Source: Acidimicrobiia bacterium (lineage in GTDB: Bacteria; Actinomycetota; Acidimicrobiia; IMCC26256; PALSA-555). Taken from it: DNA of 64,000 nt. The notes under the pieces were generated by a model. That model searched no databases. It saw only the letters and a program-made list of their open reading frames with translations, and was not told the DNA's origin. Positions 1 through 64,000 of this stretch are shown in pieces. Both the position numbers and the translations under genes were made by a program. The DNA lies in contig DATISY010000067.1 in NCBI GenBank assembly GCA_035468285.1, forward strand, positions 836 to 64,835, in the 5' to 3' direction. Numbering within the stretch: position 1 is the stretch's first letter; each line of letters begins with the position of its first letter.

Positions 1-332
1 CCACCGACCCGGTCGTCGGGTACCACGGGGGGCACAGCACGTTCACGCAGCTCCCGGTGCTGGACGTCCCGACGAGTGTCGCCGCCTGGGCGGCGCGGGA
101 CCGGTGTGCCGCGAAGCCGACGAAGCACCGGGTGACCCCGCACGTGGAGCTGACCGACTACACGGGGTGTCGGGCGGGCACCGCGGTCGAGCTCTACTCC
201 GTGGTCGGCGGCGGGCACACCTGGCCGGGCGCGATCGATGTCCCGTCACTCGGGCCGACGACGCACGAGATCGACGCCACCGATCTCATCTTGGCGTTCT
301 TCGCCCGGCACGCCCGCCCCGGCGTCACGTAG
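1..332 (+). CDS. Esterase, PHB-depolymerase/LpqC-like family, C-terminal fragment (5' end outside window)
   Basis: Frame is open from nt 3 to the stop at 330-332. The translated tail contains YSVVGGGHTWPG, a GGxHxWPG block I associate with polyhydroxybutyrate-depolymerase-type esterases. Confidence 0.5.
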   Translation, partial: TDPVVGYHGGHSTFTQLPVLDVPTSVAAWAARDRCAAKPTKHRVTPHVELTDYTGCRAGTAVELYSVVGGGHTWPGAIDVPSLGPTTHEIDATDLILAFFARHARPGVT

Positions 333-362
333 CACGGGTCGAGCGCCTCCGGCGCCCGGGCG

Positions 363-1772
363 TCACTCCGTCGCGGCCCCGGCCGGCTCGGATTGGCCGT
401 TGCCGACCCAGACGGTCTTGACGTTGCAGAACGCGCGGATTCCGTGCGCCGAGAGCTCCCGCCCGTATCCGGAGGTCTTGACACCACCGAAGGGGAGCTC
501 GGGATAGGACGTGGTCATGCCGTTGATGAACACCGCGCCGGCGTCGAGGTCGCGGATGAACCGGTTCTGCTCGGCAGGGTCGGTGGTCCAGGCGTTCGAG
601 CCGAGCCCGTAGTCCGTGGCGTTGGCGAGGGTGATGGCGGCGTCGAGGTCAGGGACCCGGTAGAGCTGCGCGACCGGCCCGAACACCTCCTCGTGGTACA
701 TGCGCATCTCCGGGGTGATCCCGGTGATGACGGTGGGGGGGTAGTACCAGCCCGGGCCGGGTGGGCGCTCCCCGCCGCAGCGCACGGTGGCGCCGTGCTC
801 GACGGCGTCGCGGACGAGGTCCTCGACGTCGGTGCGGCCCTGCTCCGTGGCGAGGGGCCCGATGTCGGTCCGGTCGTCCATCGGGTCACCGACGCGCAGC
901 GCAGCCATCTGGTCGACGAACCGCTGCTCGAACTGGTCAGCCACCGCGTCGTGGACGATGAACCGCTTGGCGGAGATGCAGCTCTGCCCGTTGTTCTGGG
1001 TCCGCGAGGTCGTCGCGACCTCGGCGGCACGGTCGAGGTGCGCGGATGGCATCACGATGAACGCGTCGCTGCCCCCGAGCTCGAGGACGGTCGGTTTGAT
1101 CTCGCTCCCGGCGATCGCGGCGACGGAGCGTCCCGCGGGGGCGCTCCCGGTGAGGGTCGCGGCGACGACGCGGCCGTCGCGCAGGACCCGCTCGACCTGG
1201 TCGGATCGGATGAGCAGCGTCTGGAACGCTCCGTCCGGGAAGCCCGCCTCGGTGAACAGGTCCTGCATGAAGAGCGCGGTCTGGGGGACGTTCGAGGCGT
1301 GCTTGAGGAGCCCGACGTTGCCGGCCATCAACGCCGGCGCCGCGAAGCGCATGGCCTGCCAGAGCGGGAAGTTCCACGGCATCACCGCGAGGACGGGGCC
1401 GAGCGGCTGGTAGCGGGCGTAGGCGTGCTGCGCGTCGACGGCGTCGGCGTCGGCGGGCTCGTCGGCGAGGAACGTCTCGGCGTGCTCCGCGTAGAAGCGG
1501 CACGCGGTGGCGCACTTCGCGGTCTCGGCCTTGGCCGCGGTGAACGTCTTGCCCATCTCGGTGGTCATGACGCCAGCGACTTCGTCGCGGTCCCGGTCGA
1601 GGATCGCGGCTGCCTGGACCATCCACGCGGCGCGGTCCGCGAAGCTGGTCGACCGGAACTGGACGAATGCCCGCTGCGCCTGTTCGAGCCGGTCGTCGAC
1701 CTCACGGTCCGACAGGGCGTCGAACGTCTTGACAGTCTCGCCTGTCGCAGGATTGATCGTCGCGATCGCCAT
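363..1772 (-). CDS. NAD(P)+-dependent aldehyde dehydrogenase (succinate-semialdehyde dehydrogenase-like)
   Basis: 469 aa. ALDH hallmarks are present: PWNFP, catalytic-Glu block LELGGSD, catalytic-Cys block NNGQSCISAKR, and C-terminal PFGGVKTSGYGRE. Confidence 0.9.
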   Translation of the reverse strand: MAIATINPATGETVKTFDALSDREVDDRLEQAQRAFVQFRSTSFADRAAWMVQAAAILDRDRDEVAGVMTTEMGKTFTAAKAETAKCATACRFYAEHAETFLADEPADADAVDAQHAYARYQPLGPVLAVMPWNFPLWQAMRFAAPALMAGNVGLLKHASNVPQTALFMQDLFTEAGFPDGAFQTLLIRSDQVERVLRDGRVVAATLTGSAPAGRSVAAIAGSEIKPTVLELGGSDAFIVMPSAHLDRAAEVATTSRTQNNGQSCISAKRFIVHDAVADQFEQRFVDQMAALRVGDPMDDRTDIGPLATEQGRTDVEDLVRDAVEHGATVRCGGERPPGPGWYYPPTVITGITPEMRMYHEEVFGPVAQLYRVPDLDAAITLANATDYGLGSNAWTTDPAEQNRFIRDLDAGAVFINGMTTSYPELPFGGVKTSGYGRELSAHGIRAFCNVKTVWVGNGQSEPAGAATE

Positions 1773-1969
1773 CGATGCTCCTCGCGTCGGGCCGAGTCTC
1801 TTCTTGAGTCTTGCCCGCCACGGTCGGGGCGGAACCCGACCGACCCGCGGCCAGGCTGGGGAGCGCCGGGGTGAGGCGGGGTGGGTTGGCGGCGCAGCCC
1901 GTGGGGTACAGGAGCGGCACGGCTGGGTTGTCGAAGGGACGGCCCGGCGTCACGAACGAAGGAGATCCG

Positions 1970-2143
1970 ATGGCGACCGCACGGAATCAGGCTCGGAACA
2001 CCTCGCAGTCCGCCAAGGGCAAGGTCAAGGAGACCGCCGGGCGAGCGACGGGGAACCGCAAGCTGCAGGCCAAGGGCACCACCGACCAGGCCAAGGCCAA
2101 GGTCAAGAAGACCGGCGAGAAGGTCAAGAGCAAGCTGCGATAG
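1970..2143 (+). CDS. CsbD family stress-response protein
   Basis: 57 aa starting at ATG 1970, preceded by GAAGGAG. Lys/Gly-rich repeats (KGKVKETAG...GKTTDQAKAKVKKTGEKVK) are typical of CsbD/YjbJ. The 53 upstream codons of the 110-aa track ORF have no support. Confidence 0.8.
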   Translation: MATARNQARNTSQSAKGKVKETAGRATGNRKLQAKGTTDQAKAKVKKTGEKVKSKLR

Positions 2144-2181
2144 GACGCCGAGCCCGTCGCGGCCGACGCGCCGGGACGGGC

Positions 2182-3291
2182 TTAGCGGCCGAAGCCGTAG
2201 AGCCGCTGGCTGTTGCCGGCCAGGATGAGCTGACGCTCGGTGGGTGGGACCCCGGAGAACGCGGCTTGGATCGTCCGCCACGACTCGGGCCAGTCGGCGC
2301 TGATGTGGGGATAGTCGTTCGACCACAGGATCCGCTCGACACCGACATGGGCGCGGTTCTGGATGCCGAACGTGTCGGTCATGAACCCGAAGTGGAAGTG
2401 GCGTTCGATGTACTCGCTCGGGTTCGCGGCGAGACCGAAGCGGCTCACCGGGTCGAGCCGGTGGTAGTTGTTGTCGATCTGCTCCTTCGCGTAGGGCACC
2501 CAGCCGAAGTCGACCTCGGCGAAGACGACGTCGAGGTCGGGGAAGCGGTCGAAGATCCCCGAGAAGATCATCTCGATCATCCGGTTCGGGGCGTCGAAGA
2601 ACCGGCCGTAGCCGGGCAGCTTGGCGCTGTGCGCCGTCGGCATCCGCGCCGCGAGGCTCACATGGATGCCGAGCGGGACCTGGCGCTCGGCGAGGCGGCC
2701 CCACACCTTGTCGTCGGTCGCGTCGGGTTGCAGCGACCCGTTCGGGTAGGTGCCCATGACGACGCCTCGCATCCCGGGCCGGTCGAGGACGCGGTCGATC
2801 TCCGCCACGGCAGGTTCCGCGCCCCAGTTCGGGAGCATGGCGAGCCCACCGAAGCGCTCCGGGGCGTACTCGACGTACTCCGCGATCCAGTCGTTGTACG
2901 CCGCGACCATCGCCGCCCGGTACTCCGGGTCCGGGTTGGCGAACACGGCTTGCGCGAGCCGCGGCGTGGGGTAGAGGACTTCGGCGTCGACGCGGTCGCG
3001 GTCCATCTCGGTGAGGCGCGCCGCGGGGTCGTGGCCCCCACGACGGATGTCCTCGAAGCGGACCCAGCCCTGCATCGCCTCCGGCTCGAGGCCGGCGCAG
3101 GCGTTCATCCCGAAGTTGATCGGGTCGGTGACCCCTTCGATGACCCAGGCGTCACCTTCGTCGAAGTGCTCGATGCGGGGAGCGCGGTCCCGGAACGCGG
3201 CCGGGACCCGGCCGGTCCAAAGGTCCGGGGGCTCGTTGACATGGCTGTCGGCTGAGATGAGCCGGTAGTGGCGTCCTGGTGCTGTCGTCAC
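2182..3291 (-). CDS. Amidohydrolase family 2 (ACMSD-like metal-dependent hydrolase/decarboxylase)
   Basis: 369 aa from GTG 3291. Begins ISADSHVNEPPDLW and ends ILWSNDYPH..., the typical start and end blocks of amidohydrolase_2. The 721-aa track ORF is a run-on that overlaps the opposite-strand aldolase gene. Confidence 0.85.
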   Translation of the reverse strand: MTTAPGRHYRLISADSHVNEPPDLWTGRVPAAFRDRAPRIEHFDEGDAWVIEGVTDPINFGMNACAGLEPEAMQGWVRFEDIRRGGHDPAARLTEMDRDRVDAEVLYPTPRLAQAVFANPDPEYRAAMVAAYNDWIAEYVEYAPERFGGLAMLPNWGAEPAVAEIDRVLDRPGMRGVVMGTYPNGSLQPDATDDKVWGRLAERQVPLGIHVSLAARMPTAHSAKLPGYGRFFDAPNRMIEMIFSGIFDRFPDLDVVFAEVDFGWVPYAKEQIDNNYHRLDPVSRFGLAANPSEYIERHFHFGFMTDTFGIQNRAHVGVERILWSNDYPHISADWPESWRTIQAAFSGVPPTERQLILAGNSQRLYGFGR

Positions 3292-3360
3292 GGGCCGTCC
3301 CCGGTTGGCGGTCGAGGCGAGTGATCGTACCTGGATGGTCCGTAGACTCCCGCCGGCCCC

Positions 3361-4287
3361 ATGGACGACACCAGCCGCCGTGCGTCGAGCACGTTCGTGA
3401 TCTCCATCACGCCGTTCACCGCCGACGGTGCGCTCGACGAGGCTGGGCTGCGGGCCCATCTGGGTCGCCTCGCCGCGGCGGGGATCGGCGTCTACCTCGC
3501 GGGGAGCGGCAGCGGTGAGGGCTACACCCTCGACACCGGCGAGGTGGAGCGCGTCCTGGCCGTCGGCGCCGAGGTCCTCGGCGGGCGGGTCCCGGTCCGG
3601 GCGATGGGCGTCGAGCCGCGCACCGCGGCGCAGATGGTCGAGATGGCCCGGGTCGCGGCCCGGTCGGGGGTCGAGGCGATGCAGCTCTACTCGCTCGATC
3701 AGGGGCACGGGAACCGGCCGACGCGGGCCGAGCTCGACCGGTACCTCCGCACCGTGCTCGACGCGGCGACGCTGCCGGTGGTGCTGTCGACGCACCAGAG
3801 CGTCGGGTACCTCCTCGCCCCGGACCTGATCGGTGCCCTGCTCGACGACTACGACCAGGTGATCGGCGTCAACTGCTCGACACTCGACGTGTCGTACCTG
3901 CTGCGCGTCATCGAGGCGGTCGACGAGCGCGCCGACGTGCACGTCGGTGGCCCGCTGCACGCCCTCACCTGCCTCGCGCTCGGGGGCCAGGGGTACCTGA
4001 GCTCGGACGGGAACCTCGCCCCCCGCTTGTGTGTGTCGGTCATCGACGCGTACCGGTCCGGGGACCTCGCCGCGTGTCATGCGGCGTTCCGGACCGTCAT
4101 GCGGCTGTTCGCCGCGACACGCGACGCGGGCGGTGTCGCCGCGACGAAAGCCGCGCTCGACCTGCTCGGCCTGCCGGGGGGTCCACCACGGCCACCGCGT
4201 CTGCCCCTCGACGCGCCGGGCCGGGAACGGGTCCAGCGCACCATCGTCGAGGCCCTGGCTTTGGCCGAGCGCGAACACCTGACCTGA
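3361..4287 (+). CDS. Dihydrodipicolinate synthase/N-acetylneuraminate lyase family aldolase
   Basis: 308 aa. N-terminal ITPFTADGALDEAGLRAHL and GVYLAGSGSGEG blocks fit the DapA-like class I aldolase family. Divergent from the amidohydrolase gene. Confidence 0.8.
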   Translation: MDDTSRRASSTFVISITPFTADGALDEAGLRAHLGRLAAAGIGVYLAGSGSGEGYTLDTGEVERVLAVGAEVLGGRVPVRAMGVEPRTAAQMVEMARVAARSGVEAMQLYSLDQGHGNRPTRAELDRYLRTVLDAATLPVVLSTHQSVGYLLAPDLIGALLDDYDQVIGVNCSTLDVSYLLRVIEAVDERADVHVGGPLHALTCLALGGQGYLSSDGNLAPRLCVSVIDAYRSGDLAACHAAFRTVMRLFAATRDAGGVAATKAALDLLGLPGGPPRPPRLPLDAPGRERVQRTIVEALALAEREHLT

Positions 4288-4343
4288 CCACACCTGACCG
4301 CGCGCCGCGTGTGGCGACGCGCGGTCAGGCAGGCGGGCGGGTG

Positions 4344-4718
4344 TCACATGTTGCCGTCACCGTCGTTCGGCCCACCGAAGTTGTCGCCGTCGTGGTCGCC
4401 GCCCCCGTTCTGAGGGATCGGGTTCGGCGGCGGAGGCGGTGCCATAGCCGGCGGGGGTGGCGGCGTGAACCGGCGCGGCGGAGGCGGCGGTGGGGACGGT
4501 GGCGGTGGCAGTGGTGGGGGAGGGGGTTGCGTCGTCGGCGGTGGAGGCGGCAGTGTCGTCGTGGTCGTCGTCGGCATCGTCGTGGTCGTGGCGGCCACAC
4601 GGACTTGGGGACGGCTCGAGGTCGAGCCCGACGAGGCCCACACCGCACCGGCCCCAGCGACGATGACCACTGCGGTCGCCACGCCGATGAGCCGGGTCCG
4701 CGTCGAGATGGAACGCAT
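4344..4718 (-). CDS. Proline-rich secreted or membrane-anchored protein
   Basis: 124 aa from ATG 4718, with a GGAGAAGGA RBS upstream. N-terminal hydrophobic anchor (LIGVATAVVIVAGAGAVWA), then a Thr run, poly-Pro tracts and a Gly/Asp/Asn-rich C-terminus. Low complexity, no family recognised. Confidence 0.5.
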   Translation of the reverse strand: MRSISTRTRLIGVATAVVIVAGAGAVWASSGSTSSRPQVRVAATTTTMPTTTTTTLPPPPPTTQPPPPPLPPPPSPPPPPPRRFTPPPPPAMAPPPPPNPIPQNGGGDHDGDNFGGPNDGDGNM

Positions 4719-5045
4719 CAGGGATTCCTTCTCCTTTGGTTGGTGGAGTGCTTCCCCGGCGCTCGACGGTCCTACGGATGAGCGCGTCCCGCGGATTGCG
4801 CGCAACACCGGGCCCGGGACGGGCCCTGGCGGTAACATGGGCTTGTGATCGGTACCGGCCAGTGCGCGCGCGGCGCAGGAACCAAGGAGGTGAGGCGGAT
4901 GCGACGACGAAGCGAACCCCCGAGTCCCAGCCGTCGTCCCGCCTGCTGCCGGTCACTGCTGCCCTAGTCGCCTCCTCGCGACGGCGGCCCCGGCGGCGCG
5001 GGCTCGATCTGCTCGCCCTGCCCGCCGGAGACCCCGGAGGCCCCC

Positions 5046-6383
5046 ATGGCCCGCCGTCCACCCTTCCCCAGCCCTGCCGCGCTGCGGTCCCGTCGCGACC
5101 GCCGCACCGAACGGCTCCTCGCCAACCGCGCCGTCCTCGACGCGCTGACCTCGGTGGCAGGTCTGGTCGGGCGGCCCGTGCGGATCACCGGCGGCGCCGA
5201 GGTCGGCCGCCTCGTCGACCTCGTCGCCCGATGGGACGGCGAGCCCTACCCGCCCATCACCGGCCTCATGGTCAAGGTCGGTCGTCGCCTCGCGTTCGTC
5301 CCGAGCGAGCAGATGGCCGACCTGGGCCGGACCGAGGTCACGCTCCGGTCCGCCACGTTCAGCCTGCGCGACTTCGAGCGCCGCCCCGGCGAAGTCCTGC
5401 TGAACGGTGACGTCCTCGACCATCAGCTCGTCGACGTCGACGGGGTCCGCGTCGTGCGCGCCTCGGACCTCTACCTCGCCCGAGTCGCCGATGGATGGCG
5501 CCTCGTCGGCGTCGACGTCGGCTTCCCGTCGCTGCTGCGCCGCCTCGGGCCCCGCCGGTGGCGGGCGCGCCCGACACCGGAACGGGTGATCGACTGGGCC
5601 GCGATCCAGCCCTTCGGGGTCGACCCCGGCCCGTTACGCCTCCAAGGCGAGAACCAGACGTTGGCCCGGCTCCGGCCGGGCGAGCTCGCCGACCTCCTCG
5701 AGGAGCTGGGTCGACCCGAGCGGACCGAGCTCCTCGAGCGGCTCGGCCCCGACTCCGCGGCCGACGCGCTCGAGGAGATGGAAGCCGACGAGCTGCGCAC
5801 CCTGCTCCGTGACCTGCCGCGGCAACGGGCGGCGGAGCTGATCGGCGCGATGGAGCCCGACGAGGCCGCCGACGCGCTGCGGGACCTCGACCCCGACGAG
5901 CTCGACGAGGTCCTCACCGCGATGAAGCCGACGGTGGCGATGAAGCTGCGCCCGCTGCTCGCCTACCCGGAGAGCAGCGCCGGCGGGCTCATGACCACCC
6001 GGCTCCTCCTCGCGCACCGCCGGGACCGGGTCCGCGCCGTCCGGGAGCGGCTCCCTGCCGCGACCGACGAGCGCGGCGACCTCGACGGGGTCGTGGTCGT
6101 CGACGACGGCGGCCGGCTCCTCGACGACCTGCGCCTCGTCGACCTGCTCCTCGCCGGCGACGACGACGTCCTCGAGGAGCTCGTCGAGTCGTCAGAGCCG
6201 GTCACGGTCCACAGCGACGCGCCGCTCGACGAGGTCGTCGACCGGCTCATCGACTCGCGTCGCACGTCGGTGATCGTCACCGACGACGACCACCACCCCA
6301 TCGGTCGCATCCTCGCCGACGACGTCATCGACGCCCTCGTCCCGGCCCGCGGTCGTCACCGCGTCCATGTCCGCTTCCCATGA
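5046..6383 (+). CDS. Soluble PRC-barrel / MgtE N-terminal domain / CBS-pair protein (no MgtE membrane domain)
   Basis: 445 aa with GGAGG 5 nt upstream. Acidic helical MgtE_N-like region (ELADLLEELGRPERTELLERLGPDSAADALEEMEADE...AAELIGAMEPDEAADALRDLDPDELDEVL), followed by a CBS-like pair. No hydrophobic segments. Confidence 0.8.
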   Translation: MARRPPFPSPAALRSRRDRRTERLLANRAVLDALTSVAGLVGRPVRITGGAEVGRLVDLVARWDGEPYPPITGLMVKVGRRLAFVPSEQMADLGRTEVTLRSATFSLRDFERRPGEVLLNGDVLDHQLVDVDGVRVVRASDLYLARVADGWRLVGVDVGFPSLLRRLGPRRWRARPTPERVIDWAAIQPFGVDPGPLRLQGENQTLARLRPGELADLLEELGRPERTELLERLGPDSAADALEEMEADELRTLLRDLPRQRAAELIGAMEPDEAADALRDLDPDELDEVLTAMKPTVAMKLRPLLAYPESSAGGLMTTRLLLAHRRDRVRAVRERLPAATDERGDLDGVVVVDDGGRLLDDLRLVDLLLAGDDDVLEELVESSEPVTVHSDAPLDEVVDRLIDSRRTSVIVTDDDHHPIGRILADDVIDALVPARGRHRVHVRFP

Positions 6384-7636
6384 ACCGGCCCTTCCCCCGG
6401 ATGGCGCCCCGGCGCCGGGCCGTCTGGCTCTTCGCCGCCCTGGGGCCGGGTGTCATCGCCGCGAACGCCGGCAACGACGCGGGTGGGATCGCGACGTACG
6501 CGTCGGCGGGCTCCCAGTTCGTCTACCGGATGCTGTTCCTGATGGTCCTGGTCACGGTGGCGCTCGTCGTCGTCCAGGAGATGTCGGCCCGGCTCGGCGC
6601 GTACACCGGGGAGGGCCTCGTCTCGCTGATCCGGGAGCAGTTCTCGCTCCGGACCGCGACCGTCGCCGTCGTCTGCCTCGTCGTCGCGAACCTCGGGCTC
6701 GTCGTGTCAGAGTTCGCCGGGATCGGCGCCGCGTTCGAGATCTTCGGGGTGTCTCGCTACATCGCGGTGCCGTTGGCCGCGGTCGGGATCTGGGCCGTCG
6801 TGGTCCTCGGCTCCTACCGGTACGCGGAACGGGTGTTCCTGCTGCTGTCGGTGGCGTTCCTCGCGTACCCGATCTCGCTGTTCCTCGGACACCCCGACTG
6901 GGGCCAAGTCGCGACGAACACCTTGTGGCCGCACTTCCTGGCCAGCCACGACTTCATCGTCCTCGCGGTCGCGCTCGTCGGCACCACCATCACCCCGTAC
7001 ATGCAGCTGTACCAGGCGGCCGCGGTCGTCGACCGCGGCATCGGGCCCGACGACTACCCCCGGGAACGGCTCGACAGCGTCGGCGGGGCGATCTTCGCCA
7101 ACCTCATCAGCATGTGCATCATCATCGCCACCGCGGCCGCGATCGGCGGGACCGGCGCGCTCACGTCGGCCGACCAAGCGGCCCGGGCCCTCGAGCCCGT
7201 CGCCGGAGCGAGCGCGGCGATGCTCTTCGCCGTCGGGCTGCTCGGCGCGTCGGCTCTCGCCGCGGCGGTGGTGCCGCTCTCGACGGCGTACGCGCTGGCC
7301 GAGGCGGTCGGGGCGGAACGGTCGGTGTCGCGGCACTTCCGTGAGGCGAAGCTGTTCCTCGGGCTCTTCACCGGCCAGGTCGTGCTCGGCGCCGCGGTGG
7401 CGCTGATCCCCGGGAACCTGATCAACCTGCTCCTCAACACCCAGATCCTGAACGGGCTGATCACCCCGGTGATCCTGGTGTTCATCCTCATCCTCGCCAA
7501 TCGGCGCACGGTGCTCGGCGACGCGGTGAACTCGCCCCGGTTCCGGGCCGTCGCGACGATCTCGGTGATCGGCGTCAGCGTGCTGGCGACCGTGGTCGTC
7601 GCCCAGACCGTCGGCGGTTGGCTCGGGATGGCCTAG
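6380..7636 (+). CDS. Nramp (SLC11)-related transporter with non-canonical metal-site motifs (NRMT-like)
   Basis: 418 aa, about 11 hydrophobic segments. The start overlaps the upstream stop (ATGA). TM1 reads GNDAGGIATY where Nramp has DPGN. TM6 reads GTTITPYMQLY where Nramp has GAxxMPHNLYLH. Confidence 0.85.
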   Translation: MNRPFPRMAPRRRAVWLFAALGPGVIAANAGNDAGGIATYASAGSQFVYRMLFLMVLVTVALVVVQEMSARLGAYTGEGLVSLIREQFSLRTATVAVVCLVVANLGLVVSEFAGIGAAFEIFGVSRYIAVPLAAVGIWAVVVLGSYRYAERVFLLLSVAFLAYPISLFLGHPDWGQVATNTLWPHFLASHDFIVLAVALVGTTITPYMQLYQAAAVVDRGIGPDDYPRERLDSVGGAIFANLISMCIIIATAAAIGGTGALTSADQAARALEPVAGASAAMLFAVGLLGASALAAAVVPLSTAYALAEAVGAERSVSRHFREAKLFLGLFTGQVVLGAAVALIPGNLINLLLNTQILNGLITPVILVFILILANRRTVLGDAVNSPRFRAVATISVIGVSVLATVVVAQTVGGWLGMA

Positions 7637-7733
7637 CGGCGCCGGCCAGGGATCGGCGTCCCGTCCGGGCGGACAGGACGCGAACCACGGGCGGGCGGCC
7701 CGGAACTCGTCGCGGCCCACCCGCGGGGCGACG

Positions 7734-9353
7734 CTAGACCGAGGCGGCGGACCGGAGCGTGAAACCCCGGTAGTCGGCGGCGGCGACCTCGTGGCAGATC
7801 CGGTCGTAGAGCGGCAAACCACCGATGTAGGGCATGAACACCCGCGGCTTGCCGGGCACGTTCGCACCCATGTACCAGGACGCTGCGGTCGGGAAGAGGG
7901 TCTTGTTGGCGACCTGGTTGACGTGGTCGACCCAGTCGTCCTCGGCTTCCTCGGTCGCCTCGATCGACGTGACACCGCGGTCCCGGACGGCGGCGATGCA
8001 GTCCGCGATCCAGTCGACGTGCTGCTCGATCGCGACGAGCATGTTGACGAGCACCGACGGGCTGCCCGGCCCGGTGACCAGGAACAGGTTGGGGAACCCG
8101 GCGACGGCGAGACCGAGGTACGTGCGCGGCCCGGCGGCCCACTTGTCCCGCAGCGAGATGCCGTCCGCGTTGACGATGTCGGGGGCGAGGAGCGGGCCGG
8201 TCATGGCGTCGAAGCCGGTGGCGCACACGAGGACATCGAGGGAATACTCGTCGGCCTCGGTGCGGACGCCGTGCGGGACGATCTCGACGATCGGCGTCGC
8301 GCGGACGTCGACCAGGGTGACGTTGTCCCGGTTGAACGTGGCGTAGTAGTCGGTGTCGAGACAGGGTCGCTTCGTGCCCAGTGGATGGTTGCGGGGCGTG
8401 AGCCGCTCCGCGATGTCTGGGTCGGCGACCACGTCACGGATCCGGTCGCGCACGAACTGGGCGGCGGTGTCATTGGCGTCCCGGTTCACGAGGAGGTCGT
8501 TGAACGCCGCGACCATCCCGTAGAGGGTCCCCGATTCCCACGCCGCCCGGTACTTCTCCTCGCGGACCGTGTCGTCGACGGCGAGCGCCGACTCCTCGGG
8601 GAGGGGCACGACGACCCCGGCACGCGACGCGCGCATCGCGTCGCGGTGCTCCCGGGCCCGGGCCTTGCGCGCCGTGATCGCGTCGGGGTCGAGCGGCGCG
8701 TTCCTCGCTGGCATGGTGAAGTTCGGGGTCCGCTGGAACACGGTGACGTGCGCGGCTTCCCGGGCGATGACCGGGATCGACTGGATGCCCGACGACCCGG
8801 TGCCGATCACCCCGACCCGCTGACCGGCGAGGTCGACACCGCCGTGCGGCCAGCGGCTGGTGTAGAGGATCGGGCCCGCGAACGTGTCGATGCCGGGGAT
8901 CTCGGGCTGCTTCGGCGCCGAGAGGCAGCCCGTCGCCATCACGCAGAACTGCGCGGACACGTGATGTCCCCGGTCCGTGCTGACCTGCCACCGCTGCGCA
9001 GGCTCGTCCCACGTCGCGGCGGTCACCCGGGTCTCGAACGCGATGTCGCGGCGCAGATCGAACCGGTCCGCGACGTGCTCCGCGTACCGCAGGATCTCCG
9101 GCTGGGTGGCGTACCGCTCCGACCAGGTCCACTCCTGTTCCAGCTCGGGTGAGAACGAGTAGGAGTAGTCCATCGACTCGACGTCGCAGCGCGCCCCTGG
9201 GTAGCGGTTCCACCACCACGTTCCGCCCACGTCCGCCGCGGCCTCGAAACCCTGCAGCGTCAGGCCGAGCTGGCGCAGCCGCTGGTGCGCGTACAGCCCG
9301 GCGAACCCGGCGCCGACGACGACCGCGTCGACCTCGCGATGCGAATCCGTCAT
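7734..9353 (-). CDS. Flavin-dependent Baeyer-Villiger (cyclohexanone-type) monooxygenase
   Basis: 539 aa from ATG 9353 (MTDSHREVDAVVVGAGFAGL). FAD GxGxxG motif, BVMO fingerprint-like FAGPILYTSRWPH, and a second Rossmann motif VGVIGTGSSG. The 109 upstream codons of the track ORF are Arg/Pro junk. Confidence 0.9.
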   Translation of the reverse strand: MTDSHREVDAVVVGAGFAGLYAHQRLRQLGLTLQGFEAAADVGGTWWWNRYPGARCDVESMDYSYSFSPELEQEWTWSERYATQPEILRYAEHVADRFDLRRDIAFETRVTAATWDEPAQRWQVSTDRGHHVSAQFCVMATGCLSAPKQPEIPGIDTFAGPILYTSRWPHGGVDLAGQRVGVIGTGSSGIQSIPVIAREAAHVTVFQRTPNFTMPARNAPLDPDAITARKARAREHRDAMRASRAGVVVPLPEESALAVDDTVREEKYRAAWESGTLYGMVAAFNDLLVNRDANDTAAQFVRDRIRDVVADPDIAERLTPRNHPLGTKRPCLDTDYYATFNRDNVTLVDVRATPIVEIVPHGVRTEADEYSLDVLVCATGFDAMTGPLLAPDIVNADGISLRDKWAAGPRTYLGLAVAGFPNLFLVTGPGSPSVLVNMLVAIEQHVDWIADCIAAVRDRGVTSIEATEEAEDDWVDHVNQVANKTLFPTAASWYMGANVPGKPRVFMPYIGGLPLYDRICHEVAAADYRGFTLRSAASV

Positions 9354-9702
9354 GGGCGCATTGTCACACGCGCTGCCCGGCCCGCGCCGGGGGCCCCGGT
9401 TGAGCGTGCTGGGCGTACGCTGACGGCACGACGAGGGGCGCGTCGGTGCCCGCGGGGGACCGGGCCAGGGCCCGATGATCGACCTGATCGGGTGTCGGTG
9501 TCGCGGTGGGGATCGACGGGCGGATCCGGGCGACGACGCCGCGGGCGTCGCAGGTCGCGGTGGCACGGCTCGGCGGCGCGGTCGGCCTCGTGGTCGGCCT
9601 GGGGTCGCTGGTGTGGGGCGCGACCGTCCCCTGATCCGCTCGATCCGCTTCCCAGGGTGCGGACCGGCCCCGCGCCGCACGGGTTGCCCGTAGCCTGCGG
9701 GG

Positions 9703-11256
9703 ATGGAGGCGCGCCGGTTTCCCCGCGACGCGGTCGCGACCGCGCACTACCTCGCCTCCGCGTCGGGTCTCGCGGTGCTGGCCGAGGGTGGGAACGCGGT
9801 TGACGCCGCGGTCGCGGCGAACCTGACTCTGGGGGTCGTGACCCCGTACGCGTGCGGGTATGGGGGTGACCTGTTCGCGGTGGTGTGGGACGGTGCGCTG
9901 CACGGCTACCTCGGCTCTGGACGTTCCCCAGCGGAGGCGTCACGCGACGACGTCGCCGACCGGGCCGGCGCGGCGCACATGCCGGTGTTTGGGGCCGACA
10001 CGGTCACCGTCCCGGGTGGTGTCGCCGGGTGGTTCGACCTCCTTGCCCGTTGGGGGACCCGCGACTTCGGGTCGCTGGCACGGGACGCGATCGCGTACGC
10101 CCGGGATGGGTTCGAGGTCAGCGCGGGTGCAGCGACGGTGTTCGCGGAAGGGGGGCGTCTGTACCGGGAGGAGGACCCGACCTTCGCGGCGTGGCGGCGC
10201 CTGTATGCCGACGTCGGCCCGGGCACCTGGTTGCGTCAGCCGTCGCTGGCCCGGACCTTGGAGCGCATCGCGGCCGACGGGCCCGACGCTTACTACAAGG
10301 GCCCGATCGGGGACGCCATCGTCGCGACGCTCGCCGAGCACGGCAGCGCGATGCGCCGGGGGGACCTCGCCACGCACGCGGGGGAGTGGACCGCGCCGCT
10401 GCGAGCCCCGTACCGCGACGTCGAGATCGTCGAGTTGCCACCCCCCACCCAAGGGGTCACCGCGCTCGAGGCGCTCCGCATCCTCGACGGGCTCCCACGC
10501 CGCGACGACCCCGTCGACCGGGAACACGTCAAGATCGAGGCGCTCAAGCAGGCGCTCGCCGACCGGGACCGGTACGTCACCGACCCCGAGCACATGCCGC
10601 GCGCCGCGACCGAGCTCCTCACCGATGGGTGGATCGAGTCGCGGCGGCGGGTGCTGCGCCTCGACCGGGCCGTCGACCCCGACGCCGCCGTCCCCCAGCC
10701 GGGGGGTACCACCTATCTGTGCGTCGCGGACCGCGACGGGCTCCTGGTCAGCCTCATCCAGTCGAACTTCACGTCGTTCGGCTCCGGGGTGCACGTCCCC
10801 GAGTGGGGGATCAACCTCAACAACCGGGGGTTCTCGTTCTCGCTCGATCCGGACCGGCCGAACGTGTTCGCGCCCGGGAAACGGCCGATGCACACCCTCA
10901 TCCCGGCGATGGCGCTTCGGGACGGGGCCCCGTGGCTGGTGTTCGGCAGCATGGGCGGCGACGCGCAAGCCGCGGTGCACGTCCAGCTGCTCGCTCACCT
11001 CGTCGACCGCGGGGCGGATCCGGCGGATGCGCTCGTCGCGCCGCGCTGGCGGGTCGACCCCGGGACGTGGCGGGTCCACGCCGAGCGGCGGTTCCCCGGC
11101 GAGCTGCTCGAAGGGCTGCGGGCCCGCGGGCACACGGTCGAGGTGACCCGGAACTTCGACACCGGGATGGGTCACGCGCACGTCATCCGGCTCAACGCGC
11201 CCGGGTACGCCGCCGCGGCGGACCCGCGCTCGGAAGGCGCCGCGCTCGGGCGTTGA
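9703..11256 (+). CDS. ggt: Gamma-glutamyltransferase family protein
   Basis: 517 aa. The autoprocessing/nucleophile region PQPGGTTYLCVADRDG and the downstream GSMGG block are typical of GGT/Ntn hydrolases. Confidence 0.85.
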   Translation: MEARRFPRDAVATAHYLASASGLAVLAEGGNAVDAAVAANLTLGVVTPYACGYGGDLFAVVWDGALHGYLGSGRSPAEASRDDVADRAGAAHMPVFGADTVTVPGGVAGWFDLLARWGTRDFGSLARDAIAYARDGFEVSAGAATVFAEGGRLYREEDPTFAAWRRLYADVGPGTWLRQPSLARTLERIAADGPDAYYKGPIGDAIVATLAEHGSAMRRGDLATHAGEWTAPLRAPYRDVEIVELPPPTQGVTALEALRILDGLPRRDDPVDREHVKIEALKQALADRDRYVTDPEHMPRAATELLTDGWIESRRRVLRLDRAVDPDAAVPQPGGTTYLCVADRDGLLVSLIQSNFTSFGSGVHVPEWGINLNNRGFSFSLDPDRPNVFAPGKRPMHTLIPAMALRDGAPWLVFGSMGGDAQAAVHVQLLAHLVDRGADPADALVAPRWRVDPGTWRVHAERRFPGELLEGLRARGHTVEVTRNFDTGMGHAHVIRLNAPGYAAAADPRSEGAALGR

Positions 11257-11291
11257 GACCCGGCGCGTGCGACCCCCGGTACGATTCCCTC

Positions 11292-12185
11292 ATGGAACCG
11301 GTCAAATCGGTCGACGACGTGCGCGACGCGCTGGCTGCGCACGACTACCTGGCCGACGACGGGCTCGCCACCGCGGTGTTCCTGGCGTTGCGCCTCGAGC
11401 GGCCGCTGCTCCTCGAGGGCGAGGCGGGGGTCGGCAAGACCGAGCTGGCCAAGGTCCTGGCCCGCTGGACGGGCGGCGAGCTGATCCGGTTGCAGTGCTA
11501 CGAGGGGATCGACGCGGCCCAGGCCGTCTACGAATGGGACTACTCCCGGCAGCTCCTGCACCTGCGCGCCGCGGAGGCGAGCGGCGGCCCGATCTCGGAG
11601 GACGAGCTCTACTCCGAGCGGTTCCTCGTCCGTCGCCCGCTGCTGCGGGCCATCGCCTACGAAGGCGCGCAACCCCCGGTGCTGCTGGTCGATGAGGTTG
11701 ACCGGGCCGACGACGAGTTCGAGGCGTTCCTGCTCGAGATCCTCGCCGACTACGCCATCACCATCCCCGAGCTCGGCACGTTCCACGCTGCCCGGCCCCC
11801 GGTCGTCGTCGTCACGTCGAACCGGACCCGCGACGTCCACGACGCCTTGAAGCGCCGCTGCCTCTACCACTGGATCGACCATCCCGACTTCGAACGCGAG
11901 CTCGCCATCCTCCGGGTGCGGGCCCCCGGCGTCGGTGAGGCGCTCGCCCGCCAGGTCGCGGCCGCGGTCGCGGCGCTGCGCGACCTCGACCTCTACAAGC
12001 CGCCCGGTGTCGCCGAGACCATCGACTGGGCCCAGGCCGTCGCCGCGCTCGGCGCCACCCTCCTCGACGAGGAGACCGTCGCCGTCACGCTCGGCACCGT
12101 CCTCAAGTACCGCGAGGACCAGCAACGCGCCGTCAGCCACGGGCTCACCACCCTCATCACCGCCCCCGTCTCCGACGATGCCTGA
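11292..12185 (+). CDS. MoxR-like AAA+ ATPase (CoxD-like)
   Basis: 297 aa from ATG 11292. Walker A LLEGEAGVGKTE, Walker B VLLVDEVDRA, and the conserved ALKRRCLYHWIDHP block of the MoxR/CoxD subfamily. Confidence 0.9.
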   Translation: MEPVKSVDDVRDALAAHDYLADDGLATAVFLALRLERPLLLEGEAGVGKTELAKVLARWTGGELIRLQCYEGIDAAQAVYEWDYSRQLLHLRAAEASGGPISEDELYSERFLVRRPLLRAIAYEGAQPPVLLVDEVDRADDEFEAFLLEILADYAITIPELGTFHAARPPVVVVTSNRTRDVHDALKRRCLYHWIDHPDFERELAILRVRAPGVGEALARQVAAAVAALRDLDLYKPPGVAETIDWAQAVAALGATLLDEETVAVTLGTVLKYREDQQRAVSHGLTTLITAPVSDDA

Positions 12186-13302
12186 CCCTGCCGACGCCGA
12201 CCGGCTCGTCGTCGCGTTCGCCCGGGTGCTGCGCCGCGCCGGGCTCGACGTCCCCGTCGGCGCCACCGTGACCCTCGGCGAGGCGTTCGCCGCCGTCGGG
12301 CTCGAGCAGCGCGACGCCCTCTACTGGGCCGGCCGGGCCGTCGTGCTGCGCCGCCGCGAAGACGGGCCCGTCTACGACGCCGCGTTCCGGGCGTTCTGGG
12401 ACGCCGAGCCCCCCACCGCCGTCCCGGCACCGGACTCGACGGAGACGATCACGATCGGGCTCGACGACGACGCCGGGCCCGACACCGACGCGCCTGACGA
12501 ACCCGACGACGGGGGCGACGACGTCCAGCTGCGGGTCCGGTGGAGCCCCGCCGAGCTGCTCCGCCACCGCGACTTCGCCGCGTGCAGCCCCGCCGAGCTC
12601 GACGAGGCTCGGCGGCTCATCGCCGACCTGCGCATCGTCGGCGCCCGCCGCCGGTCCCGTCGCCACCGGGCCACGCACCGCGACCGGGGCCGACCCGACC
12701 TGCGCCGCACCGTCCGCCGCGCCCTCGGCGCGGGTGGGGAGCCGGCCCGGCGAGCGTTCCGCGCACCGACCGACCGGCCCCGCCGCCTCGTGCTCCTCTG
12801 CGACGTCAGCGGCTCCATGGAGCCCTACGCCCGCGCCTTCCTCCGGTTCCTCCACACCGCGGTCGTGGCCGGCACCCGCGTCGAGGCGTTCGCCGTCGGG
12901 ACCCGCGTGACCCGCCTCACCCGGGAGCTGTCGTCCCGTGACCCCGATGAGGCGCTGCGCGCCGCCGCGGCGCGTGTCACCGACTGGTCCGGCGGCACCC
13001 GCCTCGGCGACGGGCTCCGCACCTTCAATGACCGGTGGGGGATCCGGGGGGTCGCCCGCGGCGCGGTCGTCGTCGTCCTCTCCGACGGGTGGGACCGTGG
13101 TGACCCCGACCTCCTCGGCGAGCAGATGGCCCGCCTCCATCGGGTCGCGCACCGGGTGGTGTGGGTCAACCCGCTCAAGGCCACCGCCGACTACGCGCCC
13201 CTGGCCCGGGGCATGGCCGCGGCGCTGCCCCACGTCGACGAGTTCGTCACCGGCCACTCCATCGCCGCCCTCGAAGACCTCGTCGGCGTCCTGGCCCGAT
13301 GA
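12178..13302 (+). CDS. VWA domain-containing protein (CoxE-like)
   Basis: 374 aa. The start overlaps the MoxR stop by 8 nt. MIDAS-like LLCDVSGSM motif and C-terminal VVWVNPL block are typical of CoxE-type VWA partners of MoxR ATPases. Confidence 0.85.
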   Translation: MPDPADADRLVVAFARVLRRAGLDVPVGATVTLGEAFAAVGLEQRDALYWAGRAVVLRRREDGPVYDAAFRAFWDAEPPTAVPAPDSTETITIGLDDDAGPDTDAPDEPDDGGDDVQLRVRWSPAELLRHRDFAACSPAELDEARRLIADLRIVGARRRSRRHRATHRDRGRPDLRRTVRRALGAGGEPARRAFRAPTDRPRRLVLLCDVSGSMEPYARAFLRFLHTAVVAGTRVEAFAVGTRVTRLTRELSSRDPDEALRAAAARVTDWSGGTRLGDGLRTFNDRWGIRGVARGAVVVVLSDGWDRGDPDLLGEQMARLHRVAHRVVWVNPLKATADYAPLARGMAAALPHVDEFVTGHSIAALEDLVGVLAR

Positions 13303-13314
13303 TCGGCCGGTGAC

Positions 13315-13635
13315 GTGATGCGCGACCTCCTCGACGACATCGACCGGTGGCGCGACGCGGGCCACCGCGTCGCGGTCGCCCGCGTCGTCGGACTCGACGG
13401 GTCCGGGCCCCGCGACCCCGGCGCGGCGATGGCCGTCAGCGATTCCGGGGAGGTCGCCGGCTCCGTCTCCGGCGGCTGCGTCGAGGGCGCGGTCGTGACC
13501 GAGGCCCTCGCGGTCCTCGCCGGGGAACGGCCCCGCGGGGTGGTGACGTTCGGCTACTCCGACGACGACGCGTTCGCTGTCGGCCTGACCTGCGGCGGGA
13601 CGATCCACGTGTTCGTCGAACCGCTCGACTGGTGA
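13315..13635 (+). CDS. XdhC/CoxI family protein, N-terminal-domain-only
   Basis: 106 aa. VARVVGLDGSGPRDPGAAMAV...GSVSGGCVEG matches the XdhC_CoxI N-domain signature (GS.SGGC.E). Confidence 0.8.
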   Translation: MMRDLLDDIDRWRDAGHRVAVARVVGLDGSGPRDPGAAMAVSDSGEVAGSVSGGCVEGAVVTEALAVLAGERPRGVVTFGYSDDDAFAVGLTCGGTIHVFVEPLDW

Positions 13636-14444
13636 CCGTGCCCGCGGGCGCGACGCCCGTCTACGACGCATTGGACGCCGCGCTGCGCGCCGACCAGCCC
13701 GTCGCGCTCGCCGCGGTCACCGACGGGGTCGGCCTCGGCCGCAAGCTCCTCGTCCGGCCCGGCGGCCCCCCCGTCGGTTCCCTCGGTCACGGCGACCTGG
13801 ACCGGGTCGTCGCCCGCGACGCGCTCGGCGCGCTCGAGGCGGGCGCCACCGTGACCCGCCACTACGGGCCCCACGGCGAAGCCCGCGAAGACACCGTGAC
13901 CGTGTTCATCGAGTCGTTCGCTCCCGCGCCCCGGATGGTGATCTTCGGGGCGGTCGACTTCACTGCGTCGTTGGCACGCGCCGCGAAGCTGCTCGGCTAC
14001 CACGTCACCGTCTGCGATGCCCGGGCGGTGTTCGCCACCCGGGCCCGGTTCCCGATGGCCGACGCGGTCGTCTGCGAGTGGCCCAACCGGTACTTGGAGG
14101 AGCACGGCCAGGAGCTCGGGCCCCGCGACGCGGTGTGCGTGCTGACCCACGACGCCAAGTTCGACGTGCCGGCGATCGTCGCCGCGCTCGGCACCCGGGT
14201 CGGGTACCTCGGCGCGATGGGGAGCCGTCGCACCCACGCCGAGCGGGTCGAGCGGCTCCGCGAGGCCGGTGTCGACGACGCCGGCCTGGACCGGCTCCGC
14301 GCCCCGATCGGCCTGGACCTCGGCGCCCGCACTCCCGAGGAGACCGCAGTGGCGATCTGCGCCGAGATCATCGCCACGCGCACCGGGCGGCAGGCCCCGT
14401 CGCTGCGCGACACGGCCGGGCCGATCCACGGCGACCGCGCCTGA
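13632..14444 (+). CDS. XdhC family molybdoenzyme maturation protein (N-domain plus Rossmann-like C-domain)
   Basis: 270 aa from GTG 13632 (GTGA overlap with the preceding stop). Central PRMVIFGAVDFTASLARAAKLLGYHVTVCDAR and C-terminal LRAPIGLDLGARTPEETAVAICAEI are typical XdhC_C blocks. Confidence 0.85.
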   Translation: MTVPAGATPVYDALDAALRADQPVALAAVTDGVGLGRKLLVRPGGPPVGSLGHGDLDRVVARDALGALEAGATVTRHYGPHGEAREDTVTVFIESFAPAPRMVIFGAVDFTASLARAAKLLGYHVTVCDARAVFATRARFPMADAVVCEWPNRYLEEHGQELGPRDAVCVLTHDAKFDVPAIVAALGTRVGYLGAMGSRRTHAERVERLREAGVDDAGLDRLRAPIGLDLGARTPEETAVAICAEIIATRTGRQAPSLRDTAGPIHGDRA

Positions 14445-14470
14445 CCGGAGCCGCAACGGGAGGGGGAGCG

Positions 14471-15205
14471 ATGGATCTGGGAATCACGGGACGGCGGGCC
14501 GCCGTCGCGGGCGCGTCGGCGGGTCTGGGCCGGGCGTGCGCCGAGGCGCTCGCCGCCGAGGGCGTGCAGGTCGCGATCTGTGGCCGGGACCAGGGTCGCC
14601 TCGACGAGGTCGCCGCCGCCTCGGGGGTGATCCCGATCGTGGCCGACGTGTCCCAACCCGACGGGGCCCGGCACTTCGTCGCGGCGGCACGCGCCGCGCT
14701 GGGCGGGATCGACATCCTGATCCCGAACTCGGGCGGACCCCATCCTGGCGGGTTCGCCGACATCACCGACATGGACGACTACGAGCGGGCGTTCGAGCTG
14801 AACGCGCTCTCCGCGATCGTCATGTGCCACGAGGCCGTCCCCGCGATGCGGGAGCAACGGTGGGGGAGAGTGGTCGCGATCACGTCCATCGCGGTGCGGC
14901 AGCCGATCCCGTCGCTGATCCTGTCCAACACCGCCCGGGCCGCGACGACCGGGTTCCTGAAGACGCTCGCCGGCGCGGTCGTCGCCGACGGGGTGACGGT
15001 CAACTCGCTGCAACCCGGGATCCACGACACCGACCGGATCCGTCAGCTCTCCGGCGGGAACGCCGCCGCGGGTCAGCCGTCGGGGACGATCGGGGACCCC
15101 GCCGACTTCGGGGCGGTGTGCACGTTCCTGTGCTCGGAGCACGCCCGGTTCATCACCGGCGCCGCGATCCCGGTCGATGGTGGCGCGTACGCCGGGCTGC
15201 AGTGA
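14471..15205 (+). CDS. SDR family oxidoreductase
   Basis: 244 aa with GGGGGAG RBS. AVAGASAGLGRA cofactor motif, NSGG, and C-terminal FITGAAIPVDGG are typical of classical short-chain dehydrogenases. Confidence 0.9.
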   Translation: MDLGITGRRAAVAGASAGLGRACAEALAAEGVQVAICGRDQGRLDEVAAASGVIPIVADVSQPDGARHFVAAARAALGGIDILIPNSGGPHPGGFADITDMDDYERAFELNALSAIVMCHEAVPAMREQRWGRVVAITSIAVRQPIPSLILSNTARAATTGFLKTLAGAVVADGVTVNSLQPGIHDTDRIRQLSGGNAAAGQPSGTIGDPADFGAVCTFLCSEHARFITGAAIPVDGGAYAGLQ

Positions 15206-15209
15206 CCCC

Positions 15210-15509
15210 ATGATCCGTCACGTGGTCTGTCTCACCTGGAGCGTCGACGCCACCCCGGCTGACGTCGAGGCCGTCCGGGCCGGGCTCGTCGCACTCCCGG
15301 GCCAGATCCCCGAGATCCGGTCCTACGCAGTCGGGTCGGACCTGTCCGTCGTGGACGGGAACGCTGACTTCGCGATCGTGGCCGACTTCGACGACGTCGC
15401 CGCGTGGCGCCGCTACCAAGAGCATCCCGCGCACCAGGCCGTCCTGACCGAGCGGATCCGGCCGATCCTGGCCTCCCGGGCCGCGGTGCAGCACGAGCTC
15501 CGGGCCTAG
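15210..15509 (+). CDS. Dabb (stress-responsive alpha/beta barrel) family protein
   Basis: 99 aa from ATG 15210. MIRHVVCLTW...IPEIRSYAVGSDL...DFAIVADFDD...YQEHPAHQAV fits the Dabb domain pattern. Confidence 0.8.
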   Translation: MIRHVVCLTWSVDATPADVEAVRAGLVALPGQIPEIRSYAVGSDLSVVDGNADFAIVADFDDVAAWRRYQEHPAHQAVLTERIRPILASRAAVQHELRA

Positions 15510-15543
15510 CCGGCGCGGGGAGGCCCTCGCGTACGCTGGGAGC

Positions 15544-16134
15544 GTGCCCACTCGGCGAATCGTGACGCTCCCGAACGCGATCTCCGTGGGACGGTTGGCG
15601 TGCGCGCCGGTGTTCTGCTGGCTGCTCTTCGACGGGCACCGCCTCGCGGCGTTCGTGCTCCTGGGTGCGCTCGGCGCCACCGACTGGGTCGACGGGTGGA
15701 TCGCCCGCCACTTCGACCAGGGCAGCGAGCTCGGCAAGGTCCTGGACCCGGTCGCGGACCGGATCCTGCTCGTCACGGCCGCGGTGGCGCTCCTCCTCGA
15801 CGGGACCGTCCCCGCGGTCGTCGGTGTGCTCGTGCTGGTCCGTGAGGGCCTCGTCGCCGCCGCGACGCTCGGGCTCGCCGCCGCCGGGGCCCGTCGCATC
15901 GAGGTGCAGTGGGTCGGGAAGGCCGGGACGCTGGCGCTCATGTTCGCCCTGCCCGGCTTCCTCCTCATCGACGTCGTGGGCGCCGGGACCGCACAGGACG
16001 TGATCCGCCCCCTGACGTGGCTCGCCACCGTCGGTGGGCTCGTTCTCAGCTACTACGCGCTCGTGGCGTACGTGCCGTTGGCCCGCGCCGCGCTGCACGA
16101 GGGCCGCGAGGCCCGGGCGGGGGTGCCGGCATGA
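15544..16134 (+). CDS. CDP-alcohol phosphatidyltransferase (PgsA2/cardiolipin-synthase-like by synteny)
   Basis: 196 aa from a GTG start. Signature D(x2)DG(x2)AR(x8)G(x3)D(x3)D is present as ATDWVDGWIARHFDQGSELGKVLDPVADR. Multiple TM segments. Its position upstream of gcvH mirrors Rv1822 in M. tuberculosis. Confidence 0.85.
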   Translation: MPTRRIVTLPNAISVGRLACAPVFCWLLFDGHRLAAFVLLGALGATDWVDGWIARHFDQGSELGKVLDPVADRILLVTAAVALLLDGTVPAVVGVLVLVREGLVAAATLGLAAAGARRIEVQWVGKAGTLALMFALPGFLLIDVVGAGTAQDVIRPLTWLATVGGLVLSYYALVAYVPLARAALHEGREARAGVPA

Positions 16135-18617
16135 AAGCCGTGATCCTCGCCGGTGGGGAAGGGACGCGGCTCCGTCCCCTCACGAGCAACCAGGCGAAAC
16201 CGATGATGCCGCTGGTCAACAAGCCGATGATGGAGCACATCGTCGGGTTGCTCGGCCAGCACGGCTTCGACGACGTCGTCGTCACCGTCGCGTACCTCGC
16301 CAACCAGATCCGCACCTACTTCGGGGACGGCTCCGACTACGGGCTCCGGATGCGCTACGCCACCGACGAGGAGCCGCTCGGCACCGCCGGGTCGGTGCGC
16401 AACGCCGCCGCGGAGCTCGACGACACCTTCCTCGTCATCTCGGGTGACGTGCTCACCGACATCGACCTCACCACGTTCGTGAAGGCACACCGCGACAGCG
16501 GCGCGATCGCGTCGATCGCGTTGAAGCGGGTCGAGAACCCCCTCGAGTTCGGGATCGTCATCACCCGCCCCGACGGGAGCATCGAGCGGTTCCTCGAGAA
16601 GCCGTCCTGGGGCCAGGTGTTCTCCGACACGATCAACACCGGCATCTACGTCCTCGAGCCGGCGATCTTCGACAGCATCCCCGAGGGTGAGGTCGTCGAC
16701 TTCTCCGGCGACGTGTTCCCCGCCGTCCTCGAGGAAGGCCAGCCGCTCCACGGTCACATCGCCGACGGCTACTGGGAGGACGTCGGCACCATCGAGGCGT
16801 ACCTCCGGGCCCACGCCGACGTCCTCGACGGCCGCGTCCAGGTCGACATCGGCGGGTTCGAGTTCCGCGACGGGGTCTGGCTCGGCGAGGGCGCGGAGAT
16901 CGACCCGAACACCCAGGTCGACGGGCCCGTCGTCATCGGTGACAACTGCCGCATCGAAGCCGGCGCGCACCTCGCCGAGTACACCGTCCTCGGCGCCGAC
17001 GTCGTCGTCAAACCCGACGCGTCGATCGTGCGCACCGTTCTCCACGACCACGTCTACGTCGGGCGCGCCGCGCAGCTGCGCGGCGCCGTCGTCGGCCGCA
17101 ACAGCGACCTGCGCGAACACGTCCGCCTCGACGAGGGCGTCGTCGTCGGCGACGAGTGCTTCATCGGCCGGCAGGCGGTGATCAGCCCCGGCGTCAAGGT
17201 GTACCCGTTCAAGACGGTCGAGGCCGACGCGGTCGTCAACTCGTCCATCGTGTGGGAGACCCGCGGGGTCCGTACCCTGTTCGGCGCCCACGGCGTCCGC
17301 GGGCTCGCCAACGTCGACGTCACCCCCGAGATGGCCGTCCGGGTCGCGATGGCGTACGGCACCTCGCTGAAGCGAGGCTCGTTCGTCACCGCCAGCCGCG
17401 ACACCAGCCGCGCCGCCCGGGCCCTCAAACGGGCGGTGATCGGGGGCCTGAACCTCGCCGGGATCACCGTCGAGGACGTCGAGCTCACCACCGTCCCCCT
17501 CACCCGGTTCCAGGTTCGCAACAGCCACGCCCTCGGCGGCATCTCCGTCCGTCTGGTCCCCGGCGACCCCGACAGCGTCGAGCTGCGCTTCTTCGACTCC
17601 GACGGGCGTGACATCGACGCCGGCGCGCAACGCAAGATCGAGCGGCTCCTCCACCGCGAGGACTACCGGCGTGCCTTCGCGGGCGACATCGGCGAGATCG
17701 TGTTCCCGCCCCGCGCCATCGAGTTCTACACCGCGGCGCTGGAACGGTCGGTCGACGCGGCCCGGCTGCGGGAACGGCCCTTCAAGGTCGTGCTCGACTA
17801 CTCGTTCGGGGCCGCGTCGATCATCATGCCCACCGTCCTCGCCAAGCTCGGCGCCGAGGTCCTCGCGGTCAACCCGTTCGCGAGCACCGCCGCCGGGACC
17901 GCGACCGAGCCGGCCGAGCAGCAGGACCGGGTGGGGGAGCTCGTCCGGGCCTCGGGCAGCCACCTCGGGATGGTCGTCGACGCGTCCGGGGAGATCGCCA
18001 CCATCGTCGACGACGACGGGCACGTCCTCACCAACACCGAGGCGCTCCTCACCCTCGTGACACTCGTCGTCGACGCGCACCCCGGCGCGGCGGTCGCGGT
18101 GCCCGTCTCGACCACCCGCGAGGTCGCACGCATCGTCGAAGCCGCCGGAGGGAACGTCGTGTGGACCAAGCTTGCCGACTCGCACCTCATGGAGGTCGCG
18201 TCGGGTGAGGGCATCGCGTTCGCCGCGTCGAGCGACGGCGGCTACATCTGGCCCGACTTCCTCCCCGCGTACGACGCCGCGAGCACCCTGGCCCGGGTGC
18301 TCGACCTGCTCGCCGAGACCGGCCGGACCTTGTCGTCCATCGTGCGGGGTCTGCCGCGCATCCACCTGATCCACGAGACGGTCCCCACCCCGTGGGAGCG
18401 CAAAGGCCAGATCATGCGCGAGCTCGTCGAGCACCCCCCGCCGGGCGACGTCGTCCTCATCGACGGGGTCAAGGTCGTCCAACCGACCGGGTGGGTGCTC
18501 GTCTCCCCCGACCCCGAAGACCCGATCATGCACGTCTGGGCCGAAGGTGACTCCGACGCCGAGGCCCGCCAGCTCGCGCAAGAGCGCGTCCGGGCCGTCC
18601 GCCAGGCCCTCCGCTAG
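16131..18617 (+). CDS. Fusion protein: sugar-1-phosphate nucleotidyltransferase + left-handed beta-helix + phosphohexomutase (ManC/ManB-like)
   Basis: 828 aa with ATGA overlap to the upstream gene. N-terminus MKAVILAGGEGTRLRPLT (NTP-transferase), hexapeptide repeats in the middle, and a C-terminal half with alpha-D-phosphohexomutase domain order (GVRG...; GMVVDASGE...). Confidence 0.85.
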   Translation: MKAVILAGGEGTRLRPLTSNQAKPMMPLVNKPMMEHIVGLLGQHGFDDVVVTVAYLANQIRTYFGDGSDYGLRMRYATDEEPLGTAGSVRNAAAELDDTFLVISGDVLTDIDLTTFVKAHRDSGAIASIALKRVENPLEFGIVITRPDGSIERFLEKPSWGQVFSDTINTGIYVLEPAIFDSIPEGEVVDFSGDVFPAVLEEGQPLHGHIADGYWEDVGTIEAYLRAHADVLDGRVQVDIGGFEFRDGVWLGEGAEIDPNTQVDGPVVIGDNCRIEAGAHLAEYTVLGADVVVKPDASIVRTVLHDHVYVGRAAQLRGAVVGRNSDLREHVRLDEGVVVGDECFIGRQAVISPGVKVYPFKTVEADAVVNSSIVWETRGVRTLFGAHGVRGLANVDVTPEMAVRVAMAYGTSLKRGSFVTASRDTSRAARALKRAVIGGLNLAGITVEDVELTTVPLTRFQVRNSHALGGISVRLVPGDPDSVELRFFDSDGRDIDAGAQRKIERLLHREDYRRAFAGDIGEIVFPPRAIEFYTAALERSVDAARLRERPFKVVLDYSFGAASIIMPTVLAKLGAEVLAVNPFASTAAGTATEPAEQQDRVGELVRASGSHLGMVVDASGEIATIVDDDGHVLTNTEALLTLVTLVVDAHPGAAVAVPVSTTREVARIVEAAGGNVVWTKLADSHLMEVASGEGIAFAASSDGGYIWPDFLPAYDAASTLARVLDLLAETGRTLSSIVRGLPRIHLIHETVPTPWERKGQIMRELVEHPPPGDVVLIDGVKVVQPTGWVLVSPDPEDPIMHVWAEGDSDAEARQLAQERVRAVRQALR

Positions 18618-18674
18618 GGTCCAGCGCCACCGTCACCGCGCCGGCCGGGACGTTCGAGGCGGGAAGGAGGTCGC

Positions 18675-19058
18675 GTGCAGTACCCCGACGACCGCAGATA
18701 CAGCCGTGAGCACGAGTGGGTGTCGCTCGACGGTGACACCGCCCGTGTCGGGATCACCGACTACGCCCAGGACGCGCTCGGCGACGTCGTCTACGTCCAG
18801 TTGCCCGACGTCGGCCTCGAGGTCGTGGCCAACGCCAGCTGCGCCGAAGTCGAGTCCACCAAGTCGGTGTCCGAGGTCTACTCGCCGGTGTCGGGACAGG
18901 TCACGGCGCGGAACGAGGCGCTCAACGACACCCCCGAGCTCCTCAACCAGGACCCGTACGGTGCCGGCTGGATCTTCGCCATGACGCTCGCCGACCCCGC
19001 CGAGCTCGACGCGCTCATGGACGCCGCCGCCTACCAGCACTTCGTCGAGGAGGGCTGA
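18675..19058 (+). CDS. gcvH: Glycine cleavage system H protein
   Basis: 127 aa. YSREHEWV, GITDYAQDALGDVVYV and the lipoyl-lysine block EVESTKSVSEVYSPVSG. Confidence 0.95.
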   Translation: MQYPDDRRYSREHEWVSLDGDTARVGITDYAQDALGDVVYVQLPDVGLEVVANASCAEVESTKSVSEVYSPVSGQVTARNEALNDTPELLNQDPYGAGWIFAMTLADPAELDALMDAAAYQHFVEEG

Positions 19059-19103
19059 GCCGCCGGGGTCGTTGATGACCCGCGGGGCCGTCGGTACCCT
19101 CGG

Positions 19104-19586
19104 GTGATGCAATGCCTGCGGTGCGGCCACGAGAACGAGGCAGGCGCGAACTTCTGCTCGTCGTGTGGCGCCACGCTCGGTGACGCCGACGAGACCACCG
19201 CGTCGCTGGCCCTCCTCGAGGACCGCCAGGAGCTGATCGAGGAGCTCGGGCCCCTCCTCGACGACGTCCCCAGGGACCTCGGGATCCTCGTCGTCCGGCG
19301 GGGCCCGAACGCCGGGAGCACCTTCGGGCTCGACGCGGCCACGACCAGCATCGGGCGGCACCCCGACTCCGACCTGTTCCTCGACGACGTCACCGTCTCG
19401 CGCCGTCACGCCCTCATCCGCCGCACCCCCGGCGGGTACACCATCAGCGACGTCGGGTCGCTGAACGGCACGTACGTGCGCGGCGAGCGGATCGACGCGA
19501 CCGAGCTCACCGACATGTCCGACGTGCAGATCGGCCGGTTCGTGCTCACCTTCCTGCTCGGCGGGCGTGCCGAGGCGAGCGCCTAA
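19104..19586 (+). CDS. FHA domain protein with N-terminal zinc-ribbon (GarA/OdhI position)
   Basis: 160 aa. CLRCGHEN...CSSCG zinc ribbon, then an FHA core (IGRHPDSDLFLDDVTVSRRHA...SLNGTYV). Sits directly after gcvH, like garA (Rv1827). Confidence 0.85.
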   Translation: MMQCLRCGHENEAGANFCSSCGATLGDADETTASLALLEDRQELIEELGPLLDDVPRDLGILVVRRGPNAGSTFGLDAATTSIGRHPDSDLFLDDVTVSRRHALIRRTPGGYTISDVGSLNGTYVRGERIDATELTDMSDVQIGRFVLTFLLGGRAEASA

Positions 19587-19588
19587 GC

Positions 19589-20416
19589 GTGCCGGAGCAA
19601 ACCGGCAGCCACCTCTCGATCGGGGAGGTCCTCGCCCACCTCCAGGACGAGTTCCCCGACGTCACCGTCTCCAAGATCCGGTTCCTCGAGAGCCAGGGGC
19701 TCATCGACCCCGAGCGGACCCCGTCGGGGTACCGGCGGTTCTACGGCACCGACCTCGAACGGCTCCGCTGGATCCTCTACCAGCAACGCGAGCACTTCTT
19801 GCCGCTGCGCGTGATCAAGGAACGCCTCGACGAGTTCGGCGCGGCGGGCGCACCCCCTCTCGAGGCATCCAACGGGGACCGGCCTTCCCGTCCCGTCCCC
19901 GAGCTGCCACCCCGGCAGGCGCCGATGACCGTCACGCGCCGTGACGACCTCGACGTCGCGCCGCTCACCCTTCCCCTCGACGGGCTCGATCCCGAGCTCG
20001 GGACCGTCCACCCGAGCGACGACGAGCCCACCACGAGCGGGCTGACCCGCGCCGAGCTCCTCCGCGAATCCGGGTTGGGCAGCCAGGCGCTCGACGAGCT
20101 CGAGTCGTACGGGCTCCTCGCGCCCATCGCGGGCCGCGGGGAAGCCGCGCTGTACGACGACGAGGGCCTCGATCTCGCCCAGGTCGGCGCGGCGTACTAC
20201 TCGCGGGGGGTCACGGCCCGGCACCTGCGCATGTACCAGCACTTCGCGGAACGCGAGGCGCTGCTGTTCGCGCAGGTGCTGCTCCCGTACCGACGCCAGC
20301 GCAACCCCACGGCGCGGGCCCGCCTCCAAGACGAGCTCGAGGAGCTGGCCCGGCTCGCGAGCCGGCTCCGCACCGCGATGCTGCGGCAGGCGCTGCGCGG
20401 CACGCTCCGGGAGTGA
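19589..20416 (+). CDS. MerR family transcriptional regulator (Rv1828-like)
   Basis: 275 aa from a GTG start. N-terminal MerR HTH (LSIGEVLAHLQDEFPDVTVSKIRFLESQGLIDPERTPSGYRRFY) and a conserved C-terminal domain. Confidence 0.85.
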   Translation: MPEQTGSHLSIGEVLAHLQDEFPDVTVSKIRFLESQGLIDPERTPSGYRRFYGTDLERLRWILYQQREHFLPLRVIKERLDEFGAAGAPPLEASNGDRPSRPVPELPPRQAPMTVTRRDDLDVAPLTLPLDGLDPELGTVHPSDDEPTTSGLTRAELLRESGLGSQALDELESYGLLAPIAGRGEAALYDDEGLDLAQVGAAYYSRGVTARHLRMYQHFAEREALLFAQVLLPYRRQRNPTARARLQDELEELARLASRLRTAMLRQALRGTLRE

Positions 20417-21006
20417 CCGCCCCGCCCCGGGTCCTCCTCGACCAGGCCGCCCTGCGCGGCCGGGTCGGCGAGCTCGCGGCCCGCATCGCCGCCGACCATC
20501 CCGACGGGGTGGTGCTCGTCGGTGTCCTGAAAGGCGCGCTGATCTTCCTCGCCGACCTCGCCCGCGCACTCGCCCGTCACGACGGGCTCGACGTCACGAT
20601 CGACTTCCTCGCCATCTCCCGGTACGCGCCCGACAGCGGGCGCGTGAAGATCCTCGAAGACCTCGCGGTCGACGTAACCGGGCGGGACGTCGTCCTCGTC
20701 GAAGACCTCGTCGACACCGGTCTCACCCTCGCGTACCTGCTCGGCCATGTGCGCGAGCGCGACCCGCGCCGCGTCGCGGTGTGCGCGCTCCTCGACCGGG
20801 CCGAGCGGCGCATCGTGCCGCTCGAGCTGCGCTACGTCGGGATCGAAGTGCCCGGCGACGCGTTCCTGATCGGGTACGGGCTGCACTACGAGGAGCGGTA
20901 CCGGAACCTCCCGGTGGTCGTCACCGCCGACCGGGGCGCGCTCGCCGAGAACCCCGACGCGTACCTGGGCCTCTACGCCGAACCGCCCCGGTGGGGCGCG
21001 CCGTGA
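20413..21006 (+). CDS. hpt: Hypoxanthine phosphoribosyltransferase
   Basis: 197 aa with a 4-nt overlap to the upstream stop. PRPP-binding motif VVLVEDLVDTGLTL, and VGVLKGALIFLADL / FLIGYGLHYEERYRNLP blocks. Confidence 0.9.
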   Translation: MTAPPRVLLDQAALRGRVGELAARIAADHPDGVVLVGVLKGALIFLADLARALARHDGLDVTIDFLAISRYAPDSGRVKILEDLAVDVTGRDVVLVEDLVDTGLTLAYLLGHVRERDPRRVAVCALLDRAERRIVPLELRYVGIEVPGDAFLIGYGLHYEERYRNLPVVVTADRGALAENPDAYLGLYAEPPRWGAP

Positions 21007-21016
21007 CCCGCGCCGC

Positions 21017-21058
21017 GCCCGAAAACGGCCCGAGCGTGCCGGTTCGGCCCGTTTTCGG
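21017..21058 (+). terminator. GC-rich hairpin immediately after hpt (possible intrinsic terminator)
   Basis: CCCGAAAACGG (21017-21027) pairs perfectly with CCGTTTTCGGG (21048-21058). This is an 11-bp stem, extendable by 2 bp, starting 11 nt after the hpt stop. The T-run lies inside the 3' arm rather than after it. Confidence 0.45.
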
Positions 21059-21126
21059 GACACCGGATCCGCGGACGCCGATGGTAGGGTCGCAGTGCTC
21101 GGGGTGATGATCGAAAGGCGCCGCCA

Positions 21127-21615
21127 GTGATCCAGATGTCGCTGGTGGGGGTCCGGGTCGAGGTCCCCACGAACCAGCCCATCGTGCTCCTCAGGGAAGA
21201 GGATGGGCAGCGGTACCTGCCGATCTTCATCGGGAACCCCGAAGCCACCGCGATCGTCTACGCGCTGCAGGGCATGGACACGCCCCGGCCGATGACGCAC
21301 GACCTCTTCAAGACCGTCCTCGACGAGATGGCCGTCCGGCTCCAGCGGGTCGTCATCACCGAGCTCCACGACGGCACCTTCTACGCCGAGATCGAGCTCG
21401 GTGGCGACGCCGAGGTGCGCCGCATCTCGTCGCGGCCCTCCGACGCCCTCGCCCTCGCCGCCCGGTACCCCGACGCGGTCCCGATCTTCGCCGACGAGGC
21501 CGTCCTCGACGAGGCCGGTGTCCTCTTCGACCACGACGAGGAAGACGAGGCCGAGATCGAGGAGTTCCGGGAGTTCCTCGACCAGGTCCATCCCGAGGAC
21601 TTCGCCTCCGAATAG
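21127..21615 (+). CDS. Bifunctional nuclease family protein (DUF151, Rv1829-like)
   Basis: 162 aa. VRVEVPTNQPIVLLRE...RYLPIFIGNPEATAI...RPMTHDL...ELHDGTFYA fits the DUF151/BFN domain, followed by an acidic tail. Confidence 0.85.
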   Translation: MIQMSLVGVRVEVPTNQPIVLLREEDGQRYLPIFIGNPEATAIVYALQGMDTPRPMTHDLFKTVLDEMAVRLQRVVITELHDGTFYAEIELGGDAEVRRISSRPSDALALAARYPDAVPIFADEAVLDEAGVLFDHDEEDEAEIEEFREFLDQVHPEDFASE

Positions 21616-21751
21616 CGGGGTGTCCGTCCCGGGCCCGGGCTGCCCTGGGCCCAGCGTGGCCCCCAGACGGCCTGGGGCGACGTTGACGGGCCTCAGGACG
21701 CCAGGTACGGTCACAGAGGCGTAACTACGTCGGTGTGACTCAGGAGGCAGC

Positions 21752-22294
21752 GTGGCCGGACGGTCGGGGAGCGGGGGCAAGCAGGCCCGCGTGGTGACGG
21801 GCACGCTGGATGAGGCGCTGGGCGCCGAGACCGGGTTCAGCGGACCGCAGGTGTGCGCCGTCGTCGGCATCTCCTACCGCCAGCTCGACTACTGGGCCCG
21901 CACCGAGCTGGTTCGACCCTCCCTCGCCGACGCGCACGGCAGCGGCACCCAACGCCGCTACTCGTACCGTGACCTCGTTCGCCTCAAGGTCATCAAGAGC
22001 CTCCTCGACGCCGGCGTGAAGCTCCAGACCGCCCGCCGTGCCATCGAGTACCTCCGCGAGGACGGCGGCGACTGGGAGACCGCCAGCCTCGTCCTCGACG
22101 GCACCGACTCCGTGCTCGCCCGCGACGGCGACGCCCTCGTCGACCTCGTGCGCCGCGGTCAGGGCGTCCTCAACATCGTTCCCCTCGGACACGTCGTCGA
22201 CGAGCTCGACGCCCGCATCCTCGCGCTCGCCCCGACCGACGAGCCCGACGCTTCGCCCGCTCGACCCGAGCGCGGAGCAGCGCAGGGGGGTTGA
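21752..22294 (+). CDS. MerR family transcriptional regulator (Rv1830-like)
   Basis: 180 aa. HTH VCAVVGISYRQLDYWARTELVRPS...GSGTQRRYSYRDLVRLKVIKSLLDAGV. The start codon is uncertain; an internal start is possible. Confidence 0.8.
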   Translation: MAGRSGSGGKQARVVTGTLDEALGAETGFSGPQVCAVVGISYRQLDYWARTELVRPSLADAHGSGTQRRYSYRDLVRLKVIKSLLDAGVKLQTARRAIEYLREDGGDWETASLVLDGTDSVLARDGDALVDLVRRGQGVLNIVPLGHVVDELDARILALAPTDEPDASPARPERGAAQGG

Positions 22295-22728
22295 CCATCG
22301 GCGAATCGCTCCCGCACGAGCAGACGCGCTTCGCGCACAACTCCGAGCGTCAGTTCGCCAAGTTGCTCGACTTCTACGGCATCGTGTGGGAGTACGAGCC
22401 GCGCACCTTCACCCTCGAACGCAACCGTGACGGCGCCACCGTCCAGGCGTTCACCCCCGACTTCTACCTCCCGGCGTACGACCTCTACATCGAGATCACC
22501 ACGCTGAACCAGAAGCTCGTCACGAAGAAGAACAAGAAAGCGCGCCGTCTCCGCGAGCTCTTCCCCGACGTGCAGATCAAGGTCCTCTACCAGCGCGACT
22601 ACTTGAACCTCCTCGTCAAGTACGGCCTCGAGCCCCCCTCCCAGCTCGGCGACACGGCACTCGACACCACCGTCCGCCTCGACCTGCGCCCCGACCCCGC
22701 GCCGAACCGGGAAGCCGAGACCGCCTGA
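22291..22728 (+). CDS. Hypothetical protein, possible PD-(D/E)XK nuclease-fold
   Basis: 145 aa from a TTG start overlapping the MerR stop by 4 nt. Contains SERQFAKLLDFYGIVWEYEP...FTPDFYLP...DLYIEIT...K, resembling a D...(D/E)xK restriction-endonuclease-like core. No family recognised with certainty. Confidence 0.55.
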   Translation: MTIGESLPHEQTRFAHNSERQFAKLLDFYGIVWEYEPRTFTLERNRDGATVQAFTPDFYLPAYDLYIEITTLNQKLVTKKNKKARRLRELFPDVQIKVLYQRDYLNLLVKYGLEPPSQLGDTALDTTVRLDLRPDPAPNREAETA

Positions 22729-22750
22729 GCCCCGCGTAGGCTCCGCCGCG

Positions 22751-23839
22751 ATGGCCGACGCCACGCACCACAGCCCCCTCGAAGCCGAGCATCAAGCCCT
22801 CGGGGCCCGCTTCGCGCCCTTCGGTGGGTGGGACATGCCGCTCCAGTACTCGAGTGTCCTCGAGGAGCACCGCGCTTGCCGCACCGACGCCGTCATGTTC
22901 GACGTCTCCCACCTCGGCTCCGTCCGTGTCAACGGACCGGGCGCGCGCGACGCCCTGCAGTGGGCCTTCACGAACGACCTCGACCGCGTCACGCCCGGCC
23001 GGGCCCAGTACACGCACCTCCTCGACCCCGACGACGCGCATGTCGTCGACGACATCATCGTCTGGTGGACCGACGACGACTCGTTCCTCGTCATGCCCAA
23101 CGCGTCCAACACCGACGGCGTCACCACCGCCCTCGCCGAGGCTGCCGCGCGGGTCAGCGCTCCGAGCGAGGCCGACGACATCACCGCGTCCCGCGCGGTC
23201 ATCGCCGTCCAGGGTCCCCACGCCCGCGAGAAGCTCGCGAACGTCGCAGCCGACGCCGCGCACGTGGCCCGCTTCGACGTGCGCGCCGTGCACGACGCCT
23301 TCGACGGGTACACCGCGGGCACCGGCTACACCGGCGAGGACGGCGTCGAGCTCCACGTTCCCGCCGCCGACGCGCCGGCCGTCTGGCGCGCGCTGCTCGC
23401 CGCCGGGATCCAACCTGCCGGGCTCGGCGCCCGAGACACGCTGCGCCTGGAGGCCGCCTACCCGCTCCACGGCCACGAGCTCGGTCCCGGCATCACCCCG
23501 CTCCAGGCCGGGCTGGGCTGGGTCGTCCGCTTCGACAAGGGCGAGTTCCGCGGCCGAGCGCCGCTCCTCGCCGAGAAGGAACACGGCATCAGCCGTCGGC
23601 TGCGGGGCCTGCTCGCTTCCGACCGCCAGATCCCACGCGCTGACTGCGCGGTGCTCGTCGACGCCACGCCAGTGGGGGAGGTGACGAGCGGCAACTTCTC
23701 ACCCACGCTCGGCCGCGGGATCGCGCTCGCCTTCCTTCCGCCCGACACCGAGATCGCCAGCCCCGTCGAGATCGCGGTGCGCGGCCGCCGGGTCGCCGCC
23801 GAGGTCGTCAGGACCCCCTTCGTCCCGCACCGCGCATGA
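22751..23839 (+). CDS. gcvT: Glycine cleavage system aminomethyltransferase T
   Basis: 362 aa. HQALGARFAPFGGWDMPLQY, AVMFDVSHLG, GYTGEDGVEL, ARDTLRLEA and SGNFSPTLG blocks. Confidence 0.95.
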   Translation: MADATHHSPLEAEHQALGARFAPFGGWDMPLQYSSVLEEHRACRTDAVMFDVSHLGSVRVNGPGARDALQWAFTNDLDRVTPGRAQYTHLLDPDDAHVVDDIIVWWTDDDSFLVMPNASNTDGVTTALAEAAARVSAPSEADDITASRAVIAVQGPHAREKLANVAADAAHVARFDVRAVHDAFDGYTAGTGYTGEDGVELHVPAADAPAVWRALLAAGIQPAGLGARDTLRLEAAYPLHGHELGPGITPLQAGLGWVVRFDKGEFRGRAPLLAEKEHGISRRLRGLLASDRQIPRADCAVLVDATPVGEVTSGNFSPTLGRGIALAFLPPDTEIASPVEIAVRGRRVAAEVVRTPFVPHRA

Positions 23840-23941
23840 GCCGGCATCCCACGGGCCGACCCGCCGAGCCCGAGCCGCCAAACCCGTACCAGGCTCGCGG
23901 AGCCGCCACGACGGTCTCGGGGCCACGACGACGAAGGCCGC

Positions 23942-24343
23942 GTGATGGATGCCCGTGAGCAGACCGTCGCGCGCATGCTCGCCGCCGCCGCACCGTTCGT
24001 GACGCCCCCCGAACACATCGTCGTGATCGTCCCCGCCGGCGCGTTCGGCACGGAAGCCGAAGCAACCTGGCGTCCCTTCCAGAGCGGGAAGGGGAAGAAC
24101 TACCTCGCCGTCGCAACCGACCAGCGCCTGCTCCTGCTCCGCACGAACCGAACCGGGTTCAGCGCCACCGGTTCCGTCACCGTGGACGCGCCCTTGGCGG
24201 GCGTGTCCGCGGTCCGACGGCGGCCGGGACGCCTCGTCAACCGTCTCGACCTCACGGTCGGGGACGTCCCGCGCCACCTCTACGTGGCCCCGCCGTGGTC
24301 GGCCGAGCTGGCCGGCCTGGTCGAGGCACTGACGACCGGCTGA
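23942..24343 (+). CDS. Hypothetical protein (bacterial PH-domain-like)
   Basis: 133 aa. The pattern ...YLAVATDQRLLLLR...VTVDAPLAGVSAV...LDLTVGD resembles bPH/YokE-like folds. Weak assignment. Confidence 0.45.
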   Translation: MMDAREQTVARMLAAAAPFVTPPEHIVVIVPAGAFGTEAEATWRPFQSGKGKNYLAVATDQRLLLLRTNRTGFSATGSVTVDAPLAGVSAVRRRPGRLVNRLDLTVGDVPRHLYVAPPWSAELAGLVEALTTG

Positions 24344-24394
24344 GCGTGAGGCGCAGCGCACTCGGGCGCTACGCTGCCGCGACAGCCGTCGACC

Positions 24395-24585
24395 CTGGGC
24401 GGGAGAGCCCTCGCCCACCCGGGCGGGGCGCCGAAGGAGCAACCACTCCCGGAACCTCTCAGGCCCATGAACCGTCCGGGCGAGGCCACGCTGGAGAGCA
24501 GGCGGGAAGCCATCTCGTCTCACCGAAGGGGAAAGTCGGTCCGCCGGCGAATCTCTCAGGTCCACTGACAGCGCGGGAGCGACGG
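24395..24585 (+). promoter_or_regulatory. Tandem glycine riboswitch (two aptamers) in the gcvP leader
   Basis: Aptamer 1: GGGAGAG...CGCCGAAGGAGCAA...CTCTCAGG (about 24398-24465). Aptamer 2: CTGGAGAG...CACCGAAGGGGAAA...CTCTCAGG...GACAG (about 24490-24572). Both carry the conserved GGAGAG / ACCGAAGGrGcAA / CTCTCAGG cores. It ends about 70 nt before the gcvP ATG. Confidence 0.85.
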
Positions 24586-24653
24586 GCCGGTCAGGGCCCG
24601 AGCGACCGAACGCGACCCGGGTCCCGGGCCGCCCGCCGGACGGAGAGACCCCC

Positions 24654-27509
24654 ATGACGCTGCGAGACCTCGACGCATCGTTCGTGCGACGTCACGTCGG
24701 CCCCGACGCCACGGAGCAGGCGGCGATGCTGGAGCTGCTCGGTCTCACGTCGCTCGACGAGCTCGCCGACCGGGCGGTCCCCGCCGCGCTCCGCGACCGG
24801 GACGCGCTCGAGCTGCCCGCCGCCGGCACCGAGACAGCGGTCCTCGAGGAGCTGCGCGGCCTCGCGGGGCGCAACGAGGTCCTCGTCTCCCTCATCGGCG
24901 GCGGGTACGCCGACACGATCACGCCACCGGTGATCCAGCGCAACGTGCTCGAGAACCCGGCCTGGTACACGGCGGACACGCCGTACCAGCCGGAGATCTC
25001 CCAGGGCCGCCTCGAAGCGGTCTTGAACTTCCAGACGATGGTGAGCGACCTCACCGGGATGGAGCTCGCCAACGCGTCGCTGCTCGACGAGTCCACCGCG
25101 GCGGCGGAGGCCATGACCCTGTGCCACCGGGTCCACCCGAAGGCCGGCAACACGTTCGTCGTCGACGCCGACTGCCATCCGCAGACCATCGCGGTCGTCC
25201 AGACCCGGGCGGAAGCCCTCGGGCTCGAGGTGCTCGTCGCCCCGGCTGACGACGTCGCCGCCGAGGACGTGTTCGGCGTCCTCCTCCAGGAGCCCGGCAC
25301 CAGCGGCCGCGTGTCGGACCGGCGGGCGCTCATCGCCGACTGGCATGCCCGGGGCGCGCTCGTCGCCGTCGCCACCGACCTGCTGGCGTGCGCGCTGGTC
25401 GTCCCGCCGGGGGAGCAGGGCGCCGACGTCGTCGTCGGTTCCTCGCAACGCTTCGGTGTCCCCCTCGGCTTCGGTGGACCCCACGCCGCGTTCCTCGCCA
25501 CCCGCGACGAGTACAAGCGGAGCCTCCCGGGCCGCCTCGTCGGTGTCTCGGTCGACGCCGGGGGCCGGCGGGCGCTGCGCCTGGCGCTCCAGACCCGGGA
25601 GCAGCACATCCGCCGGGAGCGCGCCACGAGCAACATCTGCACCGCGCAGGTGCTCCTGGCCGTGATCGCCGGCCTGTACGCGGTGTACCACGGGCCCGAC
25701 GGGATCCGTCGCATCGCCCGCCGCGTGCACCGCCTCGCCGCGATCCTGGCCGCCGGGCTCCGCGAGGGCGGTATCGACGTCGTCCACGACGACTGCTTCG
25801 ACACGCTGACCGTACAGACCCCCGGTCGCGCCGAGGCGGTCACGGCACGGGCCCGGGAGCGGGGGATCAACCTGCGGACCGTCGACACCGACACGCTCAG
25901 GATCGCCCTCGACGAGACGACCACCCCGGCGATCGTGGAGCAGGTCTGGGCCAGCTTCGATGTCACCGCGAGCGTCGCCGACCTCGACGCCTCGACATCC
26001 GACGCGCTCCCCGAGGCGTTGACTCGCACCACGGCGTACCTGACACATCCGGTGTTCCACCAGCACCAGTCCGAGACGGAGCTGCTCCGCTACCTGCGGC
26101 GCCTCTCGGACCGGGACCTGGCGCTCGACCGGACGATGATCCCGCTCGGGTCGTGCACCATGAAGCTGAACGCGACCACCGAGATGCTGCCGATCACCTG
26201 GCCCGAGTTCGCCCGGCTCCACCCGTTCGCGCCGCTCGGGCAGGCCGCCGGGTACGTCGAGCTGTTCACAGACCTCGAGCGCTGGCTGGCCGAGATCACC
26301 GGGTACGACGCGGTGTCGCTCCAGCCGAACGCCGGGTCCCAGGGTGAGCTCGCCGGGCTGCTCGCCATCCGCGCCTACCACCGCGACCATGGTGCCGAGC
26401 AGCGCGACGTGTGCCTGATCCCCGCGTCCGCCCACGGCACCAACGCGGCGAGCGCCACGATGGCCGGCATGCGCGTCATCGTCGTCGCCTGCGACGACGA
26501 CGGGAACGTCGATCTCGACGACCTCAAAGCGAAAGCCAACCAGCACGCCGACCAGCTCGCTGCGCTCATGGTCACGTACCCGTCGACGCACGGGGTGTTC
26601 GAGGCGAACATCCGTGACGTGTGCGCGGTCGTCCACGAGCACGGCGGCCAGGTGTACCTCGACGGCGCGAACCTGAACGCCCTCGTCGGGCTCGCCCGCC
26701 CCGGCAGATTCGGCGCCGACGTGTCGCACCTCAACCTGCACAAGACGTTCTGCATCCCCCACGGTGGGGGAGGGCCGGGGGTCGGGCCGGTCGCGGTGCG
26801 CGCCCACCTCGCCCCCTACCTGCCGAACCACCCGCTGGAGCCCGCCGCGGGACCCGCGACCGGCGTCGGGCCGATCAGCGAAGCCCCCTGGGGCTCGGCG
26901 GGGATCCTGCCCATCTCCTGGGCGTACGTGCGGCTCATGGGCCCCGACGGGCTGCGGACCGCGTCGCTCGTCGCGATCCTCAACGCCAACTACGTGGCGC
27001 GGCGCCTCGCGTCGCACTACCCGGTCCTCTACACCGGCCCCGACGGGCTCGTCGCGCACGAGTGCATCCTGGACCTGCGCCCGATCACCCAGGCGACGGG
27101 CGTCACCGCCGAAGACGTCGCGAAGCGGTTGATCGACTACGGGTTCCACGCGCCGACGATGTCGTTCCCGGTCGCAGGGACGCTGATGGTCGAGCCGACT
27201 GAATCCGAGTCCCAGCACGAGCTCGACCGGTTCTGCGACGCGATGACCGCCATCCGCGACGAGATCCGCTCGGTGGAGCGAGGGGAGTGGACCCTCGACG
27301 ACAGCCCGCTTCGCCACGCCCCGCACCCCGCGGCTGACCTGCTCTCGACCGACTGGCCGCACCCGTACGAGCGGGAGCGCGCCGCGTACCCCCGGCCCGA
27401 GCTACGGGGCGACAAGTACTGGCCGCCGGTGAGCCGCATCGACAACGCGTACGGCGACCGCAACGTCGTGTGCTCCTGCCCGCCGCTCGAGGACTACGTG
27501 GGGGAGTGA
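24654..27509 (+). CDS. gcvP: Glycine dehydrogenase (decarboxylating), single-chain P protein
   Basis: 951 aa. FVRRHVGP start, [11 protein letters not shown], and the PLP-lysine region [16 protein letters not shown]. Confidence 0.95.
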
Positions 27510-27553
27510 GGGTCACCCGCTCGGCACGGCACCGGTCGTAGGCTCACGCGTCG

Positions 27554-28183
27554 ATGACCGAACGCTGGGGTGGCGAACCGACCGAACCGGTGCCCGGCTA
27601 CGGCCGGGGCTCCGAGGGGTACGGCAACCAGCCGGGCGGCGAGCCCACCCAGATGCTGCCCCCGAACCGGCGCCCCGCCGGTCCCGGCGGTCCCGGCGAC
27701 CCCGAAGCGCAACGGCGCCGCCGAGCCTGGCTGATCGCCGGCGCCATCCTCGCCGTCCTCATAATCGTCGTGCTCGTCGTGCTCCTCATCACGAGCGGCT
27801 CGGGTGGGAACTCGAGCAACGCGGTGAACATCAGCTCGTTCAACGTGCCGAGCACCGTGGCGTGCTCCGGCCCGACGACCATCGGCGTGTCCTGGAGCAC
27901 GAGCAACGCGAACGAGGTCGTCCTCTCGATCGACGGCGCCGGCCCCTACAAGACCTACAACGGGACCAGCGGCGCGGACACCGTCCCGTTCCCCTGCAAC
28001 GGCCAGCCCCACCGGTACACGATCACCGCCAAGAGCAACAGCGGCGGTCAGGCCACCCAGACCCAGACGGTCACGCAGCTCACGGCGCCGACGACGACGC
28101 AGAAGCCCACGCCGACGACCCAGCCGCCCCCACCGACCACGACCACCTCACCGCCGCCGCCCACCACGACACCCACAACCTGA
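27554..28183 (+). CDS. Membrane-anchored protein with extracytoplasmic beta-rich domain and Thr/Pro-rich tail
   Basis: 209 aa. Disordered Gly/Pro N-terminus, one TM (WLIAGAILAVLIIVVLVVLLI), an about 90-aa domain with two Cys, then TTQKPTPTTQPPPPTTTTSPPPPTTTPTT. No family recognised. Confidence 0.55.
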   Translation: MTERWGGEPTEPVPGYGRGSEGYGNQPGGEPTQMLPPNRRPAGPGGPGDPEAQRRRRAWLIAGAILAVLIIVVLVVLLITSGSGGNSSNAVNISSFNVPSTVACSGPTTIGVSWSTSNANEVVLSIDGAGPYKTYNGTSGADTVPFPCNGQPHRYTITAKSNSGGQATQTQTVTQLTAPTTTQKPTPTTQPPPPTTTTSPPPPTTTPTT

Positions 28184-28361
28184 CCGACCGGAGCGCAGCC
28201 GCGCCGCCCGACTTCGGGAGCGCTACCTACCGGGGACGCTCGGGACTCACTCGGTCGTCTCCGACGAGCCTCGTGAGGCTGCCCGATACGCTGCGCCGGC
28301 GCTCGGCCCCTGGGTGTTGCTCAGCGCTCGTGGCGCGTGCGCGCCCGCATGAGGAGGGCCC

Positions 28362-28805
28362 ATGTCGACGGAAGACAACAAGGCGATCGTGCGCCGGGCG
28401 TACCTCGATGGCCTCAACCATCGCGATCTCGGCGTCGTCGACGAGGTCTTCGACGTCGACTACGTCGTGCACTACCCCCACACCGGACCGGTCAAGGGGG
28501 TCGAGAAGGCCAAGGAGTTCCTCACCCAGTTCCTGACCGCCTTCCCCGACTGCGTGTTCACCATCGAGGACCAGGTGGCCGAGGACGACAAAGTCGTCAC
28601 CCGCTGGTCGTGCCGGGGGACCCACCTGGGGGAGTGGCACGGCCTGCCGGGCAGCGCGGACCCCACGGTCCCCCCGAGCGGGAGGCCGGTGGCGTTCGGC
28701 GCCACCGACATCTACCTGATCCGGGACGGCAAGATCGTCGAGGAGTGGAACACGCTGGAGCAGCTCGACGTCCTGTCCCAGATCGGCGCCCTGCCGGGCA
28801 CGTAA
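28362..28805 (+). CDS. SnoaL-like ester cyclase family protein
   Basis: 147 aa with a GAGGAGGG RBS. NKAIVRRAYLDGLNHRDLGVVDEVF..DYVVH...FPD..FTIED..AEDDKVVTRW..RGTH.GE is the classic ester-cyclase/SnoaL pattern. Confidence 0.85.
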   Translation: MSTEDNKAIVRRAYLDGLNHRDLGVVDEVFDVDYVVHYPHTGPVKGVEKAKEFLTQFLTAFPDCVFTIEDQVAEDDKVVTRWSCRGTHLGEWHGLPGSADPTVPPSGRPVAFGATDIYLIRDGKIVEEWNTLEQLDVLSQIGALPGT

Positions 28806-29057
28806 GGGGAGCAGCCGATCCGGGCCCTGGATCCGGCCCCAGGTCTCGTACCTGGCTCTAGTTGACATAACGGGGATTATCGGCAAGTTCTGAAGCGGAG
28901 ATCCGCACCGAGCCCCAGAACCCCTGTTTGCCCCGGATCCTCAAGGAACGCCCCCGAATCGCCGATGCCTCTTAAGGCTGGGAGGCGGACCGGACGAAGG
29001 TCCGCGTCCCCCGCCGTGCGCTGCTTGACCGATGGCAGCAACGAAGGGGTCCGGATC

Positions 29058-29555
29058 ATGCGAAGACACCGCAGGCTGGCTGCCAGTGGCGTCATCGCGA
29101 CGGCGGCCGTCTTCACCGCCCTGACGATCTCGCCGGCGTTGGCCGCTCCGCCCAGCCACACCGGCGCCTCGCGCACGGTCACCCCGATCGTCGAGTGCAC
29201 CACCAAGCGCAACGGGATATACCACTCCGTCTTCGGCTTCCGGAACACCGGACCGGCGACCGTCATCGCGGTCGGGAGCCAGAACCGGTTCACGCCCGGC
29301 AACCCCGACCGGGGCCAGCCGACCACGTTCGCCCCCGGCGTCCACATCAACGTCTTCCAGGCCGACACTTCGGCGACGTTGGCCTGGACGCTGGACGGTC
29401 AGCAGGTCCGGTCCCCGGGCATCACCTGCCAGTCCGACCCCGCCTCGAGCTCCCTCGCCGGGTGGGGCCCGATCGGCGCCCTCGTCATCGTGACCGGTCT
29501 CCTCGGCTCGCTGCTGTTCTGGCGGAGCCGCCGTCTGCGGGTGCGCAACTCGTGA
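29058..29555 (+). CDS. Secreted protein with C-terminal TM helix plus Arg-rich tail (candidate exosortase cargo)
   Basis: 165 aa from ATG 29058. Signal peptide MRRHRRLAASGVIATAAVFTALTISPALA/AP, an about 100-aa two-Cys beta-rich domain, then SDPASSSLAGWGPIGALVIVTGLLGSLLFWRSRRLRVRNS. The stop overlaps the GT2 start. Confidence 0.7.
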   Translation: MRRHRRLAASGVIATAAVFTALTISPALAAPPSHTGASRTVTPIVECTTKRNGIYHSVFGFRNTGPATVIAVGSQNRFTPGNPDRGQPTTFAPGVHINVFQADTSATLAWTLDGQQVRSPGITCQSDPASSSLAGWGPIGALVIVTGLLGSLLFWRSRRLRVRNS

Positions 29556-30988
29556 CCGTCGAGGCCCCCGTGCTGGGCGCCGTGCAGCCCCCGGTCGTCG
29601 CCCCACCCATCGCCGCGCCGGTCTCGCCCGCGGTCACCGGCGGCCACGACGTCGCGCCCGGCGCCCCCTGGACACTCCTGTTCCTTCTCGGTCTCGGTCT
29701 CGTCCTCGTCGGTCTCGTCGGCGTCCACGAAGCCAGCCTGCTCGTCATCATCTTCCTGACGGTCCTCTTCCTCGTCTTCCTGCTCCGCCACCTCGCCTTC
29801 GCCATGTCTGCGCTGGCGTCAGCACCACGGGACATGCGGACCCGGAGCGGCTTCGACTACGGCTACCACCCGTTCATCACCGTGATGGTCCCGTGCCGCA
29901 ACGAGGAGCTCGTGATCGAGGGTCTCGTCACGACCCTCATGGCACTCGACTACCCCGACGACTCCCACGAGATCTTCGTCATCGACGACGGGTCCGACGA
30001 CCGCACCGGCGTCATCCTCGACGAGCTCAGTGCCCGCTACCCCGTCCTCAAGTGCATCCACCGCCCGCCCGGCTCCGGCGGCGGAAAGTCCGGCGCGCTG
30101 AACACCGCCCTCGCCGTCGCGCGCGGGGACGTCTGCGTCGTCTTCGACGCCGACCACAAGCCTCGAGCCGATGTGCTGCGCCGCCTGGTCCGTCACTTCG
30201 CCGACCCTGCAGTCAGCGCCGTGCAGGGCCGCTGCATCGTCCGCAACTCGAACGAGACCCGCCTCGCCCGCAGCATCGCCGTGGACTACTACTGCGGCTA
30301 CCTCGTCAACGAGTACGGCCGTCAATCGATGTTCGAGCTTCCCGCCTACGGCGGCTCCAACTGCGCGGTGCGCACGAGCTGGTTGCGAGCCTTCGGCGGC
30401 TGGAACGAGCAAACGGTCACCGAAGACACCGACCTGACCCTCCGGCTCGTGCTCGTCGGTCGTACGGTCCGCTTCGACGTCACCGCGATCGACACCGAAG
30501 AGAGCGTCCCGACCTTCCGGCGGTTCTGGCGTCAGCGGTACCGCTGGGCTCGGGGTCACCAGCAGGTGTGGCGCGAGTACCGCCGTTCCGTCTGGTCGTC
30601 GCGCTCGTTGAGCCTGACTCGCAAGCTCGAAACCACGATGTTCCTCCTCGTGTACCACGTGCCCGTGTTCTGCATGCTGGGCCTCGTCCTGGTGACCCTC
30701 CGGGCCGCGGGCGTGCTCACCTGGGGGACGGGCGTCGACCTGACCCCGATCGCGACGCTGCTGTTCCTCGGTCCCCTCCTCGAGCTGGCCTCTGGTCTCA
30801 TCGTGAGCCGCGCCCCCCGGCGCGCCGCGATCGGGATCCTGCTCTTCCTGCCCGGCTTCGTGATCTTCACCTTCGTGTGCACGAAGTCGTGGGTCGATGG
30901 CCTCCTCGGCCGCCGGTACACGTGGGTCAAGACGGCCCGGACGGGATACGGCCAACAGAGCACCGTGGACGTGGAGGTGATCGCGTGA
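29552..30988 (+). CDS. Family 2 glycosyltransferase, processive synthase type (XrtG-associated-like)
   Basis: 478 aa from GTG 29552 (GTGA overlap). N-terminal TMs, then VMVPCRNEE, FVIDDGSDD, GKSGALN, VVFDADH, TEDTD and QRYRWARG (QxxRW), then 4 or more C-terminal TMs. Confidence 0.9.
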   Translation: MTVEAPVLGAVQPPVVAPPIAAPVSPAVTGGHDVAPGAPWTLLFLLGLGLVLVGLVGVHEASLLVIIFLTVLFLVFLLRHLAFAMSALASAPRDMRTRSGFDYGYHPFITVMVPCRNEELVIEGLVTTLMALDYPDDSHEIFVIDDGSDDRTGVILDELSARYPVLKCIHRPPGSGGGKSGALNTALAVARGDVCVVFDADHKPRADVLRRLVRHFADPAVSAVQGRCIVRNSNETRLARSIAVDYYCGYLVNEYGRQSMFELPAYGGSNCAVRTSWLRAFGGWNEQTVTEDTDLTLRLVLVGRTVRFDVTAIDTEESVPTFRRFWRQRYRWARGHQQVWREYRRSVWSSRSLSLTRKLETTMFLLVYHVPVFCMLGLVLVTLRAAGVLTWGTGVDLTPIATLLFLGPLLELASGLIVSRAPRRAAIGILLFLPGFVIFTFVCTKSWVDGLLGRRYTWVKTARTGYGQQSTVDVEVIA

Positions 30989-31515
30989 ACCGGCAAGGAT
31001 TCGCCGTCCTGGGTCGGCTCGCGATCGCTTTCGGCGCCACCGTCGTCGCCTTCTGGCTCCTGATCGACCCGTGGCGCAACGTCGAGGCGTCGACCATCGC
31101 GCTGCTGTTCCGCAGCGCGGGCGCCCGGGGCGCCAGCCAGGCGTTCGGCAACCAGATCCTGGTCATCCCCAACCACTCGGCACCGTTCTTGGCCACGATC
31201 AGCCCGTCGTGCTCCGCGCTCGCCGCCCTCCTCGCGTTCGCGGCCATCGCCGGGTTCGTGGTGCGCGGGGACCGGCAACGACGGCTCATGGCGTTCCTCG
31301 CCGCCGCGGCCCTCATCCTCATCTGCAACTTCATCCGGATCGGTCTCTCGGTCTTCGTCGGGATCCACACCAACGCGCAGGGTCTGACCGTGTTCCACGA
31401 CTGGATCGGGACCGCGTTCGGGATCCTCTACGTCCTCGGAGGCTTCACCTTGTTCCTCTGGGTCCTGCTGCCCAGCAACCGGACACTCCTAAAGGAATAC
31501 GCCCATGAAAGCTGA
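30985..31515 (+). CDS. Exosortase/archaeosortase family protein, short form (XrtG-like)
   Basis: 176 aa from GTG 30985 (GTGA overlap). Polytopic. Candidate catalytic Cys in ISPSCSALAAL, Arg in ICNFIRIGL and His in VFHDWIGTAFG, in the order and spacing I associate with the exosortase core (CSG...NxxRI...H). Confidence 0.65.
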   Translation: MNRQGFAVLGRLAIAFGATVVAFWLLIDPWRNVEASTIALLFRSAGARGASQAFGNQILVIPNHSAPFLATISPSCSALAALLAFAAIAGFVVRGDRQRRLMAFLAAAALILICNFIRIGLSVFVGIHTNAQGLTVFHDWIGTAFGILYVLGGFTLFLWVLLPSNRTLLKEYAHES

Positions 31516-32152
31516 CACACAGCTCATACTGGTCGCTGCGGGAGCGGCCGCGATCCTGCTGGCGATCGTGTGGCGGTTCCTCGCCCGCGCCCGCCAGATC
31601 CACCGGCTGGAGCGCGCCCTCCGCGGCGACGGGCAGCCCGCCGAGCGGGCCCGCGCCGGGAACACCATCGTCGAGCTCGGGCTGGCCCGGGCGTCCAAGT
31701 CGGTCCTCCAGATGATGCCCAAGGAGCCCGACGACCGGGTCCGCCTCTCGGTGGCCCTCGCTGTCGCCCGACGCCAATGGGAACCGACCCGCGCGAAGCG
31801 GGTCGTGCAGGTACGCGCCTGGGCGAGCGAGGAGCTCGAGCAGCACGGCCGTCCGGTGCGTGAGTTCGGACCGGCCGTCACCCGCCTGGCCGACATGGGC
31901 GGCCCCCGGAACCCCAACCCCCCGCGGCGTCCCAACGGCGCGAACGTCCAACCTGAGGCCCCCACCGCCCCGACCCCGGTCGCGACCCTCGACCCGAGCC
32001 CGGAGCCAGGCACCAACGCCGACGGCAACGGCAACGGGAACGGGAACGGGGCCGACATCATCTACCGGCCCGAGGCGGCCCCGACCCGGGCCCGCAACCA
32101 GGACGGCGCCATCCGCTGGGTCGCGCCGACCGGTAGCGAGCGGACCGACTGA
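31505..32152 (+). CDS. Hypothetical N-terminally anchored protein with disordered Pro/Asn/Gly-rich C-terminus
   Basis: 215 aa, overlapping the upstream gene by 11 nt. One TM (LILVAAGAAAILLAIVW), a helical region, then PRNPNPPRRPNGAN...DGNGNGNGNG. No family recognised. Confidence 0.5.
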   Translation: MKADTQLILVAAGAAAILLAIVWRFLARARQIHRLERALRGDGQPAERARAGNTIVELGLARASKSVLQMMPKEPDDRVRLSVALAVARRQWEPTRAKRVVQVRAWASEELEQHGRPVREFGPAVTRLADMGGPRNPNPPRRPNGANVQPEAPTAPTPVATLDPSPEPGTNADGNGNGNGNGADIIYRPEAAPTRARNQDGAIRWVAPTGSERTD

Positions 32153-33084
32153 TGACCCGGGTCCTCGTCACCGGCGCCGGCGGCGCCGCGGGCGTCGCGG
32201 TCATCCGCGCCCTCGCCCAGGCCGGGCACCACACCATCGCCGTCGACGCCGACGAACGCGCCGCGGGGCTCTGCCTCGCGACCGACGGCCGCGTCATCCC
32301 CCCCGCCAGCGACGCCGCCTTCGGCGACGCGCTCACCCGCGTTGTCGAAGAGACGGGACCCGAGGTCCTGATCGGCACGGTGAGCGAGGAGATCGCCGCG
32401 CTGCACGACCTCCGCGACCGCCTCGCCGACGCCGGGGTCGCGACGTGGCTCCCCCCTGCCGACGCCGTCGCGGTGTGCATCGACAAGTGGAAGTTCGCCC
32501 GGGTCCTGCGCGACGCCGGCATCCCCAGCCCCGTCACGGCGCTGGGCAACAGCCACGACGTCCCCGGCCCCTGGGTCGTGAAGCCCAGGTTCGGGCGGGG
32601 CTCGCGCGATGTGTACCGCGTCGACGACCCGATGGAGCTCGCCTGGGCGTGCCGACGCACTCCCGAGCCCATCGTCCAGACCCGCGCCACCGGCCGCGAG
32701 TTCACCGCCGACGTGCTCGTCGCCCACACCGGACAAATCGCGGCGTGCGTACCCCGGTGGCGGGTCGAGACGAAGGCAGGGATCAGCACGAAGGGTGAGA
32801 CCTTCACCGACGCGGCCATCGACGACGTGGTCGCCCGAACGGTCGAGGCCGTGGGCCTGCGTGGCGTGTCGAACCTGCAGGGGTTCCGAGACGACGACGG
32901 GGTCTGTGTGATCGAGGTCAACCCGAGGTTCTCGGGTGGGCTCCCACTCGCGCTCGCGGCCGGCGCCGACCTCGTCGGTCAGATGCTCCGCGGCGCGCTC
33001 GACGAGCCACTCCAGCTGGAGCGCCTTCGGTACCGGGCCGGTGTCCGGATGACCCGCTTCTTCGACGAACGCTTCGACGGCTGA
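32152..33084 (+). CDS. ATP-grasp domain protein (carboxylate-amine ligase-like)
   Basis: 310 aa with a TGATG overlap. Rossmann-like start RVLVTGAGGAAGVAVIRAL, DKWKF, VVKPRFGRGSRDV and VIEVNPRFSGG are typical ATP-grasp blocks. Confidence 0.8.
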   Translation: MTRVLVTGAGGAAGVAVIRALAQAGHHTIAVDADERAAGLCLATDGRVIPPASDAAFGDALTRVVEETGPEVLIGTVSEEIAALHDLRDRLADAGVATWLPPADAVAVCIDKWKFARVLRDAGIPSPVTALGNSHDVPGPWVVKPRFGRGSRDVYRVDDPMELAWACRRTPEPIVQTRATGREFTADVLVAHTGQIAACVPRWRVETKAGISTKGETFTDAAIDDVVARTVEAVGLRGVSNLQGFRDDDGVCVIEVNPRFSGGLPLALAAGADLVGQMLRGALDEPLQLERLRYRAGVRMTRFFDERFDG

Positions 33085-33085
33085 C

Positions 33086-34237
33086 ATGCGCCTCCTCGTC
33101 CCCTTCGGGACCCGCCCCGAGATCGTCAAGCTCGCCCCCGTCGTCGAGGCGCTGCGCGCCGCCGGTCACGAGGTCCACGCCGTCGCGACCGGCCAGCACG
33201 ACGACCCGCGCCTCTCCGACCGGTTCTTCGTCGACCTCGGTCTCGTGCCCGACGAGCGGTGGTCCCTCCCCCACCTCGAGGCGGAACGCGTCGGCGCGCT
33301 GCTCACCAACGCGTACGAGACCATCGACATGCGCCGACCCGACGCCGTCCTCCTGCTGGGCGACACCCACACCGTCCCGCTGTTCGGGCTCGCCGCCCGA
33401 CGTTTCGGGGTCCCCGTCGCGCACCTCGAAGCCGGCCTGCGGTCCTTCAACGAACGCTCGCTCGAGGAGGTCAACCGGCGCACCGTCGCCGCGATGACCT
33501 CGCTGCACCTCGCACCGACCGACCTCGCGGCCGGGTTCCTCGCCGCGGAGGGGATCGACCCGCGCCGGGTGCGGGCGGTCGGCAACCCCATCACGGACAC
33601 GCTGCGTCTCTACGGCCCCAACCGTCGGCCCCCAGACGAGCGCGACGGCGTCGTCGTCACCGCCCACCGAGCCACGAACGTCGACGACCCCGTCCGCCTG
33701 GGCCACCTCGTGGAGCTCATCCGCCGCCTCGCCGTCGAGGTCGGCCCCGTCCGGTTCCCGGTCCACCCCCGGACCCGCTCCCGGCTCGACGCCACCGGCC
33801 AGCTCGCCGACCTCGTCACCGCCCCCGGGGTCGAGCTCCTCGAACCCCTCCCCTACCCCGAGATGCTCGACGCCATCGCCGGCGCCCGGGTCGTCGTCAC
33901 CGACTCCGGGGGCCTCCAAGAAGAGGCCGCGTGGCTGGGCGTCCCGACCGTCGTGCTGCGCACCTCGACGCCCCGGTGGGAGAGCGTCAACGCAGGGATC
34001 GCGGCCCTCGTCGGCCTCGACCCCGACCGGGCCGTCGCGGCCGCGGTGGCGTTCAGCGACCCGGACACGCAGGCCTGGATCGCCGCGGTGCCGTGCCCGT
34101 ACGGGGACGGGTTCGTCAGCCGGCGGGTCGCCGCGCTGCTCCACGACCCCGAGATCCACGCTCTCCTGACCCTCGAGGAGCCCACGCTCCCGGACGGGCC
34201 GGCCCTGCCCCGCAGCGTCACGGTCGGTGCCCGATGA
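33086..34237 (+). CDS. wecB: UDP-N-acetylglucosamine 2-epimerase (non-hydrolysing type)
   Basis: 383 aa. FGTRPEIVKLAPV, GQH, LLLGDTHTV, VAHLEAGLRSF, EEVNRR and VVTDSGGLQEEA blocks. Confidence 0.9.
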   Translation: MRLLVPFGTRPEIVKLAPVVEALRAAGHEVHAVATGQHDDPRLSDRFFVDLGLVPDERWSLPHLEAERVGALLTNAYETIDMRRPDAVLLLGDTHTVPLFGLAARRFGVPVAHLEAGLRSFNERSLEEVNRRTVAAMTSLHLAPTDLAAGFLAAEGIDPRRVRAVGNPITDTLRLYGPNRRPPDERDGVVVTAHRATNVDDPVRLGHLVELIRRLAVEVGPVRFPVHPRTRSRLDATGQLADLVTAPGVELLEPLPYPEMLDAIAGARVVVTDSGGLQEEAAWLGVPTVVLRTSTPRWESVNAGIAALVGLDPDRAVAAAVAFSDPDTQAWIAAVPCPYGDGFVSRRVAALLHDPEIHALLTLEEPTLPDGPALPRSVTVGAR

Positions 34238-34947
34238 TCGCCGCGGTGCTCTTCGACCTCGACGACACCCTCTATGACCAGCGCCAGTTCCTGGACGGCG
34301 CCTGGCGGGCCGTCGCGGCCCGGGCCGCCCTCGACGGCGTGGACCCCGACGAGTTCGAGTCTGCGCTCCGCGACCTCGCCACCCACGGCAGCGACCGGGG
34401 CCACATCATCGACCTGGCCCTCGCCCAGGTGGGTGCGCCGTCCGTCGCGGTACCCGACCTCGTCGCGCAGTTCCGGCGGCACCGACCCGAGCGGCTCGAG
34501 CCCTACCCCGGTGTGCTCGACGCCCTCACCGGGCTGCAGCGACGCGTGCCGCTCGGTCTCATCTCCGACGGCGACCCGGTCATCCAGCGCGCCAAGCTCG
34601 ACGCGCTCGGCGTCGAGCGGTTCTTCACCAGCGTCGTGTTCAGCGACGAGCACGGCCGCGCGCACCGCAAACCCGATCCCCTCCCGTTCCGACGCGCGCT
34701 CACCGAGCTCGGGGTCGACGCCCGCGACGCCGTCTACATCGGTGACCGCCCGGCGAAGGACGTCGTCGGCCCGGTCGGGGTCGGGATGCGCGCCATCCGG
34801 GTCCAGACCGGCGAGTGGCGTGCCGAGCCCGACGACCCGCGCGCGTGGGCGTCGGTGCCCACCGTCGTCGACGCCGTCACCCTGGTCCGCCGCGCACTCC
34901 CCTGGGTCGCGACGGTCGACGAGCCCGCCAGCGCGGCACATCGCTAG
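34234..34947 (+). CDS. HAD family hydrolase
   Basis: 237 aa with an ATGA overlap. Motif I LFDLDDTLYD, motif II LGLISDG, and motif III/IV KPDP...YIGDRP.KDV. Confidence 0.85.
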   Translation: MIAAVLFDLDDTLYDQRQFLDGAWRAVAARAALDGVDPDEFESALRDLATHGSDRGHIIDLALAQVGAPSVAVPDLVAQFRRHRPERLEPYPGVLDALTGLQRRVPLGLISDGDPVIQRAKLDALGVERFFTSVVFSDEHGRAHRKPDPLPFRRALTELGVDARDAVYIGDRPAKDVVGPVGVGMRAIRVQTGEWRAEPDDPRAWASVPTVVDAVTLVRRALPWVATVDEPASAAHR

Positions 34948-34977
34948 CGGCGCCGCCAGGTTGGCGTCCCGCGCTCG

Positions 34978-35784
34978 TCAGAGCCGGATGAGGACGCGGT
35001 ACCGGTAGCGCTCGCGGTAGCCCATGCGCGCGTAGGTCGATTCGCCGAACGGGGATGCCTCCAGCGTGAGGAGCTGCGCGCCCCGAGCGAAGGCTTCGTT
35101 CGTGACGGCGCGGGTGACGACATCGCCCAGGCCGCGGCCCCGGGCCGCGTCGGCGCACGCGACCCAGCCCACGTACCCGTCCGGCTCAGGGCCGAACAGG
35201 ACGGCGAGCGCGCCGGCGACGACGACGCCGTCGAGCTCGGCGACCGCGACGACGCAGTCGGAGCCGAGCAGGACGTCGGGGGTGTCGACCGGTGTGCGGG
35301 TCGCTGCTTCGGGGACGCCCAGATGGGTGAACGCCTGCCCGGCGACGGCTGCGTACGCGGCGACGTCAGCGGGGAGCTCAGCCAGCCGGACGGTGATCCC
35401 CTCGGGCGGGGTGCGTGGCTCGAGTGGCTGCTCGCACACCATCTCGGGGGTCTGGGCCCACTCCTGGAAGCCACGCGGCGTGAGTCGCTCGTGGAGGTCG
35501 TCGTCGGCGCCGACCCGGGCGAAGACGCACCCGGTCTTGCCGTGCCGGTCGAGGAACGCGGTCAGGGTGTCGACCCACGCGTCCGCCGGCAGCGAGCTCG
35601 CCGAGCGGACCGCGGAGCGGGTGCTCGGGAAGTCGATGGAGCCGGCCACCGCGACGACGCCACCGTCGTCGAGGAGCTCGCTGCCGGGATCGAGCCGGGC
35701 CTGGAAACGCGTGAAGGCGCACAGGTTGTCGTGGGCCCGGTCGTCGATGGTGGGGGGCTCGCCGGCGGGTGACGCGACGCTCAC
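34978..35784 (-). CDS. GNAT family N-acetyltransferase (two-lobed)
   Basis: 268 aa from GTG 35784 (GTGA overlap with the NUDIX stop). The C-terminal lobe has the acetyl-CoA motif ARGRGLGDVVTRAV. Confidence 0.7.
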   Translation of the reverse strand: MSVASPAGEPPTIDDRAHDNLCAFTRFQARLDPGSELLDDGGVVAVAGSIDFPSTRSAVRSASSLPADAWVDTLTAFLDRHGKTGCVFARVGADDDLHERLTPRGFQEWAQTPEMVCEQPLEPRTPPEGITVRLAELPADVAAYAAVAGQAFTHLGVPEAATRTPVDTPDVLLGSDCVVAVAELDGVVVAGALAVLFGPEPDGYVGWVACADAARGRGLGDVVTRAVTNEAFARGAQLLTLEASPFGESTYARMGYRERYRYRVLIRL

Positions 35785-36215
35785 GAGTCCGTCGGGGGTG
35801 TCGGGAGGCGGTGGAGGTCGGTGAGGACGTCGACGGCCTCGAGGAAGTCGACGAGGCCGGCGACGAGCCGGTAGCTGCCGAGGTCGGGGATCGGGACCCA
35901 CGCGGCCTCAGCGGCGTCGTCACCGGCCCGGACGGGGGCATCGGGGTCGAGGACCGTGACCCGGAAGTCGAGGATGACGAAGTGCCGGTCGTCGTCGAAC
36001 CGTTCGACCCAGCCGAGGAGCTCGTCGACGACGACGTCGAGGCCGGTCTCCTCGAGGACCTCGCGCACGACCGCGGCTTCGACAGGCTCCCCCGCCGCGA
36101 CGCGGCCACCGGGGACGGACCACTCCCCCGCCGCCGGCCCGTGCCCGCGGCGGACGAGGAGAAGCCGGTCGTCGCTCACCGCGACACCGCCGACGGCGAG
36201 TTCAGGACCGTTCAC
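35781..36215 (-). CDS. NUDIX hydrolase
   Basis: 144 aa. Nudix box GGRVAAGEPVEAAVVREVLEETG. Confidence 0.85.
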   Translation of the reverse strand: MNGPELAVGGVAVSDDRLLLVRRGHGPAAGEWSVPGGRVAAGEPVEAAVVREVLEETGLDVVVDELLGWVERFDDDRHFVILDFRVTVLDPDAPVRAGDDAAEAAWVPIPDLGSYRLVAGLVDFLEAVDVLTDLHRLPTPPTDS

Positions 36216-36691
36216 CGGTCGTCGTCTCGGATGGGGTGGTGCATGACGAGGAGCCGGGCGACGAAGCCCTGCTCCTCGAAGAAGTTCTTCGTCGCCCGAT
36301 GCCCCGGCAAGGCGAGCGTGTCGACACCGACGCAGCGACGCTCCGTCGCGAACGCGAGGAGCGCCTCGGTCATCGCTTCCCCGACGCTGACCGACCGCGC
36401 CTCGGGCTCGACGAACAGCTCGGTGATCCGACCGAGCAGCTCGTTCGTGGAAAGGACCTCGACCTCGAGGACACCGAACCCGACGATCACGTCATCGATG
36501 AGGCCGACCACGACGCGGATGTCGGGGTGCGTGAGCAGCGCAGCGAAGGTCGCTTCGAGGGGTTCGGGTCGGGCGTCGCGGGCCGCCAAGAGCGCACCGC
36601 CGCGCATCGGGACGAGCTCGTCGCGCAGCTCCCGGGCGAGCGCGGCGACACGGGGCAGGTCGCCACGCTCGGCGGGCCGGCAGCGTTCCAC
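36212..36691 (-). CDS. GNAT family N-acetyltransferase
   Basis: 159 aa. ELFVEPEARSVSVGEAMTEALLAFA fits the GNAT motif A region. 4-nt overlap with the NUDIX gene. Confidence 0.75.
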   Translation of the reverse strand: MERCRPAERGDLPRVAALARELRDELVPMRGGALLAARDARPEPLEATFAALLTHPDIRVVVGLIDDVIVGFGVLEVEVLSTNELLGRITELFVEPEARSVSVGEAMTEALLAFATERRCVGVDTLALPGHRATKNFFEEQGFVARLLVMHHPIRDDDR

Positions 36692-36700
36692 CGGCGAGGC

Positions 36701-37261
36701 TCAGGCGACCGGGTGGTTGAGCTGCTCGATCTTGCCGAGCACCGTGTTCCGGGCCCGGTGCTCGGTCTCGTACGCCCGGATGGCGTCGAGCTCGGCGCGG
36801 GACAAGCCGTCGAGGTGCTCGACGACTTGGGAGGCGGACAGCTCGTCATAGTCGGGGATGGCGAGGTGGCGGCCGTTCCCCGCGGCGCCCGTCGCGGGTG
36901 GCGGGCTCGCCGTGTCCCGCACCGGGCCCGTCGCCGGGGGCGCCGTGCCCGTCGGGTTGCCGAGCAGCGTGTTGAGCGCGTTGATGGCCGTCTCGGCCTG
37001 CTCCCGGACCCTCGTGATCCCGTCGGTGACGATCCGGGTCACATGGGGGCCGCCGTGGTTCGTGGCGAACTCGCCGACGGCGCGGGCCTGACCGAGCTGA
37101 CCGCCGACCGACTTGCGCTGCTCGTCGACGACCGACCGGCCCCTGGCGACGAAGAGCTTCACGAACGACGGTGCGGTGTCACGGAGGTAGAGGGCGAACC
37201 CGAGCGGCCCGTAGACGAGGAGCTCGAGAGCCTTGTCGGTGGCGTCATGGTCGTCAGGCAC
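36701..37261 (-). CDS. Hypothetical protein (helical N-domain, Pro-rich linker, helical C-terminal module)
   Basis: 186 aa, overlapping the lnt stop by 8 nt. The C-terminus IPDYDELSASQVVEHLDGLSRAELDAIRAYE resembles short Rho_N/SAP-like helical modules. No confident family. Confidence 0.55.
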   Translation of the reverse strand: MPDDHDATDKALELLVYGPLGFALYLRDTAPSFVKLFVARGRSVVDEQRKSVGGQLGQARAVGEFATNHGGPHVTRIVTDGITRVREQAETAINALNTLLGNPTGTAPPATGPVRDTASPPPATGAAGNGRHLAIPDYDELSASQVVEHLDGLSRAELDAIRAYETEHRARNTVLGKIEQLNHPVA

Positions 37262-38873
37262 CGGGTGCTCCTTCGGCTCGGTGACGTGCCGGCGAGTCTA
37301 CGGGGACGTCCCGCCGGGACCGTCGCCCAGCGACGAACGCCACGGCGAGGAGCGCCACCGCGGAGCCGACGAGGACCCACTCACCGAAGCGGACGAACGG
37401 GGTCTCACCGGTGGTGGTCAGCAACGTCCCCGTCGTGAGGGCGCTCGTGAACAGGCCGGTGCTCTGCTGGACCGAGCCGTCGGCGTCGATGACCGCGGTC
37501 TCGCCGGAGAGCGCGGCGTGGAGCACGGGGCGGCCCGTCTCCGCGGCGCGCATCTGGCCCGTCGCGACGTGCGTCGCGGCGATACCGGACCGGCCGTAGG
37601 ACCGGTCGCTGGTGCTCACGACGATCGCTTGGGCGCCGTCACGGACGAAGCCTCGAACCAGGGGCGCGTACGCCGACTCGTAGCAGATCACGGTCCCGAA
37701 CGGTCGCCCCGCGGCGTGGAACAGGACGCGGCGGTTCCCGGCGGTGAAGTCGTAGGGGATCTGGCGGAGGTCGCTGATGAACGTGAGCTGGCGGCGCAGC
37801 GGGACGTACTCCCCGAACGGGACGAGGTGCTGCTTGGCGTACACGCCGAGGAGGCGCCCGTCGGGCCCGTACGCGAGGTTCGCGTTGTACAGGAGGCCGT
37901 TGGGGGCCCGGTAGCGGGCGTTGACCAGCACCACCGCGCCGTGCTTCGCCGCCAGGTCGACGATGCGCTGCCGGAGCGGCGGGAGCTCCTCGGGGTCGTA
38001 GTCGAGCGCGGACTCGGGGAACACGATCAGGTCGTAGTGGCCCTGCAACCGGTCGGCGAGCGCGAAGTGCGCGTTGGTGAGGTCCTGATCGGCGATCTGG
38101 ATCGGGCTGCTCGGCCCTTCCTGCTGGTCGCCCTGGAGGAGCGCGAAGTGGAGCCGGCCCGTCGTGCGGGGCTGGTAGCGGGTGACGTCAGCGACCGCGG
38201 CGAGCGCCAGGAGCCCGACGAGCCCGGCCGCGGCGAGCGTGAGGGGACGCGGGACGGCCGGCCGGGACGCGACGAGCGCGTCGAGGACGAACCCGTTGAA
38301 CGCGACGACGACGAACGTCACGAGCGCGACACCACCGAAGCTGGCGAGCGCGCGGGCCGCCCCGATGTTGTGGAGCGCGATGCCGGTCTCGCCCCACGCC
38401 AACCCGCCGAGGGGCCAGCGGCCCCGGAGCGACTCGAAGAACACCCACACCGCGGCGGTGAGGAACGGGCTGCGGATCCCCCGCCGTGCGAACGCGGCGA
38501 CGAGCGCGCCGGTCGCGGCGTAGTAGCAGGCCGCCGCGACGATGAGGGAGACGGTCCCGGTGTAGCCGGTGTTGGTGAGCCCGGCCATCAGGACACCGAG
38601 GAACGCCAGCGCGAACACGAAGCTGTCGCGGGCCGCGCTGAGGGGGGTCGCGTCGCGCCAGGCCCACAGGAGCGGGACGAGCGCGACGAGCGCGAGCGGC
38701 CCGAGGTCGGCCGGCGGGTACGCGAGGGCGAGGAGCACCCCCGACACCACGGCGGCGAGGAGCCGCAGCTGGGTGCGGCGCCGGGCCGCCGGCGCAGGGA
38801 CGCTCAGGCGCAGTCGCGGCAGAGCATCCGCTCCTCGTCGGCTAGCTGGTTGCGGGGCAGGACGAGGAAGCAT
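37254..38873 (-). CDS. lnt: Apolipoprotein N-acyltransferase
   Basis: 539 aa. N-terminal polytopic region (LLALAYPPADLGPLALVALVPLLWA...), then a CN-hydrolase domain (LIVFPESAL...VLVNARY...ICYES). The start is uncertain: ATG 38873 overlaps the upstream DUF4193 gene by 70 nt. Confidence 0.85.
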   Translation of the reverse strand: MLPRPAPQPASRRGADALPRLRLSVPAPAARRRTQLRLLAAVVSGVLLALAYPPADLGPLALVALVPLLWAWRDATPLSAARDSFVFALAFLGVLMAGLTNTGYTGTVSLIVAAACYYAATGALVAAFARRGIRSPFLTAAVWVFFESLRGRWPLGGLAWGETGIALHNIGAARALASFGGVALVTFVVVAFNGFVLDALVASRPAVPRPLTLAAAGLVGLLALAAVADVTRYQPRTTGRLHFALLQGDQQEGPSSPIQIADQDLTNAHFALADRLQGHYDLIVFPESALDYDPEELPPLRQRIVDLAAKHGAVVLVNARYRAPNGLLYNANLAYGPDGRLLGVYAKQHLVPFGEYVPLRRQLTFISDLRQIPYDFTAGNRRVLFHAAGRPFGTVICYESAYAPLVRGFVRDGAQAIVVSTSDRSYGRSGIAATHVATGQMRAAETGRPVLHAALSGETAVIDADGSVQQSTGLFTSALTTGTLLTTTGETPFVRFGEWVLVGSAVALLAVAFVAGRRSRRDVPVDSPARHRAEGAPGA

Positions 38874-39301
38874 GACGAGCAGAGGAACTCGCCGGGGCGG
38901 CGGGGCACGATCTTGGCGGGCGCTTCGCCGGGCTCGACGTCCACCTCCTCTTCCTCGACCTCTTCCTCTTCGTCCTCGAGAGTGGCGCTGGCGGTGCGCT
39001 CCTGCAGGAGCGCGTCGAGTGGCGCCTCGACATCGTCGGGGTGCAGCTCCTCGTCGAGGTCGATGACGTCCTCGTCCTCTTCGCCTTCACCCGCGACGAC
39101 GACCGCCGCCGCGACGGGCACGGCCGGCTCAGCCGGGATCTCACCGTCGACGACTTCCACGACCGCGGGAAGGTCGGCGTCGTCCGCGAGGTCGGGGTCG
39201 AGGTCGTCGTTGAGCGCGTCGTCTTCCTCCTCGAGCTCCTCTTCGTCGAGGTCGTCGCCGAGCTCGGCGTCGTCTTCCTCCTCGAACTCTTCGTCGGTCA
39301 T
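38804..39301 (-). CDS. DUF4193 family protein (acidic N-terminus, C-terminal Cys4 module)
   Basis: 165 aa from ATG 39301. About 120 aa of Asp/Glu-rich sequence, then IVPRRPGEFLCSSCFLVLPRNQLADEERMLCRDCA, the conserved DUF4193 end. Confidence 0.8.
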   Translation of the reverse strand: MTDEEFEEEDDAELGDDLDEEELEEEDDALNDDLDPDLADDADLPAVVEVVDGEIPAEPAVPVAAAVVVAGEGEEDEDVIDLDEELHPDDVEAPLDALLQERTASATLEDEEEEVEEEEVDVEPGEAPAKIVPRRPGEFLCSSCFLVLPRNQLADEERMLCRDCA

Positions 39302-39470
39302 GTTCGCTCCAGCGGCCGGATTGGAGTGCTGCACAGTCGCGAACCACGCGCCGGCCGCCTCATCGGGGCCGGAGCATACGCCTGCGCCCCGGCGGCACAG
39401 GGAACGCGCGCGACGCCGCGTCCATTCCCGGTCCGGGGACCGCCACGGGCGGCCCGGCAGGTGTGGTGGA

Positions 39471-39559
39471 GGGCCCAGGAGACCGTTGGGGCCACTGGTT
39501 GGCCCGGTCTGCCCGGCAGACGGGTTATCGCAGCGTTCTCTACTTGATCTCCTGGGCCC
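39471..39559. repeat. 89-nt GC-rich element closed by an 11-bp perfect inverted repeat
   Basis: GGGCCCAGGAG (39471-39481) is the exact reverse complement of CTCCTGGGCCC (39549-39559). Internal hairpins: GGGCC-ACTGGTT-GGCCC and GTCTG-CCCGG-CAGAC. It lies in a 431-nt non-coding gap. Confidence 0.6.
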
Positions 39560-39732
39560 CCCTGGCCCCTGTGCTGTCCCCCCCTCCGGTCCGCGCGCTA
39601 CCGGAAATCACGACCAAGAAAGGCGGTCAGGGACGCATGTAGTACGCCCGACGGGAGGGGCGGCTGTCAAGCGCCGGGTGTGGCCCCTGACCTGCCCAAT
39701 CACGCGTCGGAGCAGGTCAGCGACCCGAGAAC

Positions 39733-41334
39733 TTACCGGCGGGCGGCGCGGCGGACCTCGGCGGCTCGTTCCGAGCCGAGGCGCTCCAAGTCGTAGGTCT
39801 GGTGGTCGACGTGGCGCATCGCCGCGGCGATCGCGGGGTGGCCGGCCTGCTCGGCGATGAGGCGGTGCATCTCCTGCGCGACCTGCCGGTATGCAGGATG
39901 ACCCTGGGGTGAGGACCGCAGCTCGAGGAGGTGCATCGCCTCCCGGGCGTTGAACTGCATCACGAACCGGACGCGGTAGGCGAGCGCCACCGCGTAGGCG
40001 GCCTCGTCGGGCACGAAGCGCTCCAGGTCCTCGTAGAGGGTCGCGGCGCGTTCCATCGCCGCGTCGAACCGGTCGGTGAGGCCCGCGTCGGCGATCGCCT
40101 CGGGGGTCTCGTAGCCGTGCCACGGCGTGAGGGGCTGCCACTCGATGGTGAGCATCCGGTGCCGTTGCAGGTCCCGGAAGGCCCCGTAGTCGGCGAGGAC
40201 ATCGAAGCGGTAGTCGGTGCGCTCGAACGCGCGTCCGGGCTTGTGGCGACGGTTCTCCCGGTCCCCCACGTAGGCCGCGAGGAGCGCGTGCCGCTCGTCG
40301 GCGCCGAGGCGACGGACCCGCGACAGCAGCTGATCGTCGGGCAGCGTCGACTGCGGGTAGCAGATCGCTGCGAGGACCTTGTCCTCGCCTTCGGGGTCGA
40401 AGTCCGTGAGCATCACCGACGGGCGCGGCTCGGGGACCTCGTCCTCGAGGATGCGCTCCACCAGCGCCGCGGTGTCGGCACGCGTCTCCGCCAGGTACGC
40501 GCTCCACGCCCCACCCCGCTCCGGGCGGTCGACCCGGGTCAGGAACGACGGGATGACCTTGCGGAGCTCCTCGAGCATCATCGCCGCGTAGGCCCCCGCC
40601 TCGGGAAGCGGATGGGACCGCATCCGCAGCAGCAGCGCCTCGAACGCCTGCCCGGTGCCGTAGATCCCGACGTTCGACAGCGTCGCCGCAGGCAGGATGC
40701 CCCGCGCCGCGTCGCACGCCTTCGCCTTCAACGACTGCTTGTACACGAAGTCCGAGTCGCCCGACTCCTTCGGGTACCGCTCCTTGGCCCAGTCGCCCAG
40801 CACCGGGAGACACGCCGCGTAATCGTCGAACGCGGCGTCGAGATCGGCGATGAACCGCAACCCGAGCGCCGACTCGAGAATGTCGGGGGGGCGGTGGTAC
40901 CGGTAGCGGCCCGCGAGCCGCGCCGTGTACGGGATGTACCGGGTCGACTGCTCGAGGTACGCCATGAGGCGACCCCACTCGAGGATCTTCGTCAGCACGT
41001 TGGAGGCCTGCTCGCAGGCCAGGTGCACCCCGCCGAGCTGCGCGACGGAGTCGTCGCCGTACTCGAGGAACACCCGGTCGTAGAGCTCCTCGGCGCGGGT
41101 CAGCCCGACGCTCGCGTCGACGGTGAGGTCGCCGGTGAGGTCGAGGTCGCCGACGAACTCGTCGAGGAAGAGCCGCCGGAGGCTCTTCGGGCTGCGCGAG
41201 TACCGGGCGAACAGGGCGCCCTTGACGACCTCGGGGAGGTTCACGAGCGCGAACACGGGGCGGTCCAGGTTCGTCACGTACGGGCGCAGCACCGCCTGCT
41301 CGTCGGGGGTGAACTCCTCAGCGACGTACTGCAT
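39733..41334 (-). CDS. ThyX-like (FAD-dependent thymidylate synthase family) protein, double length
   Basis: 533 aa from ATG 41334 (MQYVAEEF...). The ThyX-type RHR signature is present once (FRDLQRHRMLT) in the C-terminal half. The N-terminal half has VKGALFARYSRS. The 165 upstream codons of the track ORF are Arg/Pro junk. Confidence 0.7.
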   Translation of the reverse strand: MQYVAEEFTPDEQAVLRPYVTNLDRPVFALVNLPEVVKGALFARYSRSPKSLRRLFLDEFVGDLDLTGDLTVDASVGLTRAEELYDRVFLEYGDDSVAQLGGVHLACEQASNVLTKILEWGRLMAYLEQSTRYIPYTARLAGRYRYHRPPDILESALGLRFIADLDAAFDDYAACLPVLGDWAKERYPKESGDSDFVYKQSLKAKACDAARGILPAATLSNVGIYGTGQAFEALLLRMRSHPLPEAGAYAAMMLEELRKVIPSFLTRVDRPERGGAWSAYLAETRADTAALVERILEDEVPEPRPSVMLTDFDPEGEDKVLAAICYPQSTLPDDQLLSRVRRLGADERHALLAAYVGDRENRRHKPGRAFERTDYRFDVLADYGAFRDLQRHRMLTIEWQPLTPWHGYETPEAIADAGLTDRFDAAMERAATLYEDLERFVPDEAAYAVALAYRVRFVMQFNAREAMHLLELRSSPQGHPAYRQVAQEMHRLIAEQAGHPAIAAAMRHVDHQTYDLERLGSERAAEVRRAARR

Positions 41335-41494
41335 GCTCGGTCCCGCTTCGGCGATCCCGGCGTGGCCGGCGGCCATGGAGGAGCGATCGTACCGACGGCC
41401 CCCCAACCCCCCGCGGATGAGGTACTTCGCGCCGTATGGGCGATTCTCGCGGTCCCCTCGTCGTGGGGCGGGGGCATGGGGCGGCACGCGGAGG

Positions 41495-42142
41495 TCAGAC
41501 GAGGAGGACGAACGCGGGGCTGCGGACCGTGACGTCGAGGGCAGCCCGGCGGGCCCCGGCGGTCCCGTCGACCTCCACCGGCGCCGGGGCGGCCCAGCGG
41601 ACGTCGGCCTGGCGGCCCCGGGCGGTCGTGATGCGGGGGTGCGGGAGGTGCCCGCCCCCGGGGAGGCGGCGGCGCATCCCGGCCCGCTCCCCCGCCCGGA
41701 GGGCGTACACCTGGACCTCCAGGCGCCCGTCTCCGGGGTGGCCCCGGGGCACCAGGTCAGCGCCCCGCCGGAACTGGCCGTTGGCGACCACGACGGTCGT
41801 GGCGGGCCCCTCGTGGACCAGCCGGCCATCCACCCGGACGGTGACCGGGTGCGCCCGCGACCACGGCTGGAGCCGGTCGGGGGGGACGCCGGCGACGACC
41901 ATGTTGACCGCCAGCCCGAGGTCGCCGACGTCGAGGGCGTCGAGGGGAAGGTCGGTGACGCCCGGCGCGGCGGCCGTGAGCCCGACGGCGCGGGCGAGCT
42001 CGCAGCGCTCGTCGGGCGCGAACCGCAGCCGGGCGCCCCGGTGCGCGGCCGCCAGCGCGGCGAGGTCGTGGTCGCTCCCGGCGCCGGTCGCGTCGGGTGG
42101 CCCTCCGGCGGGCTCCCCCCACGGGTCCCCGGGGCGGATCAC
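41495..42142 (-). CDS. Hypothetical protein, weak similarity to the C-terminal (accessory) domain of DAG/lipid kinases
   Basis: 215 aa from a GTG start with GTGA overlap to the helY stop. VVVANGQFRRGADLVPRGHPGDGRLEVQVY resembles the YegS/DAGK C-domain. No N-terminal catalytic GGDG motif seen. Confidence 0.45.
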   Translation of the reverse strand: MIRPGDPWGEPAGGPPDATGAGSDHDLAALAAAHRGARLRFAPDERCELARAVGLTAAAPGVTDLPLDALDVGDLGLAVNMVVAGVPPDRLQPWSRAHPVTVRVDGRLVHEGPATTVVVANGQFRRGADLVPRGHPGDGRLEVQVYALRAGERAGMRRRLPGGGHLPHPRITTARGRQADVRWAAPAPVEVDGTAGARRAALDVTVRSPAFVLLV

Positions 42143-44769
42143 GGCACCGCGCTCGCCGCCGCGACGACACCCCGGAACGCTGCGTCGGCCGCGGCGCGGG
42201 CCGCGTCACGCGTCGCCGGGTCGGGCGCGACATCGGCCACCTGGCGCAGCAGGTCGATGCACTGCTTCACGTTGCGGACGAAGTCACCGCCGGCGAGCTC
42301 CTCGTCATCTAGGACCGTGGCGAGCGTTTCGCCGAGCACCCACTCGTAGAGGTACGGCGTGAACCCCGGATCGGGCGGACGGGTCTCGGGGAGGCGGGCG
42401 TCGTCCTCGGCTTTGACGAGCGTCTGCCACAACGACTCGAGCTCCCGGGCCCGCTCCGCGACGCGCCGGGTCGGCCAGCGCAGCGGCGGCGCGGACGCGT
42501 CGTCCGAGCCGCGCCGCTCGTACGTGAAGCACGACACGACGGCGGCGACCTCGGCGGCGGTCAACCCGTCGAGGCGGCCCTCGCGGATGGTCTCGGCCAG
42601 CAGCAGGTCGGTCTCGGTGTAGAGGCGGGCCAGGATCGCGCCGGGCGGGGTGAGCGACCAGCCGTCGACGTACCCCCAGGATTCGAGGAGGCCGAGGACC
42701 CGGTCGAACTGGCGGGCGAGGCTCTCGCTGCGCCCCTGGACCCGTCGTTCGAGGCGGGCGATGTCGCGCTCGAGCCGCTCGACGCTCGCTGCCGCCCGCA
42801 GCCGGGACTCCCGGGCCGGGTCACCGGCGACGGGGTGCGCGGCGACCGCGGCCTCGAGGTCCCCGACCACCTCCGACGGCTTGTCCCGCGCCGGGTCCCG
42901 GACCTTGGCCCGGCGGAGCCGGAACGCGGTCTCCCGCCGGAAGTTGGGGTTCTTCGGGGCGTACGGCGAGGGCAGCTCGATGTGACCCAGGGGCCGCGGC
43001 GGTGCGGTGAAGTCGTCGGCCGTCACCCGCACGAGCGACTTGCCGGTGGTCAGGGCCAGCAGCCGGGGGTGGCCGCCCCGCCGGCCGTCGTGGGCGAGGA
43101 CGACGACACGTCCCCCGCGTCCCCCGACCCACACGATGTCGCCCGGCCGGACCCGCTCCAACGCGGCCGAGACCTGCGACGCCGCGCCCCGCCCGCGGCG
43201 AGCCGCGTCGAGCCGCGAGACGAGGGTGCGGTACTCATCGATGTCACCGGCCGCGCTGCGGGCCCGGTCCAGCTGACGGGCGAGCTGTTCGCGGCTGCGT
43301 TCCAGCTGCCGTTCGAGCGCCACGACGTCCCGGTCGGCGCGGTACTGCGCGAACGACAGGTTCAGCAGATGGTGCGCGTCTTCGGCCGAGTAGCGGTGCA
43401 CGAGGTTGACCGTCATGTTGTAGGTGGGACGAAACGACGACGTGAGCGCGTCGGTGCGTCGCGCCGCGAGGCTCGCCGCCTGGTCGAACGTGACGTACGG
43501 GTTCCAGCACACCACCGCGTAGCCGACCTCGTCGATGCCGCGCCGCCCGGCCCGGCCGGTGAGCTGGGTGTACTCCCCCGGGGTGAGGAACTCGTGGCGC
43601 TCACCGGTGAACTTCGTCAGCTTCTCGATCATCACCGACCGGGCCGGCATGTTGATCCCCAGCGCGAGCGTCTCGGTCGCGTACACGACCTTCACCAGCC
43701 CCGCCGCGAACGCCTCCTCGACTGCCTCCTTCATCGGCGGGACGAGCCCGGCGTGGTGCGCGGCGATCCCCGCGCTGAGTCCGTCGAGCCAGGCGTCGAC
43801 CCCCAGGACCGCCAGGTCGTCCTCCGCGAGGTCGGTGAGGTGCCGCTCGGCGATACCTCGGATGGTGTCTCGCTCCGCCCGGGTGGTGAGCCGCACCCGC
43901 GCCGCCCGGCACTGCTCCACGGCCTGCTCACAACCCTTGCGGCTGAACACGAACACGATCGCCGGCAGCATGGCGTCGTCCGCGAGACGGTCGAGGCTCT
44001 CGACCCGGCCCGGCGCGACCAGCCGGCTCCGGGCCCGTCCCGTCGCCCCCCGGGTCCCGCCCCGCCCCTGGCGGCGGTCGAGGCGCGCCGCGTCAGGGTT
44101 CGGTCGCAGGTCCTCCCCGTCACCGTCCCCGACGAACGTGGGGAGCAGATGGAGCGTGTCGACACCCCGCTCCCCCACCAGGTACCGGTTCCGCAACGCC
44201 ACCGGGCGACGCTCCTCGATGATCGCCGTCGTCGCGCCCCGCACCGTCGCGATCCAGTCAGCGAACTCCTCCGCGTTCGAGACCGTCGCCGACAAGCAGA
44301 CCAGGTCCACCGTCGGCGCGAGATGCACGATGACCTCTTCCCACACCGCGCCCCGGTACCGGTCCTGCAGGTAGTGGACCTCGTCGAGGACGACGTAGCG
44401 CAACCCGTCCAACGCCGGTGACGCCCCGTAGATCATGTTGCGCAGCACCTCGGTCGTCATGACCACGACCGGTGCGTCACCGTTGATCGAGTTGTCCCCC
44501 GTGAGCAGCCCGACCGTGGCCGTGCCGTGCACCCGGCGCAGGTCGGCGAACTTCTGGTTCGAGAGCGCCTTGAGCGGCGTCGTGTAGAACACCTTGCCGC
44601 CCAACGCACGGGCCCGGTCGACGGCGTACTCGGCCACGATCGTCTTCCCCGACCCCGTCGGCGCGGCCACGAGCACCGACTGGCCGGCGTCGATCGCGTC
44701 GAGGGCCCGCCGCTGGAAGTCGTCGAGCGTGAACCCGAGCGCCGCCTCGAACTCGGCGCGCCCGCCCAC
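42139..44769 (-). CDS. helY: Ski2-like DEAD/DEAH-box helicase
   Basis: 876 aa. Walker A APTGSGKT, DEVH box (VVLDEVHYL), SAT, HHAGL, TETLALGINMPAR, and a C-terminal DSHCT-like region. Position next to tatC as in M. tuberculosis Rv2092c. Confidence 0.9.
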   Translation of the reverse strand: MGGRAEFEAALGFTLDDFQRRALDAIDAGQSVLVAAPTGSGKTIVAEYAVDRARALGGKVFYTTPLKALSNQKFADLRRVHGTATVGLLTGDNSINGDAPVVVMTTEVLRNMIYGASPALDGLRYVVLDEVHYLQDRYRGAVWEEVIVHLAPTVDLVCLSATVSNAEEFADWIATVRGATTAIIEERRPVALRNRYLVGERGVDTLHLLPTFVGDGDGEDLRPNPDAARLDRRQGRGGTRGATGRARSRLVAPGRVESLDRLADDAMLPAIVFVFSRKGCEQAVEQCRAARVRLTTRAERDTIRGIAERHLTDLAEDDLAVLGVDAWLDGLSAGIAAHHAGLVPPMKEAVEEAFAAGLVKVVYATETLALGINMPARSVMIEKLTKFTGERHEFLTPGEYTQLTGRAGRRGIDEVGYAVVCWNPYVTFDQAASLAARRTDALTSSFRPTYNMTVNLVHRYSAEDAHHLLNLSFAQYRADRDVVALERQLERSREQLARQLDRARSAAGDIDEYRTLVSRLDAARRGRGAASQVSAALERVRPGDIVWVGGRGGRVVVLAHDGRRGGHPRLLALTTGKSLVRVTADDFTAPPRPLGHIELPSPYAPKNPNFRRETAFRLRRAKVRDPARDKPSEVVGDLEAAVAAHPVAGDPARESRLRAAASVERLERDIARLERRVQGRSESLARQFDRVLGLLESWGYVDGWSLTPPGAILARLYTETDLLLAETIREGRLDGLTAAEVAAVVSCFTYERRGSDDASAPPLRWPTRRVAERARELESLWQTLVKAEDDARLPETRPPDPGFTPYLYEWVLGETLATVLDDEELAGGDFVRNVKQCIDLLRQVADVAPDPATRDAARAAADAAFRGVVAAASAVP

Positions 44770-45002
44770 TACGTGCTGCTCGGCGTCGAACCCGTCGTGG
44801 AGGTGGCCGCCGTCGAAGGTGTCGTGGGACTCGACGTCGGGATCGGCGCCGGCGACGGGGTCGAGGAGCTGCTCGGATGCGGCCCGAGCACCCAGACCAT
44901 CACCACGGTGAACAGCAGCACCGCGGCGACAGCCGCCGCGGCGATCGCGACTTCCCGACGGTCCCGGGGGGGACGGTACGTGCGGCGCTTGTCCGGGCTC
45001 AT
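44769..45002 (-). CDS. Small membrane protein (basic N-terminus, one TM, Ser/Thr/Pro tail)
   Basis: 77 aa. Its ATG overlaps the tatC stop (ATGA) and its TAG shares a base with the helY GTG. TM AIAAAAVAAVLLFTVVMVWVL. Supported by coupling only. Confidence 0.45.
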   Translation of the reverse strand: MSPDKRRTYRPPRDRREVAIAAAAVAAVLLFTVVMVWVLGPHPSSSSTPSPAPIPTSSPTTPSTAATSTTGSTPSST

Positions 45003-45727
45003 CGCTTCATGATCCGACCGAGGATGATGCTCCCCTCATAGAAGAGACACATCGGGATCGCCATGAAGAACAGAGAGTACGGGTCCTGGCTGGGGGTGAT
45101 GATCGCCGCGAAGGCGAAGATCCCCACGATCGCATAGCGGCGCCGCTTCCGGAGCCCCTTCGTCGTGATGACCCGGGCGAGGAGGAGGAACACCAGCACC
45201 ACGGGGAACTCGAACGCCAACCCGAACGCGAGGATCATCAACAAGACGAGGGTGAGGTACCGGTCCGCGGTGAGCAGCGGCTGGAGCTCGGTGCCCCCCG
45301 CTTTGAGGAGGAAATCCAACGCCTTCGGCAGGATCAGCATCGCGACCGTGCCCCCGGCGGCGAACAGCGCCAACGAGCTCAGGATGAACGGGACGGCGTA
45401 ACGCTTCTCCCGTTTGCTCAATCCCGGGGTGATGAAGCGCCACAGCTGCCAGAGCCACACCGGCAACGCCAACAGGATCCCGGAGTAGGTGGCGACCTTC
45501 AGGCGGGTGACGAACGCGTCGAGCGGCCCGGTGAAGATGAACGCGTTCTTCTTTCCGTGGGTGACGTCCTTGTAGTAGTGGAGGAAGAACCGGATGATGT
45601 CGGGCGCGAACCAGTACGCCAGCGACGCGGTGAACACGATCGCGAAGATCGAGATGAGGATCCGTCGACGCAGCTCGGCGAGATGCTCGATGACCGTCAT
45701 CCGGCCATCGGCGGCTTTCGGGGTCAC
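44999..45727 (-). CDS. tatC: Twin-arginine translocase subunit TatC
   Basis: 242 aa. MTVIEHLAELRRRI, six TM segments, and conserved PGL.K.EKR and FEFPVV blocks. Confidence 0.95.
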   Translation of the reverse strand: MTPKAADGRMTVIEHLAELRRRILISIFAIVFTASLAYWFAPDIIRFFLHYYKDVTHGKKNAFIFTGPLDAFVTRLKVATYSGILLALPVWLWQLWRFITPGLSKREKRYAVPFILSSLALFAAGGTVAMLILPKALDFLLKAGGTELQPLLTADRYLTLVLLMILAFGLAFEFPVVLVFLLLARVITTKGLRKRRRYAIVGIFAFAAIITPSQDPYSLFFMAIPMCLFYEGSIILGRIMKR

Positions 45728-45730
45728 GTC

Positions 45731-45895
45731 CTACGCCGACCCCGCACCGGGCCGGAGACGACCCCCGTCCCCGCCACCCGTCCGGGTCGAGGCCCGGTTC
45801 AACGCCGGGCGGGCCGGTTCGAGCCGTCGCCGGGACGCCCCCCCGATCAGGGCCGTCACCCACAGCACCAGGATCTCGGCCGGGCCGACCGACAC
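45731..45895 (-). CDS. tatA: Divergent TatA/E-like small membrane protein
   Basis: 54 aa, below the ORF-track cutoff. GTG 45895 is preceded by AAGGGAG 6 nt upstream, and the stop is 3 nt before the tatC start. Translation: VSVGPAEILVLWVTALIGGASRRRLEPARPALNRASTRTGGGDGGRLRPGAGSA. TM plus Gly hinge are in the expected place, but the amphipathic helix is atypical. Confidence 0.5.
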   Translation of the reverse strand: MSVGPAEILVLWVTALIGGASRRRLEPARPALNRASTRTGGGDGGRLRPGAGSA

Positions 45896-45971
45896 GGACG
45901 CTCCCTTCGCGCGAGGCCGACCGGCATCGTACCGGCGCCCCTGACCACGACCCTTTTCGGGCCGGTGGCAC

Positions 45972-46325
45972 TCAGCTCGGGGTCGAGTTGGTGTCCCCCA
46001 ACAACGCGGCGAGCTCTTGGCTCCACTCCTCGTCGCGGCTCAACAGCAGATGGAAGTCGAGCAGGTCGTCGACCGTGAACCCCGGCGCGTCCGGCCGGCC
46101 CTGGACCTCGTCGGGAAACCGCCACTCCACCCGCTCCACCCCGGCCGAGACCAGGAGATCACACACCGCGATGCTGGCCTCATGATGGACCGCCGAGCCG
46201 CACTGGTCGCAGCGGAAGCAGTATCCGCCTGACCCGTCGTCGGTGCAGACCCGCACGGTGACATCCGGTGCCCCCAGGCGCACGACCCCGCACCCCGGGC
46301 AGTCCGCCTTGATCATGATGGCCAT
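45972..46325 (-). CDS. Hypothetical Cys4 zinc-ribbon protein
   Basis: 117 aa from ATG 46325 with a GGAGGG RBS. CPGCG...CFRCDQCG pattern. The 98 upstream codons of the track ORF are unsupported. Confidence 0.55.
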   Translation of the reverse strand: MAIMIKADCPGCGVVRLGAPDVTVRVCTDDGSGGYCFRCDQCGSAVHHEASIAVCDLLVSAGVERVEWRFPDEVQGRPDAPGFTVDDLLDFHLLLSRDEEWSQELAALLGDTNSTPS

Positions 46326-46346
46326 ATCCCTCCATCGGCAGGCCGG

Positions 46347-47090
46347 ATGGGCCCCTTGAGGCCCCCCGATCGGCCAGGATTCAGGGCTGTGGCGCCCATC
46401 ACCTTCGCTCATCGGGGAGCCCGGCTCCTCCACCCCGAGAACACGATCCCGGCGTTCCAGGCGGCCCTGCAGGCCGGCGCGGGGGGTCTGGAGACCGACG
46501 CCTGGCTGAGCGCCGACCACGAGGTCGTCCTCACCCACGACGTCCGGGTCGGGGGTCCCCTGTTCGGGCTGTGGAAGCTGCGGGTGGCGCACACCAGCGC
46601 GGAACGCCTCGCCCGGCACGGCGTCCCCCGCCTCGCCACGCTGCTCGCCGAGCTGGGCTGTGACTACGACCTCTCCATCGACGTCAAGGACCCCGCCGCG
46701 GCGCAGCCGATCATCGACCTCACCCGCGCCGCGGGCGATCCCGCCCGCACGTGGCTGTGCTCACCGGACCTCGAGCAGCTCCGCGCCCTCCGGCCCGACG
46801 CCACCGACGTGCGGCTGGTGCACTCGGCGCCCCGTCGCCGGCTCCCCGATTCGCTCGAGCGGCACGCGGCGGACCTCGCCGCGGCCGGCGTCGACGCCAT
46901 GAACCTCCGTCACGCGGAGTGGACCAAAGGTCTCGTCGCGCTCTTCCACCGGTTCGACCGGCGCGCCTTCGCGTGGGACGTGCAAGAGGTGCGTCACCTG
47001 CGGGCGATGCTCGCCATCGGGATCGACGCGGTGTACTGCGACCACGTCGACCGCATGGTCGCGACCGTCGCCGAATGGGACCCGACCTAG
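46347..47090 (+). CDS. Glycerophosphodiester phosphodiesterase family protein
   Basis: 247 aa. FAHRGA...ENT..AF..A...GA..LE.D..L..D...V..HD is the GDPD signature. Confidence 0.85.
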   Translation: MGPLRPPDRPGFRAVAPITFAHRGARLLHPENTIPAFQAALQAGAGGLETDAWLSADHEVVLTHDVRVGGPLFGLWKLRVAHTSAERLARHGVPRLATLLAELGCDYDLSIDVKDPAAAQPIIDLTRAAGDPARTWLCSPDLEQLRALRPDATDVRLVHSAPRRRLPDSLERHAADLAAAGVDAMNLRHAEWTKGLVALFHRFDRRAFAWDVQEVRHLRAMLAIGIDAVYCDHVDRMVATVAEWDPT

Positions 47091-47108
47091 CTGTCGATCA
47101 ACGGGTCG

Positions 47109-47933
47109 TTACAGGAACGAGAGGTTGCTGAGCGGCCAGATCCGCACGAACACGCGACCGACGATCGACGACTCGGTGATCGGCCCGAACGTCCGGGCGT
47201 CCTTGGACTGGTTGCGGTTGTCGCCGAGCACGAACACCCGGCCTTTCGGGACCACACACCCAGGCTCCCTCGTGGCGGGTGTCCCGCAACCCGGCGGGAC
47301 GTCCGAGCCTTCCGGCCCGGTCGACGCGCGCGCCGGCAGATACGGCTCGTGGAGTCGCCGCCCGTTGATGTAGATGTCGTAGGTGTCGCCGTCCTTGCGC
47401 TCGGTGACCGTCTCCCCCGGGAGGCCGATCACCCGCTTGACCAGATCCTGGATCCCCGCGGTGCGCTCCCCCGGCGGGGCCTTGAACACGACGATGTCGC
47501 CCCGACGCACGTCGTGGAAGTCGTAGCTCAGCTTGTTCACGAGCACCCGGTCACCGATGTTCAGCGTCGGTTCCATCGACGCCGACGGGATGTAGAACGC
47601 CTGGAAGAGGAACGTCTTGATCACGAACGCGATGAGGAGCGCCGCGACGATCAGGACCACCCACTCGACGATCAGGCGCTTGGTGCGATCCCGCCGGGAC
47701 GGGGTCGCGGCCGGGCCGCCGACGTCACCGCTGCCGGCACCGTTGCCGCCACCCCCGGCGGGGCCGGCCGGCACCGTGGAGTCGACGTGATCACCGGGGT
47801 CGAGGAGCGTCGTCTCGTGGCCGCTGGGCCGCGCGTCAGGATCCGGCTGCCCGGTCGGCGTCACGAGGTCGGCCCCACGAGCCCATCCTCGCACGCCGCG
47901 AGGCCAGAACCGCCGTCGGCCCTCATCGGCCAT
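47109..47933 (-). CDS. lepB: Signal peptidase I
   Basis: 274 aa. TM anchor, then catalytic Ser box IPSASMEPTL, GDIVVFK, Lys box VKRVIGLPGE and VLGDNRNQSKDAR. Confidence 0.9.
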   Translation of the reverse strand: MADEGRRRFWPRGVRGWARGADLVTPTGQPDPDARPSGHETTLLDPGDHVDSTVPAGPAGGGGNGAGSGDVGGPAATPSRRDRTKRLIVEWVVLIVAALLIAFVIKTFLFQAFYIPSASMEPTLNIGDRVLVNKLSYDFHDVRRGDIVVFKAPPGERTAGIQDLVKRVIGLPGETVTERKDGDTYDIYINGRRLHEPYLPARASTGPEGSDVPPGCGTPATREPGCVVPKGRVFVLGDNRNQSKDARTFGPITESSIVGRVFVRIWPLSNLSFL

Positions 47934-48867
47934 AACGAGCCAGGACCCGTCGGGCGGCGTCCGCCCGAGCCGCCCGGGCCGCGGGAGGACCCACCACCGT
48001 CGCCGAGGGCCCTAGGCGCAGCAGCAGCCGCTCGAGGAACGCCGCGCCGCTCACCGCGAGGACGACGTCCCATCCCCCATCGGCACGCGGTTTCGCGTCT
48101 TCGGTCGGGAGGTTCTCGGCGACCCAGGCGGCGTCGGGACGCAGGCGGAGCCGAACCCGTGGGTCACTCGGGTCGGGCCGGTAGACGAGGTCCACGAGGT
48201 CGTCGTCGCCCGCGGAGGGGTGCGGCGGCGCCGGCTCGCCCGTCGACCGGACGGCCCGGACCCGGTCGACACGGAACAGCCGCTCCCCGTCCGCCCGGTG
48301 GCAGTACGCGGCCAGGTACCAGGCACCGAGGGCGTGGAAGACCCGGAGGGGGTCCACGACGCGCGTCGTCATCTCGTCGCGGGCGAAGGAGTAGTAGTCG
48401 ATCTCGAGCTGCTCCCCCGCCGCGGTCGCGTCGGTCAGGCGGTCGAGGAAGTTGCTGCCGCCCACGTCGATGCTGAGCGCTCCCCGGGCCCCGAGGGCGG
48501 CCTCGAGCTTGTCGAGCGCGGTGGCCAATGGGCCACGCGGGTCCGAGCCGGGCACGGCGAGCAGCGCCCGGCCGGCGGCGAGGAGCGCGACGCCTTCGCT
48601 CGGGGTGAGTCGCAACGGCCGCTCGAAGTACTCGGCCAGCCGGATGCTGACCGCCCCGTCGTCGCCGACCCACACGTCGATGAGCCGGTCCGCGGTGTAC
48701 GGCGGCAAGCCGCACATGGGGAGCAGCGCGAGGTCCGATTCGAGCTCCGATTCGCGGACGTCGAACCGGTGCGCGAGGTCGCTGATGGTCACGCCGGGAT
48801 GGGTGAGGATCCACGGGATCAGCGCCAGGATGCGCCGCAACCGGGAACCCGCAACGGGCGGGGTCAT
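47923..48867 (-). CDS. pafC: HTH/WYL-domain transcriptional regulator PafC
   Basis: 314 aa. RLRRILALIPWILTHPGVTISDLAHRF HTH, then a WYL-type domain (ALGAWYLAAYCH). Last gene of the pafA-pafB-pafC string. Confidence 0.85.
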   Translation of the reverse strand: MTPPVAGSRLRRILALIPWILTHPGVTISDLAHRFDVRESELESDLALLPMCGLPPYTADRLIDVWVGDDGAVSIRLAEYFERPLRLTPSEGVALLAAGRALLAVPGSDPRGPLATALDKLEAALGARGALSIDVGGSNFLDRLTDATAAGEQLEIDYYSFARDEMTTRVVDPLRVFHALGAWYLAAYCHRADGERLFRVDRVRAVRSTGEPAPPHPSAGDDDLVDLVYRPDPSDPRVRLRLRPDAAWVAENLPTEDAKPRADGGWDVVLAVSGAAFLERLLLRLGPSATVVGPPAARAARADAARRVLARYGR

Positions 48868-49832
48868 GCGGGCGTCCCCGCCACGGCACGCAGCCAGTCG
48901 ATCAGGTCGCTGCGCAGATCCGGGGGCGCGAGCACCTCGGCGTGCTCGAGCAGCCCGACGACGAACGCCCGGAACGCCTCCCGGTTCACGACTGCCAGCT
49001 GCACCACGACCGCGCCGTCCTCTCGACGCGCCACGACCGCGTTGTCACCGAGCTCGTCGACCACCCACGCCGCCCGGGCCGCGTCGACGAGGACGCGCGC
49101 CTCCACCGGCCGGTCGTCGCCATAGGTCATCGGGTCCGAGCGCAGCCCCTCGCTCGGGTCGAACCCCGCGGGCGGCTCGAACGCCCCGTCCGGCCCCGAC
49201 CGTGACGGGCCGTCGAACCGGTCGATCCGGAACGCCCGGGGAGCGTCCTTGTCCTGATCGCGTCCGACGACGTACCAGTGGCCGAACCGGTGCACGACCC
49301 CGTACGGCTCCAACCGGCGCTCGTCGCCGCGGTACTCGAACTCAACGACCCGGCGGCGCGCCACCGCGTCGAAGAGCTCCGCCAACCCGTCTGTGACGGC
49401 CAACGCCGCGAGCGCCGGTGCGCCCGTCCCTTCGACGCCGCCGAGCTTGCGGAGCCCTTCCTGGGCCTCACCGCCGTCGAGGCGCACCGCGGTGACCGCG
49501 ACGTGCAACGCGGCCCGCTCCTCGGCGCTCAGCCCCGGATCGGGGAGGTAGTAGTCCTCAGGGCGGATCCGGTACCCGATCTCGGTCGAGAAACCCTCGA
49601 TCGCCGACGTCAGGATCGGCACACCCAGATCCCGCAACGTCTCCTTGTCCCGGGAGAACGCGCGCCGCCGCGCCACCTTGTCCTCGGGATAGGACGGCTC
49701 CAGTCGGGCTGCGATCTCCTCGAGCGTCAACGGCCGCCGCGTGTCGAGCAGCGTCGCGGTCAGGTTCACGAGCCGTTCGAGCCGCTCACTCACCGCCCGA
49801 CCCCCCGACCACTCGCGCGGCCCCATTGACAA
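48864..49832 (-). CDS. pafB: HTH/WYL-domain transcriptional regulator PafB
   Basis: 322 aa. ERLERLVNLTATLLDTRRPLTLEEIA HTH, then a WYL-type domain (RFGHWYVVGRD). 4-nt overlap with pafC. Confidence 0.85.
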   Translation of the reverse strand: MSMGPREWSGGRAVSERLERLVNLTATLLDTRRPLTLEEIAARLEPSYPEDKVARRRAFSRDKETLRDLGVPILTSAIEGFSTEIGYRIRPEDYYLPDPGLSAEERAALHVAVTAVRLDGGEAQEGLRKLGGVEGTGAPALAALAVTDGLAELFDAVARRRVVEFEYRGDERRLEPYGVVHRFGHWYVVGRDQDKDAPRAFRIDRFDGPSRSGPDGAFEPPAGFDPSEGLRSDPMTYGDDRPVEARVLVDAARAAWVVDELGDNAVVARREDGAVVVQLAVVNREAFRAFVVGLLEHAEVLAPPDLRSDLIDWLRAVAGTPA

Positions 49833-49886
49833 TCAGACGCCGAGACACCAGCCGGCCCGGTGCCATGACCACGCCGCGCGTCACCG

Positions 49887-51245
49887 CTACAGCGAGGCGA
49901 TCAGACGCTCGACGCGCTCGTCACGCGCCTTGAACGGGTCCTTGCACAGCACCGTCCGCTGCGCCTGATCGTTGAGCTTCAGGTGCACCCAGTCGACCGT
50001 GTAGTCACGCTTGCGTTCCTTCGCCCGCTTGATGAACGAGCCGCGCAGGCGCGCCCGGGTCGTCTGCGGCGGGGTCGACACCGCGATATCGATGTCCGCG
50101 TCGGTCGCGGTGCGGTCCACCTGACCGCGCCGCTCCAACAGGTAGTAGAGCGAACGGGCTCGCGTCACGTCGTGGTACGCCAGGTCGACCAACGCCACCT
50201 TCGGGTGCGTCAATGGCAGGTCGTGCCGCTCCCGGTACGCCTCGAGCAGGTGGTACTTCACCACCCAGTCGATCTCGGTGCGGAGCTTCAACGGGTCGTT
50301 CTCGAGGTGGGTCATGACGTGCTCCCACATGTCGAGCGCACGCTGCTCGAGCGGGCTCAACCCCCGCTTCTTCGCGAACCGCATCGCCCGGTTCAGGTAC
50401 TCGGCCTGGACCTCGACCGCCGAGAGCTCCCGACCGTTGGCCAGGCGGACCCGCCGCCGGCACGTCATGTCGTGGCTGATCTCCCGGATCGCCCGGATGG
50501 GGTTCTCCAACGTGAGGTCCCGCCATGGGCTCGGGTCCTCCTCGAGCATCCGCAGCAGGATCGACGACGTCCCGACCTTCAGGAACGTCGTGTACTCGCT
50601 CATGTTCGAGTCCCCGACGATCACGTGGAGCCGCCGGAACCGCTCGGCGTCCGCGTGGGGCTCGTCCCGGGTGTTGATGATCGGCCGGGACCGGGTCGTC
50701 GCGCTCGAGACGCCTTCCCAGATGTGCTCGGCCCGTTGGCTGATGCAGTACATCGCGCCCCGGGCCGTCTGGAGGACCTTCCCCGCGCCGGCGTAGACCT
50801 GGCGGGTCACGAGGAACGGGATCAGCACGTCGGTGAACTTGGTGAAGTCGCCTTCGCGCTCGACGAGGTAGTTCTCGTGGCACCCGTAGGAGTTCCCGGC
50901 GGAGTCGGTGTTGTTCTTGAAGAGGAACACCTCACCGCGGATGCCCTCCTCCCGCAGCCGCTGCTCGGCGCTGCGGACGAGGCCCTCGAGGATCCGCTCC
51001 CCGGCCTTGTCGTGCACGACGAGGTCGGCGATCGAGTCGCACTCGGGCGTCGCGTACTCGGGGTGGCTCCCGACGTCGAGGTAGAGGCGGGCACCGTTCT
51101 CGAGGAACACGTTGCTCGACCGGCCCCACGACACGACGCGCCGGAAGAGGTAGCGCGCCACTTCGTCAGGACTCAACCGTCGTTGACCCCGCAAGGTGCA
51201 GGTAACGCCGTACTCGTTCTCGAGCCCGAAGATCCGACGTTCCAC
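49887..51245 (-). CDS. pafA: Pup--protein ligase PafA
   Basis: 452 aa. [14 protein letters not shown] start, [30 protein letters not shown]. Lacks the extra loop present in the Dop paralog. Confidence 0.95.
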
Positions 51246-51317
51246 GACGTCGAGCGTACCGGGGCCGGCGTCGCCTTCCGCGCCCCCAAACGTGGGGCCT
51301 TTGGGCGGATCAGGCGG

Positions 51318-51869
51318 TCAGCCGCCGGTCACCCTGACGACGTTCTTGCAGAGCTTTTCCTTCTGGAAGGCGTTGATCAGGGTCTGGTCCGTGATCTTGC
51401 TGAAGGGGTCGCTCAGCTTCGTAGGCAGCGTGGCGACCGACCCGGCGAACTTACCGGGGCCGGCGACGGACGGGTCTGCCTGCAACGTGGCGAGCGCCTG
51501 CGTGAGGGACTTATCGAGCTCATTGGCGTTCGTGACGAGCAGCTTCCCGATCTTCTGTCCGTTCGAGATGTCCGGGTACGCGGCGGCCAGCTTGGCCTCG
51601 TCGGCCTTGAGGCTCGCCAGCAGCGTCGTGGTCGGGGCGGCAGCCCCGGTCTTGTATCCGGCGACGTCGGTCGTGTCGAGGCCACCGATCGCGGTCGCGA
51701 ACGTCCCGATGTCGTTCTCCAGCTGGGTGTAGGTCCCGCAGACTGTCTTGGCGTACTTCGCCGGAGACTGCTTCTTGGGCTTCGGGGAAGCGACCGCCAC
51801 GCCGGCCATGCTCACGACGAGCGCGGTGGTGGTGAGCGCGATGCAACCCCCACGAATGAATGCCCTCAT
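51318..51869 (-). CDS. Secreted hypothetical protein
   Basis: 183 aa from ATG 51869. Signal peptide MRAFIRGGCIALTTTALVVSMAGVAVA/SP. Lys/Ala/Thr-rich helical protein with two further Cys. Locally lower GC than its neighbours. Confidence 0.55.
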   Translation of the reverse strand: MRAFIRGGCIALTTTALVVSMAGVAVASPKPKKQSPAKYAKTVCGTYTQLENDIGTFATAIGGLDTTDVAGYKTGAAAPTTTLLASLKADEAKLAAAYPDISNGQKIGKLLVTNANELDKSLTQALATLQADPSVAGPGKFAGSVATLPTKLSDPFSKITDQTLINAFQKEKLCKNVVRVTGG

Positions 51870-51994
51870 GCTGCTGCCCCTCAGTCGACGTCGAACTGCT
51901 TGGTGTTCTAGCAAGCCGGCCAGTCACGGAGGGTGAGTAGGGGCTACTCATTTCGACCGCGAGCAATTCTGGAGGCCGGCCGTAGGCTGACGGT

Positions 51995-52342
51995 GTGGTG
52001 CCCATGCGCCCCCTGACGTGGGTCAGCGGCTCGTTCTCCGCCCACCTGCTGGCCGCCCGACTGCACGCGGAAGGAATCGACGTGCAGCTGCGCGGCGCGC
52101 TTCACAGCCCGTACGGGCTGACGATGGGTGAAATGGCCCGCGTCGACGTCTATGTCCCGGCCGACCAGCTCGACGACGCGCGCCTTGTCATGCTCGCCAC
52201 CGAGGTCGATCAGGTCTTGGCGCCTCCTCGGGAGTGGGGCGGCGACGAGGCCGTCAGGGCCCGACACCGCTGGCCGCTGTGGGTGGCGCTGGGGCTTCTC
52301 GTGCTCGTCAGCCTGTCGCCGCTCTTGCGGTTGCTGCGGTAG
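51995..52342 (+). CDS. Hypothetical protein (DUF2007-like N-domain plus C-terminal TM)
   Basis: 115 aa. AHLLAARLHAEGIDVQL...VYVPADQLDDARLVM resembles the small 'putative signal transducing' DUF2007 fold. C-terminal TM WPLWVALGLLVLVSLSPLL. The start could instead be ATG 52004. Confidence 0.45.
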   Translation: MVPMRPLTWVSGSFSAHLLAARLHAEGIDVQLRGALHSPYGLTMGEMARVDVYVPADQLDDARLVMLATEVDQVLAPPREWGGDEAVRARHRWPLWVALGLLVLVSLSPLLRLLR

Positions 52343-52343
52343 C

Positions 52344-53024
52344 TCAGCCGAGGAGCGATTCGAGCTCGGCGCCCTTCACCCGGTGAAACGCCCGTCGGGT
52401 CTTGCGCCGGTCGAGGAGCGCGACCTCGAGCTGCTTCGCGGTCAAGGGGCCCGCGTCGCTCGCGGCGAGGACCTCGGCGCCCAGCCGGACCGCCGCGGCT
52501 TCGTCCAGATCCGCCGAGTACCGCTCCTGCAACGCGGTGCTGATCGCCTCCGCCTGCCCACCGAGGACCGTATAGCCCTCTTTGTCGTTCACGACACCGT
52601 CGTAGAGGATCTGGAACAGCTCGTCGTCGTCGGGCTCGGCACCGACCTGCGCGACGAGGATTTCCACCTCGTAGGGCTTGAGCTCGTGGGTGAACACCTG
52701 GCCGAGTGTCTGCGCGTACGCGTTCGCCAACGATCGGGCGTTCACGTCCTCACGGGCGAACGAGTAGCCCTTCACGTCGGCCTGGCGGACCCCGGCGATG
52801 CGCAACATTTCGAACTCGTTGTACTTCCCGACCCCCGCGAACGCGATGCGGTCGTAGATCTCGCTGATCTTGTACAAGGTCCGGGACGGGTTCTCCGCGA
52901 CCAGCACGACGCCCTCGACGACGCTCATCGCGATCAGGCTGCGACCCCGAGCGATCCCCTTCCGGGCGTAGTCGGCCCGGTCCTTCATCATCTGCTCGGG
53001 CGGCACGTAGAAAGGCATCGTCAT
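52344..53024 (-). CDS. prcA: 20S proteasome alpha subunit
   Basis: 226 aa. MTMPFYVPPEQMMKDRADYARKGIARGRS start, typical of actinobacterial PrcA. 4-nt overlap with prcB. Confidence 0.95.
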   Translation of the reverse strand: MTMPFYVPPEQMMKDRADYARKGIARGRSLIAMSVVEGVVLVAENPSRTLYKISEIYDRIAFAGVGKYNEFEMLRIAGVRQADVKGYSFAREDVNARSLANAYAQTLGQVFTHELKPYEVEILVAQVGAEPDDDELFQILYDGVVNDKEGYTVLGGQAEAISTALQERYSADLDEAAAVRLGAEVLAASDAGPLTAKQLEVALLDRRKTRRAFHRVKGAELESLLG

Positions 53025-53827
53025 AAGCCCGCGCCCTCCTCCCGCCCACCGATGAGCGCGTCGGCTCGTCGCGCGACTTCGTCGTCGTCGACGGCGAGGT
53101 ACCCCGAGGCGTTGATGACCGCGACCGTCGGAAAGATGCGCCGAACCAGGTCGGGACCGCCGGTCGCTGCATCCTCGTCCGCCGCCGCGAAGAGAGCCCG
53201 GAGCGCGAGGTCGACGGTCTCATCCCGAGTCATGTCCAAACGCCACTGCGTCTTGATCCAGTTCCGTGCGTGCACGCCACCCGAACCCTGGGTCTGGAAG
53301 TCGATGTCCTCGTACTTCCCGCCTGTGACGTCGAAGCTGAACACGCGACCCACGCCGCGGCGGTCGTCGAACCCCGCGAAGAGGGGCACGACGACCAGTC
53401 CCTGCATCGCGGCGGGCAGGTTGGCACGGACCAGCTGGCTGAGCTGGTTCGCCTTCCCCTCGAGCGACAAGATCTCACCCTCGATCTTCTCGTAATGCTC
53501 GAGCTGGGTCTGGAAGAGGCGCACGAGATCGACCGCCGGTCCCGCCGCGCCCGCGATGGCCACCCCCGAGCTGTCGTCGGCCGGGAACACCTTCTCGATC
53601 CGCCGGCTCGCGATCATCATCCCCGCCGTGGCCCGGCGGTCCCCCGCCATGACCACCCCATCGACGTAGCGGATCGCGAGCACCGTCGTCCCGTGCGGGA
53701 CGATCTGGTCACTCGACAGCGCCGGCGCTGGGCTCGGGTCAGGGCTCACACGACGCAGCAGTTCACTGAACGACGCTCCCGGGTCAGCGCCAGGCGAGAA
53801 GAACGGTAGTGGCGCCTCCGTCGGCAT
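53021..53827 (-). CDS. prcB: 20S proteasome beta subunit (with propeptide)
   Basis: 268 aa. Propeptide followed by the processing site HG/TTVLAIRYVDGVVMAGDRRAT (Thr-1 nucleophile). Confidence 0.95.
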   Translation of the reverse strand: MPTEAPLPFFSPGADPGASFSELLRRVSPDPSPAPALSSDQIVPHGTTVLAIRYVDGVVMAGDRRATAGMMIASRRIEKVFPADDSSGVAIAGAAGPAVDLVRLFQTQLEHYEKIEGEILSLEGKANQLSQLVRANLPAAMQGLVVVPLFAGFDDRRGVGRVFSFDVTGGKYEDIDFQTQGSGGVHARNWIKTQWRLDMTRDETVDLALRALFAAADEDAATGGPDLVRRIFPTVAVINASGYLAVDDDEVARRADALIGGREEGAGL

Positions 53828-54009
53828 CGATTTCGCAGCCTACACGGGGCCCTGTCGCCCACTCGCGTTGACGCACAACATCGGCGACGCAAAATGGCAC
53901 GATCGCGCCGCAACGAGGCTCGACGGTCGGTACCAGCAGCCCCCGGGATGTGCGCGCGGACAGCATGCGGGGGCTTGACCGCCCGCCGAGGTGCGTGCAG
54001 CGTGGCGGC

Positions 54010-54549
54010 ATGGCCAGCTCGGACACAGACGCCACCCGCTCGCGTCGCGAGGCTCCACCAGAGCTGCGCGTCGCGAGACCTGATGAGTCGACACCCGCCG
54101 ACGAGATGACCATGCTCCGAGCGTGGCTCAGCCACCTTCGCGAGAGCGCCATCTTCAAGCTCGAAGACCTTGATGACGAGCAGCTGCGCTGGACCCCAAC
54201 CCCAACCGCCAACGCCCTCGGCACGATCGTCGTGCACCTCGGCTACGCGGAACGCCTCTGGGTCCGGGCCGTCTTCGCCGGGGAACAGATGGACATGGGA
54301 TGGCGTGCCCACATGTTCGATCTTCCGTCCGGCTGGTCGGTCGACGAGGTCGTCGCCTTCTACCGAAACGAGACCGCGGCGGCTGACGCCGTGCTCCACG
54401 CGGCGCGATCACTCGACGCGCCATCGGCCGGAAAGATCCGTCCCACGACACTCCGCTGGGTAGTGATCCACCTCATCGAGGAGACCGCCCGGCACGTAGG
54501 CCATATGGACATCACCCGAGAGCTCCTCGACGGTCGCACCGGTCGCTGA
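54010..54549 (+). CDS. DinB family (DUF664/mycothiol-transferase-like) protein
   Basis: 179 aa from ATG 54010. LRWTPTPTANALGTIVVHLGYAER...VVIHLIEETARHVGHMDITREL carries the DinB-fold His triad pattern. Confidence 0.8.
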   Translation: MASSDTDATRSRREAPPELRVARPDESTPADEMTMLRAWLSHLRESAIFKLEDLDDEQLRWTPTPTANALGTIVVHLGYAERLWVRAVFAGEQMDMGWRAHMFDLPSGWSVDEVVAFYRNETAAADAVLHAARSLDAPSAGKIRPTTLRWVVIHLIEETARHVGHMDITRELLDGRTGR

Positions 54550-54597
54550 CCGACACACCGCTTGCCCTGCACCTTCAGGCTGCCTGGGTAGCGCTCG

Positions 54598-55245
54598 TCA
54601 CGCGGGAGGATCGTCGAGGCCAATCGCCCGGGGAGCTCCGCGGCTGGCGACGCTAGGATCGTTGCCATTTCCTACGAGTTCGTACACCAGCCCGACCATG
54701 AGCTCACGTTCGGCTGCGTCCATCTCGAGCGCGTCGCCACCTCTCGCGAGATAGACGATGGCGTCGGCGAAACGGAAGATGTCCTCGCGGAACTGCCCCA
54801 TTCCGGCGTTGCAGCGGAAGCACAGAAGGCCGCGCACGACGCCCGTCTTGTGGTTGTGGTCCACATGCAACGACCTCCCTTTCGACGGGAGTCGTTTGCA
54901 CAGCGCGCAGCGGCCTTCCTGGTGGGCCAGCATCACCTCGTAGTCCTCAGCGCTGAGACCGAACACGCGCCGCAAGCGGGCGTCACGGTCGATCGGAGCG
55001 CGGCGCGGGCGGGCTGCCTCGCGAATGGCCTTGACCCGTTCCGGGTTCGCCCGCTGCCACGCGTGTACCCGACCGATGACGTGCTCGCGATTCTGCGAGT
55101 ACCACTGCTTGGCGCGTGTTGCGAAGCAGGACTTGCAGTCGCTGCGATAGCCGTCTCGCCCGGTCTTTCCCGATAGAAGGCGCTCAGTGGCTTGAGCTCT
55201 CCACACTTGGTGCAGCGCTTCACTCTGGGACTGTACGAACCCCAT
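54598..55245 (-). CDS. Recombination endonuclease VII family (HNH-like) nuclease; N-terminal zinc-ribbon half is in another frame (apparent frameshift)
   Basis: 215-aa ORF with the catalytic block LHVDHNHKTGVVRGLLCFRCNAGMG. The expected N-terminal KRCTKCGELKPLSAFYR lies in the overlapping frame (ORF 54933-55310). The frames join at the GGG run at 55169-55171. Confidence 0.8.
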   Translation of the reverse strand: MGFVQSQSEALHQVWRAQATERLLSGKTGRDGYRSDCKSCFATRAKQWYSQNREHVIGRVHAWQRANPERVKAIREAARPRRAPIDRDARLRRVFGLSAEDYEVMLAHQEGRCALCKRLPSKGRSLHVDHNHKTGVVRGLLCFRCNAGMGQFREDIFRFADAIVYLARGGDALEMDAAERELMVGLVYELVGNGNDPSVASRGAPRAIGLDDPPA

Positions 55246-55287
55246 GTGACACTGAGCAGTGGCGTCCGCAGGAAACGGACAAAAGGC

Positions 55288-55482
55288 CTATTCCCCACCT
55301 TTCTGGACATACGATTTTACGAAATCCTCAGCATTTTCCTCCAGGACTTCGTCGATTTCGTCCAGAAGGTCGTCGAGTTCGCCCTTGAGCTTCTCGCCGC
55401 GTTCGGTGGATGCGGGGAGCTCTTCGGTCTCTTCGACTCGTTCTTTGGGCGCCGGGCGTTGCCGGCGCTGCTGTTCGGCCAT
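55288..55482 (-). CDS. pup: Prokaryotic ubiquitin-like protein Pup (C-terminal GGE)
   Basis: 64 aa from ATG 55482 with a GGAGGG RBS: MAEQQRRQRPAPKERVEETEELPASTERGEKLKGELDDLLDEIDEVLEENAEDFVKSYVQKGGE. It is the last 64 codons of an otherwise spurious 567-aa track ORF. Confidence 0.95.
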   Translation of the reverse strand: MAEQQRRQRPAPKERVEETEELPASTERGEKLKGELDDLLDEIDEVLEENAEDFVKSYVQKGGE

Positions 55483-55505
55483 GGGTCTGCCCTCCGGTCG
55501 CCAGG

Positions 55506-57008
55506 TTAGGACGTTAGGCGGGCGACGAGCTCTGCGGGGGTGTTCACGGTGTCGAACAACGGTCCGACGTGGGCTCTCGTTCCCCGGAGGGGCTCCATCA
55601 TGGGGATCCGTTTGAGCGGGTCGCCGCCGATGTCGAGGATGAGGCTGTCCCAGTTGGCGGCGACGACGGACTCGGGCCAGCGGGCGAGGCACGTCCCGCG
55701 GAAGTAGGCGCGGGTCGAGCCGGGCGGTTCGGTGATGGCGTTGCGGACGTCGGCTTCGTCGACGAGCCGTTCGACTTTCCCGGCACGGACGAGGCGTTCG
55801 TAGAGGGACCGTTCGGGTCGCACGTCGTGGTACTGGAGGTCGAGGAGCGAGAGCTTCGGGTCGTCCCACGACAGGGCGTCGCGTTCGAGGTAGGCCTCGA
55901 GGAGGCCGAGCTTGGTGACCCAGTCGAGCTGCCCGTCGAGGGACCGGGGGTCGCGCTCGAGGGCGCTGAGCACGGATTCCCAGCGGCTGAGGACCTCGTC
56001 GCCGACGGATTCGCCGCAGGCGGCGAGGCCGGTTTCGTCGGCGTACTTCTGGGCGAGGCGGAGAAACTCCCACTGGAGCTCGACCGCGGTCATGCGGGAG
56101 CCGTCGGCGAGCTCGATCGTGGCCCGACAGGTCGGGTCGTGTGAGACGGTCCGCATGGCGGCTACGGGTCCGGCGAGGGACCATTCCTTGCGGGTGCCGC
56201 TGGCGGCGTCGATGAAGTCGTCCTCGATCATGGCGAGGATGACGGCGGTGGCGCCGACCTTGAGGAAGGTGGCGACCTCGCAGAGGTTGGCATCGCCGGC
56301 GATGACGTGGAGGCGCCGGTAGAGCTGGGGGTCGGCGTGGGGCTCGTCGCGGGTGTTGACGATCGGGCGTTTTAGAGTCGTCTCGAGGCCGACTTCCTCC
56401 TCGAAGAAGTCGGCCCGTTGGCTGATCTGGTACGGGACGGGCGCTGCTCCGTTCTCGGAGCCGACCTTGCCGGCGCCGGTGAAGACCTGGCGGGTCGCGA
56501 ACCACGGGAGCAGATGCCGGACGAGGGTGGCGAAGGGCACGGCCCGGTCGACGAGGTAGTTCTCGTGACAGCCGTAGGAGTTGCCCTTGCCGTCGGAGTT
56601 GTTCTTGTAGACCACGATCGACTGTCCGGGCTCGAGCACCCGCGACGCAGCCTGCATGGAGCGGGCGAGGACGCGCTCGCCTGCCTTGTCGGCGAGGACG
56701 AGCTCGAGTGCGTCGGCGCACTCGGGGGTGGAGTACTCGGGGTGGGCGTGGTCGACGTAGTAACGCGCGCCGTTGGTGAGGACGGTGTTGACGAGGTGGG
56801 TCTCGATCTCGGGGGCTTGGGTGCCCTCGCGGGCGTACCCGCGGGCGTCTCGGCCCGGGGATTCGTCGTCGAAGTCCCACCCGACCTTGCGCTGCTCGAC
56901 GTAGCTGTTGATGAGGACCGAGGAGGCGAGGACGGGGTTGGGGTCGGGGGCGCCTCGCAGCACCACCCCGTATTCGGTCTCGGTCCCGCACACTTTCGGG
57001 ACGGCCAC
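55506..57008 (-). CDS. dop: Depupylase/deamidase Dop
   Basis: 500 aa. GTETEYGV start, [29 protein letters not shown], plus the extra Dop-type loop relative to PafA. Located immediately upstream of pup. Confidence 0.95.
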   Translation of the reverse strand: MAVPKVCGTETEYGVVLRGAPDPNPVLASSVLINSYVEQRKVGWDFDDESPGRDARGYAREGTQAPEIETHLVNTVLTNGARYYVDHAHPEYSTPECADALELVLADKAGERVLARSMQAASRVLEPGQSIVVYKNNSDGKGNSYGCHENYLVDRAVPFATLVRHLLPWFATRQVFTGAGKVGSENGAAPVPYQISQRADFFEEEVGLETTLKRPIVNTRDEPHADPQLYRRLHVIAGDANLCEVATFLKVGATAVILAMIEDDFIDAASGTRKEWSLAGPVAAMRTVSHDPTCRATIELADGSRMTAVELQWEFLRLAQKYADETGLAACGESVGDEVLSRWESVLSALERDPRSLDGQLDWVTKLGLLEAYLERDALSWDDPKLSLLDLQYHDVRPERSLYERLVRAGKVERLVDEADVRNAITEPPGSTRAYFRGTCLARWPESVVAANWDSLILDIGGDPLKRIPMMEPLRGTRAHVGPLFDTVNTPAELVARLTS

Positions 57009-57063
57009 AGAGCCAGCCTACTGGCGGGTGTTCCCTACCCTGACCCCGCGCCGGGGGCGTCCG

Positions 57064-58818
57064 TCAGAGGTACTGGCCGGTGGTGACGCGCTCGATCTGT
57101 CGTCCACCGGTGGACGCGTCACCCTCGGAGAGAAGGGTGCGGACGAAGACGATGCGTTCGCCCTTCTTCCCGGAGATCTTGGCCCAGTCGTCGGGGTTGG
57201 TCGTGTTCGGGAGGTCTTCGTGCTCGCGGAACTCTTGCTTGATCGACGCGATGAGGTCGTCGGTGCAGATCCCGCGTACGCCACCGTCGATCTGACGTTT
57301 GATGGAGAGCTTCTTGGCGCGTCGGACGATGTTCTCGATCATGGCGCCCGAGGCGAAGTCCTTGAAGAACAGGATCTCTTTGTCGCCGTTCTGGTAGGTG
57401 ACTTCGAGGAAGCGGTTGTCGTCGTCGTTGGCGTACATGTGGTCGACGGCGGCGGCGATCATCTCGGGCACGGCGGCGGCGGCGGTGCCGTGGGTCTGTG
57501 CTTCGCTCTCCGCGATGGGGATCGCGGCGGTGAGGTACCGGGTGAAGATCTGGCGGGCGCTGGTCTCGTCGGGGCGTTCGATCTTGATCTTCACGTCGAG
57601 GCGGCCGGGGCGCAGGATGGCGGGGTCGATGAGGTCCTCGCGGTTGGAGGCGCCGATGACGATGACGTTCTTGAGGCTCTCGACACCGTCGATCTCCGCG
57701 AGGAGCTGCGGGACGATGGTGCTCTCGATGTCGGAGGAGATCCCGGTCCCGCGCGTCCGGAACAGGGAGTCCATCTCGTCGAAGAACACGATGACGGGAA
57801 CACCCTCTTCGGATTTCTCCCGGGCGCGTTGGAAGATCAGGCGGATCTGGCGTTCGGTCTCGCCGACGTACTTGTTGAGGAGCTCGGGGCCTTTGATGTT
57901 GAGGAAGTAGGAGCGGGTGCCGGAGTTGCCGGTCTTCTCCGCGACGCGTTTGGCGAGCGAGTTCGCGACTGCTTTCGCGATGAGGGTCTTGCCGCAGCCC
58001 GGCGGGCCGTAGAGCAGGATCCCCTTGGGGGGTTGGAGCTGGTGCTCGAAGAACAGGTCGGCGTAGAGGTAGGGCAGCTCGACGGCGTCGCGGATCTGCT
58101 CGATCTGGTCGTCGAGGCCACCGACGTCGTCGTAGCTGACGTCGGGGACTTCCTCGAGGACGAGCTCTTCGACTTCGGGGCGCGGGAGCCGCTCGACGAC
58201 GAGGCCGGACCGGGTGTCGAACAGGAGGTGGTCGCCGGCGCGGATCTTCTCGCCGACGAGGATGCCGGCGAGCTCGCACACGCGTTCCTCGTCGGCGCGG
58301 CCCACGACGAGGACGCGTCGCTTGTCTTCGAGGACCTCCTTGAGGACGACGACCTCGCCGGCGACTTCGAGGCCGCGGGCCAGGACCACGTTCAGGGACT
58401 CGTTGAGGGCGACCTCTTGGCCCCGTTCGAGGGATTCGACGTCGACCTCGGGGTGGACCGAGACGCGCATCTTGCGGCCGGCGGTGAAGATGTCGACGGT
58501 GGCGTCGTCGTTGGCGCCGAGGAACGTCCCGTATGCGGAGGGGGGCATGGTGAGCTTCTCGACCTCTTCGCGGAGGGCGGCGATGTGCTCGCGGGCCTCG
58601 CGGAGTGTCGCGGAGAGGCGTTCGTTCTGGGAGACGGCCTGGGCCAGCTGGCCCTTGGTCTCGAGGAGACGTTCCTCGAGGGTGCGGACCCGCTTGGGGG
58701 CGTCTTGGAGCCGGCGTCGGAGGACGACGACCTCTTCCTCCAGCGCCTTGACCTGTGACTGGAGCTCTCCGACTTGGCGCTCGTACTCAGCGAGGCGCCG
58801 CTCGTGCTCCGGGGCCAC
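57064..58818 (-). CDS. mpa: Proteasome-associated AAA+ ATPase Mpa/ARC
   Basis: 584 aa. N-terminal coiled coil, OB region, Walker A GPPGCGKT, Walker [11 protein letters not shown], and C-terminal ...TTGQYL proteasome-docking motif. Confidence 0.95.
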
Positions 58819-59015
58819 GTGCCACCTCCTCCCGGGTGCTCAGCAAAACCGGGCTGCGCGCGGACACTACACGGATGATTTCAGCGCACCGGGGCATAGT
58901 GGGGCCACCAAATTTTCCTTGCCTCGGCTTGAGAAATAGAGGGGGGTCCGGTAGCGTTGTCAGTCCGCGGACCGCAATTGTGGCGGTCCTGCGAGCGGAT
59001 CGAGGAGTTGACGAC

Positions 59016-59252
59016 ATGAAGGTCTGGATCGATCAGGACCTCTGCACGGGGGACGGTCTCTGCGAGGAGATCGCGCCTGACGTGTTCACGTTGCTCGACG
59101 ACGGCCTCGCGTACGTGAAGGAAGGCCCGAAGGTGTTCAGCGAGCCGGGGGGCGCCGAGGGTCTGGCCGCGGTTCCCGGTGGCCAGGAAGAGGCGGTCAT
59201 CGAAGCCGCCGAGGAATGCCCTGGCGAGTGCATCTTCATCGAGGTCGACTGA
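59016..59252 (+). CDS. Single-cluster ferredoxin
   Basis: 78 aa from ATG 59016 with a GAGGAG RBS. CTGDGLC...ECPGEC cysteine pattern, typical of small actinobacterial 3Fe-4S/4Fe-4S ferredoxins. Confidence 0.85.
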   Translation: MKVWIDQDLCTGDGLCEEIAPDVFTLLDDGLAYVKEGPKVFSEPGGAEGLAAVPGGQEEAVIEAAEECPGECIFIEVD

Positions 59253-59370
59253 CCCGTCGCTCCCCTGGTCTGGGTCGTTCCGGCCGGGAGAGGGTCTGAG
59301 CATCGAGGCGGCCAGTCCGGTGGTTTCGGCGCGCCCGGCTCGAGCTGAATGGTCGCGGTGTCGCCTCGGG

Positions 59371-60546
59371 CTAGCCGTTGACGCAGTCGGCGGTGTTGAC
59401 GGGCTGTGTCCCGCCGCCGGCCTCGACCGGGTGGAGGACGGCGTCGACCTCGTCGGTGGCGAGGGCGTACGCGGTCGAGGAGGCGCCGGGGTCGACGGCG
59501 AACGCGACGCCGGCGACCCGGCCGCTGGTGTCGACGAGCGGTCCTCCGGAGTTGCCGGGGAAGAGCTTGGCGGCGAGGACGAGGACGTCCCGTTGGGTTG
59601 GCGCGGACCGGTAGATGTCGGTGCCCTGGGCGACGATGCGCTGCGCGACGCGCGCGGGGGCCTGCGATTCGGGGCCGCCTCCGGGGTAGCCGAAGACCCC
59701 GCCGGTCTCATCGATCTGGGCGTCGACGATGGGGAGCGGGGCGCCGGTGAGGCCTCGGACTCGGAGGACGGCGAGGTCGCGGGTCGGGTCGAACGCGACG
59801 ACGACCGCGTCGAGGCGCCCTTGGGTCGGGCTGGTGACGGTGGTGGTCCGTTCGCCGGCGACGACGTGGGCGTTGGTGACGACGAGCTCGTTGGCGGCGA
59901 CGAACCCGCTCCCCTGCTGGATGGTGTCGCAGGCTTGCCCTTCGACTTTCACGACGGAGAGCGAGATCCGGTTGCTGACCGCGAGGGGGACGCCTTGCCC
60001 GGGGGGTGATCCGACGTCGGACGAGGTGAGTTGGCGGAACACCTCGGGGAAGGGTGCGTCGCCGACGAGGCGCCCGAGGGTGGAGAGCGACGAGGGTGGG
60101 TTCGGCGCGAGCCGGTCGATCTGGCGGACGATCGCCGAGCCGCGCACGGCGCGGGCGGTCCAGCCGGGGGCGTTCGCGAGGCCGGGGATGAGGAGCCAGA
60201 CGACGACGAGGACGCCGAGGACGCCGGTGACGCCGCCGGCGACGCGGTCGGCGATGCGGATCCCGCCGGTCGCGGGGAGGTGGCGGCGGGCCACGCTGCC
60301 GATCGCGATTCCGAGGCTCTGGCCGATGACCGCGACCAGGAGGAGGAACGCGAGCGACGCGAGGAGCCGGGTGCGGGGCGTCGAGCCTTGCAGGGCGCGG
60401 GCGATGTCGTCGACGAACTCGACACCGATGACGAGCCCGGCGGCGAGTCCGGCCCACGAGAGCGCGCGGGCGGCGAGACCGAAGCGGTAGCCGGTGTATC
60501 CCGCGAGCCCGATCGCGAGGATCAGCAGGAGGTCGAGGACATTCAC
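59371..60546 (-). CDS. marP: MarP-like membrane serine protease (CvpA-type TM domain plus trypsin-like domain)
   Basis: 391 aa from GTG 60546 (GTGA overlap with the trmI stop). Four TMs, then a chymotrypsin fold with TNAHVV (His), RDLAVL (Asp) and GNSGGPL (Ser). Confidence 0.85.
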   Translation of the reverse strand: MNVLDLLLILAIGLAGYTGYRFGLAARALSWAGLAAGLVIGVEFVDDIARALQGSTPRTRLLASLAFLLLVAVIGQSLGIAIGSVARRHLPATGGIRIADRVAGGVTGVLGVLVVVWLLIPGLANAPGWTARAVRGSAIVRQIDRLAPNPPSSLSTLGRLVGDAPFPEVFRQLTSSDVGSPPGQGVPLAVSNRISLSVVKVEGQACDTIQQGSGFVAANELVVTNAHVVAGERTTTVTSPTQGRLDAVVVAFDPTRDLAVLRVRGLTGAPLPIVDAQIDETGGVFGYPGGGPESQAPARVAQRIVAQGTDIYRSAPTQRDVLVLAAKLFPGNSGGPLVDTSGRVAGVAFAVDPGASSTAYALATDEVDAVLHPVEAGGGTQPVNTADCVNG

Positions 60547-61325
60547 CCCGTCGGACCGAGGAGCCGGGCGTGGGTGAGGAACCCGGTGTGCGCGACCATC
60601 CGGTGGTCGGGGCGGACGGATTGGCCGTCGACGTGCCAGCCCCGTTGGAGGATCTCGAGGGATTGCGCCATCCCGAACGGTGATTCGGCGAGCTCCTCGC
60701 GGAGCCGCGCGACTTGGCCGATCGTGGGGAGGTACGCGAGGAGGATCCCGCCGGGGCGCAGCGCGGCGACGGCGTGCTTCACGACGCGCCACGGTTCGGG
60801 GAGGTCGAGGACGATGCGGTCGAGGTGGTCGTCGTCGATCCCGTCGTAGGTGTCGCGCACCTCGACGTCGAGGGGAAGGTCGGGTCCGAGGAGGCCTTCG
60901 ACGTTGCGGCGGGCCCGGGCGGCGAAGTCGTCGCGGAGTTCGTAGCCGGTGACGTGCCCGGTGGGTCCGACGGCGCGGAGCAGGACCATGGTGAGCGCGC
61001 CGGACCCGATTCCGGACTCGAGGATGCGGGCCCCGGGGTAGATGTCGGCGAGCATCAGGATGGGCCCGAGGTCCTTCGGGTAGATGACTTGGGCGCCGCG
61101 GGGCATCTCGAGGATGTACTCGGCGAGGGTGGGGCGCACCGCGGTGAGGCGGGCGCCGAGCGTCGTGCGGACGGTGGCGCCTTCGTCGTGGCCGATGAGG
61201 TCGTCGTGGCGGAGGACGCCGGCGTGGGAGTGGAACTCGCCGCCGGGTTGGAGGGTGATGAGGTGGCGGCGTCGTTTGGAGTCGACGAGGAGGACCCGGT
61301 CACCGGCGGTGAACTCGCTGGTCAT
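60543..61325 (-). CDS. trmI: tRNA (adenine58-N1)-methyltransferase
   Basis: 260 aa from ATG 61325. FTAGDRVLL...H.G...H..LIG, SAM motif ILESGIGSGALT, and LDLPEPW. Rv2118c-like and in the same neighbourhood as in M. tuberculosis. Confidence 0.9.
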   Translation of the reverse strand: MTSEFTAGDRVLLVDSKRRRHLITLQPGGEFHSHAGVLRHDDLIGHDEGATVRTTLGARLTAVRPTLAEYILEMPRGAQVIYPKDLGPILMLADIYPGARILESGIGSGALTMVLLRAVGPTGHVTGYELRDDFAARARRNVEGLLGPDLPLDVEVRDTYDGIDDDHLDRIVLDLPEPWRVVKHAVAALRPGGILLAYLPTIGQVARLREELAESPFGMAQSLEILQRGWHVDGQSVRPDHRMVAHTGFLTHARLLGPTG

Positions 61326-62236
61326 GGTGGGCTCGTGGCGCGGTGACGGAGGCGGCAGAAGGCGCAGATGTCCGTGGTGGTGGGTGCGCCGCATTCGGCG
61401 CAGGTGCCGAGCGTGGCGCCGGTTTCGTCGCGGTTGGGGTCGTCGGCGAAGCGGTCGTGGGCGTGGTCGAGGAAGCCGTGGAAGAACGCGGCTTTGGAGC
61501 CGGGTGAGCGTTGCTCGAGGGTGTTGAGGACGTCCTTGTAGTGGAGGTGGCGGTTGCCGGCGGCCATGGGGCACTCGTCGACCTGGTAGTCGATGCCGCG
61601 GATGACGCAGTAGGCGGCGGTCTCGCGTTCGCCGAGCCGGACGAGGGGTTTGATGCGGCGGGCGAAGCCGGTGGCGGCGGGGAGGACGGGGTGTTGGCGG
61701 GCGAGGTACTCGGTTTCCCAGCGGAGCACGTTGCCGAGGAGGACGGCGGCTTCGTCGTCGAGGTTGTGGCCGGTGGCGACGGTGTCGTAGCCGTGGTCGA
61801 GCGCGAACCGGTTCAGGAGGTGTCGTTTGGAGAGGCCGCAGGCGCCGCAGGGGCTGCGGTGGGTGGCGGCGGCTGCGGTGGGGATGGTGAAGCCCTGGTG
61901 GGTGGCGAGGTCGATCTCGTGGAGGGTGACGTTGCGGGGGGTGGCGTAGGCGCGGGCGTGGTCGAGGGAGTCGTCGGAGTAGTCGCCGATGCCGAGTCCG
62001 AGGTAGACGGCGTCGGGTTGGTAGTCGAGGTCGATGAGGAGGTCCCAGAGGGCGAGCGAGTCCTTGCCGCCGGAGACGGCGACGACGACGCGGTCGCCGG
62101 GGCGGATCATGTCGTGGTCGTGGAGGGCGCGTCGGACCTGCTCGCGGCAGTGGGTGAGGAAATGGTCGGGGCAGAACGCGGCGTTGTGGCGGCGGACATC
62201 GATGACGGCGGGGCCGCGACACACGCGGCATTTCAT
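61322..62236 (-). CDS. TtuA/Ncs6-like PP-loop tRNA 2-thiolation ATPase
   Basis: 304 aa. N-terminal CxxC...CxxH finger (CRVCRG...CPDH), PP-loop SGGKDS, Fe-S cysteines CGACG and DECP, and a C-terminal CxxC...CxxC finger (CAECG...CAFC). Confidence 0.85.
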   Translation of the reverse strand: MKCRVCRGPAVIDVRRHNAAFCPDHFLTHCREQVRRALHDHDMIRPGDRVVVAVSGGKDSLALWDLLIDLDYQPDAVYLGLGIGDYSDDSLDHARAYATPRNVTLHEIDLATHQGFTIPTAAAATHRSPCGACGLSKRHLLNRFALDHGYDTVATGHNLDDEAAVLLGNVLRWETEYLARQHPVLPAATGFARRIKPLVRLGERETAAYCVIRGIDYQVDECPMAAGNRHLHYKDVLNTLEQRSPGSKAAFFHGFLDHAHDRFADDPNRDETGATLGTCAECGAPTTTDICAFCRLRHRATSPP

Positions 62237-62442
62237 CGTCGGGGGTCCTGACCGCCGGAGATGACGGGGCGGATCTCGACGGGGGTGTCGTCGTCGAGCT
62301 TGGCGTCGCGGGCGACGAGCTCGTCGCCGGCGATGACGAGCACGGATTCGGGGTTGAGCTCGAGGCGCTGGAGGAGGGCGGTGACGGTGATCGGGCCGTC
62401 GATCTCGAGCTCTCGGCGCGGGTTGCGGAGCAGGACTCTCAT
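62233..62442 (-). CDS. ThiS/MoaD-family beta-grasp sulfur-carrier-like protein with GG followed by a 5-residue tail
   Basis: 69 aa from ATG 62442: MRVLLRNPRRELEIDGPITVTALLQRLELNPESVLVIAGDELVARDAKLDDDTPVEIRPVISGGQDPRR. ATGA overlap with the TtuA-like gene. Confidence 0.7.
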   Translation of the reverse strand: MRVLLRNPRRELEIDGPITVTALLQRLELNPESVLVIAGDELVARDAKLDDDTPVEIRPVISGGQDPRR

Positions 62443-62479
62443 CGAGCGTCCAAGGGTACCGGTGGGTTCCGCCGGTACC

Positions 62480-62686
62480 TCAGCGTGCGGGTGGGGGGAC
62501 GGCGCGGATCTCGACGGCGTCGCCTGTCTTGAGCTCGAGGGAGGCGGTGATCTCCTTCTCGCGGAGGAGATGGTGCGCGGCGCGGAGCGCGGTGGCGGTG
62601 ACGCCGACCACGAGCCAGGTGCTGGACCCTTCGAGGATGCCGCGGCGGAGGCCGGTGCGGGCGAGGCGGCCGATGAGGCGGCCCAT
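62480..62686 (-). CDS. Small hypothetical membrane protein
   Basis: 68 aa from ATG 62686 (MGRLIGRLARTGLRRGILEGSSTWLVVGVTATAL...). The stop of the upstream small ORF is 2 nt away. Weak support. Confidence 0.4.
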   Translation of the reverse strand: MGRLIGRLARTGLRRGILEGSSTWLVVGVTATALRAAHHLLREKEITASLELKTGDAVEIRAVPPPAR

Positions 62687-62687
62687 G

Positions 62688-62921
62688 TCAGATGCGGCGG
62701 ATCTCGACGACGGTGCGGCGCTTGCGGCCGCGGCGTCGTCCGAGGAGGTAGGCGATCGCGAGGAGGACGAGGACACCGACGATCCCGCCGGCGAGGCCGG
62801 CGCCGCGGGCGGCGTCGGCGCCGGCTTCGGTGCCGTGTTGGATCTGGCGGAGCTTGGCTTCGATGTCGTCGCGGGTGATGCGCCGGTCGGTGTCGATGGT
62901 GGGCATCGGATCGCTCCTCAT
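62688..62921 (-). CDS. Small membrane protein (helical N-terminus, one TM, Arg-rich end)
   Basis: 77 aa with a 4-nt overlap to the upstream gene. TM LAGGIVGVLVLLAIAYLLG followed by RRRGRKRR. Confidence 0.45.
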   Translation of the reverse strand: MRSDPMPTIDTDRRITRDDIEAKLRQIQHGTEAGADAARGAGLAGGIVGVLVLLAIAYLLGRRRGRKRRTVVEIRRI

Positions 62922-63262
62922 GCTCGGGCGCGGCGGACGCCGCGCGCCTTCCAGGTCGCTGCGCCGCCGGCGAGGAGGACGACGAACACGATTCCGTAGG
63001 GGGCCCAGGACCAGTCGCCGTGGAAGGTGCTGCCGGTCTCGGTTTGGAGGAGGCGGAGGACACCGACGGCGAGGAGGACGACACCGAGGCCGAGGAGGAG
63101 CGCGCCGGCGAGCCCGAAGAGGATGTAGCGGCCGAGGTTCTTGATCGGGACGATCGTCTCTTGGCGGACGTAGGCGACGATGAGGTCGCGCAGCTCGAGG
63201 ACGAGCTGTGGGAGGCCCGGGGTGGGTTCGTTGGTGGTGGACGAGGCGGTGTCGTCGGTCAT
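62918..63262 (-). CDS. Two-TM membrane protein, actinobacterial Holin-X (phage_holin_3_6)-like
   Basis: 114 aa. LRDLIVAYVRQETIVPIK followed by two TMs (YILFGLAGALLLGLGVVLLAVGVL; YGIVFVVLLAGGAATW). Resembles the putative Holin-X family. Function unproven. Confidence 0.5.
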   Translation of the reverse strand: MTDDTASSTTNEPTPGLPQLVLELRDLIVAYVRQETIVPIKNLGRYILFGLAGALLLGLGVVLLAVGVLRLLQTETGSTFHGDWSWAPYGIVFVVLLAGGAATWKARGVRRARA

Positions 63263-63317
63263 CGCGGCGGAGTCTATGGGGCGGTCGGCGTGCCGGCCGG
63301 GTGTGATGCCGGTGGGG

Positions 63318-64000
63318 TCAGCGCATCACGCCGACGTGACCGAGGGAGTAGCGGCCGGGTTGGGGCCAGACGGCGACGCCGTGGGGTTCGCGGCCGACGG
63401 GGATGATGCGGACGGCACCGGTCTTGGTGTTGAACTCGTAGACGACGTTGTCGAAGCGGCCGCTGACCCAGAGTTGGGTGCCGTCGGCGGTGATGCCGCC
63501 CATGTCGGGGCTGCCACCGCCGGGGATGGGCCAGGTGGCGACGATGCGGTTGGTGGCGAAGTCGAGGACACTGACGCTGCCGGGGCCGTGGCCGGGTCCG
63601 ACGTTTTGGGTGACGTTGCCGCGGTTGGCGACGTACATCTTGGTGGTGTCGCGGCTGATGATGAGGCCGTGGGCGCCGACGGCGGTGGGGATGAAGCCGG
63701 TTTGGGTGAAGGTGGTGCCGTCGACGGTCCAGAGTCCGCCGCGGTTGAGGTCGGCGACGTAGAAGGTCTTGCCGTCGGGTCCGATGCGGACGTCTTGGGG
63801 GACGGCGTCGGGGGCGAGTTGGAGGTAGCCGAGGACGAGGTGGTGGACGACGTCGACTTTGGCGAGGCCGCGTTGGAACTCGCAGGAGATGATGAGGTAG
63901 GTGCCGTCGATGGAGAAGTCGGCGTGGTTGTTGCCGGCGCAGTTGTCGAGGGGCAGTGACTGCTGGAGGGCGAAGGTGTGGGGGTCGCGGAAGTCGAGGC
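63318..64000 (-). CDS. YVTN/YncE-like beta-propeller repeat protein, C-terminal part (5' end outside window)
   Basis: The frame stays open from 63318 to the window edge. Repeats of the type ...GPDGKTFYVADLNRGGLWTVD... / ...SRDTTKMYVANRGN...VSVLD... / ...TADGTQLWVSGRFDNVVYEF... Confidence 0.8.
   Translation of the reverse strand, partial: LDFRDPHTFALQQSLPLDNCAGNNHADFSIDGTYLIISCEFQRGLAKVDVVHHLVLGYLQLAPDAVPQDVRIGPDGKTFYVADLNRGGLWTVDGTTFTQTGFIPTAVGAHGLIISRDTTKMYVANRGNVTQNVGPGHGPGSVSVLDFATNRIVATWPIPGGGSPDMGGITADGTQLWVSGRFDNVVYEFNTKTGAVRIIPVGREPHGVAVWPQPGRYSLGHVGVMR

Follow-up and report, generated by a model that had tools for sequence, protein, structure and literature searches.

In a 64,000-nucleotide stretch of DNA (hereafter the window) from an uncultured Acidimicrobiia-like actinobacterium, two overlapping genes encode a soluble protein containing the cytosolic module of the Mg2+ channel MgtE (Gene 1, positions 5046–6383, 445 aa) and a transporter assigned to the NRMT clade of the SLC11/Nramp family (Gene 2, 6380–7636, 418 aa). 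All features described below lie on the + strand and are numbered by position in the window. Together with a small upstream open reading frame (uORF), the locus is best explained as a self-contained three-part operon made up of a leader uORF, a gene for a soluble MgtE-like sensor and an nrmT gene. We propose, at roughly even confidence for and against, that the Gene 1 product is a feedback regulator acting in trans on an NRMT-type Mg2+ importer, with the leader adding control at the level of expression.

Neither the gene pair nor the feedback hypothesis is new. Shin et al. [quoted passage not shown] The initial annotation of the locus, made from the DNA sequence alone, had presented the pairing of a detached sensor with an NRMT as uncharacterised, a claim to novelty that gives way to this earlier report of the same feedback-regulator idea. 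A search of the literature available since 2014 found no test of the partner's regulatory role.

The partner gene and nrmT are conserved as a pair

Hundreds of homologues align over the full length of both proteins, the conserved N-terminus of Gene 1 included, and Gene 1 and Gene 2 are therefore genuine genes rather than chance open reading frames of high-GC DNA. The stop codon of Gene 1 and the start codon of Gene 2 overlap in an ATGA sequence (6380–6383), which suggests translational coupling; this overlap and the gene boundaries given in the initial annotation were both confirmed in the sequence. The same 4-nt overlap is the commonest junction among relatives (23/75 close and 14/58 distant loci), and the intergenic gap is 20 nt or less in 64 of the 75 close loci and 44 of the 58 distant ones. 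The initial annotation had also proposed surveying the co-occurrence of the two genes. In this survey, the partner gene was found directly 5' of nrmT on the same strand at all 79 assessable close loci and at 63 of 70 distant, diverse metagenomic loci. At six of the 70 distant loci the partner gene is an orphan with unrelated neighbours, and the protein therefore does not always come with an adjacent NRMT. The partner gene is present upstream of nrmT in Eggerthella lenta as well, and EleNRMT, the only member of the clade that has been both solved and assayed, was studied without the partner whose gene adjoins it in its own genome.

Gene 2 encodes an NRMT-clade transporter

The Gene 2 protein matches the Pfam Nramp family (PF01566) over residues 37–385 with an E-value of 2e-83. 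Its best PDB match in a phmmer search is EleNRMT (7qia, E 3e-94), a solved Mg2+/Mn2+ uniporter with which it shares 44% identity, whereas MntH structures are matched at about 1e-15. The bit scores are 320 for EleNRMT, at most 63 for MntH, 41 for NRAT and at most 40 for human NRAMP1/2, and the NCBIfam MntH model gives 123, short of its cutoff of 430. The ion-site motifs agree with this ranking. In TM1, the canonical DPGN is replaced by D33-A-G-G36 (6476–6487, within GNDAGGIATY), which is the DxxG of NRMTs and corresponds to D55..G58 of EleNRMT. In TM6 (G201-T-T-I-T-P-Y207, 6980–7000), T202-T-I-T205 conforms to TxxA/T and replaces A/CxxM. The published NRMT signature is DxxG combined with TxxA or TxxT (Ramanadane 2022). 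T202 is the equivalent of EleNRMT T224, and T205 stands where canonical Nramps have Met and EleNRMT has Ala227. The canonical TM6b His of the proton pathway is lost in both proteins, with Y207 at this position in Gene 2 and Trp in EleNRMT, and Gene 2 retains counterparts of EleNRMT Q379 and E133. Fold, signature and loss of the TM6b His are likewise shared with CabNRMT of C. acetobutylicum (Ca_c0685). Among close relatives, 72 of 79 carry the motif pair DAGG and TTIT, and the distant loci in which both motifs could be read (n = 24) have D-x-G-G, mostly DAGG, with T-x-I-(T/S/A). Judged by similarity scores and ion-site motifs, Gene 2 falls within the NRMT clade and outside the Mn2+ transporters of the MntH type. 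The placement in the initial annotation is thereby upheld, and the two motifs on which it was based, GNDAGGIATY and GTTITPY, were read directly in both the translation and the sequence.

EleNRMT transports Mg2+ and Mn2+ but not Ca2+, without H+ coupling, and its G58 and T224 are needed for Mg2+; such uncoupled Mg2+ transport is known only from EleNRMT and from the proteins of C. acetobutylicum. By homology to EleNRMT, the predicted substrate of the Gene 2 protein is Mg2+, and also Mn2+. When expressed in B. subtilis, the NrmT of A. capsulatum acted chiefly as a Mn2+ transporter, which fully rescued a Mn2+-uptake mutant but relieved Mg2+ auxotrophy only with millimolar Mg2+ (Shin et al. 2014, PMC4072509). 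It is thus unsafe to credit every member of the clade with Mg2+ specificity, a caveat that the initial annotation overlooked.

Gene 1 encodes a soluble protein with the cytosolic module of MgtE

The Gene 1 protein starts with an Arg/Pro-rich extension (residues 1–36, MARRPPFPSP..., 5046–5153) that is specific to the clade and missing from distant homologues; AlphaFold pLDDT is below 50 over residues 1–32. It is followed by a putative PRC-barrel domain (residues ~37–108, 5154–5369), which is β-rich and modeled with a pLDDT of about 84. The PRC profile PF05239 matches the aligned region of full-length homologues, whose alignment begins at residue ~37, with E-values from 2e-12 to 1e-3, and gives no match on the Gene 1 protein itself even at E ≤ 10. 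Residues ~109–200 (5370–5645) form a second, degenerate PRC-like β region with a conserved LLRRLG / IDW linker. This region is modeled with low confidence and shows weak PRC matches in 13 of 35 family members (best E 2e-4); it holds one of the best-conserved stretches across the diverse family, which served as our search pattern. The MgtE_N domain (residues 209–309, 5670–5972) is recognized by Pfam with an E-value of 3e-22 and by alignment to the Thermus thermophilus channel TtMgtE. The CBS pair (residues ~317–432, 5994–6341) is supported by a Pfam CBS match at residues 382–432, the AlphaFold model and the same alignment. The protein ends at residue 445, past the CBS pair, and has no Pfam match to the MgtE membrane/pore domain PF01769. 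Its conserved basic C-terminal tail (VPxRGRxR..., 6342–6380) replaces the acidic plug helix of MgtE, which carries the sites Mg2 and Mg3. The domain composition given in the initial annotation, MgtE_N and CBS domains with no membrane domain, thus stands, and its PRC-like region is seen in the homologues without a Pfam match of its own in Gene 1.

We also considered Gene 1 as an MgtE channel and rejected this assignment, given that the protein has neither the PF01769 pore nor the plug helix and scores 71 bits with TIGR00400, below the cutoff of 233.

The AlphaFold model of residues ~205–435 superposes on structures of the MgtE cytosolic domain with a TM score of 0.82 and an E-value of 1e-17. 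In the alignment to TtMgtE (PDB 2yvx, 2zy9, 2yvy), D240, D272 and D276 of Gene 1 coincide with E59 (Mg7), D91 (Mg4) and D95 (Mg6), and D426 and D429 with D247 (Mg4) and D250 (Mg5). At Mg4, Mg6, Mg7 and half of Mg5, the acidic residues show no variation among 33 close homologues, and among 87 diverse ones these positions are 83–97% acidic; the other Mg5 residue, D226, is Arg in the Gene 1 clade. The ATP-contact residues of MgtE are replaced in Gene 1 (Y170 by G348, R187 by V365, N203 by E381 and F227 by R406). Going by these alignments, the clade has kept the acidic residues of the Mg2+ sites at the N/CBS interface and lost the ATP-site residues, a combination that is new here. With most Mg2+-site acidic residues retained and the fold matched, the earlier identification of an MgtE-type cytosolic module is well founded. 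Gene 1 thus shares with TtMgtE the N and CBS fold, the Mg4, Mg6 and Mg7 acids and D250, and differs from it in having no plug helix, Mg2 and Mg3 sites, pore or ATP residues and in the added, putative PRC barrels. Because the plug helix and the sites Mg2 and Mg3 are missing, the coupling mechanism cannot be the same as that of MgtE; any regulation by Gene 1 would be directed at a different, separately made transporter.

The PRC-MgtE_N-CBS module is also found fused to an MgtE pore. In three such channels (P0193, P0230 and the product of locus L143), the PRC, MgtE_N and CBS domains follow one another in the same order as in Gene 1 and continue in one chain into the PF01769 pore, whereas Gene 1 ends after the CBS pair; the identity of Gene 1 to P0193 and P0230 is 33–39%. 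The partner described in A. capsulatum (Acp2976) and the split pair of the Ca_c0685 operon are, like Gene 1, soluble homologues of the MgtE cytoplasmic domain encoded directly 5' of nrmT. Shin et al. (2014) described the partner as a "small" MgtE fragment and made no mention of PRC barrels, whereas Gene 1 has 445 residues, tandem PRC-like domains, the clade-specific Arg/Pro-rich N-terminus and the lost ATP-site residues. As read from sequence comparison, a partner family with N-terminal PRC barrels, and the fusion of the same module to MgtE pores, are new.

Proposed feedback regulation and its alternatives

NRMTs, as the fourth class of Mg2+ importers in bacteria, are uncoupled from protons and so require some brake to prevent overload. 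In the mechanism that we propose, the Gene 2 protein would be a proton-independent importer of Mg2+ (and Mn2+) with a widened ion site formed by D33, G36, T202, T205 and Q355, and the overlapping stop and start codons would keep synthesis of the Gene 1 protein in step with it. The Gene 1 protein would be a cytoplasmic protein with the build of the regulatory half of the MgtE channel and PRC barrels in front, probably a CBS-mediated dimer that docks on the cytoplasmic face of the transporter via the PRC module and/or the basic tail. [quoted passage not shown] A second control, of expression, would probably come from the leader, by an M-box in some lineages and by the uORF in the lineage of the window, where the (D/E)-P-P-S motif would be hard to translate. 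We infer both the physical interaction between partner and transporter and the direction of the regulation.

The link to Mg2+ is supported by the fusion of the PRC-MgtE_N-CBS module in cis to the very pore that the MgtE cytosolic module gates. It is further supported by the M-box (ykoK) riboswitch that lies directly 5' of the partner-nrmT pair at two distant loci (L135 and L136), in the same position as the leader of the window, and by the same role having been proposed by Shin et al. (2014, PMC4072509), who also reported the M-box ahead of NrmT-partner genes in Clostridia. Our Rfam scan of relatives covered 60 distant loci only, with the M-box undetected in the other 58. The window itself contains no match to the M-box (RF00380) at the gathering threshold and none between 4200 and 5300 even at E ≤ 10, and its leader (4968–5045) matches no other Rfam family. 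Ca_c0685 and Ca_c3329 complemented without a partner (Shin et al. 2014, PMC4072509) and EleNRMT is active in liposomes by itself (Ramanadane 2022), which fits a regulatory role of the partner and falls short of proof. What counts against the mechanism is that co-expression of the A. capsulatum pair gave no added rescue (Shin et al. 2014, PMC4072509), with an NrmT that acted chiefly as a Mn2+ transporter, that some partner genes are orphans, that the plug helix and the sites Mg2 and Mg3, by which the sensor of MgtE acts, are missing, and that D226 of Mg5 is Arg in the clade.

The partner might instead be an accessory subunit or a metallochaperone, which receives or delivers the cation or stabilises or targets the transporter, and not an inhibitor. 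The MgtE-like domain is very acidic, with several Mg2+ sites, and the stoichiometric co-translation expected from the ATGA overlap would suit a subunit; to our knowledge, however, there is no need of chaperones for an ion as abundant as Mg2+. Metal chaperone activity is the alternative named by Shin et al. (2014, PMC4072509), and EleNRMT alone was unstable in detergent, requiring 11 stabilising mutations (Ramanadane 2022). This explanation is improbable, as the partner is dispensable for transport and, in MgtE, the homologous module works as a gate rather than as a chaperone. Just as improbable, in our estimate, is a system mainly for Mn2+ or another divalent cation, whose partner senses something besides free Mg2+. 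Such a system would match the behaviour of the A. capsulatum NrmT, which is likewise paired with a partner of this type, and the Mn2+ transport by EleNRMT. It would also agree with the window having no M-box and with Thr rather than Ala at the Met position of Gene 2, a residue that the characterised members in the cited papers do not have there. However, TxxT lies within the published NRMT consensus, Gene 2 conserves T224 and G58, both required for Mg2+ in EleNRMT, homologous pairs are found under M-box riboswitches, and the partner keeps the Mg2+-site residues of MgtE.

Very unlikely is the reading that the two genes only share a transcript and that the PRC/CBS protein targets the ribosome, RNA or another transporter, or signals alone. 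PRC barrels are found in RimM, a ribosome-maturation factor, and also in sporulation proteins, among them YlmC, a name by which some sources know these homologues, and the orphan partner genes are in line with an independent function. The adjacency of 90–100%, with tight or overlapping junctions and extending down to ~30% identity, is nevertheless hard to explain without a functional link, and other proteins have the module joined to MgtE pores. Taken together, the near-universal partner, the kept Mg2+-clamp residues and the MgtE-pore fusions build a testable case for the reuse of one sensor module on two unrelated transport folds.

A conserved small ORF precedes the operon

Upstream of Gene 1, a Shine-Dalgarno sequence (GGAGG, 4886–4890) lies 8 nt 5' of the ATG of a 22-codon uORF (4899–4967, MRRRSEPPSPSRRPACCRSLLP*), with comparable Shine-Dalgarno sequences in related loci, and we infer that this uORF is translated. 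Its E-P-P-S codons (4914–4925) are codons 6–9, and most relatives have the motif at codons 5–8. A uORF of 18–30 codons with a Shine-Dalgarno sequence and (D/E)PPS is present at 59 of the 74 loci of the close clade, and 49 of these 59 uORFs have the motif at codon 5; the frequency in control windows is at most 1.2%, and none was found at the 70 distant loci. The E/D, P and P codons vary at their wobble positions, the Ser codon is AGT in 52/52 distinct leaders, and the peptide is otherwise free in sequence. Between the uORF stop and the start of Gene 1, the leader (4968–5045) is GC-rich with hairpins, and the Shine-Dalgarno sequence of Gene 1 (GGAGG, 5036–5040) is mostly paired in predicted folds. 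In one subclade, a leader hairpin shows compensatory changes, and the Shine-Dalgarno sequence of Gene 1 is sequestered. Two results count against the uORF part of the mechanism: no covariation-supported structure was found in the window's own subclade, and constraint folding with a ribosome stalled at the Pro-Pro codons gave no indication of release of the Gene 1 ribosome-binding site.

This conserved uORF, which is new here, resembles the MgtL-type leader peptides of Salmonella. MgtL (mgtA), MgtP (mgtCBR) and MgtQ (mgtB) are likewise encoded by very short ORFs before Mg2+ transporter genes, with an acidic residue and prolines within the first ~8 codons and the remaining peptide unimportant, and they act through Mg2+-sensitive ribosome pausing or destabilisation that leads to more transporter expression. 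In contrast to the Salmonella leaders, with which it has no sequence homology, the uORF belongs to another phylum and another transporter family, its motif has two prolines in a row and then a Ser codon that is always AGU, and its sensing role is putative. By this analogy, the conserved proline-containing mini-gene may itself sense Mg2+, in which case sensing of the MgtL type could be present in Actinomycetota too. In its fullest form, which we consider unlikely, this idea would place an uncoupled SLC11 Mg2+ uniporter of Acidimicrobiia under dual control by a PRC-barrel MgtE-type sensor in trans and a (D/E)-P-P-S(AGU) leader peptide responding to low Mg2+. This peptide, unrelated in sequence to MgtL, would have arisen independently and would turn the operon on through ribosome pausing or destabilisation at low Mg2+. 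If true, leader-peptide Mg2+ sensing would be a general bacterial strategy rather than an enterobacterial peculiarity, and both levels of control would be new for this transporter family.

The uORF could also be an attenuator responding to translation stress, EF-P or proline supply, or a nucleotide element merely readable as an ORF. The invariant AGT points to constraint at the nucleotide level, and no supported alternative RNA structure ties stalling to Gene 1; the proline-codon leaders of Salmonella are reported to respond to proline or EF-P supply as well. On the other hand, the strong Shine-Dalgarno sequence at the right spacing, the fixed codon position and the wobble-only variation of the E/D-P-P codons give the uORF the look of a stalling peptide, and it precedes a Mg2+-transport operon as mgtL and mgtQ do. 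We hold an element that does not sense Mg2+ to be somewhat unlikely; any Mg2+ response of the uORF is putative. From the EPPS motif on, the leader is also C-rich and G-poor (49% C vs 27% G over 78 nt), a composition suggestive of a possible rut site.

A conserved gene pair encodes a transporter and a soluble MgtE-like partner

Gene 1 (5046..6383, + strand, 445 aa) and gene 2 (6380..7636, + strand, 418 aa) lie where the initial annotation had placed them, and reading of the sequence confirmed that the stop codon of the former overlaps the start codon of the latter as ATGA at 6380-6383. More than 100 full-length homologues, 59-89% identical to gene 1, have its N-terminus in common with it, and species-representative genomes contain 80 relatives of gene 2 (65-91% identity), nearly all of them in MAGs of Acidimicrobiia and other Actinomycetota. 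The same pair is carried by a metagenome contig in ENA. Comparison with these relatives indicates that both are real genes. The flanking genes encode unrelated enzymes (a DHDPS-family protein, an amidohydrolase, an aldehyde dehydrogenase, a flavin monooxygenase, and a gamma-glutamyltranspeptidase) and the gene downstream of the pair is convergent, so the pair stands alone. Scans for sigma-70 promoters and intrinsic terminators detected none, as expected from the GC content here.

Gene 2 matches the Pfam Nramp family (E 2e-83). Among solved structures, its best match by far is EleNRMT, the Nramp-related Mg2+ transporter (NRMT or NrmT) of Eggerthella lenta (7qia; E 3e-94, 320 bits), whereas the Mn2+ MntH structures scored only about 55-63 bits and a plant aluminium transporter 41 bits. 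BLASTP aligned gene 2 with the EleNRMT construct at 44% identity over 371 residues. The ion site of NRMTs is composed of DxxG in helix 1 and TxxA/T in helix 6, in contrast to DxxN and A/CxxM in classical Nramps (Ramanadane et al.). In gene 2 these motifs are D33-A-G-G36 and T202-T-I-T205, a Tyr occupies the position of the proton-pathway His of classical Nramps, and the equivalents of EleNRMT Q379 and E133 are kept as Q355 and E111, respectively. The motif pair DAGG and TTIT is present in 72 of 79 close relatives of gene 2, and at the 24 distant loci where both motifs were readable, the TM1 motif is D-x-G-G (mostly DAGG) and the TM6 motif is T-x-I-(T/S/A). Gene 2 passes every sequence-level test of NRMT membership and can be classified on that basis as a canonical NRMT of the Thr variant. 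The motifs had thus been read correctly at the outset, and the scores bear out the view of gene 2 as an NRMT rather than a Mn2+ MntH protein. EleNRMT accepts Mg2+ and Mn2+ as substrates, rejects Ca2+, and works without proton coupling (Ramanadane et al.).

The partner family combines PRC-type domains with the cytosolic half of MgtE

In gene 1, Pfam identified an MgtE_N domain at residues 209-309 (E 3e-22) and one CBS repeat. Residues 203-434 align to crystal structures of the MgtE cytosolic domain, and the AlphaFold model (mean pLDDT of 72; mostly 80-94 in the MgtE-like half, with approximately 72 in one stretch) can be superimposed on these structures with a TM score of 0.82. Lacking the pore half, the protein scored 71 bits against the NCBIfam model of full-length MgtE (cutoff 233), and for the same reason it fails the test for an MgtE channel. 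It is instead one of the soluble MgtE-like proteins associated with NrmT.

The N-terminal 200 residues of gene 1 contain its best-conserved stretches, yet Pfam gave no match there and PRC was not detected directly even at E<=10. The second beta region gave no significant match in a PDB profile search, and Foldseek with the whole model was uninformative on this half because the matches listed were all MgtE, CBS or CBS-containing proteins. Among 1.8 billion cluster representatives searched, 427 matched gene 1 at E<1e-30, and most of the best 150 of these are 400-450 aa long and align from residue ~37 to ~440 with 28-37% identity. In distant relatives, Pfam found an N-terminal PRC barrel with E-values down to 2e-12, and the ~90 residues following the barrel gave weak PRC matches in 13 of 35 family members. 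From these matches, PRC, PRC-like, MgtE_N and CBS pair is the architecture of the family. Both parts of the initial description of gene 1 are therefore supported: the MgtE N-domain and CBS pair without a membrane domain, on which Pfam, the structural alignment and the model agree, and the PRC-barrel-like region, through the homologues.

Two features are peculiar to the window's clade. The Arg/Pro-rich N-terminus of ~35 residues (MARRPPFP...) is absent in distant members, and at the C-terminus a basic tail (VPxRGRxR) replaces the acidic plug helix of MgtE. The extension at residues 1-36 (5046-5153), MARRPP(F/L)P..., is near-invariant in close homologues and predicted to be disordered.

The same PRC, MgtE_N and CBS-pair module is also found fused to a true MgtE pore, in the related proteins P0193 and P0230 and in the 677-aa product of the related locus L143 (L143:3935-5965), all three being PRC-bearing full-length MgtE channels with the order PRC, MgtE_N, CBS pair, MgtE pore. 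The longest proteins among the best 150 gene 1 representatives are MgtE fusions, and a fusion of the partner to an Nramp domain was found in none of the best 150 of 6373 matches.

Conservation of Mg2+-site and ATP-site residues

The site residues of Thermus thermophilus MgtE (TtMgtE; PMC5882242) were mapped onto gene 1 through a HMMER alignment. Acidic residues are kept at E59 (Mg7; D240 in gene 1), D91 (Mg4; D272), D95 (Mg6; D276), D247 (Mg4; D426), and D250 (Mg5; D429). All five are invariant in 33 close homologues and 83-97% Asp/Glu in 87 diverse homologues, indicating that gene 1 keeps the sites by which the N and CBS domains are clamped together. Where TtMgtE has D226 (Mg5), gene 1 has Arg (R405), and the family as a whole has Asn, Asp or Arg. 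TtMgtE E258 and D259 (Mg2, Mg3) are plug-helix residues without a counterpart in gene 1, which has no such helix. The sites tying the sensor to the MgtE pore are gone from gene 1, a loss to be expected in a protein that has to act on a different partner.

ATP is contacted in MgtE by Y170, R187, N203, and F227 (PMC5529423), which correspond to G348, V365, E381, and R406 in the CBS pair of gene 1 (5994-6341). The contact residues are lost across the window's (Acidimicrobiia) clade, and Tyr, Arg and Asp are kept in at most about half of the distant members. ATP tuning of the gene 1 sensor is probably absent.

The two genes are co-conserved over a wide range of divergence

Searching with gene 2 retrieved 80 genome loci. 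In 79 of them the gene immediately before the transporter gene, in the same orientation, is a homologue of gene 1, and the lone exception is without upstream DNA. For the reverse survey, distant partner proteins (~30-35% identity to gene 1) were aligned and used to collect 80 metagenomic loci, the metagenome scan using an 18-sequence subset of the 87-sequence alignment. Among the 70 loci with >400 nt downstream of the partner gene, an Nramp homologue follows immediately in 63, and the remaining seven comprise one pore fusion and six with unrelated neighbours. The commonest gene junction in both the close and the distant sets is a 4-nt overlap, and most junctions are <=20 nt.

One related locus, L154, is very probably the E. 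lenta EleNRMT locus, since its product differs from the crystallised construct at 11 of 402 aligned positions, which equals the number of engineered stabilising substitutions in that construct (Ramanadane et al.). At L154:1936-4603, a 407-aa gene with PRC, MgtE_N and CBS lies 215 nt upstream of the NRMT gene. At two further loci, the partner gene is immediately preceded by an M-box Mg2+ riboswitch (135 bits; L135:3602-3772 and L136:3737-3912), a position from which the riboswitch controls both the sensor gene and the transporter.

Orphan partner genes were seen as well. Those at loci L137 (5334-6499) and L140 (5355-6704) have no adjacent Nramp gene and are followed by AhpC/thioredoxin-like gene pairs, and others adjoin a histidine kinase (L095) or an OpgC-like acyltransferase (L107).

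A conserved leader ORF precedes the pair in the close clade

No M-box or other known RNA element was found in the leader of the window. Alignment of the relatives' upstream regions exposed a conserved leader block. The leader ORF (uORF) on the + strand has a Shine-Dalgarno sequence (SD), GGAGG, at 4886-4890, starts with ATG at 4899, and runs for 22 codons (MRRRSEPPSPSRRPACCRSLLP) through 4967, with its stop 78 nt before gene 1. An ORF of 18-30 codons with an SD and the motif (D/E)-P-P-S is present in 59 of 74 assessable close-clade loci (within L003-L080) and in none of the 70 distant loci; random windows of the same loci give one in <=1.2%, including accidental sampling of the real element. 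The motif begins at codon 5 in 49 of the 59 uORFs, and the remainder of the peptide is unconserved. Among leaders, the wobble base is free to vary in the E/D codon and in both Pro codons, but the codon for the Ser after Pro-Pro (4923-4925 in the window) is AGT in every one of the 52 distinct leaders. In genomes this GC-rich, AGT is expected to be used rarely, and its constraint could reflect a slow codon or an RNA contact. The pattern has the appearance of a translated stalling peptide with an extra nucleotide- or tRNA-level constraint.

The uORF resembles Salmonella MgtL (mgtA) and MgtQ (mgtB), which have acidic residues and prolines near the N-terminus. The MgtL and MgtQ motifs cause Mg2+-sensitive ribosome pausing or destabilisation, by which the Mg2+ transporter is turned on. 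The rival explanation is an attenuator responding generally to proline, EF-P or translation stress, or else an element acting at the nucleotide level: Pro-Pro and the fixed AGT would suit it, and the freely varying third positions and the likeness to MgtL and MgtQ favour a peptide of their kind.

In one subclade, RNAalifold predicted a hairpin with compensatory changes beside the sequestered SD of gene 1. The consensus structure of the window's subclade has an unfavourable covariation term and no covariation, and the whole leader of the window folds no better than shuffles (z = -0.9). Uncovering of the gene 1 SD by a ribosome stalled at Pro-Pro was rejected after constraint folding of 40 leaders (two up, two down, no systematic change), as was a long-range pairing between CGAGU in the uORF and codons 2-3 of gene 1, which is predicted in one subclade and is not general, the window having GCCCG there. 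After the motif, the leader is C-rich and G-poor (mean C minus G of +0.11 versus 0.00 in the background), a composition compatible with Rho loading as in mgtA, though no more than suggestive. In the window's clade, gene 1 has a second Pro-Pro motif at codons 5-6 (M-A-R-R-P-P-(F/L)-P).

A putative sensor-restrained uniporter

The best-supported reading of the locus is a Mg2+ (and Mn2+) uniporter that would be restrained by a co-translated cytoplasmic MgtE-type Mg2+ sensor, with a second control at the level of expression acting through the leader. The protein identities and the co-conservation are observed; from them we infer binding of the partner to the transporter, the direction of its effect, and the substrate preference. 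Given the properties of EleNRMT, an uncoupled carrier driven by the membrane potential would need such a brake. Regulation of an NRMT by a detached sensor had been put forward as new in the initial annotation, which also called for a survey of the pair. The survey found the two genes together at close and distant loci alike, and the idea is reasonable, but it is already a published hypothesis (Shin et al. 2014, PMC4072509), from the work in which NrmT was discovered through M-box riboswitches.

Against a brake, NRMTs work alone and the sole co-expression test was negative: the Acidobacterium capsulatum pair, co-expressed in Mg2+-transport-deficient B. subtilis, gave no further rescue (PMC4072509). 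The plug helix, the coupling element of MgtE, is also missing from gene 1. In rival readings the partner serves as a chaperone or accessory subunit, or is only co-transcribed and acts on a different target; against the former, the homologous module of MgtE is a gate, and against the latter, the persistence of the pair in distant loci speaks for a functional link. The system could also be mainly for Mn2+, as A. capsulatum NrmT rescued a Mn2+ defect fully and a Mg2+ defect only at mM Mg2+ (PMC4072509), while the M-box upstream of two partner genes and the conserved Mg2+-site residues point to Mg2+.

A literature search found no later paper testing the role of the partner and none linking PRC barrels with MgtE, and the partner gene is not mentioned in the eLife 2022 paper on the EleNRMT structure. 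No published description was found of three features: PRC barrels in the partner family together with its pore-fused relatives, the partner gene at the E. lenta locus behind the only NRMT structure, and the (D/E)PPS leader ORF. The last of these is the most novel lead, a result of sequence conservation with a hypothetical mechanism.

Two other elements were recorded in the window. The low-complexity stretch at 4344-4848, for which Pfam gave no match, has two candidate readings, a 164-aa Pro-rich minus-strand ORF (4344-4838) or a Gly-rich plus-strand one; the gene called publicly on the metagenome contig falls at window positions ~4561-4848 (+). A glycine riboswitch aptamer (RF00504, 62 bits, E 2e-10) at 24481-24581 (+) is the sole Rfam match at the gathering threshold in the window.

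Follow-up and report, generated by a model that had tools for sequence, protein, structure and literature searches.

The seven genes at positions 29058-34947 of the window, the whole 64,000-nucleotide stretch of Acidimicrobiia DNA analysed here, look rather more like a dedicated one-enzyme, one-cargo exosortase sorting system than anything else, and would represent an actinobacterial subtype unnamed in curated libraries. Probably, the cargo is passed on to an amino-sugar acceptor that the other enzymes of the cassette produce, a chemistry that we infer. The cassette could help reveal what exosortases attach proteins to. Its genes, a set found again in many actinobacteria, are as follows:

29058..29555, + strand: g1, cargo candidate, 165 aa
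29552..30988, + strand: g2, membrane GT2 of the PgaC/BcsA/NodC-like class, 478 aa
30985..31515, + strand: g3, predicted mini exosortase with four TM helices, 176 aa
31505..32152, + strand: g4, predicted single-TM, HEAT-like cytoplasmic adaptor with a low-complexity tail, 215 aa
32152..33084, + strand: g5, ATP-grasp ligase of the PRK12767/ATPgrasp_Ter type, 310 aa
33086..34237, + strand: g6, non-hydrolysing UDP-GlcNAc 2-epimerase of the WecB/MnaA type, 383 aa
34234..34947, + strand: g7, HAD-IA phosphatase-type hydrolase, 237 aa

The genes are tightly packed, with GTGA overlaps at the g1/g2 and g2/g3 junctions (29552-29555 and 30985-30988), an 11-nt overlap between g3 and g4 (31505-31515), TGATG between g4 and g5 (32150-32154), a 1-nt gap between g5 and g6 (33085) and ATGA between g6 and g7 (34234-34237). 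GC3 was 0.91-0.95 in all seven ORFs, which fits the expectation for real genes in DNA of ~72% GC. This recheck of ORFs and GC3 confirmed the plus-strand frames, overlaps and motifs described in an earlier, sequence-only reading of the same DNA, and profile searches upheld its families for g2 (GT2), g5 (ATP-grasp), g6 (2-epimerase) and g7 (HAD).

That reading had further proposed a single co-inherited unit, built around the membrane GT2 and the mini exosortase and equipped with its own cargo candidate, sugar-nucleotide supply gene and amide-forming enzyme. Comparison of gene neighbourhoods bore this out: the order was kept at each of the 22 related genome loci that are long enough for it to be seen and, because these loci are independent, the arrangement lies far beyond chance. 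It was also kept in A. teichomyceticus and at an uncultured-genome locus (L064), while the Geodermatophilus cassette has its cargo and PIG-L genes placed after HAD. Related Acidimicrobiia carry, at one chromosomal site, either the entire block or nothing, with at least 15 occupied and at least 14 empty sites at the gcvP/NUDIX-GNAT-Lnt locus. Judged from these comparisons, the seven-gene block comes and goes as a whole.

The sequence-only reading had staked its case on g3 matching some exosortase or archaeosortase model. Against TIGR04178, the general model for both, g3 scored 47.5 bits (cutoff 23), and PF09721 was marginal (25.4 bits, cutoff 25.7). The proposed family therefore stood; the label 'XrtG-like' had to be dropped, as TIGR03110 gave 20.6 bits against a cutoff of 102.75. 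No other named Xrt subtype fits g3 (the best, XrtS, reached 33 against 145), and the NCBIfam search returned no match to the XrtP models at E <= 1. The predicted catalytic codons are:

31210-31212, + strand: Cys76 (SPSCSAL)
31336-31338, + strand: Arg118 (NFIRIG)
31396-31398, + strand: His138 (FHDWIG)

All three residues are unchanged in 25 close relatives and are among only 16 positions invariant across 19 divergent stand-alone and fused exosortase domains. Four TM helices were predicted, the AF2 model is confident (pLDDT 88), and the positive-inside rule places Cys76, Arg118 and His138 within the membrane's outer-leaflet half. We thus assign g3, from sequence, to the exosortase/archaeosortase family of membrane proteins, with these three invariant residues.

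Fusions tie the exosortase physically to its neighbours. In many homologues g4 is fused N-terminally to the ATP-grasp, and in triple fusions it sits between exosortase and ATP-grasp. Such single g3-g4-g5 polypeptides occur in Pilimelia, Actinoplanes, Spirilliplanes, Micromonospora, Modestobacter, Geodermatophilus and one Acidobacteria MAG; two proteins (P0341 and P0320) are four-part fusions that include the 2-epimerase as well. Six fusion homologues pass TIGR04178, at 24.9-36.4 bits.

The glycosyltransferase g2 matches PF13641, PF00535 and PF13632 and carries processive-type GT2 motifs (DDGSDD at aa 145, DAD at 199, TED at 290 and QRYRW at 328), with TM segments on both the N- and the C-terminal side. 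Its top NCBIfam match was PgaC_IcaA (128 bits, cutoff 422), followed by the XrtP-associated glycosyltransferase NF053846 (103 bits, cutoff 520), and its closest PDB sequences were 6yv7 and BcsA. As the GT2 partner of XrtG it was rejected (TIGR03111, 66.7 bits against a cutoff of 363.95). These matches identify g2 as a predicted PgaC/BcsA-like membrane GT2, sharing the D, DxD, ED and QxxRW motifs and flanking TM segments of PgaC/IcaA and BcsA.

The same matches would also fit an ordinary operon for a synthase-dependent exopolysaccharide, PNAG-like or containing ManNAc, with g1 and the exosortase-like protein as accessories; we consider this unlikely but worth weighing. Here g1 would be cleaved and then lipid-anchored (as proposed for ArtA substrates) or released, never joined to glycan, and decoration of the polymer would be all that the ATP-grasp and HAD enzymes do. 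Besides the PgaC/IcaA- and BcsA-type matches of g2, a GGDEF/EAL gene of a kind common beside such synthases adjoins the Geodermatophilus cassette, and, within the superfamily and its analogues, acceptor models with experimental support are limited to ethanolamine lipids (PMC7157517; for rhombosortase, as cited second-hand). The fusion of exosortase to ATP-grasp and 2-epimerase is, however, hard to square with independent sorting and tailoring. The seven proteins also include no PgaB/IcaB-type CE4 deacetylase, no PgaD/IcaD partner and no PilZ domain.

The sequence-only reading had described g4 as anchored and disordered; one TM helix was indeed found, but residues 1-140 are conserved across loci and comprise this helix and a HEAT-like helical region (PF13646, sub-threshold), with low complexity confined to a ~75-aa tail. 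By sequence and comparison, g4 acts as the tether that links the ATP-grasp g5 to both membrane and exosortase. The epimerase g6 passes the WecB equivalog TIGR00236 (230 bits, cutoff 210) and matches PF02350 with an E-value of 6e-76; the HAD gene directly follows the epimerase gene at all loci compared. Cassettes of most other lineages carry an extra PIG-L deacetylase gene (eight-gene versions; L015, L017, L018, L021, L022, L023, L024, L062 and L064). None was found within the 64 kb of the window (best tblastn E = 0.15), so formation of the acceptor amine by de-N-acetylation is unsupported at this locus.

The tethered ATP-grasp might instead act on peptide, extending or modifying the cytoplasmic Arg-rich tail of the cargo or its cleaved remnant or, like pseudomurein or peptidoglycan ligases, building a peptide stem that is attached later to glycan. 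An enzyme held at the cytoplasmic face beside the exosortase would be well placed for this, and low-score ATP-grasp matches include PylC-like_N, Ddl and a 'putative pseudomurein biosynthesis ATP-grasp'. Yet all of these fall far below their family cutoffs, and a cassette that constantly includes epimerase and HAD, and usually PIG-L, speaks for sugar chemistry, which makes a peptide substrate improbable.

The cargo candidate g1 has three parts:

29058-29147, + strand: signal peptide
29178-29429, + strand: two-Cys beta-rich core module
29427-29552, + strand: candidate C-terminal sorting signal, consisting of CQSDPASSSLAGWGP, a TM helix and WRSRRLRVRNS

No Pfam or NCBIfam family matched g1, CTERM models included. 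Its C-terminus is itself tripartite (a Pro-containing motif, a TM helix and an Arg cluster), and a six-frame scan of the local sequence around the cassettes with an HMM of this tail picked out one ORF per locus, at 23-71 bits; the remaining ~3,900 segments reached at most 12.4 bits. The core module is present in 3,044 representative proteins, where the tail is missing from the large multi-domain ones inspected and present in ~20 of 25 small ones. Occurrence of the module with and without the tail is the pattern by which Haft's criterion recognizes a sorting signal with a dedicated system. Wherever a locus offers enough sequence, its cassette includes a g1 homologue, which lies upstream of g2 or PIG-L; the sole exception to this placement is Geodermatophilus (L062), with the homologue after HAD. 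Ahead of the TM helix, the window's clade has DPASS..GWGP, other Acidimicrobiia have NPVP[IV], and SLPAxGNGTG is found in Micromonosporaceae and Geodermatophilus; because the motif changes from clade to clade, no cleavage site can be named. We take g1 to be a putative signal-peptide protein with a tripartite C-terminal signal, always encoded alongside the exosortase. That its C-terminus is a plain anchor or a variant LPXTG-type signal for a classical sortase, with g3 otherwise employed, we regard as very improbable: SLPADG, SLPAGG and ELPEEG in Micromonosporaceae and Geodermatophilus superficially resemble LPXTG and one homologue weakly matches sortase-signal models below threshold, but the Acidimicrobiia motifs NPVPI and DPASS are unlike LPXTG or LAXTG, the cassettes hold no sortase genes, and g1 and g3 co-occur strictly across phyla in a block gained and lost together.

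In the dedicated sorting system that we favour, g1 would be exported by Sec and retained by its C-terminal helix. Cleavage close to the motif by exosortase g3 would leave the freshly exposed C-terminus bound to Cys76 as a thioester, for g3 to pass on to an acceptor with an amine group. The likeliest acceptor would be an amino sugar within a glycan or glycolipid derived from GlcNAc/ManNAc. To build it, g2 would use the UDP-GlcNAc and UDP-ManNAc that g6 provides, and the ATP-grasp and HAD enzymes would tailor it at the cytoplasmic face, in the eight-gene versions after de-N-acetylation by PIG-L. A protein-linked or amino-acid-decorated HexNAc polymer is a plausible product, and is now better motivated because of the gene fusions and the PIG-L genes of sister cassettes. 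No uronic-acid-forming dehydrogenase is present, which counts against this reading.

The layout recalls several known systems. The earlier statement that no sorting signal is described for XrtG is outdated, since genome annotation of L. plantarum places a Firmicu-CTERM cargo with XrtG and two glycosyltransferases (PMC12854382). In both systems, a monoderm bacterium encodes a small exosortase beside a membrane GT2 and a single cargo that carries a C-terminal sorting domain. The two differ in phylum, in the scores of g3 and g2 far under the TIGR03110 and TIGR03111 cutoffs and in the lack of any CTERM match for g1; the XrtG system as described lists no ATP-grasp, 2-epimerase, HAD or PIG-L and reports no fusions (PMC12854382). 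The likeness to XrtP, drawn from model names only, consists of the sub-cutoff match of g2 to NF053846, one g1-type tail that weakly touches NF053845 CoaP_CTERM (17.7 bits, cutoff 35) and 'choice-of-anchor' domains that, like the g1 core module, occur in proteins with and without the tail. Our literature search found no paper describing XrtP.

Archaeosortase A (ArtA) with PGF-CTERM shares the superfamily, the catalytic Cys and a tripartite C-terminal signal. In the model that its authors propose for ArtA, with active-site Cys-173, an amine nucleophile resolves a thioester intermediate, and the genes for making the amine acceptor can lie in synteny with that for the enzyme (PMC7157517). It differs in its many substrates per cell, in its proposed acceptor, archaetidylethanolamine made by PssA and PssD, and in having no known link to GT2 or ATP-grasp. 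T9SS matches in functional logic. A deacetylase and an aminoacyl-transferase make its 2-N-aminoacyl sugar, to which cargo is joined by an amide bond, and the authors of that work raise, as speculation, a similar amino-acid-modified sugar for exosortases (PMC7468200). There, PorU and the Wbp/Vim pathway combine a 2-epimerase-containing route, a de-N-acetylase and an amino-acid-adding enzyme to give the aminoacyl-sugar amine that takes the cargo C-terminus (PMC7468200). This is analogy only, without homologous enzymes: PorU has no relation to exosortases, VimE belongs to the CE4 esterases and not to PIG-L, and VimA is FemAB/GNAT-like and not an ATP-grasp.

Upstream of g1, the cassette has a 5' leader whose sequence is conserved across occupied sites, preceded by a site marker:

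28862..28885, + strand: 24-nt site marker TTGACATAACGGGGATTATCGGCA, bounding the cassette on its 5' side
28939..29049, + strand: conserved 5' leader
28939-28945, + strand: leader element CCTCAAG
28961-28969, + strand: leader element GCCGATGCC
28976-28985, + strand: leader element GGCTGGGAGG
28985-29005, + strand: leader hairpin
29043-29049, + strand: leader RBS GAAGGGG

An RNA fold in the leader had no covariation support and no Rfam match. The marker TTGACATAACGGGGATTATCGGCA is unique in the window (0 expected by chance) and was found in 12 genome loci and 37 metagenome contigs, at occupied and empty sites alike, and so marks the site and is not specific to the cassette.

The seven open reading frames at 29058-34947 form a tightly packed cassette, given here with the two marked elements on its 5' side.

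28862-28885, a 24-mer, TTGACATAACGNGGNTTNTCGGCA, present in a single copy in the window and used as a site marker
28939-29049, leader 5' of the g1 start at 29058
29058-34947 (+), cassette: g1, cargo candidate; g2, GT2; g3, mini exosortase of 176 aa; g4, candidate single-TM adaptor; g5, ATP-grasp ligase; g6, UDP-GlcNAc 2-epimerase; g7, HAD-IA hydrolase

GC3 is 0.91-0.95 in each of the seven ORFs, and GC around the locus is ~0.70-0.74. The sequence-only reading had described genes with almost no space between them, and this description held: adjacent genes overlap by GTGA at 29552 and again at 30985, by 11 nt at 31505-31515, by 1 nt in TGATG at 32150-32154 and by ATGA at 34234, and a single nucleotide separates two genes at 33085. 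Every motif quoted in that reading was also found in the ORF translations. An upstream in-frame ATG at 28965 was rejected as the g1 start, as its frame is not kept across loci; we preferred 29058 because a ribosome-binding site is present and this start agrees with the N-termini of homologues.

To place g3, we scored it against the exosortase models. It passed the family model TIGR04178 with 47.5 bits (cutoff 23) and fell just under the cutoff of PF09721 (25.4 versus 25.7), a model for which most of its homologues have precomputed matches. The proposal that g3 is XrtG-like was not upheld: TIGR03110 returned 20.6 bits against a cutoff of 102.75, and the partner model TIGR03111, expected for g2, gave 66.7 bits against 363.95. 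Membership of the cassette in XrtG was thus ruled out by the HMM scores. None of the named subtypes XrtS, XrtR, XrtM, XrtN, XrtA, XrtD, ArtF and CrtA reached its cutoff for g3, the best being XrtS (33.3 versus 145) and the rest lower (XrtR 22, for example); nor did any named exosortase subtype reach its cutoff for the fused forms described below. At least 151 relatives of g3, of about 176 aa, were found, mostly in uncultured Acidimicrobiia and with generic annotation only.

Alignment revealed that Cys76, Arg118 and His138 of g3 are invariant in 25 close relatives and in 19 distant or fused relatives. A joint alignment of the stand-alone and the fused forms has a mere 16 invariant positions, and these three residues are among them. 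Four TM segments are predicted, and the AlphaFold (AF2) model (pLDDT 88, pTM 0.79) consists of four long helices and a small beta-sheet. From hydropathy and the positive-inside rule, we infer that both termini are cytoplasmic, which would place Cys76, Arg118 and His138 in the half of the membrane towards the outer leaflet. A fold search of the model against the PDB returned nothing better than E = 0.9, and PDB profile searches with g1, g3 and g4 gave no match, so that g3 has no solved relative there.

The other genes were assigned by HMM scans and structural matches. The g2 product is a GT2 with all of the D, DxD, ED and QxxRW motifs; its top match was PgaC/IcaA (TIGR03937) at 128.3 bits, without reaching the equivalog cutoff of 422.3, followed by 'XrtP-associated glycosyltransferase' (NF053846) at 103 bits against a cutoff of 520. 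Among solved structures, BcsA and 6yv7, a minimal cellulose-synthase-like GT2, are closest to it by sequence. For g4 the sole match was a sub-threshold HEAT_2. The g5 product is an ATP-grasp protein of the PRK12767/ATPgrasp_Ter type, with structural matches limited to an uncharacterised structural-genomics ATP-grasp. g6 scored above the WecB equivalog cutoff (TIGR00236, 230.1 bits versus 210.15) and is a non-hydrolysing UDP-GlcNAc 2-epimerase, and g7 is a HAD-IA hydrolase. No family could be assigned to g1, which matched no NCBIfam model at E <= 1.

A g1 homologue lies within the cassette in every locus that reaches far enough, directly upstream of g2 or of a gene for a PIG-L deacetylase, except in Geodermatophilus. 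These homologues have in common a signal peptide, a two-Cys core module and a C-terminal signal. The last Cys anchors this C-terminal signal, which reads C-x3-P-[VA]-[PS]-[IVS]…G, followed by a TM helix and an RR-rich tail. Its motif varies by clade: the window's clade has DPASS…GWGP, other Acidimicrobiia have NPVP[IV], and Micromonosporaceae and Geodermatophilus carry SLPAxGNGTG or ELPEEGNGTG. An HMM built from 57 non-redundant tails found exactly one ORF per locus (23-71 bits) and no other match above 12.4 bits in the window or in 22 related genome loci (L002-L023). None of the curated CTERM models covered the signal in an NCBIfam scan of g1 and its homologues: Firmicu-CTERM did not match g1, and CoaP_CTERM (NF053845, cutoff 35) did not match g1 either, its best score among the homologues being 17.7 bits.

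Searching 1.84 billion representative proteins with a g1 profile gave 3,044 matches. Among them are very large surface proteins (P0143-P0290 are examples) in which the core module is repeated in up to eight copies, together with DUF11, SpaA-like, LysM, Ig and PKD domains, and which do not have the tail. Of 25 small proteins with a single module, about 20 carry it. Haft described dedicated sorting systems as those in which enzyme and target are neighbours and the target has homologues free of the signal (10.1101/2023.06.07.544157). g1 has the tripartite arrangement, with an N-terminal signal peptide and, at the extreme C-terminus, motif, TM helix and basic cluster. Enzyme and target are regularly encoded by neighbouring genes and the large homologues are signal-free, so that g1 and g3 follow the pattern of a dedicated sorting system. 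The core module itself (window 29178-29429, ~80 aa, consensus PIVEC..G.Y..VFGY.N...VG..N.F.P...RGQPT.F.PG...VF....W.L.G) matches no Pfam or NCBIfam model and looks like an uncurated domain family. The structure model of g1 (pLDDT 50) was too poor for a fold search.

We then considered the cassette as a unit. By tblastn, the same g1-g7 order recurred throughout 22 genome loci. A search with the 24-mer retrieved 37 metagenomic contigs, 15 of which are occupied, the 24-mer being followed by g1 and the remaining genes. At least 14 other contigs carry empty sites with gcvP, the 24-mer, NUDIX/GNAT, p186 and Lnt, and no cassette. Since the same locus is either occupied or empty, related Acidimicrobiia have all seven genes or none of them at this one chromosomal site.

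Gene fusions tie the sorting enzyme to the ligase. In Pilimelia anulata, a single ORF encodes an exosortase domain, a g4-like segment and an ATP-grasp domain. This fusion occurs in about 170 proteins, from Pilimelia, Spirilliplanes, Micromonospora, Modestobacter, Geodermatophilus, more than 15 species of Actinoplanes (among these A. teichomyceticus, CP023865.1, with its cassette near 4.58 Mb) and one Acidobacteria MAG. All six fusions tested passed TIGR04178, and in two of the proteins (P0341, P0320) a WecB epimerase is appended as well. Many further proteins of ~500 aa are g4-g5 fusions, with a TM helix, a HEAT-like region and an ATP-grasp domain. On the strength of the g3-g4-g5 and g4-g5 fusions, g4 is the predicted membrane adaptor that keeps the ATP-grasp enzyme at the cytoplasmic face beside the exosortase. 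Through such Rosetta-stone fusions, an ATP-grasp ligase and also a UDP-GlcNAc 2-epimerase are physically tied to the sorting enzyme. Annotation also stands to gain: the names now given to the fused proteins are 'hypothetical', 'ATP-grasp domain-containing protein' or 'carbamoyl-phosphate synthase large subunit', and curated models are lacking for their exosortase domain, for the g1 module and for the g1 C-terminal signal. Two exosortase/ATP-grasp fusions of ~811 aa (P0346, P0347) have an extra C-terminal HTH resembling the N-terminus of IS481/IS630 transposases, which probably reflects an artefact of gene calling or the insertion of an IS, not a regulatory domain.

Most lineages other than the window's have a gene for a cytoplasmic PIG-L deacetylase after g1 or at the 3' end of the cassette; none was found in the 64-kb window. 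In the cassette of Geodermatophilus sp. DSM 44513 (L062, CP135963.1) the gene order is permuted, and the genes for the cargo and PIG-L come last, at the 3' end. Close by are a GGDEF/EAL gene in divergent orientation, an integrase of the phage type and an IS481 transposase. These surroundings hint at c-di-GMP control and horizontal mobility.

Among known systems, the dedicated triads of exosortase, GT2 and cargo that are curated under the names XrtG and XrtP come closest. In every membership test the cassette scored below the cutoffs for both, and the system as a whole differs from them by a tethered or fused ATP-grasp enzyme, an epimerase-HAD pair, a PIG-L gene and a different phylum. In the literature, we found no paper pairing an exosortase with Acidimicrobiia or with choice-of-anchor; exosortase and ATP-grasp never appeared together in main text, their sole co-mention being in a reference list.

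Family membership, conserved predicted catalytic residues, a dedicated cargo, co-inheritance and physical coupling are established at the level of sequence. For ArtA, which has the active-site residue Cys-173, the authors' proposed model is that a thioester is resolved by an amine acceptor (PMC7157517). By analogy, g3 would cleave g1 near the motif and transfer it to an amine. In the T9SS, an amide bond joins cargo C-termini to a 2-N-seryl or 2-N-glycyl sugar, which is the product of a deacetylase and an aminoacyl-transferase, and the authors speculated that the same applies to exosortases (PMC7468200). On this model, PIG-L, ATP-grasp, epimerase and HAD could build an amine-bearing GlcN/ManN unit, which the GT2 would then polymerise or export. 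The VimA (FemAB/GNAT) and VimE (CE4) domains of the T9SS Wbp/Vim pathway are absent from g1-g7, and VimE and VimA are no homologues of PIG-L and ATP-grasp, which makes the likeness a functional analogy only. The lack of PIG-L in the window's clade is a real gap in the linking-sugar model.

As a tentative reading, which we consider possible but rather unlikely in full, the cassette would be a complete, self-contained protein-to-glycan anchoring machine of monoderm Actinomycetota. The exosortase-tethered cytoplasmic ATP-grasp enzyme would make a GlcN/ManN 'linking sugar' that is N-aminoacylated or bears an amine in another form, the GT2 would export it as a glycan or glycolipid, and the exosortase would amide-link the new C-terminus of the single cargo to it. 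If true, GPI anchoring and T9SS A-LPS anchoring would have a bacterial counterpart in this system, which would also give the first acceptor identified for any exosortase; no attachment target has been identified since the PEP-CTERM description (PMC7468200). The system is favourable for this question, with one enzyme, one small cargo and a short, defined set of sugar enzymes, and it is compact and found in cultured genera such as Actinoplanes, Pilimelia and Geodermatophilus.

Upstream of g1, occupied sites share the conserved blocks CCTCAAG, GCCGATGCC and GGCTGGGAGG and a hairpin (28939-29005). The blocks lie 50-120 nt upstream of the g1 start and the hairpin at 28985-29005; GGCTGGGAGG is the g1 Shine-Dalgarno sequence in one sister clade and lies ~75 nt from the ATG in the window. 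RNAalifold proposed a long-range UAUCGG/CCGAUG helix and a hairpin after GGGAGG. A structured leader RNA was rejected, as almost all pairs are invariant and the covariation term is ~0; the single-sequence z-score was -1.4 and the leader had no match in Rfam. Neither a sigma-70-like promoter nor an intrinsic terminator was found in 28300-35300. The 24-mer was dismissed as a cassette-specific promoter, operator or riboswitch, since it is also present at the empty sites of the same chromosomal locus. It lies between gcvP and convergent NUDIX/GNAT/Lnt genes in one Acidimicrobiia clade (L002-L014, L020, L025-L061). Several empty sites have a perfect hairpin (GGATTATCGGCACCCC-GGAG-GGGGTGCCGATAATCC) between convergent genes, with the 3' half of the 24-mer as its 5' arm; in two loci (L009, L012) a ~58-nt palindrome has the 5' half of the 24-mer as its 3' arm. 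The element may serve as a terminator, as a protein site or as an insertion hot-spot.

Between gcvP and the 24-mer, the window has a gene for a 209-aa Pro/Thr-rich single-TM protein (27554-28183), common to five related genome loci and several metagenome contigs, and a 147-aa ORF (28362-28805) that was not found in any of the other loci. Elsewhere among the relatives, the 24-mer is directly 3' of gcvP. On the far side, an ORF of 307 aa (34978-35901, minus strand), GNAT-like in its C-terminal region, is convergent with g7 across a 30-nt gap and overlaps the beginning of the NUDIX gene (35781-36215). This ORF was found in none of the related loci; there, NUDIX or GNAT159 directly follows g7. In several 'MFD' MAG assemblies (L005, L008, L014, L015/L001, L017, L020), cassette genes, mostly g5 but also g2 and g6, appear to be split by frameshifts. 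Sequencing or assembly indels are a more likely cause than pseudogenes, and the 624-aa 'epimerase-HAD fusion' called in L001 may be a similar artefact.

Follow-up and report, generated by a model that had tools for sequence, protein, structure and literature searches.

A candidate dedicated substrate of a miniature exosortase encoded in an actinobacterial polysaccharide cassette

Genome comparison starting from the window (the whole stretch of 64,000 nucleotides from an Acidimicrobiia contig) inclines us, with modest confidence, to the view that the first gene of a seven-gene operon encodes a dedicated substrate of the miniature exosortase encoded by the same operon. The candidate substrate (below, the cargo) is a small exported protein with a C-terminal tail of the sorting-signal type, and its family accompanies the enzyme across several families of Actinomycetota. 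The features of the operon are listed in Table 1.

Table 1. Predicted features of the cargo gene and of the operon that contains it
Feature	Coordinates	Strand	Size, basis and remarks
Cargo-candidate gene	29058..29555	+	165 aa; first in operon; ORF and translation
Cargo signal peptide, residues 1-29 (MRRHRR...SPALA/AP)	29058..29144	+	sequence reading; hydropathy peak 7-25
Cargo extracytoplasmic domain, between invariant Cys47 and Cys124	29175..29429	+	~85 aa; alignments
Cargo juxtamembrane motif, residues 125-138 (QSDPASSSLAGWGP)	29430..29471	+	entropy 0.65; clade consensus tails
Cargo C-terminal TM helix, residues 139-155 (IGALVIVTGLLGSLLFW)	29472..29522	+	hydropathy, AF2; entropy 0.63
Cargo cytoplasmic basic cluster, residues 156-165 (RSRRLRVRNS)	29523..29552	+	sequence; 5 Arg in 10 residues
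Membrane GT2 synthase, PgaC/IcaA-like	29552..30988	+	478 aa; Pfam Glyco_tranf_2_3, Glycos_transf_2, Glyco_trans_2_3
Miniature exosortase/archaeosortase-family protein	30985..31515	+	176 aa; TIGR04178, 47.5 bits (cutoff 23)
TM/HEAT-like protein	31505..32152	+	215 aa; weak HEAT_2 match; N-terminal TM at 7-25
ATP-grasp ligase	32152..33084	+	310 aa; Pfam ATP-grasp_3, ATPgrasp_Ter
WecB, non-hydrolysing UDP-GlcNAc 2-epimerase	33086..34237	+	TIGR00236, 230 bits (cutoff 210); Pfam Epimerase_2
HAD-family hydrolase	34234..34947	+	last gene of the coupled operon; Pfam Hydrolase, HAD_2

The cargo reading frame extends from an ATG at 29058 to a TGA at 29553-29555. An alternative in-frame ATG at 28965 would give a protein of 196 aa; the start equivalent to 29058 is used by nearly all cargo homologs, is preceded at a distance of 9 nt by the sequence GAAGGGG, and yields 165 aa, the length also obtained when genes were called independently on a related contig. 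The sequence-only reading had described a signal peptide cleaved at ALA/AP, two cysteines and a tail built of a motif, a TM helix and an Arg cluster, and sequence, hydropathy and alignments confirmed each of these elements. Residues 1-29 (MRRHRRLAASGVIATAAVFTALTISPALA, followed by APP) comprise a basic n-region, a hydrophobic core and an A-x-A site, and are poorly conserved within the close family (column entropy 1.43), as expected for a signal peptide. The tail reads SDPASSSLAGWGP-TM-RSRRLRVRNS, and its helix is supported by a hydropathy peak at residues 136-154 and by an AF2 helix at 137-164 (pLDDT 75-89). The protein therefore combines the generic elements of a tripartite sorting substrate: an N-terminal signal peptide and, at the other end, a motif, a TM helix and a basic C-terminus.

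The domain between these termini had been portrayed as compact, two-Cys and beta-rich. The cysteine pair (C47, 29196-29198, and C124, 29427-29429) proved invariant both in the close family and in an alignment of 40 sequences drawn from all clades, while the beta strands appear only in an AF2 model of low confidence (model pLDDT 55; strands 45-65), which is too poor for a fold search. The alignments additionally distinguish the conserved domain motifs P-I-V-x-C, G-Y-x-N, G-Q-P-T-x-F-x-P-G and W-x-L. No family match of the cargo was found in Pfam or NCBIfam, and the best match of the domain profile among PDB sequences, the IgV domain of PD-1 (E=0.058), was not significant. The family is very rare, with close homologs (the close clade) forming 22 clusters among 5.8 billion sequences.

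The predicted processing enzyme scores above the cutoff of the superfamily signature TIGR04178 (Table 1); distant cassette enzymes reach 36.8 and 39.5 bits with it. Its putative active-site residues are Cys76 (31210-31212), Asn115/Arg118 (31336-31338) and His138 (31396-31398); C76, S77, N115 and R118 are present in 81 of 81 sequences, and the F-H-D-W motif at 137-140, which includes H138, in 80 of them. On this signature and the retained Cys, Arg and His, the protein can be assigned to the exosortase/archaeosortase superfamily and, its residues being intact, looks active; a catalytic role of Cys76, Arg118 and His138 is putative, by analogy with archaeosortase A (ArtA). Hydropathy analysis gave four peaks and AF2 long helices (pLDDT 88.8), which together indicate about 4-5 helices. 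No relative in the PDB was found by sequence, and the best Foldseek hit had E=0.5 and TM<0.35. The enzyme falls far below the cutoff of every named Xrt/Art subfamily (best XrtS, 33 bits against 145).

The seven genes from cargo to HAD are translationally coupled: the GTG start of the GT2 gene overlaps the cargo stop codon (GTGA), and the wecB and HAD genes join by an ATGA overlap. The gene order (cargo, GT2, exosortase, unknown, ATP-grasp, epimerase, HAD) was confirmed by independent gene calls. Neither promoter/terminator nor Rfam scans gave any match in 27.4-36 kb. The GT2 protein, whose best NCBIfam match is PgaC_IcaA (128 bits, below cutoff), is encoded in all loci that are not cut off upstream of the enzyme. 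The ATP-grasp protein best matches "carbamoyl phosphate synthase-like protein" models, all below cutoff (best 174.5 bits against 390), and its gene is syntenic in every locus with the downstream flank present. The TM/HEAT-like protein occurs as a fusion with the exosortase in Geodermatophilaceae and with the ATP-grasp protein in clade C, and so behaves as an adaptor module; because these gene fusions link all three, the TM/HEAT-like and ATP-grasp proteins appear to work physically with the exosortase. Cassettes of most other clades also contain a PIG-L de-N-acetylase.

The association of cargo and enzyme was evaluated in 80 genome loci retrieved by means of the enzyme alone, 72 of which had enough flanking sequence to judge the presence of a cargo gene. 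The cargo family, and with it the candidate sorting signal, was co-distributed with the exosortase-family gene in these loci: 66 of the 72 informative loci carry one to three cargo genes within a conserved cassette (GT2, exosortase, TM/HEAT-like protein, ATP-grasp, WecB and HAD). These co-occurrences hold over enzyme identities of about 25% to 83% and over several families of Actinomycetota, including the cultured genera Geodermatophilus, Modestobacter, Blastococcus, Klenkia and Trujillonella. The remaining six loci have full flanks and no cargo gene within 7 kb. The cargo gene lies upstream of GT2 in some loci and downstream of HAD in others, and its copy number varies too, yet it always stays within the cassette; mobility of this kind is more in character for a client than for a core subunit. 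These gene neighbourhoods strongly support the predicted link between the enzyme and the cargo.

Loss of the tail from orthologous loci had been named as an observation that would count against a sorting function; the tripartite layout was found to be real and conserved in those loci. The succession of Cys, helix and Arg cluster is present in all 76 family sequences, with the basic cluster starting 30-37 residues past the tail Cys, and a pentapeptide of the form [LIVM]-[PAT]-x-x-G precedes the helix in 68 of them. In clade A, to which the window belongs, the pentapeptide is [LIV]-A-x-W-G, and the W-G pair is confined to this clade; the window has LAGWG and Geodermatophilus LPADG. Other tails read V-P-x-x-G or L-P-x-[DE]-G-N-G, with P-V-P-A-E-G-N in clade C, and only the Cys of the motif region is invariant across all clades. 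Column entropies within the close family are 0.63-0.76 for the tail and 0.78 for the domain, so that the tail is about as conserved as the globular domain and far more than the signal peptide. The difference is larger in clade D (tail 1.32, domain 1.92) and among the paralogs of one Geodermatophilaceae genome (tail identity 62-79%, domain 35-47%); in clades B and C, tail and domain are conserved to the same degree.

It had also been suggested to ask whether proteins elsewhere in the genomes share the tail. A profile of the window clade's tail, run exhaustively with HMMER over 1.84 billion representatives, returned two true matches, both from the cargo family, and one low-complexity false match, and no other tail-bearing protein family was found in the fetched loci. 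A word-indexed search of 5.8 billion sequences with the tail profile yielded a same-family fragment (P0143) and a chance match; since it failed to recover the known members P0001-P0020, it was not counted as a valid negative. That the window-clade tail profile matches no other family points to a dedicated pairing of enzyme and cargo, and the restriction to one protein family fits the "dedicated system" as defined in PMC3237569. The NCBIfam sorting-signal models (CTERM and LPXTG) gave no match at E<=5 to the window cargo or to five cargos of other clades. The tail does not behave as a portable suffix common to unrelated proteins; in place of modularity, by which a portable sorting signal is classically proved, tail and domain are always inherited together. 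Such co-inheritance is also expected of a structural membrane anchor.

The following mechanism would account for these features. Judging from its signal peptide, the cargo precursor would be exported; its ~85-aa two-Cys domain would fold outside the cell, with the C-terminal helix holding the protein in the membrane and, by positive-inside topology, the Arg cluster in the cytoplasm. From its hydropathy and the positive-inside rule, the enzyme would have Cys76, Arg118 and His138 at the outer membrane face, where it may recognise the juxtamembrane pentapeptide together with the helix and cleave there via a thioester intermediate. By analogy with archaeosortase A/PGF-CTERM and with sortase, the cleaved domain would be handed to an acceptor rather than left on the helix. 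Candidate acceptors are the HexNAc polymer of the adjacent PgaC-like GT2/WecB (with PIG-L in most other clades) or a membrane lipid. A more specific version, which we consider improbable, is that the exosortase transfers the cleaved cargo covalently onto the GT2 polysaccharide, for example onto the amines that partial de-N-acetylation of a HexNAc polymer sets free, and that the membrane-tethered ATP-grasp protein supplies or activates a linker.

A different, rather doubtful reading is that the cargo is never cleaved and serves the polysaccharide machinery as an accessory subunit with a C-terminal anchor, e.g., as a periplasm-side partner of GT2, and that its tail is conserved through packing of its helix against GT2 or the exosortase-like protein and not for cutting. 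The permanent union of tail and domain, the lack of the tail on any other family, the constant location of the gene in a polysaccharide cassette, the equal conservation of tail and domain in clades B and C, and the failure of known sorting-signal models to match are all in keeping with such a subunit. On the other hand, one to three copies at variable positions, and absence from six otherwise intact cassettes, would be unusual for a core subunit, and the layout of the cargo is exactly that of the substrates of sortase, exosortase and rhombosortase (PMC3237569, PMC11980579). An uncleaved cargo would moreover leave a protease-family enzyme with intact predicted catalytic residues and no visible substrate in its cassette.

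A single C-terminal helix followed by Arg is common (e.g., in the Lnt encoded at 37254-38873 on the minus strand of the window), and in the cargo could be an ordinary bitopic membrane anchor whose adjacency to an exosortase-family gene is meaningless; this is very unlikely for so rare a family that is encoded no more than a few kb from the enzyme in 66 of 72 loci and has a tail far better conserved than its signal peptide and, among paralogs, better than its domain. Actinobacterial class E sortases use LAxTG signals, and sortase cuts after the Thr at position 4. The tails of the cargo family (LAxWG or LPx[DE]G) share the L-[AP]-x-x-G form, the helix and the Arg cluster of LPXTG-type signals, and may be imagined to be a variant signal of a classical sortase, the exosortase neighbour being irrelevant to processing. 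We give this explanation hardly any credence: position 4 is W, D, E, V or I nearly throughout, with Thr only in LPATG (one member) and VPITG (two members), no LPXTG model matches even at E<=5, and the family tracks the exosortase gene. The locus searches used homology to the window cassette proteins and the C-terminal-tail pattern as queries; besides cassette genes, they picked up just Lnt-like proteins and a handful of unrelated ORFs.

Exosortases first came to light in silico, by virtue of their association with exopolysaccharide loci. If the cargo is indeed the substrate of the miniature exosortase, the cassette would be a minimal, self-contained case, made up of a single tiny enzyme, a single small family of substrates, one synthase and a few accessory genes, and since it occurs in cultured genera, the cleavage site, the acceptor and the phenotype would be directly testable. 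The literature consulted treats the chemistry of the processed C-terminus for archaeal ArtA alone, and even in that case calls the exact processing site and the attached lipid unclear (PMC11980579). Both the enzyme clade and the cargo/tail family are new for annotation, with no model in NCBIfam release 20 or Pfam. The connection of an exosortase with an ATP-grasp ligase, supported by fusions, likewise appears new, a limited literature search having found no paper that describes it; searches for literature joining exosortases with these actinobacterial taxa found none, and those on XrtS, XrtR and XrtP returned only unrelated acronyms. Covalent transfer to the polysaccharide, if true, would give a one-enzyme, one-substrate, one-polymer cassette in culturable Actinomycetota and, for the first time, a defined example of the chemical link long suspected to exist between exosortases and exopolysaccharide. 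Were the cargo an uncleaved subunit, the locus would merely be a conserved, uncharacterised polysaccharide operon.

Several known sorting classes were considered for the enzyme and the tail. The enzyme had been called XrtG-like; it is neither XrtG nor close enough to deserve that label, matching the XrtG model TIGR03110 only partially (20.6 bits against a cutoff of 102.75), and the neighbouring GT2 falls short of TIGR03111, the model of the XrtG-associated glycosyltransferase (66.7 against 363.95). The accompanying proposal that the XrtG class would thereby gain a cargo is moot, because XrtG systems already have an annotated partner, the Firmicu-CTERM protein (PMC12854382). Neither the window cargo nor the five cargos of other clades carries a Firmicu-CTERM tail recognisable by NCBIfam at E<=5. 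The resemblance once noted between L-A-G-W-G and the IPTLxxWG signal did not hold up: IPTL is absent, W-G is a clade A trait, and no IPTL-CTERM model matches at E<=5. The PEP-CTERM model TIGR02595 does not match either, the nearest form being the P-V-P-A-E-G of clade C.

As a system, the cassette nevertheless has much in common with XrtG/Firmicu-CTERM of Firmicutes, in which the CTERM protein, the Xrt and glycosyltransferases are encoded together (PMC12854382): both are Gram-positive and dedicated, and both adjoin a small CTERM protein, a small exosortase and one or more GT2-type glycosyltransferases. They differ in the tail, which in the window matches no NCBIfam sorting-domain model, in the host (Actinomycetota), and in the TM/HEAT-like adaptor, ATP-grasp, WecB and HAD (and, in other clades, PIG-L) that the window cassette adds. 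In size and conserved core the enzyme resembles exosortase S (NF033767) as well as XrtR, XrtM, ArtE and ArtF (about 150-175 aa); XrtS gives the best named-subfamily scores, 33-41 bits over nearly full length, which at a cutoff of 145 do not make the window enzyme a member.

With PEP-CTERM and exosortase A (EpsH) the cassette shares the signal peptide, the short Pro-containing motif, the helix, the Arg cluster and the enzyme superfamily, the clade C tails (P-V-P-A-E-G-N) coming closest to the V-P-E-P of PEP-CTERM. Exosortase A has eight helices, whereas the window enzyme has about 4-5, and the cargo lacks the PEP motif. The PEP-CTERM system is modular and many-to-one, with dozens of unrelated cargos per genome, in contrast to the single tail-bearing family found here, and its hosts are Gram-negative, whereas Actinomycetota are not known to have an outer membrane. 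PEP-CTERM/exosortase A is genomically tied to exopolysaccharide synthesis (PMC3237569, PMC11980579), as is the window cassette.

Of the relatives of the window enzyme, only ArtA of Haloferax volcanii is experimentally characterised; it carries out Cys-dependent C-terminal processing of a tripartite PGF-CTERM signal, followed by lipid attachment (cited in PMC11980579). ArtA belongs to another domain of life, is a larger enzyme, and has a PGF motif and a lipid acceptor. Sortase/LPXTG systems (class E, LAxTG) use an unrelated enzyme family, and their signals have the same L-[AP]-x-x-G succeeded by a helix and basic residues. Sorting enzymes dedicated to a single adjoining target, as proposed here for the miniature exosortase and its cargo, are a described pattern (PMC3237569).

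The candidate cargo is encoded by the first of seven + strand genes that are translationally coupled through GTGA, ATGA or TGATG overlaps or 1-nt gaps, and identical gene calls were obtained for this operon on a related metagenome contig. The cargo ORF comprises 165 codons and ends with TGA; an alternative in-frame ATG upstream (28965) is unused in nearly all homologs, and the independently made gene call for a related contig skips it too. At the N-terminus (MRRHRRLAASGVIATAAVFTALTISPALA, followed by APP), a basic n-region leads into a hydrophobic core, with the hydropathy peak at 7-25, and then into a cleavage site of the A-x-A type. The protein contains exactly two Cys residues (C47 and C124), and its C-terminus, C124-QSDPASSSLAGWGP-IGALVIVTGLLGSLLFW-RSRRLRVRNS, confirms the motif, helix and basic end described in the sequence-only reading. 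Its AF2 model is of low confidence (pLDDT 55) and beta-rich between the Cys residues; the C-terminal helix (137-164) is confident. In alignments, the domain of ~85 aa displays the motifs P-I-V-x-C, G-Y-x-N, G-Q-P-T-x-F-x-P-G and W-x-L ahead of the closing Cys, and the two invariant Cys residues suggest a disulfide tying the first strand to the domain end. No significant match to this domain was found in Pfam or among PDB sequences, and the protein is named "hypothetical protein" in the source databases. In two database entries, P0022 (252 aa) and P0148 (447 aa), the cargo continues into a portion of the GT2 frame that follows it, probably because of a frameshift or a read-through call where the two genes overlap (GTGA).

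The operon is flanked upstream by a gene for a SnoaL-like protein and downstream, on the opposite strand, by GNAT and NUDIX genes, which are also found on a related contig (L081). A 209-aa protein of no assigned family is encoded between gcvP and the operon, and several close loci (L001, L003, L005-L007) have homologs of it ahead of the cassette.

Location of the operon, its flanking genes and features of related loci
Feature	Source	Coordinates	Strand	Basis
gcvP	window	24654-27509
209-aa protein, central TM segment, Pro/Thr-rich C-terminus	window	27554-28183	+
SnoaL-like protein	window	28362-28805	+
Cargo candidate	window	29058-29555	+	ORF and translation
PgaC/IcaA-like membrane GT2	window	29552-30988	+
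176-aa exosortase-family protein	window	30985-31515	+
Adaptor, 215 aa, N-terminal TM helix, weak HEAT-like match	window	31505-32152	+
ATP-grasp ligase	window	32152-33084	+
WecB UDP-GlcNAc 2-epimerase	window	33086-34237	+
HAD hydrolase	window	34234-34947	+
GNAT acetyltransferase	window	34978-35901	-
NUDIX hydrolase	window	35781-36215	-
Lnt apolipoprotein N-acyltransferase (LNT_N and CN_hydrolase)	window	37254-38873	-
Adaptor/ATP-grasp fusion, 501 aa	L024	7555-9060
Exosortase/adaptor fusion, 377 aa	L043	6875-8008
PIG-L de-N-acetylase	L023	4765-5550
PIG-L de-N-acetylase	L058	11200-11946

The 176-aa enzyme scores 47.5 bits with TIGR04178, the generic exosortase/archaeosortase signature, well above its cutoff of 23, and falls below the cutoff of every named subfamily model, among them XrtS (33 bits, cutoff 145), XrtR (22 bits, cutoff 150) and XrtG (20.6 bits, cutoff 102.75). 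The adjacent GT2 was rejected as an XrtG-associated GT (TIGR03111; 66.7, cutoff 363.95), and the earlier label "XrtG-like" is thus inaccurate. Nor can the present finding supply a cargo for the XrtG class, as had been proposed, since a cognate Firmicu-CTERM protein has already been annotated for XrtG systems (PMC12854382). The source databases name the enzyme only "exosortase/archaeosortase family protein". Residues C76, S77, N115, R118 and G126 are invariant among 81 cassette enzymes, and F137-H138-D139-W140 is kept in 80 of them. A confident AF2 model built from a 60-sequence alignment (pLDDT 88.8, pTM 0.79) consists of long helices, with a small beta-hairpin region ahead of the SPSC76S loop; no solved structure resembling the enzyme was found, by sequence or by fold. 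Hydropathy and the positive-inside rule, with RGDRQRR (94-100) anchored as cytoplasmic, would place C76, R118 and H138 at the outer membrane face, level with the juxtamembrane motif of the cargo.

Using the enzyme alignment alone, 80 genome loci were fetched, originating from close MAGs labelled Actinomycetota, Actinomycetes or Acidimicrobiia, from Acidothermus- and Frankiaceae-like MAGs and from cultured Geodermatophilaceae, with enzyme identity down to ~25%. One to three cargo-family genes were detected (cargo-family profile, then jackhmmer) in 66 of these loci, and eight of the other 14 are cut off on the side where the cargo gene would be expected. No cargo-family gene was present in six loci with full 7-kb flanks (L023, L029, L031, L036, L058 and L077); their cassette and catalytic residues are intact, and the cargo gene may be located at another genomic site. 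The cassette order (GT2, exosortase, adaptor, ATP-grasp, WecB, HAD) is kept throughout. The cargo gene is located upstream of GT2 in clades A-C (clade A being that of the window; clade C having two or three paralogs in tandem) and just downstream of HAD, often in two copies, in Geodermatophilaceae (clade D). Chance adjacency of cargo family and enzyme is excluded because the family is so rare, its close members forming 22 clusters among 5.8 billion sequences.

The adaptor, which stands alone in clades A and B, is fused to the ATP-grasp N-terminus in clade C and to the exosortase C-terminus in Geodermatophilaceae. These Rosetta-stone fusions, which tie a cytoplasmic ATP-grasp to an exosortase, argue that exosortase, adaptor and ATP-grasp act jointly at the membrane. 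A PIG-L de-N-acetylase is encoded within the cassette in 61 of the 80 loci, where its gene either separates cargo and GT2 or follows the cargo, and is absent from the window's clade; together with the PgaC-like GT2 and WecB, it suggests a HexNAc polymer, partly de-N-acetylated in most clades.

The tail is conserved in orthologous loci, and in the close family it is nearly unchanged: C-Q-x-x-P-A-S-S-x-L-A-x-W-G-P, helix, W-R-x-R-R-L-x-V-R. The clade-wide patterns are C-x3-P-A-S-S-x-L-A-x-W-G-P...F-W-R-x-R-R (clade A), C-x-x-N-P-V-P-x3-G...R-x-R-R (clade B; L008-L017), C-x-x-K-P-V-P-x-x-G-N/S...R-x-R-R (clade C; L021-L038) and C-P-x-S-T-x-L-P-A/E-D/E-G-N-G-T-G...R-x-R-R-R (clade D). The basic cluster begins 30-37 residues past the Cys in all 76 cargo-family sequences examined, and 68 of them have a [LIVM]-[PAT]-x-x-G pentapeptide ahead of the helix. 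The suggested likeness to IPTLxxWG does not hold, W-G being confined to clade A, and the NCBIfam sorting-domain models did not match the cargo of any clade, even at E<=5.

That the tail is a chance membrane anchor is very unlikely. A passive anchor is expected to drift like the signal peptide, another hydrophobic segment of the same protein, which served as an internal control: in the close family, column entropy is 1.43 in the signal peptide, 0.65 in the motif, 0.63 in the helix, 0.76 in the basic end and 0.78 in the globular domain. Same-genome paralogs of Geodermatophilaceae share 62-79% identity in the tail vs. 35-47% in the domain, and the C2/C3 paralogs of clade C 60% vs. 36-40%, a pattern expected if several clients must fit the one recognition site of a single enzyme. 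Family-wide, entropy in clade D is 1.32 for the tail vs. 1.92 for the domain; in clades B and C as a whole, the two regions show roughly the same degree of conservation. The tail grammar is nearer LPXTG or V-P-E-P, but Thr at position 4 is missing, and we likewise regard a classical sortase substrate as very unlikely.

We cautiously favor, as the most likely reading, a precursor that would be exported and retained in the membrane by its C-terminal helix; the mini-exosortase would recognize pentapeptide and helix and cut on the outer face through Cys76, handing the domain to an acceptor, either polymer or lipid. The GT2 product as that acceptor, proposed earlier, is speculative and rather improbable. 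In the main rival reading, possible though less probable, the protein stays uncleaved and serves as an accessory subunit, anchored in the membrane by a helix that packs against the machinery. Modularity, classically the strongest point in favor of a sorting signal, is missing, since the tail was not found on other families. An exhaustive search of 1.84 billion representative proteins with a 42-column tail profile gave only two true matches, both carrying the same N-terminal domain as the cargo, and one low-complexity false hit; a word-indexed search with this profile missed known family members and was not counted as a negative. In the 64-kb window and the fetched loci, a simple tail pattern revealed no other tail-bearing family, its hits being limited to Lnt-like proteins and a small number of unrelated ORFs. 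The Lnt of the window likewise has a C-terminal TM helix with Arg residues after it, so a TM-plus-RR pattern alone yields false positives.

Of the named subfamilies and signals tested, the system belongs to none. NCBIfam release 20 and Pfam hold no model of the enzyme clade, the tail or the cargo domain, and a literature search returned no paper linking exosortases with these actinobacterial taxa. The finding is incremental for the exosortase catalogue, yet offers an unusually clean, culturable test case. In contrast to PEP-CTERM, a many-to-one system, the tail is borne by one family only, and cargo and enzyme would form a "dedicated system" as defined in PMC3237569. The system would function like the dedicated exosortase systems, the closest by parts list being XrtG/Firmicu-CTERM.
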